Part shown: positions 1 through 24,214 of the stretch, piece by piece
How the letters are laid out: each line of letters opens with the position of its first letter
Position numbering within the stretch: position 1 is the first letter of the stretch
Virus record (IMG/VR): IMGVR_UViG_3300030372_003039
Coordinates: 1-24,214 of that record
Origin: a virus
Lineage: Duplodnaviria > Caudoviricetes
Length of the DNA: 24,214 bases
Direction: 5' to 3' (one strand)
Notes under the pieces: model-generated
Told to the model about the DNA's origin: nothing
The model's database searches: none
The model's input: only the letters and a program-made list of their open reading frames with translations
Program-made: the position numbers and the translations under genes

Positions 1-120
1 ACTGAAATGAAAATACAATTTAAAGATTTGTACAACCGTATCAAGCGCTTAGAAGCTATTATGATAGGTATTAGCGGTGCAAGCTTATTGCTTTTGTTAC
101 GGATGACATTTTTAGGGTAA
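1..120 (+). CDS. 5'-truncated small membrane protein (coiled coil + C-terminal TM helix; holin/XhlA-like)
   Basis: Frame 1 is open from base 1: TEMKIQFKDLYNRIKRLEAIMIGISGASLLLLLRMTFLG*; stop at 118-120, just before the next ATG at 124. Confidence 0.65.
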   Translation, partial: TEMKIQFKDLYNRIKRLEAIMIGISGASLLLLLRMTFLG

Positions 121-123
121 AAA

Positions 124-600
124 ATGGACCCCGTTAGCTGCGTAGCTTTAGCCACAGGCGCATTTAAAGCTCTAAAGGGTGCAGTCGCAGCAGGGCGTGA
201 TTTTCAAGATATGACTAGCCAATTGTCTACTTGGGGCAAAGCTTTCAGTGATTTTAACGAAATAGAAAAGCGAGAAAAAGACCCACCATTTTGGAAAAAG
301 ACGTTCAAAGGTTCTGATGAAGAGACAGCGATTGAGATTTTTGCCAATAAGAAAAAGATGGAGCAAATGAGAAATGAAATTAAAGACCACATTAGTTGGA
401 CGTATGGACCGTCGGCATGGAAAGAGGTCTTGGCGATAGAGGCACAAATGCGTAAGCAACGCAAAGATGAACTTTATCGTAAACAAGAACAGATAGACAA
501 TCTTATTAACTTTGCTATTGGCGCAGTTATTTTTGTTTTAAGCGGCGGTATTTTGTTTATCGCTTTTTATTTTTTAGGCAAGTGGCAAGGGAGATGGTGA
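124..600 (+). CDS. Phage hypothetical protein with C-terminal TM helix (lysis region)
   Basis: 158-aa ORF with helical body and hydrophobic LINFAIGAVIFVLSGGILFIAFYFLG; tightly packed with neighbours. Confidence 0.8.
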   Translation: MDPVSCVALATGAFKALKGAVAAGRDFQDMTSQLSTWGKAFSDFNEIEKREKDPPFWKKTFKGSDEETAIEIFANKKKMEQMRNEIKDHISWTYGPSAWKEVLAIEAQMRKQRKDELYRKQEQIDNLINFAIGAVIFVLSGGILFIAFYFLGKWQGRW

Positions 601-680
601 TGAAATTAGTATTAGGTATTTTGTTTCTAATGTTTGTAGCGGCGTTTCCGTTTCTTTATATGCTTGTAGCGAGTATTTAA
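600..680 (+). CDS. 26-aa single-TM microprotein
   Basis: MKLVLGILFLMFVAAFPFLYMLVASI*; TGATG overlap with upstream stop, GGGAG upstream; not in ORF track. Confidence 0.55.
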   Translation: MKLVLGILFLMFVAAFPFLYMLVASI

Positions 681-842
681 ATGTGGGTTTTACTTTGGTT
701 ACAGGTTATAAGCGGTAACTTTGACCACTATCACGTGGGAAGTTATTCTAGCGAAGAAGCCTGCAAAATGGCTCAAAAAGAAGCTAAAGTATTGGTAACT
801 AACCAAAATTCTAAAGTTGTCTGTATAAAAATAGAACGGTGA
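681..842 (+). CDS. 53-aa hypothetical protein with hydrophobic N-terminus and two Cys
   Basis: MWVLLWLQVISGNFDHYHVGSYSSEEACKMAQKEAKVLVTNQNSKVVCIKIER*; abuts upstream stop. Confidence 0.65.
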   Translation: MWVLLWLQVISGNFDHYHVGSYSSEEACKMAQKEAKVLVTNQNSKVVCIKIER

Positions 843-952
843 TACTTAAAGAGTGGCGTGCAAAATACATAATATATGACAAACAAGGATTTGTTGTTAT
901 AATTACCCGAGATAAACGGGTTGCTATGGCATACGCGAGGTCAAAGAAATGA
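839..952 (+). CDS. 37-aa hypothetical protein
   Basis: GTGA overlap at start and ATGA overlap at end; (M)ILKEWRAKYIIYDKQGFVVIITRDKRVAMAYARSKK*. Confidence 0.55.
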   Translation: MILKEWRAKYIIYDKQGFVVIITRDKRVAMAYARSKK

Positions 953-1296
953 CGGAGTTTGATAAGGCTGATACCAATAACAATGGCGTTATAGAACGTG
1001 CTGAATGGAATAAACTCGCTCTTGAAGACCGTAGACTTGAAATGGTTGACCGAGACTTGAAGCGTAATGCAGAGCGCAGGTTTACAGGTTTTGCTTTAAT
1101 GGGTATGCTAATCTATCCGTTTATTATCTTGCTGGCTTCAGTGCTAGGTTTTGACAAGGCTGCAAGCTTAATAACAGATATTGCTAGTGTTTATGTGATT
1201 GCAGCAAGCGGTGTAGTTGCTGCGTTCATGGGCTTCAATGCCTACAGCGCAAAAGCTGATAGCAAGAAAGCTAGTATAAAAATGGAGGATGAATAA
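949..1296 (+). CDS. EF-hand-containing 2-TM membrane protein (holin/antiholin-like)
   Basis: N-terminal DTNNNGVIERAE fits the 12-residue EF-hand loop; two hydrophobic segments; lies in the lysis cassette. Confidence 0.7.
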   Translation: MTEFDKADTNNNGVIERAEWNKLALEDRRLEMVDRDLKRNAERRFTGFALMGMLIYPFIILLASVLGFDKAASLITDIASVYVIAASGVVAAFMGFNAYSAKADSKKASIKMEDE

Positions 1297-1682
1297 TGCT
1301 ACAGTCATTAATAGGTCCAATTACTGAGTTGGCTGGCGGTTGGCTAAAAGGAAAAGCAGATGCACAAGCGGCAAACGCTAATCTTAAGCTCGTTGAGGCT
1401 GAGGCCAAAGCTACCATTATGAAGTCTGCTGCTACATCAGAGGCTGAATGGGAAAAGCTGATGGCGCAAGGCACGATGAACTCGTGGAAAGACGAGTATC
1501 TCGTAATTCTTTTCAGCATACCATTAATTCTTGTGTTTACTGGTGAATGGGGCCGTACAGTCGTTGCAGAGGGGTTCACAGCGCTGGAACAGATGCCAGA
1601 GTGGTATCAGTATACTTTAGGTGTAATTGTAGCCAGTAGCTTTGCTGTGCGCTCTGCTACAAAATTCTTTGGGAAAAAATAA
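1296..1682 (+). CDS. Putative holin (GTA 3TM holin-like)
   Basis: SWKDEYLVILFSIPLIL and MPEWYQYTLGVIVASSFAVR motifs, basic C-tail KFFGKK, upstream of endolysin; SD GGAGG. Confidence 0.7.
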   Translation: MLQSLIGPITELAGGWLKGKADAQAANANLKLVEAEAKATIMKSAATSEAEWEKLMAQGTMNSWKDEYLVILFSIPLILVFTGEWGRTVVAEGFTALEQMPEWYQYTLGVIVASSFAVRSATKFFGKK

Positions 1683-1948
1683 TGAGCGATCTAAAAGTAC
1701 CTTTGGCGCTGGTTATAGCAATGATTGCACAGATTGTAGCTGGTGTGTGGTGGGTGTCAGATCAAGCACACAGGATTGAGCATCTGGAAGCGCAGGTGAA
1801 AGAAAACAGCGAATGGGTTGACCAGCTATATGCAGATACTGACAAGCTTATATCATTTGCTACGTTTACAGAAAATCGCTGGGCTGCAGCTTATGAAGAA
1901 TTTGGTTATACACGACAGTGGGGAATGAAACCTGTGGAGAATGAGTAA
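1682..1948 (+). CDS. Membrane-anchored coiled-coil protein (lysis region)
   Basis: N-terminal TM (VPLALVIAMIAQIVAGVWWV) followed by heptad-like RIEHLEAQVKEN; TAATG coupling. Confidence 0.7.
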   Translation: MSDLKVPLALVIAMIAQIVAGVWWVSDQAHRIEHLEAQVKENSEWVDQLYADTDKLISFATFTENRWAAAYEEFGYTRQWGMKPVENE

Positions 1949-2061
1949 TGATAAATAAAAGAAAAAAAGCAACTGTAAAGAACATAATTAAAGGTTTAAG
2001 CAAAGCCTCAAAAACTCATGCCAATCAAGCAAAGAAGCTTAAAAAGGTTTTGAAAAGATAA
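1948..2061 (+). CDS. 37-aa highly basic microprotein
   Basis: MINKRKKATVKNIIKGLSKASKTHANQAKKLKKVLKR*; TAATG coupling, fills the gap before the endolysin. Confidence 0.6.
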   Translation: MINKRKKATVKNIIKGLSKASKTHANQAKKLKKVLKR

Positions 2062-2073
2062 AGGTTTAATTTA

Positions 2074-2688
2074 ATGAGTGAAGCGCTAAAAGTATTGCAA
2101 GACAAGTGTGGCTGCACGCCAGATGGATCGTTTGGCCCCAATACGGCTAAAGGTATTGTAAAGCATTATGATCTATCGCCAGAGGAAGGGGCGCACTTGC
2201 TTGGTCAAGTTGTGCATGAAAGCGGTTCGTTCAAGTATGTCAAAGAGAATCTAAATTACTCAGTAGAAGCGATGATGAAAGTCTGGCCTAGTCGCTTTCC
2301 TGATGAAGAAAGTGCAGAGCCGTATGCACGTAATCCCAAAGCATTAGCTGAAAAGGTTTATGTTGGCAGAATGGGCAATGAAACACCCAGTATGGCTAGC
2401 TTATATATTGGACGCGGATTTTTACAATTAACTGGATATAATAATACCAAAGCATTTGCTGCAGATATGGGTAAGCCAGAGGTTATCAATGACCCATCCT
2501 TGCTAGAGAAAGAATATGCTTTCGATACCGCTATATGGTTCTTCAATAGCAATGGCTTGTTTAAGCTTGCTAGAGAGGGCGTAACCGACGAGGTGATTAA
2601 GAAGATTACCAAGCGAGTGAATGGTGGCTACACTGGCTTGGATCATCGGAACAAAGAGACTAAAAAAATCTATCAATGGCTTAGCTAA
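2074..2688 (+). CDS. Endolysin, glycoside hydrolase family 19 with short N-terminal PG-binding-like motif
   Basis: AHLLGQVVHESG, ENLNYS, YIGRGFLQLTGYNN and ITKRVNGGYTGLDHR are GH19 hallmarks; DGSFGPNT resembles the PG_binding_1 signature. Confidence 0.92.
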   Translation: MSEALKVLQDKCGCTPDGSFGPNTAKGIVKHYDLSPEEGAHLLGQVVHESGSFKYVKENLNYSVEAMMKVWPSRFPDEESAEPYARNPKALAEKVYVGRMGNETPSMASLYIGRGFLQLTGYNNTKAFAADMGKPEVINDPSLLEKEYAFDTAIWFFNSNGLFKLAREGVTDEVIKKITKRVNGGYTGLDHRNKETKKIYQWLS

Positions 2689-2897
2689 GGTCTAGGCATA
2701 GGCTTCAAAAGCTCATTAGAGGGCGTGGGAGTGCCTTTACAGTGAATAAGCACATTGTCATAGTGATTTTCCATTATGTCAAACATAGCTTCTTTAGAAT
2801 AGCTACAGGCGTCATAGCTGGGAAACAATATGTTATACGTTAGTGGCTCACCTTGCACGAAATAGGTTAGCACCATGAATGTGTAGTATTTAATCAT
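2685..2897 (-). CDS. Hypothetical protein (hydrophobic N-terminus, two Cys)
   Basis: 70-aa ORF with strong SD GAGGAG; convergent with endolysin. Confidence 0.7.
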   Translation of the reverse strand: MIKYYTFMVLTYFVQGEPLTYNILFPSYDACSYSKEAMFDIMENHYDNVLIHCKGTPTPSNELLKPMPRP

Positions 2898-2932
2898 TGT
2901 AATCTCCTCATTGGTTTATTAATATTCTTTCG

Positions 2933-2991
2933 GGGCAGTAAAGCTAGCGTATGCAAGCTACTCAATCCTATATTGTAAAACCTTACTGCCC
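2933..2991. ncRNA. Candidate structured RNA (closing stem + two inner hairpins)
   Basis: GGGCAGTAA(2933-2941)/TTACTGCCC(2983-2991) inverted repeat enclosing TAGC-GTATGCAA-GCTA and CAAT-CCTAT-ATTG; intergenic. Confidence 0.4.
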
Positions 2992-2996
2992 TACGA

Positions 2997-3602
2997 TTAA
3001 TCTGAAAATAACTCTCGGCCTTTATCTGTTATAAAGAATTTACGATCAAAAAGACTTACTTTTTGTTTCATAAAACCTTTTGCATAAAGTCTATGCCGCA
3101 TTTTTCTTAAAGCTTTTTCATATATATCTGCAACTCTCGTACCCGAAATTCCCATATCTTTAGCTATATCTTTAAAACCATCACCATCAATCTGATGCAT
3201 TTTGATAACTTTTAGCTCTCTTGGCGTAAGACCTGATATAGCAACCTTAACGACATCAAGTTGTTCCAGCGCTTTTGCTGGATTGTTGTCAGACATGATT
3301 TGCTTAACCTCATCTAAGCTTGCCTCAAAAGACGCTGTAGATTTTTTGAGCTTTATATCTCTCATATGATTAGGCCAAAGCTGCTCCATGTCTTTTCCCA
3401 AATATGCAGCAATATCAAATGCAAGCTGCGTCCAACCTTTTTTGCCGTAAGGCTTAGTTTTCATTCCAACTAGGCTACCTATATGACTTGGATTCCTACC
3501 AATTTCTCTAGCAAATTCTGCAACGCTATTATGCTTACTTAAAATAGCTTTTAGCAAACGTGCGTTTCTTACCGTTACTTTTACATCTAAATCTTTAGCC
3601 AT
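2997..3602 (-). CDS. Transcription regulator: N-terminal Cro/XRE-like HTH + C-terminal sigma70 region-4-like HTH
   Basis: SVAEFAREIGRNPSHIGSLV (HTH) and LTPRELKVIKMH...FKDIAKDMGISGTRVADIYEKALRKMRH (sigma70_r4 pattern). Confidence 0.75.
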   Translation of the reverse strand: MAKDLDVKVTVRNARLLKAILSKHNSVAEFAREIGRNPSHIGSLVGMKTKPYGKKGWTQLAFDIAAYLGKDMEQLWPNHMRDIKLKKSTASFEASLDEVKQIMSDNNPAKALEQLDVVKVAISGLTPRELKVIKMHQIDGDGFKDIAKDMGISGTRVADIYEKALRKMRHRLYAKGFMKQKVSLFDRKFFITDKGRELFSD

Positions 3603-3604
3603 GC

Positions 3605-3781
3605 TTAATCCTTTGCCGCAAAAAAAGATGGCGTTCTTTGAAGATTTCGTGTTTCTCTCCTATCTTCTCGCTCCTCTTTTCGCAGATTCTCCCACTTAAT
3701 TTTATACATTTCTTCATATAATATTCTGCGTCTTTCGGGTTTGTCTGCACTGAATAAATCACTTATTATCTGATTGTTCAC
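3605..3781 (-). CDS. 58-aa hypothetical charged protein
   Basis: GTG start after GAGGAG; (M)NNQIISDLFSADKPERRRILYEEMYKIKWENLRKEEREDRRETRNLQRTPSFFAAKD*; ends 2 bp before the next start. Confidence 0.5.
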   Translation of the reverse strand: MNNQIISDLFSADKPERRRILYEEMYKIKWENLRKEEREDRRETRNLQRTPSFFAAKD

Positions 3782-3959
3782 TTATCCCTAACTCCTCTTT
3801 AATCTTATACAACAATAACATCATTTCATCTGTGTCATGCTTTCTATGATTGTTCTGCGAAAGAAAGTCGGCACGCATTACATCTATCTTACGCTCAAGT
3901 CGCTTCATCAATGTATATAGATGCATCAAATTCGTCTTTTTTAATATTCTTTCATCCAT
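3759..3959 (-). CDS. Hypothetical protein
   Basis: 66-aa ORF, SD AGGAG, within leftward operon. Confidence 0.65.
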   Translation of the reverse strand: MDERILKKTNLMHLYTLMKRLERKIDVMRADFLSQNNHRKHDTDEMMLLLYKIKEELGISEQSDNK

Positions 3960-4038
3960 ACAATGCCACTCCTATCCAAGCTAGAACCACCACGCCAGTT
4001 AGCAGCGCTATGGCTATGGTCTGCAGTTTAGCTTTCAT
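3952..4038 (-). CDS. 28-aa single-TM microprotein
   Basis: MKAKLQTIAIALLTGVVVLAWIGVALYG*; SD AGGAG upstream. Confidence 0.55.
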   Translation of the reverse strand: MKAKLQTIAIALLTGVVVLAWIGVALYG

Positions 4039-4177
4039 CTTCTACTCCTGTTCCTTCGCAAGCTTCACACGTTTGCTTGTCTGTATCTAAATAACCGACA
4101 TCACGGTTAAACCCGTGAGGCTTGGCTACCTCTACAGTAACCTCACCCCAGCCACCACATTCTTTGCAGTAGTTCAT
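4028..4177 (-). CDS. 49-aa DnaJ-type zinc-finger microprotein
   Basis: MNYCKECGGWG...CEACEGTG: two CxxCxGxG motifs; SD-like AAGG upstream, ATG overlaps upstream stop. Confidence 0.7.
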   Translation of the reverse strand: MNYCKECGGWGEVTVEVAKPHGFNRDVGYLDTDKQTCEACEGTGVEDES

Positions 4178-4362
4178 TTACTTACCTTAAAATTCTTGAC
4201 CACATCATCAACCAGCAAATTCATGTGATCTATGCTTTGGCAAATCGCCTCTATGTCACTAAGCCGTACACTGGCTTGGCGAGTGACCGCTTTGAGTCGC
4301 GCTTCCTCTGCAAGATATGCAGCGCTCTCGTAGGCTATTTTATATTCGTCAATTTTTTTCAT
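4174..4362 (-). CDS. Hypothetical protein (start re-assigned to MKKIDEY...)
   Basis: AAGGATAAACCA-ATG gives an SD plus the shared start motif; the longer ORF would overlap the promoter. Confidence 0.7.
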   Translation of the reverse strand: MKKIDEYKIAYESAAYLAEEARLKAVTRQASVRLSDIEAICQSIDHMNLLVDDVVKNFKVSK

Positions 4363-4382
4363 TGGTTTATCCTTTTTATGTG

Positions 4383-4423
4383 TTGACACATATCAATATG
4401 ACTGATAGACCATATCATGTCAA
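4383..4423. promoter_or_regulatory. Overlapping divergent sigma70 promoters with repeated candidate operator
   Basis: + strand TTGACA(4383)-N17-TAGACC with TG extension; - strand TTGACA(4423)-N17-CATATT; CATATCA repeated at 4389 and 4411. Confidence 0.65.
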
Positions 4424-4451
4424 TATAAAAATGCTACAAAGGAAAAATAAA

Positions 4452-4598
4452 ATGCAAAACGAAATCACATACTACGGATTTGAAATCTGGAAAGATTGGG
4501 ATGATAAATGGAAAGTCGCAATCTTAGGTTGGGAGTGGGAGTTTAGCACCTTAGAAGAAGCAAAAAAATTAGTAAAAGAGAACTGGAGAAGGGGGTAG
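4452..4598 (+). CDS. 48-aa Trp-rich hypothetical protein
   Basis: MQNEITYYGFEIWKDWDDKWKVAILGWEWEFSTLEEAKKLVKENWRRG*; SD AAGGA; first gene after rightward promoter. Confidence 0.6.
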   Translation: MQNEITYYGFEIWKDWDDKWKVAILGWEWEFSTLEEAKKLVKENWRRG

Positions 4599-4641
4599 CC
4601 CCTTCCTGGCTCGTAAGCCATTGATTTTAAAGGAGAAAATT

Positions 4642-4815
4642 ATGCAAAAGATAGAAACAAAGCAAGTGCTCTTACGACTGCGAGATGATGTAAACGCAGG
4701 CATGGATGCACTAAAAGCAAGAAATCGCATGAGCAAATCAGTGATAGCTGAGAACGCAATCAGAGAATACTTGGCAAAGCATGATATAAATTTGACAGAA
4801 CCAAAGGCCGACTAA
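4642..4815 (+). CDS. Ribbon-helix-helix (CopG/Arc-like) regulator
   Basis: TKQVLLRL beta-strand, then helices DDVNAGMDALKARN and SKSVIAENAIREYL; SD AAGGAG supports ATG 4642. Confidence 0.75.
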   Translation: MQKIETKQVLLRLRDDVNAGMDALKARNRMSKSVIAENAIREYLAKHDINLTEPKAD

Positions 4816-5234
4816 TGGTAAATGGGCGTAATAAAGGGGCTTCTTTTGAATTACAACTAGCCAGAGAGTTACAACTAGAGCTAGGCATATCTTTCAAAAG
4901 AGACTTAGAGCAGTATCGGGCAAGTGAGCATGGTGATCTTATACCCAGCAATGATAACTTCCCATTTTTAATAGAAGCAAAGCGGTATAGCAAAGGCGCA
5001 GTCGGTGGTTCTGCAGCTTGGTGGGATCAAGCAGTAGCCGCAGCTAAACGCGCTGGTAAACTGCCATGCCTAGTATACAAGTATGACCGAAAGCCTGTCA
5101 GGTTTGTGATAGATGTGCTTGCAGCTTATCAGTCTGGCTATGAGTTTAAAACAGAACCGCCCGAACATGGTAGGTTAGAAATGGACCTACACACGTTTTG
5201 CTGGATTGCAAGGGAGTTGATGAATGAACACTAG
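4815..5234 (+). CDS. Holliday junction resolvase, Hjc-like PD-(D/E)XK nuclease
   Basis: GRNKGASFE...GDL...FLIEAKR motif pattern; WWDQA...KLPCLVYK. Confidence 0.8.
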   Translation: MVNGRNKGASFELQLARELQLELGISFKRDLEQYRASEHGDLIPSNDNFPFLIEAKRYSKGAVGGSAAWWDQAVAAAKRAGKLPCLVYKYDRKPVRFVIDVLAAYQSGYEFKTEPPEHGRLEMDLHTFCWIARELMNEH

Positions 5235-6066
5235 AGTTGACCTAGAGATGAGCAATGAGGATTACCACGACAAGTCTCAGCACCCACATATTAGCTCAAG
5301 CGATATAAAAGAAATTGCTGCAACAAGTGTTTTGCATTGGGCAATCAAACAAGATAAGCCACGCAAGGAAACACCTGCAATGCGTATGGGGTCTATGCTG
5401 CACAGCATGATACTAGAGCCGCATAAAAAAGAATACGTGCGTGGATTACCAAACAGGCTAAAGCGTAAAGAATGGGCTGCAATGGAAGAAAAAGCAGCGA
5501 AACAAGGTAAGATATTGGTCACGGAGGGCGAGTATGATGAGGCACAAGAGCTTGCTGCAATTGCGCTAGATACATGCAAATTATTGCGCGAATCGGTCAA
5601 GAAAGAAAACTTTGTTGCTGAAGCAAGCGTCTTTACTTATTTAGATGACCTTAACCTTGCTGTAAAGTGCCGCCCAGATGGATTGCTTATGCCAACAAAA
5701 GAAGGTGAGCAAGGCATCATATTAGACATAAAGAAAACCAAAGCTACTACGCCGCTAGAGTGGGAGAAAGAGGTAGTTCGGTATCATTATGATTTACAAG
5801 CGTGTTGGTATTTAATGACAATGCGACAGGCCGAAATGCCTTGCAACAAGTTTTATTTTATAGCTGTTAACGGCGATACTGGCGTATCTACAGTACACGA
5901 ATTATCAGAATTGTATCTGAAATATGCAGAAAAACGCATGTATCAGGCAATGCATAAACTTGTCGATGCACAAAGCACAGGCAAGTTTGACACAGGGTGG
6001 GATGATGTTAATGTTATCCACCTGCCAGCCTTTCTCGAAGATGAGCTAGGCGAAGAACCATTTTAA
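5224..6066 (+). CDS. PD-(D/E)XK exonuclease (RecE/ExoVIII C-terminal, DUF3799-like)
   Basis: MSNEDYH, ISSSDIK, TPAMRMGSMLHSMILEP, KCRPDGL, ILDIKKT, YHYDLQACWY. Confidence 0.85.
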   Translation: MNTRVDLEMSNEDYHDKSQHPHISSSDIKEIAATSVLHWAIKQDKPRKETPAMRMGSMLHSMILEPHKKEYVRGLPNRLKRKEWAAMEEKAAKQGKILVTEGEYDEAQELAAIALDTCKLLRESVKKENFVAEASVFTYLDDLNLAVKCRPDGLLMPTKEGEQGIILDIKKTKATTPLEWEKEVVRYHYDLQACWYLMTMRQAEMPCNKFYFIAVNGDTGVSTVHELSELYLKYAEKRMYQAMHKLVDAQSTGKFDTGWDDVNVIHLPAFLEDELGEEPF

Positions 6067-6081
6067 CTTAGGAGTAAACCA

Positions 6082-6741
6082 ATGAAGATATTAGACAACG
6101 GTGATGTAGTATTTAGCAATGTTAAAGCACTATATCCAAAGCTAAACAGAACGTACCACTTTAGCTCAGAGCAGGGCAAAAGCGTGCCTTGTGATGCATT
6201 AGCTGATGGGGCTGCATATACAATAGACTTTGAGCTTGATAAAAAAACCTGCATAGATTTTGATAAGGAATGCACAAGAGTCTACAAAGAAGCAGCAGAT
6301 GCAGACAAAAAGAAAAAGTGGAAAGCTGATCCGACTTACTTGCCCTATAAAGACACAGGTGAAAGCTTCACAGGTAAGGCAAAGCTAAAAGGAGCTTACT
6401 CAGGTGAGACCACAAGGCCACCAGTGCAGAAAGATGCAGAGAGAAATAGCTTGCCTGCTAACTTTGAGCTTACCACGGGCAGTACGGTAAATGTCTGGGG
6501 AAAACTTTTTGCCTACAATACAGGTGCGGTATCTGGCGTTAGCTTTCGCTTAAAAGGTGTACAGGTGCTTGAGCTTGCAGAGCAAGGCGAAGTAGATGAT
6601 CCATTTGCTGCAACAAAAGGATTTAGCGCCAGTAATGCACCAAAAACTAGCGAACTAGCTGCTGATTCAACAGGTAGCTTGCTAGATGGTAAAGATGACC
6701 AGCAAGATGCAAATGATATGGATGACGAAATTCCATTTTAG
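6082..6741 (+). CDS. ssb: Single-stranded DNA-binding protein (T7 gp2.5-like)
   Basis: ALYPKL, GSTVNV, GVSFRLKGVQVLEL motifs and acidic tail DMDDEIPF; lies between exonuclease and primase. Confidence 0.8.
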   Translation: MKILDNGDVVFSNVKALYPKLNRTYHFSSEQGKSVPCDALADGAAYTIDFELDKKTCIDFDKECTRVYKEAADADKKKKWKADPTYLPYKDTGESFTGKAKLKGAYSGETTRPPVQKDAERNSLPANFELTTGSTVNVWGKLFAYNTGAVSGVSFRLKGVQVLELAEQGEVDDPFAATKGFSASNAPKTSELAADSTGSLLDGKDDQQDANDMDDEIPF

Positions 6742-6748
6742 GACTATG

Positions 6749-6788
6749 AAAAAAAATGCCCCAAGCGGAGCAGTTACACGCTTGGGGC
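6749..6788 (-). terminator. Rho-independent terminator on minus strand
   Basis: Perfect 10-bp stem GCCCCAAGCG(6758-6767)/CGCTTGGGGC(6779-6788), followed on the minus strand by A and 8 T. Confidence 0.75.
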
Positions 6789-6833
6789 GAGGTATAAACC
6801 CTTGGTAAACCAATGACATAAAACCGAAGGATT
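6749..6833 (-). ncRNA. Candidate ~85-nt antisense sRNA carrying UGUCAUUGGUUU seed
   Basis: Bounded by a predicted promoter (6840-6868) and intrinsic terminator; no credible ORF; seed is complementary to the AAACCAAUG start motif. Confidence 0.6.
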
Positions 6834-6839
6834 GATGAA

Positions 6840-6868
6840 ATGCTACAAGATAATGGGGCAAATAGCAA
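6840..6868 (-). promoter_or_regulatory. Predicted antisense sigma70 promoter inside the primase 5' end
   Basis: Minus strand TTGCTA(6868-6863)-N17-TAGCAT(6845-6840). Confidence 0.5.
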
Positions 6869-8759
6869 GACCACCACAGCATATTGGGATGAGTGGTCCA
6901 GCAAGATAATAACAGCGCTAGATTTAAAAAAAACAAGTCAACGAGAATGGCATGGTCGTTGCCCAAACTGCGGCGGCAAAGATAGATTCTGGATAACAAA
7001 CTATCACGGCGAGGTTAAGACGAATTGTCGGCAGTGCGAGGATTGGAAAAGTATCAATGAGATTTTGATTAAACAGGGGCTTCTCCCAGAATGGAAACCA
7101 ATGCAAAAAGAAGAAAAAGTAGTCAAGCTACCAGAGCCGCAAGAACTACACCCATATCTCACGCAAAAGCGGATTAAGCTGCATAACGCTAAAATAGATG
7201 AAGGTGACATACATATCACCATCATAAACAACAAAGGGCAGCGTGTAGGCACACAGTTTATTGAACCCAACGGCAAAAAGAAGTTTAGCTTTCAAATGCC
7301 CGTTACAGGCAATTTTGCAGTAGTCGGCGGTAAAATCGAGGACTTTGCCTATTTGTGTGAGGGGTTTGCTACTGCGGCGTCTGTAGCCGAAGCAACGGGC
7401 AAGCCTGCCGTGCACGCATTAAACGCTGGAAATTTAGTAGCGGTATGCAAGGCGCTGCAAGAAGTAAAACCAAATGCAAGGCTTGTCATAGCTGGCGATA
7501 ATGATGATGCAGGGCGTAAAGCCTGCGAAAAAGCTTTTATAGAATGCGGTGTAGAGCATATTTTGCCACCAACCGAAGGGCAAGACTGGAATGACGTATG
7601 GTGCACAAAAGGCGCTGAAGCTACAAAAAAGCTGCTACAACCAGTAAATGTACTTGATGAGGTAATATTTCCAGATCAGGCGCAAGTTCAGCTAGATACA
7701 AAATATATAGTTAAAAACTGGTTTAGCGAAAATACAATCTCACTTATCTATGGGCCAAGCAATGTGGGTAAATCTTTTTTTGTTACACATTGCGCTTGGC
7801 ATATCGCTGCAAATGAACAATGGTTAGGAAGTAGAGTAAATGGTGGTTGCGTGCTCTTGCTTGCTACAGAAGGCGGCTATCTATACCAAAATAGAATTGT
7901 AGCGCTGCAACAAAGCTATCCAGAGCATATAAATGTTAAGCTTGCAGTAAGACCTAGCCCAATAAATCTATATGACGCTGAAGAAGATATAGCAAAAGTA
8001 AAAGCTATTATCAGCGAACTAACAAAAAAGCATGGGCCAGTAAAAATGTTAATCATTGATACACTCGCAAGGGCTACATCTGGCGGTTATGGATTTGATG
8101 AAAATGACAACTCGGCAATGTCTCGATTTGGCGCTAAATTGGACGAACTGAGAGACGAAACAGGCGTTCATGTGTGTATCGTCCATCATTCGGGAAAAGA
8201 TAGCTCTAAGGGCGCTAGGGGTGCGAGTTCGCTTAAAGCGCTGGTGGATACTGAAGTTGAGCTTAGTCAGGACGAAGGGTCAAAAGTCAGGACCGCAAAA
8301 GCGACAAAACAAAGAGATATGGAAACTGGCTCAGAAATTAACTTTATACTGGAAATAGTAGAGCTAGGGCGAGACTCAGATGATGAGCCAGTGACAACTT
8401 GCGTTATCCGAGAGGCAACAAAAGATGAAATGGAGGACGCCGAAAATGAAACTAGGCCGCAAGGAGCAAACCAAAAGCTGTTTAAAAAGTGCTTTATGCA
8501 GCTTAGAGGTGAACGGGTAGGTAGCGCCAATCCGACAGGGGCAGGGTTCCCAGAAGCACGCAAATTCTGGTGCATAAATAAGGACGATTTAGAGGCGCAT
8601 TTTAGCGGCAAAGTGACAACAAAAAACCCTGCTCAAACCTTTGCTCAAACACTCACGAAATTAATCGAAAAAGGCTACTGCGAGATAAATGAGGGCAAAA
8701 TATGGATAATTGCTAAGGAAGGGCGATTAAGCTCAAGTGAGGAGGTTTCACCATTTTAA
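6840..8759 (+). CDS. Primase-helicase (Zn ribbon + TOPRIM + AAA_25/RepA-type helicase)
   Basis: HGRCPNCGGKDRF...CRQC Zn ribbon; LCEGFATA and IAGDNDDAG, DWND TOPRIM; Walker A GPSNVGKS; IIDTLAR; VHHSGKD..KGARGASSL. Confidence 0.93.
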   Translation: MLQDNGANSKTTTAYWDEWSSKIITALDLKKTSQREWHGRCPNCGGKDRFWITNYHGEVKTNCRQCEDWKSINEILIKQGLLPEWKPMQKEEKVVKLPEPQELHPYLTQKRIKLHNAKIDEGDIHITIINNKGQRVGTQFIEPNGKKKFSFQMPVTGNFAVVGGKIEDFAYLCEGFATAASVAEATGKPAVHALNAGNLVAVCKALQEVKPNARLVIAGDNDDAGRKACEKAFIECGVEHILPPTEGQDWNDVWCTKGAEATKKLLQPVNVLDEVIFPDQAQVQLDTKYIVKNWFSENTISLIYGPSNVGKSFFVTHCAWHIAANEQWLGSRVNGGCVLLLATEGGYLYQNRIVALQQSYPEHINVKLAVRPSPINLYDAEEDIAKVKAIISELTKKHGPVKMLIIDTLARATSGGYGFDENDNSAMSRFGAKLDELRDETGVHVCIVHHSGKDSSKGARGASSLKALVDTEVELSQDEGSKVRTAKATKQRDMETGSEINFILEIVELGRDSDDEPVTTCVIREATKDEMEDAENETRPQGANQKLFKKCFMQLRGERVGSANPTGAGFPEARKFWCINKDDLEAHFSGKVTTKNPAQTFAQTLTKLIEKGYCEINEGKIWIIAKEGRLSSSEEVSPF

Positions 8760-8790
8760 CGAATGCAGCAAAAACAATAGGTTACAGGGA

Positions 8791-8910
8791 AAAACCGTGA
8801 GAAACCGTGAGAAACCGTGAGAAAATAGTGAAATCGGTTCATCTTCACGGTTTCACGGTTTTATATATATAAATAAAACCGTGATAATAGTGAACACGTT
8901 AAAACACGTT
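8791..8910. repeat. Iteron array / putative replication origin
   Basis: AAACCGTGA direct at 8792, 8802, 8812, 8876 and inverted at 8845, 8853; 12-bp inverted repeat around an AT-only spacer; AATAGTGA x2; AACACGTT x2. Confidence 0.75.
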
Positions 8911-8942
8911 ATAGATTTTGAGTTGGAGAGAATGAAATAAAA

Positions 8943-9188
8943 ATGGATATTTGGTTGCAGAAAAAAATAGATTGTGGAGAGGCTCGGATCGTGCCTTGCG
9001 GAACGAATAAATTTAGCAGGTTGCAGAGCTTTGAAAGCAAACTTGCGAGTATAACCGATTTGGACGAATTGCGCGGCTTCTGGGATCGCTCGAAGGTGCT
9101 AGGGGTAAAGCTGCCAGATTGGACGGATGAACAAAAGCAAGCGATTAAGTTTAGAGCCATGCAGATAAAAAGGAAGCTAGGGCAGTGA
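8943..9188 (+). CDS. Hypothetical protein
   Basis: 81-aa ORF with GTGA coupling to the next gene. Confidence 0.65.
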   Translation: MDIWLQKKIDCGEARIVPCGTNKFSRLQSFESKLASITDLDELRGFWDRSKVLGVKLPDWTDEQKQAIKFRAMQIKRKLGQ

Positions 9189-9508
9189 CAAAAACAATAC
9201 GTGCAGCATTGCTTGAAGAAGCAAACAAAATTTTACATGGGCGGCGCTCGGAAGATTATGGAAGCATAGAAAGCAACTTCGGACAAATCGCGGCGCTGTG
9301 GAATATTTATCTTGAGCGACGTAAGAGCATAGAGCCGCACGACGTTTGTGCAATGATGGCATTGCTGAAGATTGCTAGGTTATCGCACAAGCCAGACTTT
9401 GACGGTGCTTTAGACTTGGCAGGTTACGCCGCTTGTTATGCTGAGGCCGCGAAATTAGCGCCACCAGTGAGCCAAACGACAAAAAGCAAGGTTAAGGCTA
9501 GGAAATAA
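9185..9508 (+). CDS. DUF6378-like phage protein
   Basis: LEEANKILHGRRSEDYG...NFGQIAALW...DVCAMMALLKIAR...DLAGYAAC pattern. Confidence 0.75.
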   Translation: MTKTIRAALLEEANKILHGRRSEDYGSIESNFGQIAALWNIYLERRKSIEPHDVCAMMALLKIARLSHKPDFDGALDLAGYAACYAEAAKLAPPVSQTTKSKVKARK

Positions 9509-9533
9509 AAAAAGGCCACTCAGTGAGCGGCCT
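9507..9533 (-). terminator. Rho-independent terminator for the leftward early operon
   Basis: Minus strand AGGCCGCTC-ACT-GAGTGGCCT followed by a T-run, between convergent genes. Confidence 0.7.
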
Positions 9534-9553
9534 AGTTAGGGAAATGGGTTGCT

Positions 9554-9754
9554 TTAGTTTACCTTGGCTTGTTCAGCTTGCTTTATTTCTGCTAAGCCTG
9601 CAGCAAACCCTGCTAGTTGTTCTGAAGCATAGCCGTTGAGCGTGGAGTGCATTAGCAAGATAGCTATTTCTTTTCTGCGATACTCTGGCAAGCCTTGCAG
9701 TCTGCAAACTATATCTATCATTTCTTCATTGTCTATTTCGTTTTCCCATGTCAT
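9554..9754 (-). CDS. Hypothetical early protein (start re-assigned to MTWENE...)
   Basis: GGGAGTTAAACCA-ATG; avoids overlap with the upstream gene ending at 9759. Confidence 0.7.
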   Translation of the reverse strand: MTWENEIDNEEMIDIVCRLQGLPEYRRKEIAILLMHSTLNGYASEQLAGFAAGLAEIKQAEQAKVN

Positions 9755-9758
9755 TGGT

Positions 9759-10061
9759 TTAACTCCCTTTTGCTTTAGTTTTACTTTTTGGCGGCCACTG
9801 GATGTCGTATTCTGCAAATCTTTCGAGTTCCCATTCTGTCGGCTCTGTACCAAAAGCATTATCTAATAAATGATAACCACGCTCTAACTTACCAACGTCT
9901 GATACATAAAGGTCATGGCAATCGCATAGCATGCTTATAACATGCTCAAGCGTTTTCTTTAACTCATTGATTACTTCGGCTTGCTTTGCATCCATTGAGT
10001 CAAGCGTCTTAGCGTTTGCAATATATTTTTTTGCTTCGTTTTGAAAATGTTCTTTTGTCAT
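9759..10061 (-). CDS. Hypothetical early protein
   Basis: 100-aa ORF, GAAGGAATCAAACCG-ATG. Confidence 0.75.
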   Translation of the reverse strand: MTKEHFQNEAKKYIANAKTLDSMDAKQAEVINELKKTLEHVISMLCDCHDLYVSDVGKLERGYHLLDNAFGTEPTEWELERFAEYDIQWPPKSKTKAKGS

Positions 10062-10087
10062 CGGTTTGATTCCTTCTTGCTTTGGTT

Positions 10088-10354
10088 TTACTTGTAAATT
10101 GAAATTGAGAGGTAGCTATCATCATTAAAGCTTAAATTATGCTTTTTAGTTCCTACCGTTTCATAGATTGGATAACCGTGTTCATTTTTTACGATACGCC
10201 CATTCTTATGCTTCTTTGGCTGTCGGTCTGGCTCGTTTATCTCAACATGAAGGTAGGTTTCACAATCGTCTAAATATATGCTTCCCTCAAAGGTTTCATT
10301 GAGTTTCTTTTCAACTGCTTCCATTAGGTCGTAGTAAGTAAGTTTAATTTGCAT
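10088..10354 (-). CDS. Hypothetical early protein
   Basis: 88-aa ORF, AAGGAAAAACCA-ATG. Confidence 0.75.
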   Translation of the reverse strand: MQIKLTYYDLMEAVEKKLNETFEGSIYLDDCETYLHVEINEPDRQPKKHKNGRIVKNEHGYPIYETVGTKKHNLSFNDDSYLSISIYK

Positions 10355-10367
10355 TGGTTTTTCCTTA

Positions 10368-10562
10368 TTAATTTTCTAATTCTGTGACAACAGCCGCCGA
10401 CATAAAGCAAAGCCCTATTTCTTTTGGGTCAAGCTTACTAGCTATGTCAAAAGCATATTGTAAGCATTCTTTGGCCTTGTCGTTACTTGGAGCAGTTGCA
10501 GCAAGATGAATTGCTAATGTAAAAGCGTCTGATGCGTTGTTTATCTCTATTTCGTTTGCCAT
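10368..10562 (-). CDS. Hypothetical early protein
   Basis: 64-aa ORF, GGGAGTTAAACCA-ATG. Confidence 0.75.
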   Translation of the reverse strand: MANEIEINNASDAFTLAIHLAATAPSNDKAKECLQYAFDIASKLDPKEIGLCFMSAAVVTELEN

Positions 10563-10566
10563 TGGT

Positions 10567-10671
10567 TTAACTCCCTAAGTATTGAATTAGATATGGTGCA
10601 AGAAATACAGCGCCAGTAAAGAACAAGAATGTGATAAAGCCTAATAGGAATTGGATTTCTGGGGTGTTCAT
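10567..10671 (-). CDS. 34-aa single-TM microprotein
   Basis: MNTPEIQFLLGFITFLFFTGAVFLAPYLIQYLGS*; AAGGTCAAACCA-ATG; ATGA overlap; not in ORF track. Confidence 0.7.
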   Translation of the reverse strand: MNTPEIQFLLGFITFLFFTGAVFLAPYLIQYLGS

Positions 10672-11033
10672 TGGTTTGACCTTTCCATATCTAGGAGAAT
10701 GTTTGCCATAAATGGAAAATAACCATCTAAAACTCTACTGACTAACTTGTCGCTAGGGTTATCGTCTATTGAGCCCATCTCAATTGCTAAATCTATTATT
10801 TCTCCATTGTAACACGGTAGGCCAAACGGAATACCTTGGAGCCATTCAATCAAAGCTTTGTTCTTACCTAACCTAACTATCTCATGACCATATTCATTGC
10901 TGAAACGGTCAAAGATATGTGTAATCTTTTCGGCTCTGGTGGTTAACTTTTGTTCTTCATTATCTCGCTCTATATGGTCAAGAATGAAAGCTTCATAGCG
11001 CGGCTTGTAAACTGTGTGATGTACTTTAGTCAT
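10668..11033 (-). CDS. Hypothetical early protein (start re-assigned to MTKVHH...)
   Basis: AAGGGAAAACCA-ATG; 121 aa. Confidence 0.75.
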   Translation of the reverse strand: MTKVHHTVYKPRYEAFILDHIERDNEEQKLTTRAEKITHIFDRFSNEYGHEIVRLGKNKALIEWLQGIPFGLPCYNGEIIDLAIEMGSIDDNPSDKLVSRVLDGYFPFMANILLDMERSNQ

Positions 11034-11108
11034 TGGTTTTCCCTTTCTTATTATTGTTGTCATGCTTGGTGCATGTAAAGGCATTGCCGCAACAATGCCC
11101 TAGATACA

Positions 11109-11426
11109 TCAAGTATTTATTGCTTCGATTGCTTTAGTTACTTGGTTAGCGTCAACAAACCAATCTGATATGCTGCAATCTAAATTCAATCCTGTTTTCC
11201 TACTATCTCGTCCAGATGACCATTCACATTTACCTGTTAAAGTTGATGCATAATATCGTGAAACAAATTGACCATACTTTGAATGATTATATCTAGCGTC
11301 ATAAAACTCTATTAATGGATCATTGTCATTATGAACTCGACAATCATTTAAGCCATACTTGTCGCCCTCTCTCACTACACGTGCATTGAATGGTATTCCG
11401 TTTGGATTGTTTCCTAAATTAATCAT
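11109..11426 (-). CDS. Hypothetical early protein, first of the leftward operon
   Basis: 105-aa ORF, AAGGGGAAACCAA-ATG, just downstream of a predicted promoter. Confidence 0.75.
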   Translation of the reverse strand: MINLGNNPNGIPFNARVVREGDKYGLNDCRVHNDNDPLIEFYDARYNHSKYGQFVSRYYASTLTGKCEWSSGRDSRKTGLNLDCSISDWFVDANQVTKAIEAINT

Positions 11427-11464
11427 TTGGTTTCCCCTTTGTTTTTCTTCATGTGTATATCATT

Positions 11465-11493
11465 ATTATATCACAAATATATTTGCAAGAGAA
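11465..11493 (-). promoter_or_regulatory. Leftward early promoter (extended -10)
   Basis: Minus strand TTCTCT-N17-TATAAT with TGn extension (TGATATAAT). Confidence 0.6.
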
Positions 11494-11849
11494 AAAATCA
11501 ATAACTTATAAAAAAGATTTATTGAGAAAAGCTACCAACCACACACCAAAGCACAAGCCGCGCACGGGCACGCGCGATTACACTTAAGTAAAACTTAAGT
11601 CAAGCTTATTGTTTTTCATTGTTCATACTTTGCCAAACTTAGTACAATCAAGAACCGTAATAACGGCATTATGGCAAAGTGTTAACATAATACATATTAT
11701 ACGAAATATCATTCTGATATTATCTGCTAGGATTTGCATAGGTTTGGTCTGTATTGTTTTAAGTCTGGCAAAGTATAAACATTGGTGTGCAATGGTATAC
11801 AATTGCCCCCCCGTCTAGCCCCCACCCCTACCCCTATTATTATTATACA

Positions 11850-11878
11850 TTCTCACACACCAAATTTTGTGTTATATT
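11850..11878 (+). promoter_or_regulatory. Rightward promoter for packaging operon / leader RNA
   Basis: TTCTCA-N17-TATATT with TGn extension. Confidence 0.55.
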
Positions 11879-11884
11879 TTTCGC

Positions 11885-11941
11885 AGGGCTGCGTTTGTTC
11901 CATACATGCTTAGCTTCCTCCCAGCTGGGTAAAGCGTAGCC
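11885..11941 (+). ncRNA. Candidate structured small/leader RNA with UCCUCCC loop
   Basis: Outer stem GGGCTGCGTTT/AAGCGTAGCCC (with G-U pairs), inner GCTTAGCT-TCCTCCC-AGCTGGGT; starts at the predicted +1. Confidence 0.5.
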
Positions 11942-12012
11942 CCCCCCATGCCCCCATTGCTTTTGCAGCAATATCACAGTAATATTTCCGAAAAACAAAC
12001 GTGGAGCATATC

Positions 12013-12501
12013 ATGGCAGGCAAGCCAATGAAGCGCAAAGCACTTGCTGCGTTAGATAGTCGTGGCGGCCCAGAGGCGCTACAGGAAGCGCTTTTAGCAG
12101 GTAAGACAATCCCTCAGTTAGCGCGTGAGATAGGGTTAGATCGTGGGTATCTTCGGCGTTTGCTGATGAAGGACGAGCGTTACGCCCCTGCGATAAAGGA
12201 AGTTGAGCATTTGGTTGCTGATGCTCATGCCGAGGCAAGTTTTGAGTATCTTGATGAGGTGCATAAGCGCAGGCAGGGTGAGGTTGACGAGGCCAAGGAT
12301 GGCGTGCGTGATGCAAGCGAGGCGAATGTTAGTCAGATAGATTTGGGCATTGCCAAGGGGTATGCCTCTCAGCATAATATTATGGCGATGGCTTATAATA
12401 AGCAGAAGTATGGCAATGCTGGGCAGCAGAATGTTCAGATTAATATTGGTGATTTGCATTTGGATGCTTTGCGTAAGATGAAGGTTGTGCAGGGTGAATG
12501 A
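12013..12501 (+). CDS. terS: Terminase small subunit (putative)
   Basis: HTH GKTIPQLAREIGLDRGYLRRLL, helical core, directly upstream of terL; GGAG SD favours ATG 12013. Confidence 0.75.
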   Translation: MAGKPMKRKALAALDSRGGPEALQEALLAGKTIPQLAREIGLDRGYLRRLLMKDERYAPAIKEVEHLVADAHAEASFEYLDEVHKRRQGEVDEAKDGVRDASEANVSQIDLGIAKGYASQHNIMAMAYNKQKYGNAGQQNVQINIGDLHLDALRKMKVVQGE

Positions 12502-13900
12502 TTTAGCAAGCAATACGATGCTGGATTTTACCCAGCGTTATGTTCATGCACCTGCTTTGTTTGTTGAGGAAGTGTTGGGCGTAAAGCCATTGCCGTATCA
12601 GGCTGAGTTTCTGGAAGCTATTGCATCTGGTGAAAGAAAAATTTCGATCCGATCGGGTCATGGCACTGGTAAGAGTACAGCAGCATCTTGGGCGATGTTA
12701 TGGTATTTTTTGATGCATTACCCGAATAAGGTTGTGGTCACGGCCCCGACTAGCTCCCAGTTATTTGATGCTTTGTTTGCAGAGATGAAGCGCTGGATTA
12801 ATGAGTTGCCACCCCATTTGCAGTCTGTGTTGAATGTAAAATCGGATCGTGTGGAGCATAATTCTGCGCCGAGCGAGATGTTTATTTCGGCAAGAACCAG
12901 TAGAGCCGAGACGCCAGAAGCGCTGGCTGGGGTGCATTCTGAGCATGTAATGTTGGTTGTGGATGAGGCCAGTGGTGTGCCTGAGAAGGTATTTGAGGCT
13001 GCTGCTGGGTCTATGTCGGGCCATAATGCAACCACGATTATGTTAAGCAACCCCACGCGGAGCAGTGGTACGTTTTATGAAAGTCAGACGCGCATGGCGA
13101 GTAGCTGGTGGACGCGTCGTTGGTCATGTGTGGATAGTCCTCTTGTTAGTGATGAGTTTGTGGACGAGATGCGGCTCAGGTATGGCGAGGAGAGCAATGC
13201 GTTTCGTATTCGTGTGCTGGGCGAGTTTCCGCTTGCAGACGATGATACGATTATTCCGTTTCATCTTGCTGAGTCTGCACAGCACAGGGATGTGCAGGTG
13301 AGTGAGGAGACAAGCATTGTGTGGGGCTTGGATGTGGCAAGGTTTGGCACGGATAGCACGGCGTTGTGCAAGAGGCAGGGTCCGATTGTGACGGAGATAC
13401 GCAGTTGGCGTGGTTTGGATTTAATGCAGACTGTGGGTAGGGTTGTTGCGGAATATGAGGGTTTACCTGATAGTCGCAGGCCGAGAGAGATATTGGTGGA
13501 CAGTATTGGGATTGGTTCTGGCGTGGTAGATCGTCTGCAGGAGTTGGAGTTGCCTGTGCGTGGTGTAAACGTTGCAGAAGCGCCGAGCATGGGCGAGACA
13601 TATTTGAATCTCAGGAGTGAGCTTTGGTTTAAGACGAAGGGTTGGCTTGAGGATCGCAGTTGCAAGTTGCCGAGCAATGACCAGCTTATCGCTGAGTTGA
13701 CCAGTATTAGGTATAGTTTTACGAGCAGTGGCAAGATGAAGGCTGAGTCAAAGGATGAGATGCGAAAGCGAGGTTTACAGTCACCTGATTTGGCTGATGC
13801 GTTATGTTTGACAATGGCAAGCGATGCTGCAACTGCGTTGAGCGGTAAGTTTAGCTCTTGGCGTGGTGAGATAAGAAGGAATTTGCGTGGCATTGCCTAG
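12494..13900 (+). CDS. terL: Terminase large subunit
   Basis: PYQ Q-motif, Walker A SGHGTGKS, Walker B LVVDEASG, SNP coupling motif, nuclease GLDVARFGTD, VDSIGIG, SPDLADAL; exact start uncertain (12485/12494/12518). Confidence 0.95.
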   Translation: MNDLASNTMLDFTQRYVHAPALFVEEVLGVKPLPYQAEFLEAIASGERKISIRSGHGTGKSTAASWAMLWYFLMHYPNKVVVTAPTSSQLFDALFAEMKRWINELPPHLQSVLNVKSDRVEHNSAPSEMFISARTSRAETPEALAGVHSEHVMLVVDEASGVPEKVFEAAAGSMSGHNATTIMLSNPTRSSGTFYESQTRMASSWWTRRWSCVDSPLVSDEFVDEMRLRYGEESNAFRIRVLGEFPLADDDTIIPFHLAESAQHRDVQVSEETSIVWGLDVARFGTDSTALCKRQGPIVTEIRSWRGLDLMQTVGRVVAEYEGLPDSRRPREILVDSIGIGSGVVDRLQELELPVRGVNVAEAPSMGETYLNLRSELWFKTKGWLEDRSCKLPSNDQLIAELTSIRYSFTSSGKMKAESKDEMRKRGLQSPDLADALCLTMASDAATALSGKFSSWRGEIRRNLRGIA

Positions 13901-14414
13901 TATTGAGAGCGATTTGCGGAGTTGGTCACGCGAGGTTTTGGAGCAGCCGAGTAAGTATTTGAAGGGTATGCCGCCTTGTCCGTATGCGAAACAGGCGTGG
14001 AAGCAAGACAAGGTAATGGTTGTTGAGCTTGAGGATATTATTCTGCAGGCTGATAAGTATTGCTTTGATTTTGATGCGTTTAATAAGGATTTGGTTATTT
14101 TGGCGTCATATAATTTGCCTGATATGGCTGAGTTTGCTGAGTTTACTAAGAGATTAAACCATAGATTTGTTGCGTTACATTGTATGCAGTTTCATCCTGA
14201 TTATGGTGCAGAGGATGCTGAGTTAGATTTTTTGTTTGATAATGAGTGGGAGAGCAGCATTGATGAGGAATATTGCATGCTGTTTATACAGGATTTGGAG
14301 CTTGTTATAAATGCAAGTGACAAACTTGATCCTTTAGGTTATTATGAGGCGTATCCCAGCGCTGAGTATGAAGCGCTTGTTGTAGATAGAAAGAGGAGAA
14401 TGACATGGCGATGA
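13887..14414 (+). CDS. DUF1415-like protein
   Basis: W...VLE....GMPPCPYAK and FHPDY motifs; acidic. Confidence 0.6.
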   Translation: MALPSIESDLRSWSREVLEQPSKYLKGMPPCPYAKQAWKQDKVMVVELEDIILQADKYCFDFDAFNKDLVILASYNLPDMAEFAEFTKRLNHRFVALHCMQFHPDYGAEDAELDFLFDNEWESSIDEEYCMLFIQDLELVINASDKLDPLGYYEAYPSAEYEALVVDRKRRMTWR

Positions 14415-14467
14415 AACCCAGAGCAATGAAGAAAAAAGCTAAAACTAAGAAAAAGATGCGTAGATAG
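14405..14467 (+). CDS. 20-aa basic micropeptide
   Basis: MAMKPRAMKKKAKTKKKMRR*; strong SD GAGGAG; TAGTG coupling to the next ORF. Confidence 0.55.
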   Translation: MAMKPRAMKKKAKTKKKMRR

Positions 14468-14628
14468 TGGCTGCTAAGAAAAGCAAGTCCTCTAGCCCAA
14501 AGCCTAAAAACCCTCAGCTTTATGCAAGGGTTAAGGCAGCGGCTAAACGTAAGTTTGACGTATATCCTAGTGCGTATGCAAATGCGTGGTTAGTGCGAGA
14601 ATACAAAAAGCGTGGTGGTAAGTACTAA
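14467..14628 (+). CDS. 53-aa basic protein, DUF5872-like N-half
   Basis: (M)AAKKSKSSSPKPKNPQLYARVKAAAKRKFDVYPSAYANAWLVREYKKRGGKY*; not in ORF track. Confidence 0.7.
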   Translation: MAAKKSKSSSPKPKNPQLYARVKAAAKRKFDVYPSAYANAWLVREYKKRGGKY

Positions 14629-14852
14629 TGGCTAGGAAGCCGACAGGTGGCTTAACAAAATGGTTTAAAGAAGATTGGCGAGATGTTAAGACAGGGAAAA
14701 AATGTGGTCGCAGCGGAAAGAAGGATAAGGGAAGACCTTACCCAGCTTGCCGCCCTAAAGCTCAATCAAAGTCTGCTGCAGCTAAAAAGGCAGCTAAACG
14801 TAAGACGGGGCCAAAGCGAATAAGCTGGAAAACAAAGAAGGGTAAGAAGTAA
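14628..14852 (+). CDS. 74-aa basic protein, DUF5872-like C-half
   Basis: GGLTKWFKEDWRDVKTGKKCGR...YPACRP; TAATG coupling. Confidence 0.7.
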   Translation: MARKPTGGLTKWFKEDWRDVKTGKKCGRSGKKDKGRPYPACRPKAQSKSAAAKKAAKRKTGPKRISWKTKKGKK

Positions 14853-14971
14853 TGCCGATGAGTAAGTATAGCGCTAAGCAGAAGAAGCTTGCTGCAGTTG
14901 CAAAACCACGTAATAAGATTACAGGGGCAGATTTTAAGAAGCTTCGTGCTAGAAAAAGGGGTAAGAAGTAA
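14852..14971 (+). CDS. 39-aa basic microprotein
   Basis: MPMSKYSAKQKKLAAVAKPRNKITGADFKKLRARKRGKK*; TAATG coupling at both ends. Confidence 0.7.
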   Translation: MPMSKYSAKQKKLAAVAKPRNKITGADFKKLRARKRGKK

Positions 14972-15633
14972 TGGCAGACCGAGCTAAGTTTTTAGATTTT
15001 CTTGATATGATTGACGGTGGCGGCGCAGGTCAGCGCGGTAATCAGTTTGAGGGCGGTGGTATATTTAGCATGTTGGCAAATCTTATGCCGATTAACCCGT
15101 ATGGTTCTGAGGACCCAACACGGCGTAGAGCGAGAGATGATTTTTATGGTGGTTTGCTTGGTGATGGTCAGCAAAGTGGAACTATAAGCGCTGCAGAAGC
15201 AGCGGCAACGCCTTCTGTTGTGCGTCAAGATGTAAGCGGAGTGAGGCCAACGGTAATGGTAGGTTCTATGCCTGCTGCGCCACAAAACATGGTGCGGCCT
15301 GAGTTTGGCGTTGGCGGTATGCCTGCTGCGCCACAAAACATGATAGAATCTGGCATAAGGCCAATTAGACCTATGCCAGAGGCGCTGCCTGCTGGTTTAG
15401 CAATGCCAATTTCTTCTTCAAATTTATTTCCCTCAGCTTCTCAAGAGATTGGGCCAAACATTCAGCAGCCAGAGGGAATGATGATGAGCAAGCAACAGTT
15501 TGTTAATTTTATATTGCCTAAGTATAGAGAAGAATATGGTAGAAATCCTACACAGCAGCAGATGGATATGGCTTATAATACGTATATTAGATCAACGCAA
15601 TATTTTGCGAACCCTATGAGTCAGCTTCAGTAA
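14971..15633 (+). CDS. Gly/Pro/Met/Gln-rich low-complexity protein
   Basis: 220-aa ORF coupled at both ends; internal duplication MPAAPQNM. Confidence 0.75.
   Translation: MADRAKFLDFLDMIDGGGAGQRGNQFEGGGIFSMLANLMPINPYGSEDPTRRRARDDFYGGLLGDGQQSGTISAAEAAATPSVVRQDVSGVRPTVMVGSMPAAPQNMVRPEFGVGGMPAAPQNMIESGIRPIRPMPEALPAGLAMPISSSNLFPSASQEIGPNIQQPEGMMMSKQQFVNFILPKYREEYGRNPTQQQMDMAYNTYIRSTQYFANPMSQLQ
15267..15342 (+). repeat. 25-bp direct repeat, 51-bp period
   Basis: TATGCCTGCTGCGCCACAAAACATG at 15267-15291 and 15318-15342. Confidence 0.9.
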
Positions 15634-15923
15634 TGCCCCGACAAAAGGCCATACGTAGGACTACGACAGGTAAAAGTCCTAATTACCGTAAGACAAAAGA
15701 CGGTGCAGGTATGACCCCAGATGGGATAAGGCGTCACAGGGCAGCTAATCCCAAGTCTAAGCTGCAAGGTGCGGTGACAAAGAAAAAGAATTTAACTGAG
15801 AAAGAAAAGGCTAGGCGCAAGTCATATTGTGCTAGGTCAGCAGGTCAAATGAAGAAGTTTCCCAAAGCAGCCAAGAATCCGAATAGTCGTTTGCGGCAAG
15901 CTAGAAAACGATGGAGATGCTAG
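15633..15923 (+). CDS. 96-aa basic protein (DUF6321-like)
   Basis: GAGMTPDG...ARRKSYCARSAG...NSRLRQARKRWRC. Confidence 0.7.
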   Translation: MPRQKAIRRTTTGKSPNYRKTKDGAGMTPDGIRRHRAANPKSKLQGAVTKKKNLTEKEKARRKSYCARSAGQMKKFPKAAKNPNSRLRQARKRWRC

Positions 15924-16544
15924 ATGGCACTTACAACATTCGCAGAACTTAAAGCAAGCATAGCTGATTGGTTAAACAGGAGTGATTTAACTGCTGTTAT
16001 TCCTGATTTTATTACGCTTGCTGAGCATCAAATGGAGCGCGAGGTTCGGCATTATAAAATGATAGAGCGCAGTAATGCTAATCTTGATAGCAGATATAGC
16101 CAAGTTCCGAGTGGCTGGCTTGAGACAATTAGGTTTACGCTCAACACAGGCGATACATATAGGCTAGAGATGGTCAGCATTGATGATCTAAGTGCAAGAC
16201 GCCAGACTAATCAGGACACTGCAGGTAGGCCAAAGTATTACGCGCATGTCGGTGATACGTTTGAACTGCATCCTACGCCAGATACAACTTACGCAACTGA
16301 GCTTGTGTATTATGAAAAGATTGATCCGTTGTCAGATAGCAACACCTCTAATTGGCTGCTTGATACAGCCCCAGATGCATATTTGTATGGGTCATTATTG
16401 CAGGCTGCACCTTATTTATCTGATGATGAAAGAATACCTATTTGGAGTTCTGCTTACGCAGGGGCAGTTGCAAGCCTAAATAGTTCTAGCAATAGAACAC
16501 GACAATCTAGTGGTAATTTAAGGATGAAGATAGCCGCTTACTAA
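15924..16544 (+). CDS. Head-tail adaptor / virion structural protein
   Basis: MALTTFAELKASIADWLNRSDLT...IPDFITLAE...GRPKYY...PTPD...NWLL...PDAYLYGSL is typical of podoviral adaptor proteins. Confidence 0.75.
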   Translation: MALTTFAELKASIADWLNRSDLTAVIPDFITLAEHQMEREVRHYKMIERSNANLDSRYSQVPSGWLETIRFTLNTGDTYRLEMVSIDDLSARRQTNQDTAGRPKYYAHVGDTFELHPTPDTTYATELVYYEKIDPLSDSNTSNWLLDTAPDAYLYGSLLQAAPYLSDDERIPIWSSAYAGAVASLNSSSNRTRQSSGNLRMKIAAY

Positions 16545-16596
16545 AATTAAAAAAATGCGCTATAGTGTGGCGCAGATGCATCTAATGGAGTGATTT

Positions 16597-16980
16597 ATGA
16601 GTTTTAGCGATACATTTGAAACACACGTTTTAAACTACGTGTTTACGGCAACAAGCGTAACGAGGCCGACAGCTTGGTATGTTGGGTTATTTACTGCTGA
16701 TCCTACGGATACTGGGTCAGGCGCAACTGAAATATCTGGTAATAGTTATGTACGTAAGGCAGCTACATTTACTGTATCAGGCAATGCTGCAACTACTTCG
16801 GGTGCAATTGAGTTTACGGCTGCAACGGGTTCTTGGGGTACGATAAGCCACATTGGTATATTTGATGCGTCCTCTAGCGGCAATTTAATTGCGCATAGTA
16901 GTTTATCGGTATCAAAAGCAATTGGCACAGGAGATGTTTTTCGCATTCCTGCTGGCGATATAGACATTACGCTTAATTAA
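16597..16980 (+). CDS. Virion structural (tail-associated) protein
   Basis: WYVGLFTADP...E.SG.SYVR...F.AATGSWGTISH.GIFDA.S.GNL motif; SD GGAG. Confidence 0.75.
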   Translation: MSFSDTFETHVLNYVFTATSVTRPTAWYVGLFTADPTDTGSGATEISGNSYVRKAATFTVSGNAATTSGAIEFTAATGSWGTISHIGIFDASSSGNLIAHSSLSVSKAIGTGDVFRIPAGDIDITLN

Positions 16981-17639
16981 TGCCGTATAGATCAGGATTC
17001 GGCATTGGCACATTTGGCACTGGTGTATTCGGTGTTTCTGGTGCCATTGACGGTTCTGCAACGGTAAGTTTAACGTCTAGTGTCACTGCAAGCGCACAGG
17101 TTATTAAGGTTGGTGCGTCTACAATTACTGCAAGTGCAAGCGTTACGGCTAGCTGTGATGTTGTAACCGATGCGCTAATAAATGTCTTTCTTACATCTAG
17201 TGTAAGCGCAAGTGCAGAAAAGTATGCACAATCAGATGGTTATAGAACGGGTTACGGTTTACGCACCTATGGCACAAGCATATATGGTGAGAATGTAAGC
17301 GTAGAAGCTGGGCTTGTTTCTATTTCTGCAACCTCTAGCGTTTCTGCAAGTGCAAATGTAACGGCTGTTGGCGCTGCTACAATCACTGCAACATCAAGTG
17401 TTTCATCTGGTGGTGAGGGCAGTGTAACAGGTGCGATTAATATACCTTTAACGTCTGCAGTTACAGCAAGTTCTGCAGTTACAAGAAGCGGTACGTCTGC
17501 ACTTGCAATAACATCAAGCTTAGCGGCAAGTGGTAGATTTAAATGGGAAGATGATGCGGAGCCTACAGATACATGGACAGATGCAACTGATGATGGTATT
17601 GTTACGTGGACGGACTCCCCTGTAAGAGAGGCAGCATAA
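16980..17639 (+). CDS. Ser/Thr/Ala-rich repetitive tail-associated protein
   Basis: Recurrent [ILV]xxTSSV[ST]AS units and GxGxxxF/YG segments; acidic W-containing C-terminus. Confidence 0.7.
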
Positions 17640-17649
17640 GGAAAGAGTT

Positions 17650-18516
17650 ATGGCAGATACAACAACAACTACATATAGTTTAACCAAACCAGAGGTTGGT
17701 GCTTCAGAGGATACATGGGGTACTAAAATTAATAATAATTTAGATTCACTTGATGATCTGCTAGATGGCACAACCCCTGTTACTGGCATAGACATAAACA
17801 GTGGCGCGATTGACGGCACGCCGATTGGCGCAAACTCCGCTAGTACTGGCGCGTTTAGCACAATAGTTGGCACAACGCTAAATCTAAGCACTGGCCTTGC
17901 AGCCAACTTAGATCAAAACGGTTATGATTTTGTCACATCTTCTAACGCAGACCTAGACCTTGCGCCCAACGGAACTGGTAAAGTTGTTGTTCGAGGCAAT
18001 ACAAACTCAGGTAAGATTGTGCTTAATTGTGAGAACAATAGCCACGGCGTAACACTTGCAAGCCCACCGCACAGCGCAAGCGCAACCTATGAGGTGGCAT
18101 TGCCAAACGCGCTAGGCACAACAAATGCAAGCGCAGTTGTTACAGCTGATGCAAATGGTGTTACAACGTTTGACAATGGCACGATTGAAGAGAGCACATC
18201 GGTTACATCTAGCTCCAACGCAGCTACGTTAAACCTACGTGATGGCAATGTGTTTGAGCATACGCTGACTGAGAATGTAACGTATACGTTTAGCAATCCA
18301 GCGGCATCTGGCAAGGTATCAAGCTTTGTACTGAAGATAAAGCAGGATGCGTCTGGCTCAGGTTACACGGTGACATTTCCAGCCAGTGTTGACTTTGTGG
18401 GTGGTACTGCACCTACGCTTACGGCTACAGCAAATGCGATTGATACGTTTGTGATTTTTACCACAGACGGTGGCACGATATATAATCTGTTGGTGGCTGG
18501 TCAGGATATAAAATAA
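17650..18516 (+). CDS. Tail fibre protein
   Basis: N-terminal anchor [25 protein letters not shown]; C-terminal TFSNP..SG...SF.LKI.QDA.G...FP domain. Confidence 0.75.
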
Positions 18517-20444
18517 TGAACATATCAACTAAATTATTGAAAGCAGCGGCTGGCTCGGCTGGTGGTGCTGGTCTTGATGTAGACGAGGTGTTCAGCACGT
18601 TTTTGTATAACGGGGATGGAACAGATAGAACTTTTGACTTAGGTATAAATTTGTCTGGAGAGGGAGGTTTGACTTGGATTAAAAGCAGAAATGTAGTTTC
18701 TAGTTCTGACCATCATTTGTATGACACAGAAAGAGGGTCTAGCTATGCCCTTAAATCAAATTCAACTTCTAGTAGTTCATTTCAAGGCAATACCTCTTGG
18801 GCAGCTACAAGCACTGGATTTAGCGTTGATAATGGTTTTGTTCCTAATTATTCAACTGATGATTACGTCTCTTGGACATTTCGGAAAGCCCCTAAATTTT
18901 TTGATGTTTTGACATATACTGGGGATGGAAATGATGGTAGAACTATAAGTCATAATCTTGGGTCAACCCCAGGCATGATTATTGTAGCAAGAAGAGACAG
19001 TACAAATTACTGGAGAACTTGGCATAGATCACAAACAGGTAAATATGCTAATTTATATGATACAGGAGCTTTTGCTTCGGACAGTGCTAGTAATGGAGTG
19101 TTTAACAATTATTCAGGTAACGACAGCACGTTTACGGCAGGTATAAATATTAACGCCAACAGCGCAACCTACGTAGCCTACCTATTCGCACACAATGACA
19201 GTGGTGACGGTGGGTTCGGCCCTGATAGTGACCAAGACATTATCAAGTGTGGGAGTTATACTGGTAATGGTTCTAGCACTGGTCCTGAGATTGACTTAGG
19301 GTTTGAGCCTCAGTGGATTTTACAAAAGTCAGCGACTGTATCTAATACAGATTGGGCCATTGCTGACGTTATGCGTGGATTTACAGTCGATGGAGTGTAT
19401 CAAAGACTTAGACCTAACAGAAACAGTGCAGAGGGTAGCGAAACCCAACTTGCCCCTACTTCAACAGGTTTTAAAGTTGTAGGAACAGCGTCTGATGTAA
19501 ATACAAATGGAGAAACCTACATATACATGGCAATCCGCAGAGGCCCACTAGCTGCACCTACTGATGCGACTAAGGTTTTTACACCTGTGCTTGGCGATGG
19601 GTCTGGCATACCTTCTATTAAAACAACCAATCATATAACTGATTTTGGAATTGCCTTTAATAAAACAGGCGGTGGTTCTGTAGTTGGCACAAGACTTCAA
19701 GGCACAAACCAGTTAAAAACTCACACCAATGGTGCAGAGGCTACTAACTCTTATTTTAATTGGGATTTCCAAAATGGTTGGCATACATGGACAGGATTAA
19801 ACACCGACTATATAAATTGGAATTGGAAGCGTGCACCCTCGTATTTCGATGTGGTTGCATACACAGGCACAGGAAGCGCAAGAACTCTAAGCCATAATCT
19901 TGGTGTAGCACCTGAGATGATGTGGATTAAGTGCCGTAGTGACAGTCAGGATTGGGCTGTCTATCATAACAACATAGATAGTAGTGCTCCTGAAGACTAT
20001 GGTATATATTTAAATGATACCGCATCAAGAGTAAACTCAGCAAACTTTTGGAATGACACTGCACCAACATCGTCAGTGTTTACTGTAGGAACAGCTGGAA
20101 AAACAAATGGAAATACAAAAACCTACATAGCCTACCTTTTTGCTACCGTAGCAGGTGTAAGCAAGGTGGGGAATTTTACAATCTCAGGAAGCGATATAAC
20201 TGTGGATTGTGGGTTTAGTAGTGGTGCTAGGTTTGTTTTAATTAAACGTAGTAGCGGCACAGATGATTGGTATGTATTTGATACAGTAAGAGGATATGTT
20301 TCTGGCTCGGGTGACGCAGCCCTTAAATTAAATAGCACTGCCGCAGAAAGTTCACTGAATATGATAGACCCTCATGCAAGCGGTTTTTCTCTTAGGTCTG
20401 CTGCTTGGTATAACGGTGATTACATTTTCTATGCGGTGAGTTGA
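18516..20444 (+). CDS. Tail fibre / receptor-binding protein with repeated beta domains
   Basis: Repeated FDVxxYTGxG..R..SHNLG..P.M...K, YVAYLFA and D.GF modules; 642 aa. Confidence 0.75.
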   Translation: MNISTKLLKAAAGSAGGAGLDVDEVFSTFLYNGDGTDRTFDLGINLSGEGGLTWIKSRNVVSSSDHHLYDTERGSSYALKSNSTSSSSFQGNTSWAATSTGFSVDNGFVPNYSTDDYVSWTFRKAPKFFDVLTYTGDGNDGRTISHNLGSTPGMIIVARRDSTNYWRTWHRSQTGKYANLYDTGAFASDSASNGVFNNYSGNDSTFTAGININANSATYVAYLFAHNDSGDGGFGPDSDQDIIKCGSYTGNGSSTGPEIDLGFEPQWILQKSATVSNTDWAIADVMRGFTVDGVYQRLRPNRNSAEGSETQLAPTSTGFKVVGTASDVNTNGETYIYMAIRRGPLAAPTDATKVFTPVLGDGSGIPSIKTTNHITDFGIAFNKTGGGSVVGTRLQGTNQLKTHTNGAEATNSYFNWDFQNGWHTWTGLNTDYINWNWKRAPSYFDVVAYTGTGSARTLSHNLGVAPEMMWIKCRSDSQDWAVYHNNIDSSAPEDYGIYLNDTASRVNSANFWNDTAPTSSVFTVGTAGKTNGNTKTYIAYLFATVAGVSKVGNFTISGSDITVDCGFSSGARFVLIKRSSGTDDWYVFDTVRGYVSGSGDAALKLNSTAAESSLNMIDPHASGFSLRSAAWYNGDYIFYAVS

Positions 20445-20446
20445 GC

Positions 20447-20977
20447 ATGACAAGTTGTAAATACAAAAAAGCCTACATTCAGCATAAGTCTAACGCCAAG
20501 CAGCGTGGCATAGAAATGCGTATGAAGTTTGATGAGTGGAAAGATGTTTGGGTGCAGTCTGGCTTGTGGGATCAGCGTGGAGTGGGTGCAGAGAAATACT
20601 GCATGTGCCGTCACAATGATCAAGGTCATTACGAAGCGGGTAATGTGTTCATTGCAACCAATAGCAGCAATTTGCATGACGGTAATATTGGCAAAGTATT
20701 GTCGGATGAAACAAAAGCCAAGATTGCAGAGGCTAGGATAGGCAAAGAACGTATTGATCTGCAAGGAGACAACAACCCCATGCGCAGCCCAGAGGCTAAA
20801 GCAAAAATCTCTGCGGCAGTTGGTGGTTCTAACAATTACAGAGCCAAGCAAGTCATATCGCCATTTGGTGAATACGGATCAACAACAGAGGCCGCAAAGG
20901 ATTTAGACATTCCATCGACTACAATTCAATGGCGTTGTCGGCATAATAAAGATGGATGGTCATACGCAATCGCATAA
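20447..20977 (+). mobile_element. Free-standing HNH-like homing endonuclease with NUMOD3-like and terminal HTH domains
   Basis: KSNAKQRGIE...CMCRHNDQGHYEAGNV..TN..N nuclease; GKVLSDETKAKIAEARIGK and NNPM.SPEAKAKIS NUMOD3-like; YGSTTEAAKDLDIPSTTIQWRC HTH; inserted in the tail operon. Confidence 0.75.
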
Positions 20978-21004
20978 TCAACTGACAAAAAGGAGTATCA
21001 ACTG

Positions 21005-21505
21005 ATGTCAGAATACAGAGAAAGAAAAACAGGTGAAGTTAAAAGCCAAGGCGAATGGAGAGCGGCATTTCCGCAAATGTCATTGCCTAGAGTATGGGGC
21101 GCAAATGTCTGTGACGCTATGAACATTGACCCAGTGTTAGCAAGCCCTGCCGCTACAACTAGTGCATATCAAACAAGTGTACGTGATGGTGTTGAGCAAG
21201 ACAGTAAAGGCAACTGGGTTGAGAAGTATGTAGCCAAAGATATGTTTGCTGATACAACTGATGAAGATGGCAAGAAGACCACTAAAGCAGAACATGAGGC
21301 AGCGTATCAGGCAACGCTAGATGCGACTACAGCGGCAGGGCATAGAGCCACAAGAGATGCAAAGCTTGCAGAGACAGATTTCTACGCATTATCAGACGTT
21401 ACAATGTCGAGCGACATGACCACGTATCGCCAAGCGTTGCGAGATATTACAACGCATGAAAACTGGCCTAATTTAGAAGATGCTGACTGGCCTACGAAAC
21501 CTTAA
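21005..21505 (+). CDS. Tail fibre assembly chaperone
   Basis: C-terminal R..RD.KLAETD...YRQALRDIT...WPTKP signature; SD AAGGAG. Confidence 0.8.
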   Translation: MSEYRERKTGEVKSQGEWRAAFPQMSLPRVWGANVCDAMNIDPVLASPAATTSAYQTSVRDGVEQDSKGNWVEKYVAKDMFADTTDEDGKKTTKAEHEAAYQATLDATTAAGHRATRDAKLAETDFYALSDVTMSSDMTTYRQALRDITTHENWPNLEDADWPTKP

Positions 21506-21522
21506 TGGGGGAGACATGGTAG

Positions 21523-23004
21523 ATGCCTTTAATACCCCTACAGATACCAAAAGGAGTGTATCGCAACGGCACTGAGTATATGGCTCAAGGCAGGTGGCGT
21601 GACGCAAACCTAGTCAGATGGCATGAAGATGCCTTACGTCCTATTGGTGGTTGGCAACAGCGTGGCACAGTAGATTTTACTGGCGCAGTAAGAGGAATGC
21701 TTGCTTGGGAAGATAACTCAGGTAATCGGTATGTTGCTGCAGGTATGCATGATGCGCTAAAGGTTATGACTTCTGGCAATACTATATATGACATAACGCC
21801 TACTGTTGGCTTTACATCTGGTAGAGTTACAGCTTCAACTAATGCAGGTTTTGGTGGTGGCACGTATGGCAATGAGTATTACGGCACGCCACGTTCTGAT
21901 ACTGGTGTAATACTTTCAGCTACAACTTGGTCATTGGATAACTGGGGTGAGTATTTACTAGCTTGTTCTACAGATGACGGTAAGATTTTAGAATGGCAGC
22001 TAGGATCAGGTGCAGATGCTGCAGCGCTAGCTAATGCACCAACCAGCAATACTGCTATGATGGTAACTGAAGAAAGATTTGTGTTTGCGCTAGGTGCAGG
22101 AGGTAATCCAAGAAAAGTGCAGTTTTCTGATAGAGAAAACAATACAGTATGGGCAGCAGCAGCTACTAATCAGGCTGGTGATATTGAGCTACAAACAAAC
22201 GGCACAATCTTGGCTGGGCTTAGAACCAGAGGCCAAGCGCTTATTTTGACAGATCAAGATGCACATACAGCAACATATCAAGGCCCACCCTTTGTATATG
22301 GTTTTGAGCGTGTTGGTACTTCTTGCGGATTAACTGCACCAAAAGCAGCAGCATCTATTGACGCTGGTGTTATCTGGATGGGGCGCAGAAGTTTCTTTAT
22401 TTACTCAGGTGGCGCTGTAACAGAAATACCATGTGAAGTTGGCGATTATGTATTTAGCGACATGAATAATGATCAACGCAGTAAGATAGCCGCAATACCA
22501 AATTCACAGTGGAATGAGATATGGTGGTTTTATCCTAGTAGCGGCTCAACAGAATGTGATCGTTATGTCGTGTATGATTATGTAGAAAACATTTGGACTA
22601 TAGGTCAGTTAGATAGAACGTCTGGGGTAGATAGTGGCGTATTTAGAGACCCACTTTGGGTTGACGCTGATGGCGATGTTTTTGAGCATGAGATTGGCAA
22701 TACCTATAGTGGCGGCACACCATTTGCAGAAACAGGTCCAATTGCGATTGGTGCAGGTGATAGATTAATGCGTGTCACTAGTCTTATTCCTGATGAGAAA
22801 ACGCAGGGTGACGTAACGGCAAAGTTTAAAACAAGATTTTATCCTAATGCAAGCGAAACAGAGCATGGACCTTTTACTATGTCTAATCCAACAGACGTTC
22901 GTTTTACTGGCAGACAGGTTAGGATGCGCGTTGAAGGTGCAAGAAGTGCAGATTGGCGTGTTGGTATTATGCGGCTTGAGGCAAAGGCTGGTGGAAAAAG
23001 ATGA
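21523..23004 (+). CDS. Tail nozzle / DNA-stabilisation protein (P22 gp10-like)
   Basis: 493 aa, beta-propeller-like; GTSCG...AA....V.WMG...F and NEIWWFYP motifs; precedes ejection genes. Confidence 0.7.
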   Translation: MPLIPLQIPKGVYRNGTEYMAQGRWRDANLVRWHEDALRPIGGWQQRGTVDFTGAVRGMLAWEDNSGNRYVAAGMHDALKVMTSGNTIYDITPTVGFTSGRVTASTNAGFGGGTYGNEYYGTPRSDTGVILSATTWSLDNWGEYLLACSTDDGKILEWQLGSGADAAALANAPTSNTAMMVTEERFVFALGAGGNPRKVQFSDRENNTVWAAAATNQAGDIELQTNGTILAGLRTRGQALILTDQDAHTATYQGPPFVYGFERVGTSCGLTAPKAAASIDAGVIWMGRRSFFIYSGGAVTEIPCEVGDYVFSDMNNDQRSKIAAIPNSQWNEIWWFYPSSGSTECDRYVVYDYVENIWTIGQLDRTSGVDSGVFRDPLWVDADGDVFEHEIGNTYSGGTPFAETGPIAIGAGDRLMRVTSLIPDEKTQGDVTAKFKTRFYPNASETEHGPFTMSNPTDVRFTGRQVRMRVEGARSADWRVGIMRLEAKAGGKR

Positions 23005-23345
23005 GGGTTATCCCACCACTTACACAAAATGTATCTCAGTGGGGTGAGAATCTTAGACGCTATCTTGCGAGTGCTCTTAATCAGCTAGATGCAAAAGAAA
23101 CAGATTCTGCTGCAGCAGAGGATGGTGTTTTGCTTTGGGATAGAACAAAGAAATATGTTGTTGTTTCTTCTGCAAATGCATTTCGGCAAGTTGCAACACA
23201 GCAGCCAGCACCAGCTTCAAGTGTTGGCGCTGCTGGGGATGTTGCTAATATGATCGCTTGGGATACAAATTATATATATATTTGCACAGGTTCTTATGAT
23301 GGCGCTGCAGCTATTTGGAAACGTGTTGCCTTGAGTACGTTTTAG
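23001..23345 (+). CDS. Virion-associated hypothetical protein
   Basis: ATGA coupling; SSVGAAGD..IAWDTNYIYIC....WKRVALS motif of tail-related proteins. Confidence 0.7.
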   Translation: MRVIPPLTQNVSQWGENLRRYLASALNQLDAKETDSAAAEDGVLLWDRTKKYVVVSSANAFRQVATQQPAPASSVGAAGDVANMIAWDTNYIYICTGSYDGAAAIWKRVALSTF

Positions 23346-23349
23346 TTAA

Positions 23350-23727
23350 ATGAATGATATGTCACACATAAGCGAGATAGACAGATGCCAGTCTTGGATA
23401 GAGGCTGCGCTTGAGTATTCGGGTGGCACGCACAGTCTTTCTGATGTGATTGAGGGCATTACTTCTGGCAAGATGCAGTTGTGGCCTGCGCCAAAGGGGT
23501 GCATAGTGACAGAAATTGTGGTATATCCTAGAAAAAAGATGTTAAATGTGTTTTTAGGTGGTGGTGAGCTAGATCAGCTTTTGGATATGCACAAAGATGT
23601 GATAGCATGGTCTAAAGCACAAGGATGCGAAGCTGTAACGATAACAGGACGTTTTGGATGGAAAAAACCTTTAAAAGCACACGGTTGGAAACCAATGCAT
23701 GCGTCATTTATTAAGGAGATTGGATAA
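23350..23727 (+). CDS. GNAT-like morphogenesis protein (P22 gp14/T7 gp13 position)
   Basis: AQGCEAVTITGRFGWKK motif; lies between nozzle and ejection proteins. Confidence 0.6.
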   Translation: MNDMSHISEIDRCQSWIEAALEYSGGTHSLSDVIEGITSGKMQLWPAPKGCIVTEIVVYPRKKMLNVFLGGGELDQLLDMHKDVIAWSKAQGCEAVTITGRFGWKKPLKAHGWKPMHASFIKEIG

Positions 23728-24214
23728 TGTCAGGCGGTAAAGGCGGATCAACAACCTCAAGCGTTGAAGTGCCACAGTACATTGAAGATGCGGCAAGACG
23801 CAATCTTGAGAGGGCAGACCTAATCAGCAAGATAGGGTATGTGCCTTATTACGGTCCAGAAGTTGCTGCCATGACCCCAGCGCAGGAAGCAGCATTTGCT
23901 GGCACTCAGCAGTTAGCTGGAGCATTTGGCACACCAACAACTATGGATATGGGCGTTCCTGCACCACAAACTTTTGCAGGTGGTGTGCGAGGTTACTCAT
24001 CTGCGCCTATGTTTGAGCAAGCCCAGTTTGAACTGGGGCAGCGCAGACCAGCACAAAAGGCATTTATAGACTCGCTATTTATTGATCCCTTTTCTGGTGT
24101 GTTTAATCCAATATCCACAACTCCGCTAGACATGGGGGAAGTTGTGGACACGACTACAACAACTACCACTAGCGGCGGTGGCGGCGGTGGCGGCGGTGGC
24201 GGCGGCGGTGGTGG
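23727..24214 (+). CDS. 3'-truncated internal virion/ejection protein
   Basis: SD AAGGAG, TAATG coupling; MSGGKGGSTTSSVEVPQYIEDAARRNL...PYYGPEVAAMTPAQ..., open to window end; not in ORF track. Confidence 0.75.
   Translation, partial: MSGGKGGSTTSSVEVPQYIEDAARRNLERADLISKIGYVPYYGPEVAAMTPAQEAAFAGTQQLAGAFGTPTTMDMGVPAPQTFAGGVRGYSSAPMFEQAQFELGQRRPAQKAFIDSLFIDPFSGVFNPISTTPLDMGEVVDTTTTTTTSGGGGGGGGGGGGG
24174..24214 (+). repeat. GGY trinucleotide repeat (poly-Gly)
   Basis: At least 13 in-frame GGC/GGT codons after a Thr7-Ser run. Confidence 0.9.

Follow-up and report, generated by a model that had tools for sequence, protein, structure and literature searches.

A predicted antisense RNA opposite a phage primase leader, with a candidate seed for a start-codon tag of early and replication genes

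The window analysed here is the whole 24,214-nucleotide stretch of a 24-kb virus record, which carries genes for lysis, terminase and virion proteins, together with a replication block and a leftward cluster of small genes of unknown function. The replication block consists of RusA-like, exonuclease VIII, gp2.5-like ssb and primase-helicase genes. Among cultured phages, pelagic Roseobacter phages of the CRP-822 type have the closest replication genes (30–51% identity), which suggests a marine Roseobacter-type host for the window phage. We only infer this host, because the replication genes resemble the CRP-822 type but the window terminase is nearer to phages other than that type. The genome collection gave no informative host clue: apart from two binned contigs of phages, its matches are RepA-like genes that are only distantly related.

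Several other features surround the replication genes. Directly behind the primase gene, at 8791-8884, a 13-nt repeat is present four times together with inverted copies and an AT-rich palindrome, and this region is likely the replication origin. A GC-rich hairpin (11558-11577) is located upstream of the small terminase gene and is also found in a distant second lineage (L163, L175, L178, L180); with the long inverted repeats at 11617-11784 it forms a possible genome end or packaging site. Upstream of a ribbon-helix-helix gene, the divergent gene pair at 4362-4642 has TTGACA boxes on opposite strands together with a direct repeat of 11 nt, and is a candidate transcription switch. A 201-aa protein with a sigma-70 region 4 domain is encoded on the minus strand at 2997-3602, and among 23 loci tested it is present only in the window and L001.

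The gap between ssb and primase contains, on the minus strand, the elements of a small RNA gene (Table 1). A sequence-only reading of this stretch had described promoter-like hexamers with a spacing of 17, a 10-bp stem and eight T, and all of them are found at the places it gave. In the predicted RNA a 5' stem with the seed loop comes first and the terminator follows. The whole seed is inside the predicted loop, which is closed by a 10-pair 5' stem. The fold z-score is -4.66, to which the terminator contributes most. On the plus side of the terminator hairpin a T tract is absent. Since the leftward cluster has a terminator-like site of its own, the hairpin is unneeded there and has no other evident customer, as the earlier reading had held. 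By itself, the window promoter is unremarkable: it lies under the scan threshold, and 29 promoter-like sites are found where 29.2 are expected. Thus, the support for this promoter is comparative. A search of the window with Rfam covariance models gave a single chance match elsewhere (E 0.93) and no family, including C4 and the repABC ctRNA; L160, L170 and L141 gave no match at gathering score. The expression data comprise seven runs, all of assembled contigs in which strand and RNA ends are unreadable, with a fraction of at most 0.10 of the words present. A contig end at 6758 was considered as the RNA end and given no weight, since other contigs cross that position.

Table 1. Features of the predicted antisense unit, its neighbours and the start tags of the window; pairing is given in nucleotides with the seed.
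Feature	Position	Strand	Remarks
gp2.5-like ssb gene	6082-6741	+	
Primase-helicase gene (Zn ribbon, Toprim, AAA_25)	6840..8759	+	cis target
Predicted antisense small RNA, 85 nt	6749..6833	-	5' end presumed, 7 nt behind -10 box
-35-like hexamer TTGCTA, within primase codons 8-10	6863..6868	-	TTGC invariant in 14/14 distinct 29-mers, 46 loci
-10-like hexamer TAGCAT (TAnCAT), overlaps primase start codon	6840..6845	-	17-nt spacer fixed in 46/64 loci
Predicted 5' stem-loop; 5' arm antisense to primase Shine-Dalgarno	6797..6833	-	from fold
Seed, predicted 16-nt loop with complement of AAACCAATGACAT	6807..6822	-	10-nt core invariant, 11/11 aligned close relatives
Intrinsic-terminator-like hairpin (10 bp) and U8	6749..6788	-	stem 6788-6779/6767-6758, eight T 6756-6749
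Terminator-like site closing leftward gene cluster	9503..9533	-	
Tag just upstream of Shine-Dalgarno, 70-aa gene starting 2897	2909..2917	-	pairing 11
Tag at 62-aa gene start (4362)	4360..4368	-	pairing 11
Tag at ssb start	6076..6084	+	pairing 12
Tag at start 9754, best predicted target	9752..9760	-	pairing 14 (18 with G:U)
Tag, A>G variant, start 10061	10059..10067	-	pairing 12 with G:U
Tag at start 10354	10352..10360	-	pairing 9
Tag at start 10562	10560..10568	-	pairing 13 with G:U
Tag at start 10671 (34-aa ORF)	10669..10677	-	pairing 10
Tag at start 11033	11031..11039	-	pairing 11
Tag with one extra base, start 11426	11424..11433	-	pairing 7 plus bulge; weak predicted target

The comparison covers 64 loci, which are those from a homologue search plus the window, each including the primase start. 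The pattern TTG-N3-N17-TAnCAT on the minus strand, with its -10 box on the primase ATG, is present in 46 of them and in 1 of 951 control starts. These 46 loci represent 14 distinct sequences, in which the spacers are free to vary. The pattern is missing from the 18 other loci (three lineages), and it is found also in eight loci retrieved through the exonuclease and in L170. The 5' arm of the predicted RNA is antisense to the primase Shine-Dalgarno (SD) sequence, as the sequence-only reading had described. In 13 of 27 rows, some of which are the same contig twice, the primase is replaced after codon 5 by an unrelated 177-aa ORF, with unchanged spacing of the TTG box. The box is kept despite this swap, thus the constraint acts on the DNA and not on primase residues. 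In promoter-bearing lineages an A tract and a GC hairpin are observed with unrelated stem sequences, and the terminator stem of L118 has a two-sided change from C-G to G-C. The cultured phages CRP-701 and CRP-831 also have an A tract and a hairpin ahead of the primase, and by eye no common start tag is seen in these two. A hairpin-pattern scan returned 13 matches, six of them by chance; the matches in L150 and L151 were by chance. An antisense unit with its own predicted promoter and terminator, opposite a replication-gene leader and over the ribosome site as in ctRNAs, is seen in 46/64 loci. From this comparison we are highly confident that the unit in the ssb-primase gap is real and strongly conserved.

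The surroundings of the unit are variable. In L090 (8174-10923) and loci like it, the 177-aa orphan ORF is joined to the antisense unit, and the AAA_25 helicase behind this ORF has 739 aa and a different N-terminus; here the replication module has been exchanged and the RNA unit retained. Genes are repeatedly inserted between ssb and primase (L019, L021, L036, L050, L055, L062; L157, L158, L161; L011-type loci). In the L019 group both the promoter pattern and the terminator are gone, and in the other insertion loci the unit stays with the primase. In the binned contig L141 (6473-8390) the primase frame is broken after codon 285, by either an assembly error or a frameshift.

The motif AAACC(A/G)ATG, which we call the tag, has 12 matches in the window, against a shuffled mean of 0.50, and none of 100 shuffles reaches 12. 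Nine matches are at starts and one is the RNA's own copy. The two others are located inside the primase (7095-7103), where the copy is kept in close relatives as protein codons, and inside a late gene (23689-23697), 30 nt upstream of the late start 23727. The tag is found at 9/20 early or replication starts versus 0/28 late starts (P=1e-4), the two classes having been assigned in this analysis, partly by gene position. It is non-palindromic, and its orientation is always the sense of its gene. Scanning the sequence collection for the tag gave 20 stretches, five of them of the window's lineage and the others unrelated contigs without tag clusters.

All ten pairing lengths listed in the sequence-only reading are correct on recount. 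The seed is unpaired in the predicted fold, and several unlinked mRNAs have start regions complementary to it, as would be expected for a multi-target sRNA. Raw duplex energies for the first 45 nt do not separate the targets (one late start reaches -32.7), and an accessibility-corrected ranking of 48 starts was used instead. This ranking is partly circular, because the seed had been picked from the motif. The start sites had been expected to rank top genome-wide. Tag genes do fill ranks 1-7 and start 10354 is ninth, but 2897 and 11426 are twelfth and thirteenth, behind two late genes, with weak predicted net binding (-6.4 and -5.6 kcal/mol). Deviations from the tag within families are G:U-compatible in 8/8 and 7/9 cases. 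The earlier use of A-to-G deviations as evidence for G:U pairing does not carry far, since C>T is a common change and any transition in AAACCA can be accommodated by wobble pairing.

Four lineages carry four different tags, and each word is present in the RNA of its own lineage and in none of the other three. In the window lineage, AAACCA-ATG begins 28 unrelated gene families (29 minus one internal Met), counted from 36 families within one mismatch of the tag. In the second lineage (L160-L165, primase 51% identity) the tag is GAAAGGCTAA, with sites at the exonuclease, ssb and the leftward cluster and on 25 unrelated gene families (one non-start removed). The second-lineage genome G004 has 15 exact copies of GAAAGGCTAA; 14 of them mark starts, and the remaining one is in the RNA loop, which is closed by an 8-bp stem. 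An ArdC-like anti-restriction gene (L160:15469-16386, minus strand) is a tagged early gene of this lineage. Lineage L170 has TAGACAAA at five start regions, including that of ssb, plus a copy in the RNA. In lineage L141, the predicted loop and five start regions contain AAAACAAA. A primase tree of 15 rows, in which L142 stands in for L141 and L158 for L157, separates the four tag lineages. A cross table of 9-mers is block-diagonal for the first two lineages: the window RNA matches 7/34 of its own starts and 0/33, 2/22 and 0/34 second-lineage starts, and the L164 RNA matches 15/34 of its own starts and 0/34 window starts. The RNA of L157 (12077-12137), L159 and L161 has an extra hairpin and contains parts of both the window tag and the second-lineage tag. 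This is a possible intermediate seed, and few targets are apparent in the L157 record.

The strength of these matches differs between lineages. Shuffles hold the four words in 155, 415, 139 and 525 of 20000 cases (0.8, 2.1, 0.7 and 2.6%), and the A-rich matches of L141 and L170 are weak alone (64 and 69 of 2000 shuffles at k=9). When tested blind, 9/16 loci have their top start-region 8-mer in their own RNA, two of them via a tie. The seven other loci are without a match; their top word has at most four copies in all seven, and some of them may lack the early cluster. An 11-nt motif is found at three starts of L008 and a copy in its RNA is absent, although this RNA matches 3/17 starts at k=9 (8 of 2000 shuffles). 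L026, L065, L072 and L073 have a 9-nt motif at one to three starts and no copy in their RNA. The sequence-only reading had set co-variation of seed and start motif in relatives as a test, and named a motif kept without its seed as a refuting observation. Co-variation holds for part of the family: four lineages are matched with four tags, but the seven loci of the blind test and the motifs of L008 and of L026/L065/L072/L073 are not. Likewise, for the proposed single sRNA with an early/replication regulon, the antisense RNA gene and the pairing with multiple starts are supported by comparison, but the trans seed is found in some lineages only. Cis control of the primase ribosome site appears to be the widely conserved role. 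Pairing of the predicted RNA with many start sites is well supported by promoter conservation, the terminator and the four-lineage co-variation.

We consider it probable that this replication-gene antisense RNA, having likely gained a trans seed, represses translation of the tagged early and replication genes. An unlikely alternative is that the RNA acts in cis only, on the primase or the gene replacing it, while the tag is a recombination joint of gene cassettes and the leader copy a duplicated start region. The phage indeed encodes exonuclease VIII and a gp2.5-like annealing protein, promoter and terminator persist in lineages without a matching tag, and the L073 leader has 15 nt in common with the start region of the gene inserted just upstream. 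Close relatives differ in early genes yet share start regions, and the PeSL cassettes of T4-type phages do likewise (sections cited of PMC2839356 and PMC4122927), having a repeated regulatory sequence ahead of variable early genes. These are promoter-terminator cassettes for gene shuffling, however, while the window tag, which has an antisense copy, spans 8-14 nt at the start codon. A relic should decay, yet besides the 10-nt core (Table 1) a 25-nt stretch is invariant in 5/5 relatives, while ssb identity drops to 58%. Furthermore, the seed is in the predicted loop in three of four lineages, the core genes ssb and exonuclease are tagged, and some tag copies are located upstream of the SD.

The tag could also be the site for a phage protein, either a RegA-like translational repressor or a DNA operator, with the leader copy as one more site in a loop of the plus-strand mRNA and the antisense unit controlling only the primase. 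One protein binding all copies would also give leader-tag co-variation, and three of the four tagged lineages have homologues of the ribbon-helix-helix gene (4642-4815). We regard this as improbable. The four tags share little sequence, thus the protein would need a new specificity each time, and the non-palindromic tag in constant gene sense argues in the same direction, as do, weakly, the 15/17 G:U-compatible deviations. The 62-aa candidate has no informative look-alike. The folding of the two strands is divided: among 24 loci the minus strand folds better in 15 and the plus strand as well or better in 9, with 41 versus 25 G:U pairs. Variants of the 5' stem are G:U pairs on the minus strand; L107, L120, L163, L165, L141 and L060 lose the seed stem on the plus strand. 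Four distinct sequences of the second lineage keep the 8-pair seed stem completely paired; among them two G-C pairs are changed on one side to G-U, and a two-sided change is absent. Both cassette recombination and a protein ligand are rivals of the RNA model, and could coexist. In leader-peptide plasmid systems an antisense RNA controls an upstream ORF. That the tag is a translation enhancer and its leader copy starts a small upstream ORF, coupled to the primase and controlled by the antisense RNA, is very improbable here, even though in the second lineage SD, spacer and ATG of the leader copy are in the register of real starts. The ten distinct window-lineage leaders are divided into three open in frame, three in frame with a stop and four out of frame, and an SD precedes none of their copies; the second-lineage reading gives 6 aa, 22 aa or is in frame. 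An upstream ORF thus fails on frame and SD, and an enhancer for host ribosomes would hardly change wholly between lineages.

A comparison of the RNA that we favour, with a cis target and a trans seed, with described RNAs shows partial likeness. The repABC ctRNA of alphaproteobacterial plasmids is likewise a small antisense RNA just upstream of a replication gene whose expression it lowers (PMC3155836). It acts on one mRNA, RepC, via terminator formation, and the sections cited do not describe a tag on other genes, whereas the predicted target here is a phage primase. The repABC RNA lies between repB and repC, unlike the present one, whose flanks are a gp2.5-like ssb and a primase-helicase. FopS and GibS of Bacteroides thetaiotaomicron likewise have a single-stranded seed and an intrinsic terminator, and bind beside several start codons to block translation (PMC11697453). 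However, they are multicopy host RNAs with one conserved seed for host transporter genes, with one phage copy mentioned; the sections cited describe neither a phage that regulates its own genes in this way nor a change of seed and tag from lineage to lineage. The FopS structure is deposited in Rfam (PMC11697453), where the window RNA has no match, which argues against membership of the FopS family. By analogy, the cis action of the RNA would resemble that of the repABC ctRNA and its trans action that of FopS, and the RNA appears to be a member of neither. P1 C4 and P4 CI are phage antisense RNAs acting on phage mRNA. P22 Sar, lambda OOP, aQ and BTP1 STnc6030 are also phage-made RNAs that pair with phage mRNA, often at the ribosome site, and time development (PMC12197685). 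Each of them has one gene or transcript as target, mostly in temperate phages, and targeting of 10-15 sites by a tag is absent from the sections cited of this review, which deals with single-target antisense RNAs and host-targeting sRNAs. Our literature search, by title or start of abstract and with subscription papers mostly outside its scope, found no phage RNA aimed at many of its own start sites. The RNA thus has neither an Rfam match nor a counterpart in the literature searched.

The start-associated sequence (SAS) of cluster K mycobacteriophages resembles the tag in placement. The SAS is an asymmetric ribosome-site motif at 13-19 non-structural genes that exceeds the need of SD pairing (PMC3203893, PMC11373665, PMC12699233), and the early, gene-oriented placement of the window tag is similar. 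Its function was left open in these papers, with an RNA or a protein as possible ligand, and in the sections cited it is called ill-defined (PMC11373665) and unverified (PMC12699233). The SAS has another sequence and host, the window-family tags being words different from its 13-bp consensus, and a partner RNA is not described in these sections, whereas the window phage has a co-varying candidate partner with promoter and terminator. One reverse-oriented SAS was reported in four cluster K genomes (Pope et al., PMC3203893). The 31.6-kb stretch of Adephagia (JF704105) that was searched has 17 SAS matches, of which the reverse SAS alone is on the minus strand. It is located in the gene 92-93 gap (L181:30660-30710) and, on the plus strand, forms the unpaired loop of a 20-bp predicted hairpin. 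Late transcription appears to start in this gap, and gp39, the product of an SAS gene, is listed as Hfq-like by structure (PMC11373665). The gap region is present in 155 records. Among eight cluster K phages examined (L181-L188), three have the full anti-SAS loop, three a related but different pyrimidine-rich loop and two none. A universal explanation of the SAS by this hairpin loop is unsupported, as the full match is found in only 3/8.

In the proposed mechanism, the minus strand of the ssb-primase gap likely yields the 85-nt RNA. The boxes of the window have what we take to be a sigma-70 shape, and host sigma-70 would transcribe the RNA from early on. The predicted partners of the RNA are the primase ribosome site in cis and, for its exposed loop, the start-codon tag of about ten early and replication genes. 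Pairing would begin with the loop and extend over the ribosome site, so that initiation is blocked. Since the promoter looks host-read, a delayed brake would be the simplest circuit: as the RNA accumulates, an early burst of host-takeover proteins, ssb and primase would be turned down, and untagged late genes would escape. The tagged ArdC anti-restriction protein of the second lineage fits a task right after entry. The cis role looks older because the unit is kept in lineages without the tag. The trans seed may have been gained or re-tuned lineage by lineage, and new early genes could join the regulon by carrying the tag. A carrier or immunity role, the other option of the sequence-only reading, is less likely, since a tyrosine integrase is absent from 5/5 near-complete relatives (the window itself is a fragment). 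An integrase is also missing from nearly every phage of the CRP-822 type, whose description, in the sections cited, nowhere mentions 'sRNA', 'antisense' or 'promoter' (PMC12629253). The tag might possibly provide tag-specific superinfection exclusion in lytic growth.

Proteins are the usual explanation for the switch from early to late genes in phages. We put forward tentatively, and with slightly more doubt than belief, an RNA master switch, in which one small RNA and a tag on all early starts make up an address code, private and re-writable, by which the early programme and a superinfecting phage with the same tag are silenced, and which also explains start motifs like the cluster K SAS. If this is true, it would offer a direct test of the function of start-associated sequences, open since 2011 according to the sections cited (PMC3203893). 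Regulon membership would be readable from genomes, which would hold a natural set of orthogonal RNA-target pairs. An RNA that dampens 10-15 scattered early genes by a shared tag would be a new layer of phage timing, in which RNA and tag are rewritten together across lineages and may provide superinfection exclusion in abundant marine phages.

Follow-up and report, generated by a model that had tools for sequence, protein, structure and literature searches.

Why a single nine-letter word should stand on the start codons of so many early genes of one phage is the question raised by the locus described here. The window (the whole 24,214-nt stretch analysed, a 68%-complete virus record) carries repeated copies of AAACCAATG, the box, in which AAACCA runs directly into ATG. 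The phage is an SU10-like marine podovirus. The window encodes a GH19 endolysin, a RecE-like nuclease, a Gp2.5-like SSB, a primase-helicase, a terminase and an SU10 adaptor, a near-complete relative adds the SU10 capsid and portal, and the source runs are marine. The closest cultured matches of primase and SSB are CRP-822-type Roseobacter phages (34-44% and 39-51% identity, respectively), going by the portion of the source used (PMC12629253). The three CRP-822-type phages examined do not carry the box at their gene starts. Terminase hits of 78-79% come from two bins, one of Rhodobacteraceae and one carrying the label Ca. Endobugula; Rhodobacteraceae are plausible hosts, and the AGAAAGG-type Shine-Dalgarno sequence (SD) fits the alphaproteobacterial 16S tail. 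The small terminase has two alleles, about 99% and 57-58% identical to that of the window (12001-12501, compared with L014-L024), both found beside large terminases that are 97-99% identical, and a NUMOD3/homing-endonuclease-like gene is inserted among the tail genes (20447-20977).

The box is present in 11 exact copies against 0.42 expected, and 0 of 100 dinucleotide shuffles reached 11, so that an earlier estimate of less than one chance copy holds, with a GC content that was measured as 43% where about 40% had been assumed. It is the most frequent 9-mer of the window; the runner-up (7 copies) is a sub-word of it. The preliminary description had placed all 11 exact copies and both variants correctly (Table 1), and every exact copy reads in the sense direction of the gene or operon around it. 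Nine gene starts carry the box, seven as an exact copy and two as a variant. Seven of these belong, as had been claimed, to consecutive minus-strand genes (starts 11426, 11033, 10671, 10562, 10354, 10061 and 9754), here termed the array. The further claim that the box marks genes of other operons stands for 4362 and for the SSB at 6082 and falls for 2909, 6807, 7095 and 23689, which are not starts. With early and late start sets picked by hand, 9/21 early or replication starts have the box versus 0/28 late or lysis starts (Fisher p=1.4e-4), in agreement with its reported absence from lysis and tail genes; judged by eye, a stop codon adjoins or overlaps about 16 of these 28 late starts, which have no spacer free. 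The three start corrections drawn from the box (4362, 9754 and 11033) match the places where homologs begin. The 34-aa gene that had been missed is called 44 times in 48 arrays, its 30 full-length alleles showing 21 synonymous and 29 non-synonymous codon variants.

Table 1. Features of the window that bear on the box, with their positions (nt), strand and basis.
Feature	Position	Strand	Remarks
Box	2909..2917	-	Abuts, on the 5' side, the SD of the gene with its start at 2897; itself no gene start
Box	4360..4368	-	Start of first left-operon gene (4174-4362, 62 aa); candidate regulator
Ribbon-helix-helix-like (RHH) protein	4642..4815	+	PF01402 E 0.002, below cut-off; CopG family E 0.017
RecE/exonuclease VIII-like nuclease	5224..6066	+	Protein match; tracks motif class
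Box	6076..6084	+	Start of Gp2.5-like SSB (6082-6741)
Hairpin between SSB and primase	6758..6788	+	Predicted fold
Off-start box in primase leader	6807..6815	+	Sister lineages have their own motif at the same place
Primase-helicase (Zn ribbon, Toprim, AAA_25)	6840..8759	+	Domain search
Copy of the box	7095-7103	+	Codes for W-K-P-M inside the primase-helicase
Terminator-like hairpin at array end	9513..9533	-	Sequence scan
Box	9752..9760	-	Start of last array gene (9554-9754, 66 aa)
Box variant AAACCGATG	10059..10067	-	Start of 100-aa gene (9759-10061)
Box	10352..10360	-	Start of 88-aa gene (10088-10354)
Box	10560..10568	-	Start of 64-aa gene (10368-10562)
Box	10669..10677	-	Overlaps last codons of upstream gene; start of 34-aa hydrophobic anchor gene (10567-10671)
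Box	11031..11039	-	Start of 121-aa array gene (10668-11033); homologs begin at the same place
Long hairpin in common ~75-nt spacer	11066..11112	-	Second swap point
Box variant AAACCAAATG	11424..11433	-	Start of first array gene (11109-11426, 105 aa)
Candidate early promoter, extended -10 (TGnTATAAT)	11465..11473	-	Found by eye, missed by promoter scan
Incidental copy inside late gene	23689..23697	+	W-K-P-M codons

The off-start copies are of two kinds. The copy at 2909 opens only a 5-aa ORF, 14 nt ahead of the real ATG at 2897, and that at 6807 reads M-T-stop, 27 nt upstream of the primase ATG. The two in-gene W-K-P-M copies (7095 and 23689) compare with 0.93 expected given the proteins; relatives read HGW[KE]PL at 23689, and an internal primase start at 7101 was rejected, its Met not being kept outside the W clade. 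The left operon (window 2685-4362, minus strand) is a second variable array, seen in L019 and L303; in L019 a 258-aa gene is inserted into it and more box-like starts are present. Beside it lies a divergent promoter region (window 4369-4641) with facing TTGACA hexamers, which sister lineages conserve. Other strains are without the 48-aa gene at 4452, the joint 4432-4642 being found in four runs.

Relatives of the array were collected via the small terminase and via a sequence pattern. Before junctions were counted, 11 of 49 loci were dropped (L004, L042 and L060, which are not arrays of this clade, and 8 duplicates), together with four ORF families outside the array. The 38 arrays, some of them incomplete, show 37 gene orders; they draw on 45 families and have 79 junction types. 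Promoter region and terminator are the same in the relatives; the small genes that these enclose differ, and their order is inverted in some comparisons. Homology between relatives breaks at the box or the ATG: for the 41 junction types with both parents, the crossover window spans the ATG in 34 and the whole box in 27, and in 41/41 traceable types the left homology ends at or before +15. Homologous genes stand behind the box of the resident lineage. The tail at the 10560..10568 box stands before 11 different gene families among the relatives, and one independent contig joins two array genes near the SD. Because the genes carried no gene-specific ribosome-binding site (RBS) in these comparisons, the cassette unit is ATG, gene, stop and SD+AAACCA. 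One array family matches TreK and a sister array has an ArdC-domain protein; both matches fit early host-facing genes, as expected.

Most junction gaps measure -4 to 27 nt, and the upstream identity of array genes mostly ends within 25 nt or runs back into a common 75-nt hairpin spacer. This spacer (window 11040-11112, minus strand) follows many unrelated first-slot genes, beginning with their stop codon, and is a second swap point, with homology that starts at -76 to -93. Of the 21 pairs of its hairpin, 2 show a compensatory change in 2/9 sequences; the long bulged structure resembles the RNase III sites between T7 early genes. Junctions without the box exist at stop-start overlaps, alternative tails and the 75-nt spacer. 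Judged from the aligned sequences, array genes are shown to be exchanged between relatives at the box, a role as swap junction that the preliminary description missed and that is, on the same comparisons, the best documented one. In 18 arrays chosen by terminase, 61/97 starts have the exact box and 36/97 an inexact one; the 25 metagenome loci found by a box-containing pattern were left out of this count.

The word itself is a property of the lineage. In phages whose large terminase is 85-91% identical, the array is the same and other words are repeated before the ATG, among them GAGACA, GGACACAGC, TTAGACAAA and AAAGGCTAA. Homologous genes move between lineages, and AAACCA was found at 0/25 distinct homolog starts in the sister lineages. 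The same co-variation extends beyond the array. In permutation tests, the values of which overstate independence because lineages and classes were drawn up with the data already in view and because motifs are shared within the pairs D/E and W/K, the SSB RBS matched its own array (3/5040; 89/5040 with the last 8 nt only), the RecE RBS resembled the array RBSs of its own lineage (2/120), and the primase leader matched both the SSB RBS (4/362,880, nine lineages) and the array (8/40,320, eight lineages). An own-array match was absent at the primase start (4929/5040), the RHH start (182/720) and the left-first start (6/24).

In the primase leader the lineage motif recurs 33-63 nt upstream of the ATG, after the hairpin and often without an ATG of its own. 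An exact leader match of at least 8 nt was found in 19/22 close loci (8-13 nt) versus 5/41 distant loci; L173 and L175 match over only 5 nt. The leader ranks in the top 1% of genome windows in lineages W, F, A, C and E and in the top 5-9% in K, B and D, where 25/468, 59/1156 and 92/997 windows, respectively, match as well as the leader does; in F the best match of the array is not its own leader. Conservation of the W-clade leader cannot be credited to the box alone, because its four distinct versions are conserved well past it. All eight motif hits in G154 are sense (the RecE start, the SSB start, the primase leader, four array starts and one in-gene), and in G153, where none is antisense, 6/11 copies are array starts, SSB or leader (one by eye). 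The SSB motif of lineage C precedes the SD on its 5' side, and A, C and D have a leader copy without ATG. The leader motif is mostly unpaired in predicted folds and is placed in a hairpin loop for lineage E. Unstructured sites at or just 5' of the AUG are predicted on many early mRNAs, the primase copy lying further upstream. At the SSB start the box 6076..6084 is kept before alleles that are 59-91% identical and that diverge immediately past it.

Taken together, the box would be a lineage-specific tag and swap junction that likely serves also as the single-stranded operator of a putative phage repressor protein; we favour this reading while giving it slightly less than an even chance. The co-variation of early array, SSB start and off-start primase leader, a pattern read from sequence, supports the operator part. 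A putative phage protein would bind the single-stranded motif and repress translation of the early and replication mRNAs together. Selection for binding by this regulator would fix one word at many starts and so provide 9-15 bp of homology, which the RecE-like nuclease and Gp2.5-like SSB, or host enzymes, could use to insert, delete and reorder whole genes in register. The RecE-like nuclease and the SSB are likely recombination machinery. We infer repression rather than activation because the late genes are without the box. Against the operator is counted the position of the leader site, which at -33 to -63 is upstream of the usual ribosome footprint. A RegB-like cut site is indistinguishable here from a repressor site and was counted with the operator reading. 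The broader form of the proposal, that a widespread marine podovirus group has a new non-RegA sequence-specific RNA-binding repressor whose 7-13-nt operator is rewritten in each lineage and doubles as the swap joint, is held more tentatively still. If it is true, an incoming early gene falls under the control of the resident phage at once. A real regulator would be a new phage translational repressor with several natural specificities, tying gene control to modular evolution.

The preliminary description had offered a RegA-like protein as one reader of the box. The operator part of that claim gains support from the co-variation of the motif across array, SSB start and primase leader, and the kinship part is not: RegA (PF01818) was found in 0/5 records at E<=1 (the window and four records 95-100% complete), so that 'RegA-like' can describe only the mode of working. 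In nearest-neighbour tests the motif class was tracked by RecE (15/15), the RHH protein (12/12) and the first left-operon protein (7/7), a tracking that may reflect shared ancestry only. PDDEXK (6/15), Toprim (10/17), helicase (9/16) and large terminase (8/13) failed to track the class and were rejected as readers. The small terminase scored 13/13, but its L019 allele is 70% like that of a class-2 phage and 56% like that of its own class; the SSB scored 15/17, with swapped alleles about 46-59% identical that keep the resident motif; the Zn-ribbon N-terminal region of the primase scored 16/17, but W-clade genomes with an AAA_25 replacement keep their boxes. That replacement of the W-clade Zn-ribbon primase could be recent. 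Exclusion leaves three candidate readers: RecE, the RHH protein and the 62-aa product of the first left-operon gene. Of 61 database hits to this 62-aa protein, 57 are at least 90% identical; it matched no recognised family, its Atlas hits being 0.80 or lower. For the RHH protein a single-sequence model predicts two helices and no strand.

Several rearrangements were observed around the replication genes. In some close relatives, L007 (431-3177), L003 and L303, a 177-aa ORF, nuclease-like by eye and without a Pfam hit, now stands behind the leader and first five codons of the primase, and a different 739-aa AAA_25 primase/helicase follows it; a whole replication gene is replaced here from a point just within its start. 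In the window, AAACCGTGA is repeated on both strands directly after the primase-helicase (8792-8884), possibly as origin iterons. In the distant relatives L221, L222, L234, L237, L242, L247, L248 and L250 the terminase side lies directly upstream of RecE-SSB-primase and is divergent, a layout that is an older early-region rearrangement.

The rival that survives best does without a regulator: the box would be an ordinary strong A/C-rich RBS spacer, homogenised within each lineage by cassette recombination, and the SSB and leader copies would be relics of cassette insertion and excision, a direct repeat flanking the SSB. We regard it as unlikely. It accounts for crossovers that fall on the box, for boxes that are arbitrary and differ by lineage, and for SSB alleles that switch directly past the box. 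It also draws on the use of the word elsewhere: SD+AAACCAATG occurs 312 times in 151 bacterial genomes of the family of the Rhodobacteraceae bin, which is the presumed, not established, host family, versus about 65 for the reversed control (hand-summed), and in unrelated phages as well. AAACCAATG starts genes in 21/31 other viral loci without a DNA match to the window and is therefore also a generally good start context. The unrelated phage contigs L081, L082 and L100 have three or four consecutive SD+AAACCAATG starts, which suggests convergent use of one word. Yet the frequency is merely 0-10 per genome in those 151 genomes; by these counts the box is a legitimate but uncommon RBS in the family of that bin. 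Homogenisation would, moreover, have to be repeated on both flanks of an essential gene in most lineages, and it sits poorly with the motif 5' of the SSB SD in C and with the ATG-less leader copies in A, C and D. Box-mediated inversion at the SSB box was not seen among the close relatives compared. Should there be no regulator, the locus would still document, with well-mapped junctions, how cassettes shuffle over about 9 bp of homology.

An action on DNA is improbable in our estimation. Here the RHH protein would bind the asymmetric motif on double-stranded DNA and block transcription in the manner of the mycobacteriophage stoperators, which, in the sections of the source used, are oriented intergenic sites without symmetry to which a phage repressor binds (PMC9283540). 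Besides tracking the motif class, the RHH protein is 100% identical in 3/3 W-clade relatives while SSB, small terminase and helicase vary. The class motif is, however, absent by eye from the divergent promoter region of the RHH gene itself in lineages A, B, C and E, and the box hugs the ATG even beside a free 75-nt spacer. Integrase and immunity repressor were found neither among 28 window proteins nor among 35 proteins of two relatives, and the RHH assignment is weak (E 0.002-0.017).

Chi is an oriented recombination word and was the basis of comparison for a further rival, which we consider a shade less probable than the roadblock on DNA: the box as a Chi-like oriented signal at gene boundaries, read by the RecE-like nuclease or an annealing partner. 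RecE tracks the motif class and is 91-93% identical to that of the window in three divergent W-clade relatives, crossovers lie on the box, and the SSB, which is often swapped, has a box on either side. Against this, boxless junctions occur at stop-start overlaps and the 75-nt spacer, shared homology alone accounts for the crossover position, and selection per site would be indirect.

The antisense RNA of the preliminary description, for example a late-strand RNA from 11600-11800 acting in trans on the box, is very improbable: a one-mismatch complement in the leader region at 11737-11745 (matched by 4/200 shuffles), own-box complements with two mismatches in 4 other loci (equalled by 4-9 of 200 shuffles) and 2 of the six best duplex windows of G154 falling in the leader region are set against 14/19 leader regions with nothing above shuffles, a complement site kept in only 10/19 W-clade leaders yet present in 7 loci with other boxes, own-box complements that do not co-vary with the box, best duplex windows that share no common position across four genomes (the window and three near-complete ones), no antisense motif copy in G153 or G154, and a single Rfam hit (E 0.93). 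A tRNA search found none. The non-coding stretch 11480-12000, before the small terminase, has conserved GC-alternating and C-run blocks around a variable 37-nt inverted repeat (11617-11653/11748-11784); it is likely a genome end or packaging region rather than an sRNA.

Natural variation separates these options: relatives cross over at the box, whose sequence changes in step with that of an off-start site and with few candidate proteins. Neither this motif nor the SSB-primase-array co-variation was found described in the literature searched, which covered papers other than the SAS/PeSL supplements and their possible off-start sites.

The known systems are compared here on the parts of the cited papers drawn on. 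Start-associated sequences (SAS), described in 2011, and ESAS occur in Cluster K mycobacteriophages (PMC3203893) and Microbacterium Cluster EF phages (PMC7302621); in those parts the 2011 and 2020 papers leave the function of SAS open, and their authors raise both a binding factor and recombination. The present box has the basic trait, an asymmetric repeat in one orientation a few bases from start codons, at nine starts. Like SAS it belongs to the RBS of non-structural genes (9/21 early versus 0/28 late) and is conserved beyond the bases that pair with 16S. SAS are rare in the host genome; in the presumed host family here, SD+AAACCAATG occurs 0-10 times per genome. It differs in being 9 nt long with the SD excluded and the ATG included: in place of a 13-bp consensus with SD (GGGATAGGAGCCC type), spacer and ATG are invariant and the SD varies. 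It differs also in being swapped wholesale between sister lineages, in crossovers mapped to the box and in the off-start primase-leader copy.

The RegA, gp32 and gp43 operators of T4 resemble the box as unstructured A-rich sites at or just 5' of the AUG of many mRNAs (PMC3014915, PMC535899). About 30 mRNAs are under repression by RegA, which acts at AUG regions free of structure, and gp32 and gp43 are autogenous repressors (PMC3014915); the gp43 operator has a hairpin about 40 nt upstream of the gp43 start (PMC3014915, PMC535899). In the material used, RegA sites are without a clear consensus, whereas the box is nearly exact and no RegA homolog was found; the motif here does not follow the SSB allele. 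The stoperators of Cluster A mycobacteriophages (PMC9283540) are likewise many asymmetric, transcription-oriented intergenic sites for one phage protein, but as presented there they belong to temperate phages and are 13-bp sites on DNA for an immunity repressor, whereas the box is fused to start codons. As for integrons, the proteins scanned in the 68%-complete window and two relatives included no integrase, and no folded attC-like element was seen at the junctions.

The PeSLs of T4-type phages (PMC2839356, PMC4122927) share with the box, in the passages relied on, a repeated intergenic element that ends in SD+ATG and marks where small early genes are acquired, lost and exchanged. PeSLs have a sigma-70 promoter and a stem-loop, whereas most junctions here consist only of SD, spacer and ATG: 22 promoter-like sites were counted versus 22.9 expected, and of the elements only the 75-nt first-slot spacer has a hairpin. 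Without the SAS consensus or the promoter and stem-loop of a PeSL, the box, as far as its sequence context tells, behaves as a start-associated sequence and works as a PeSL junction.
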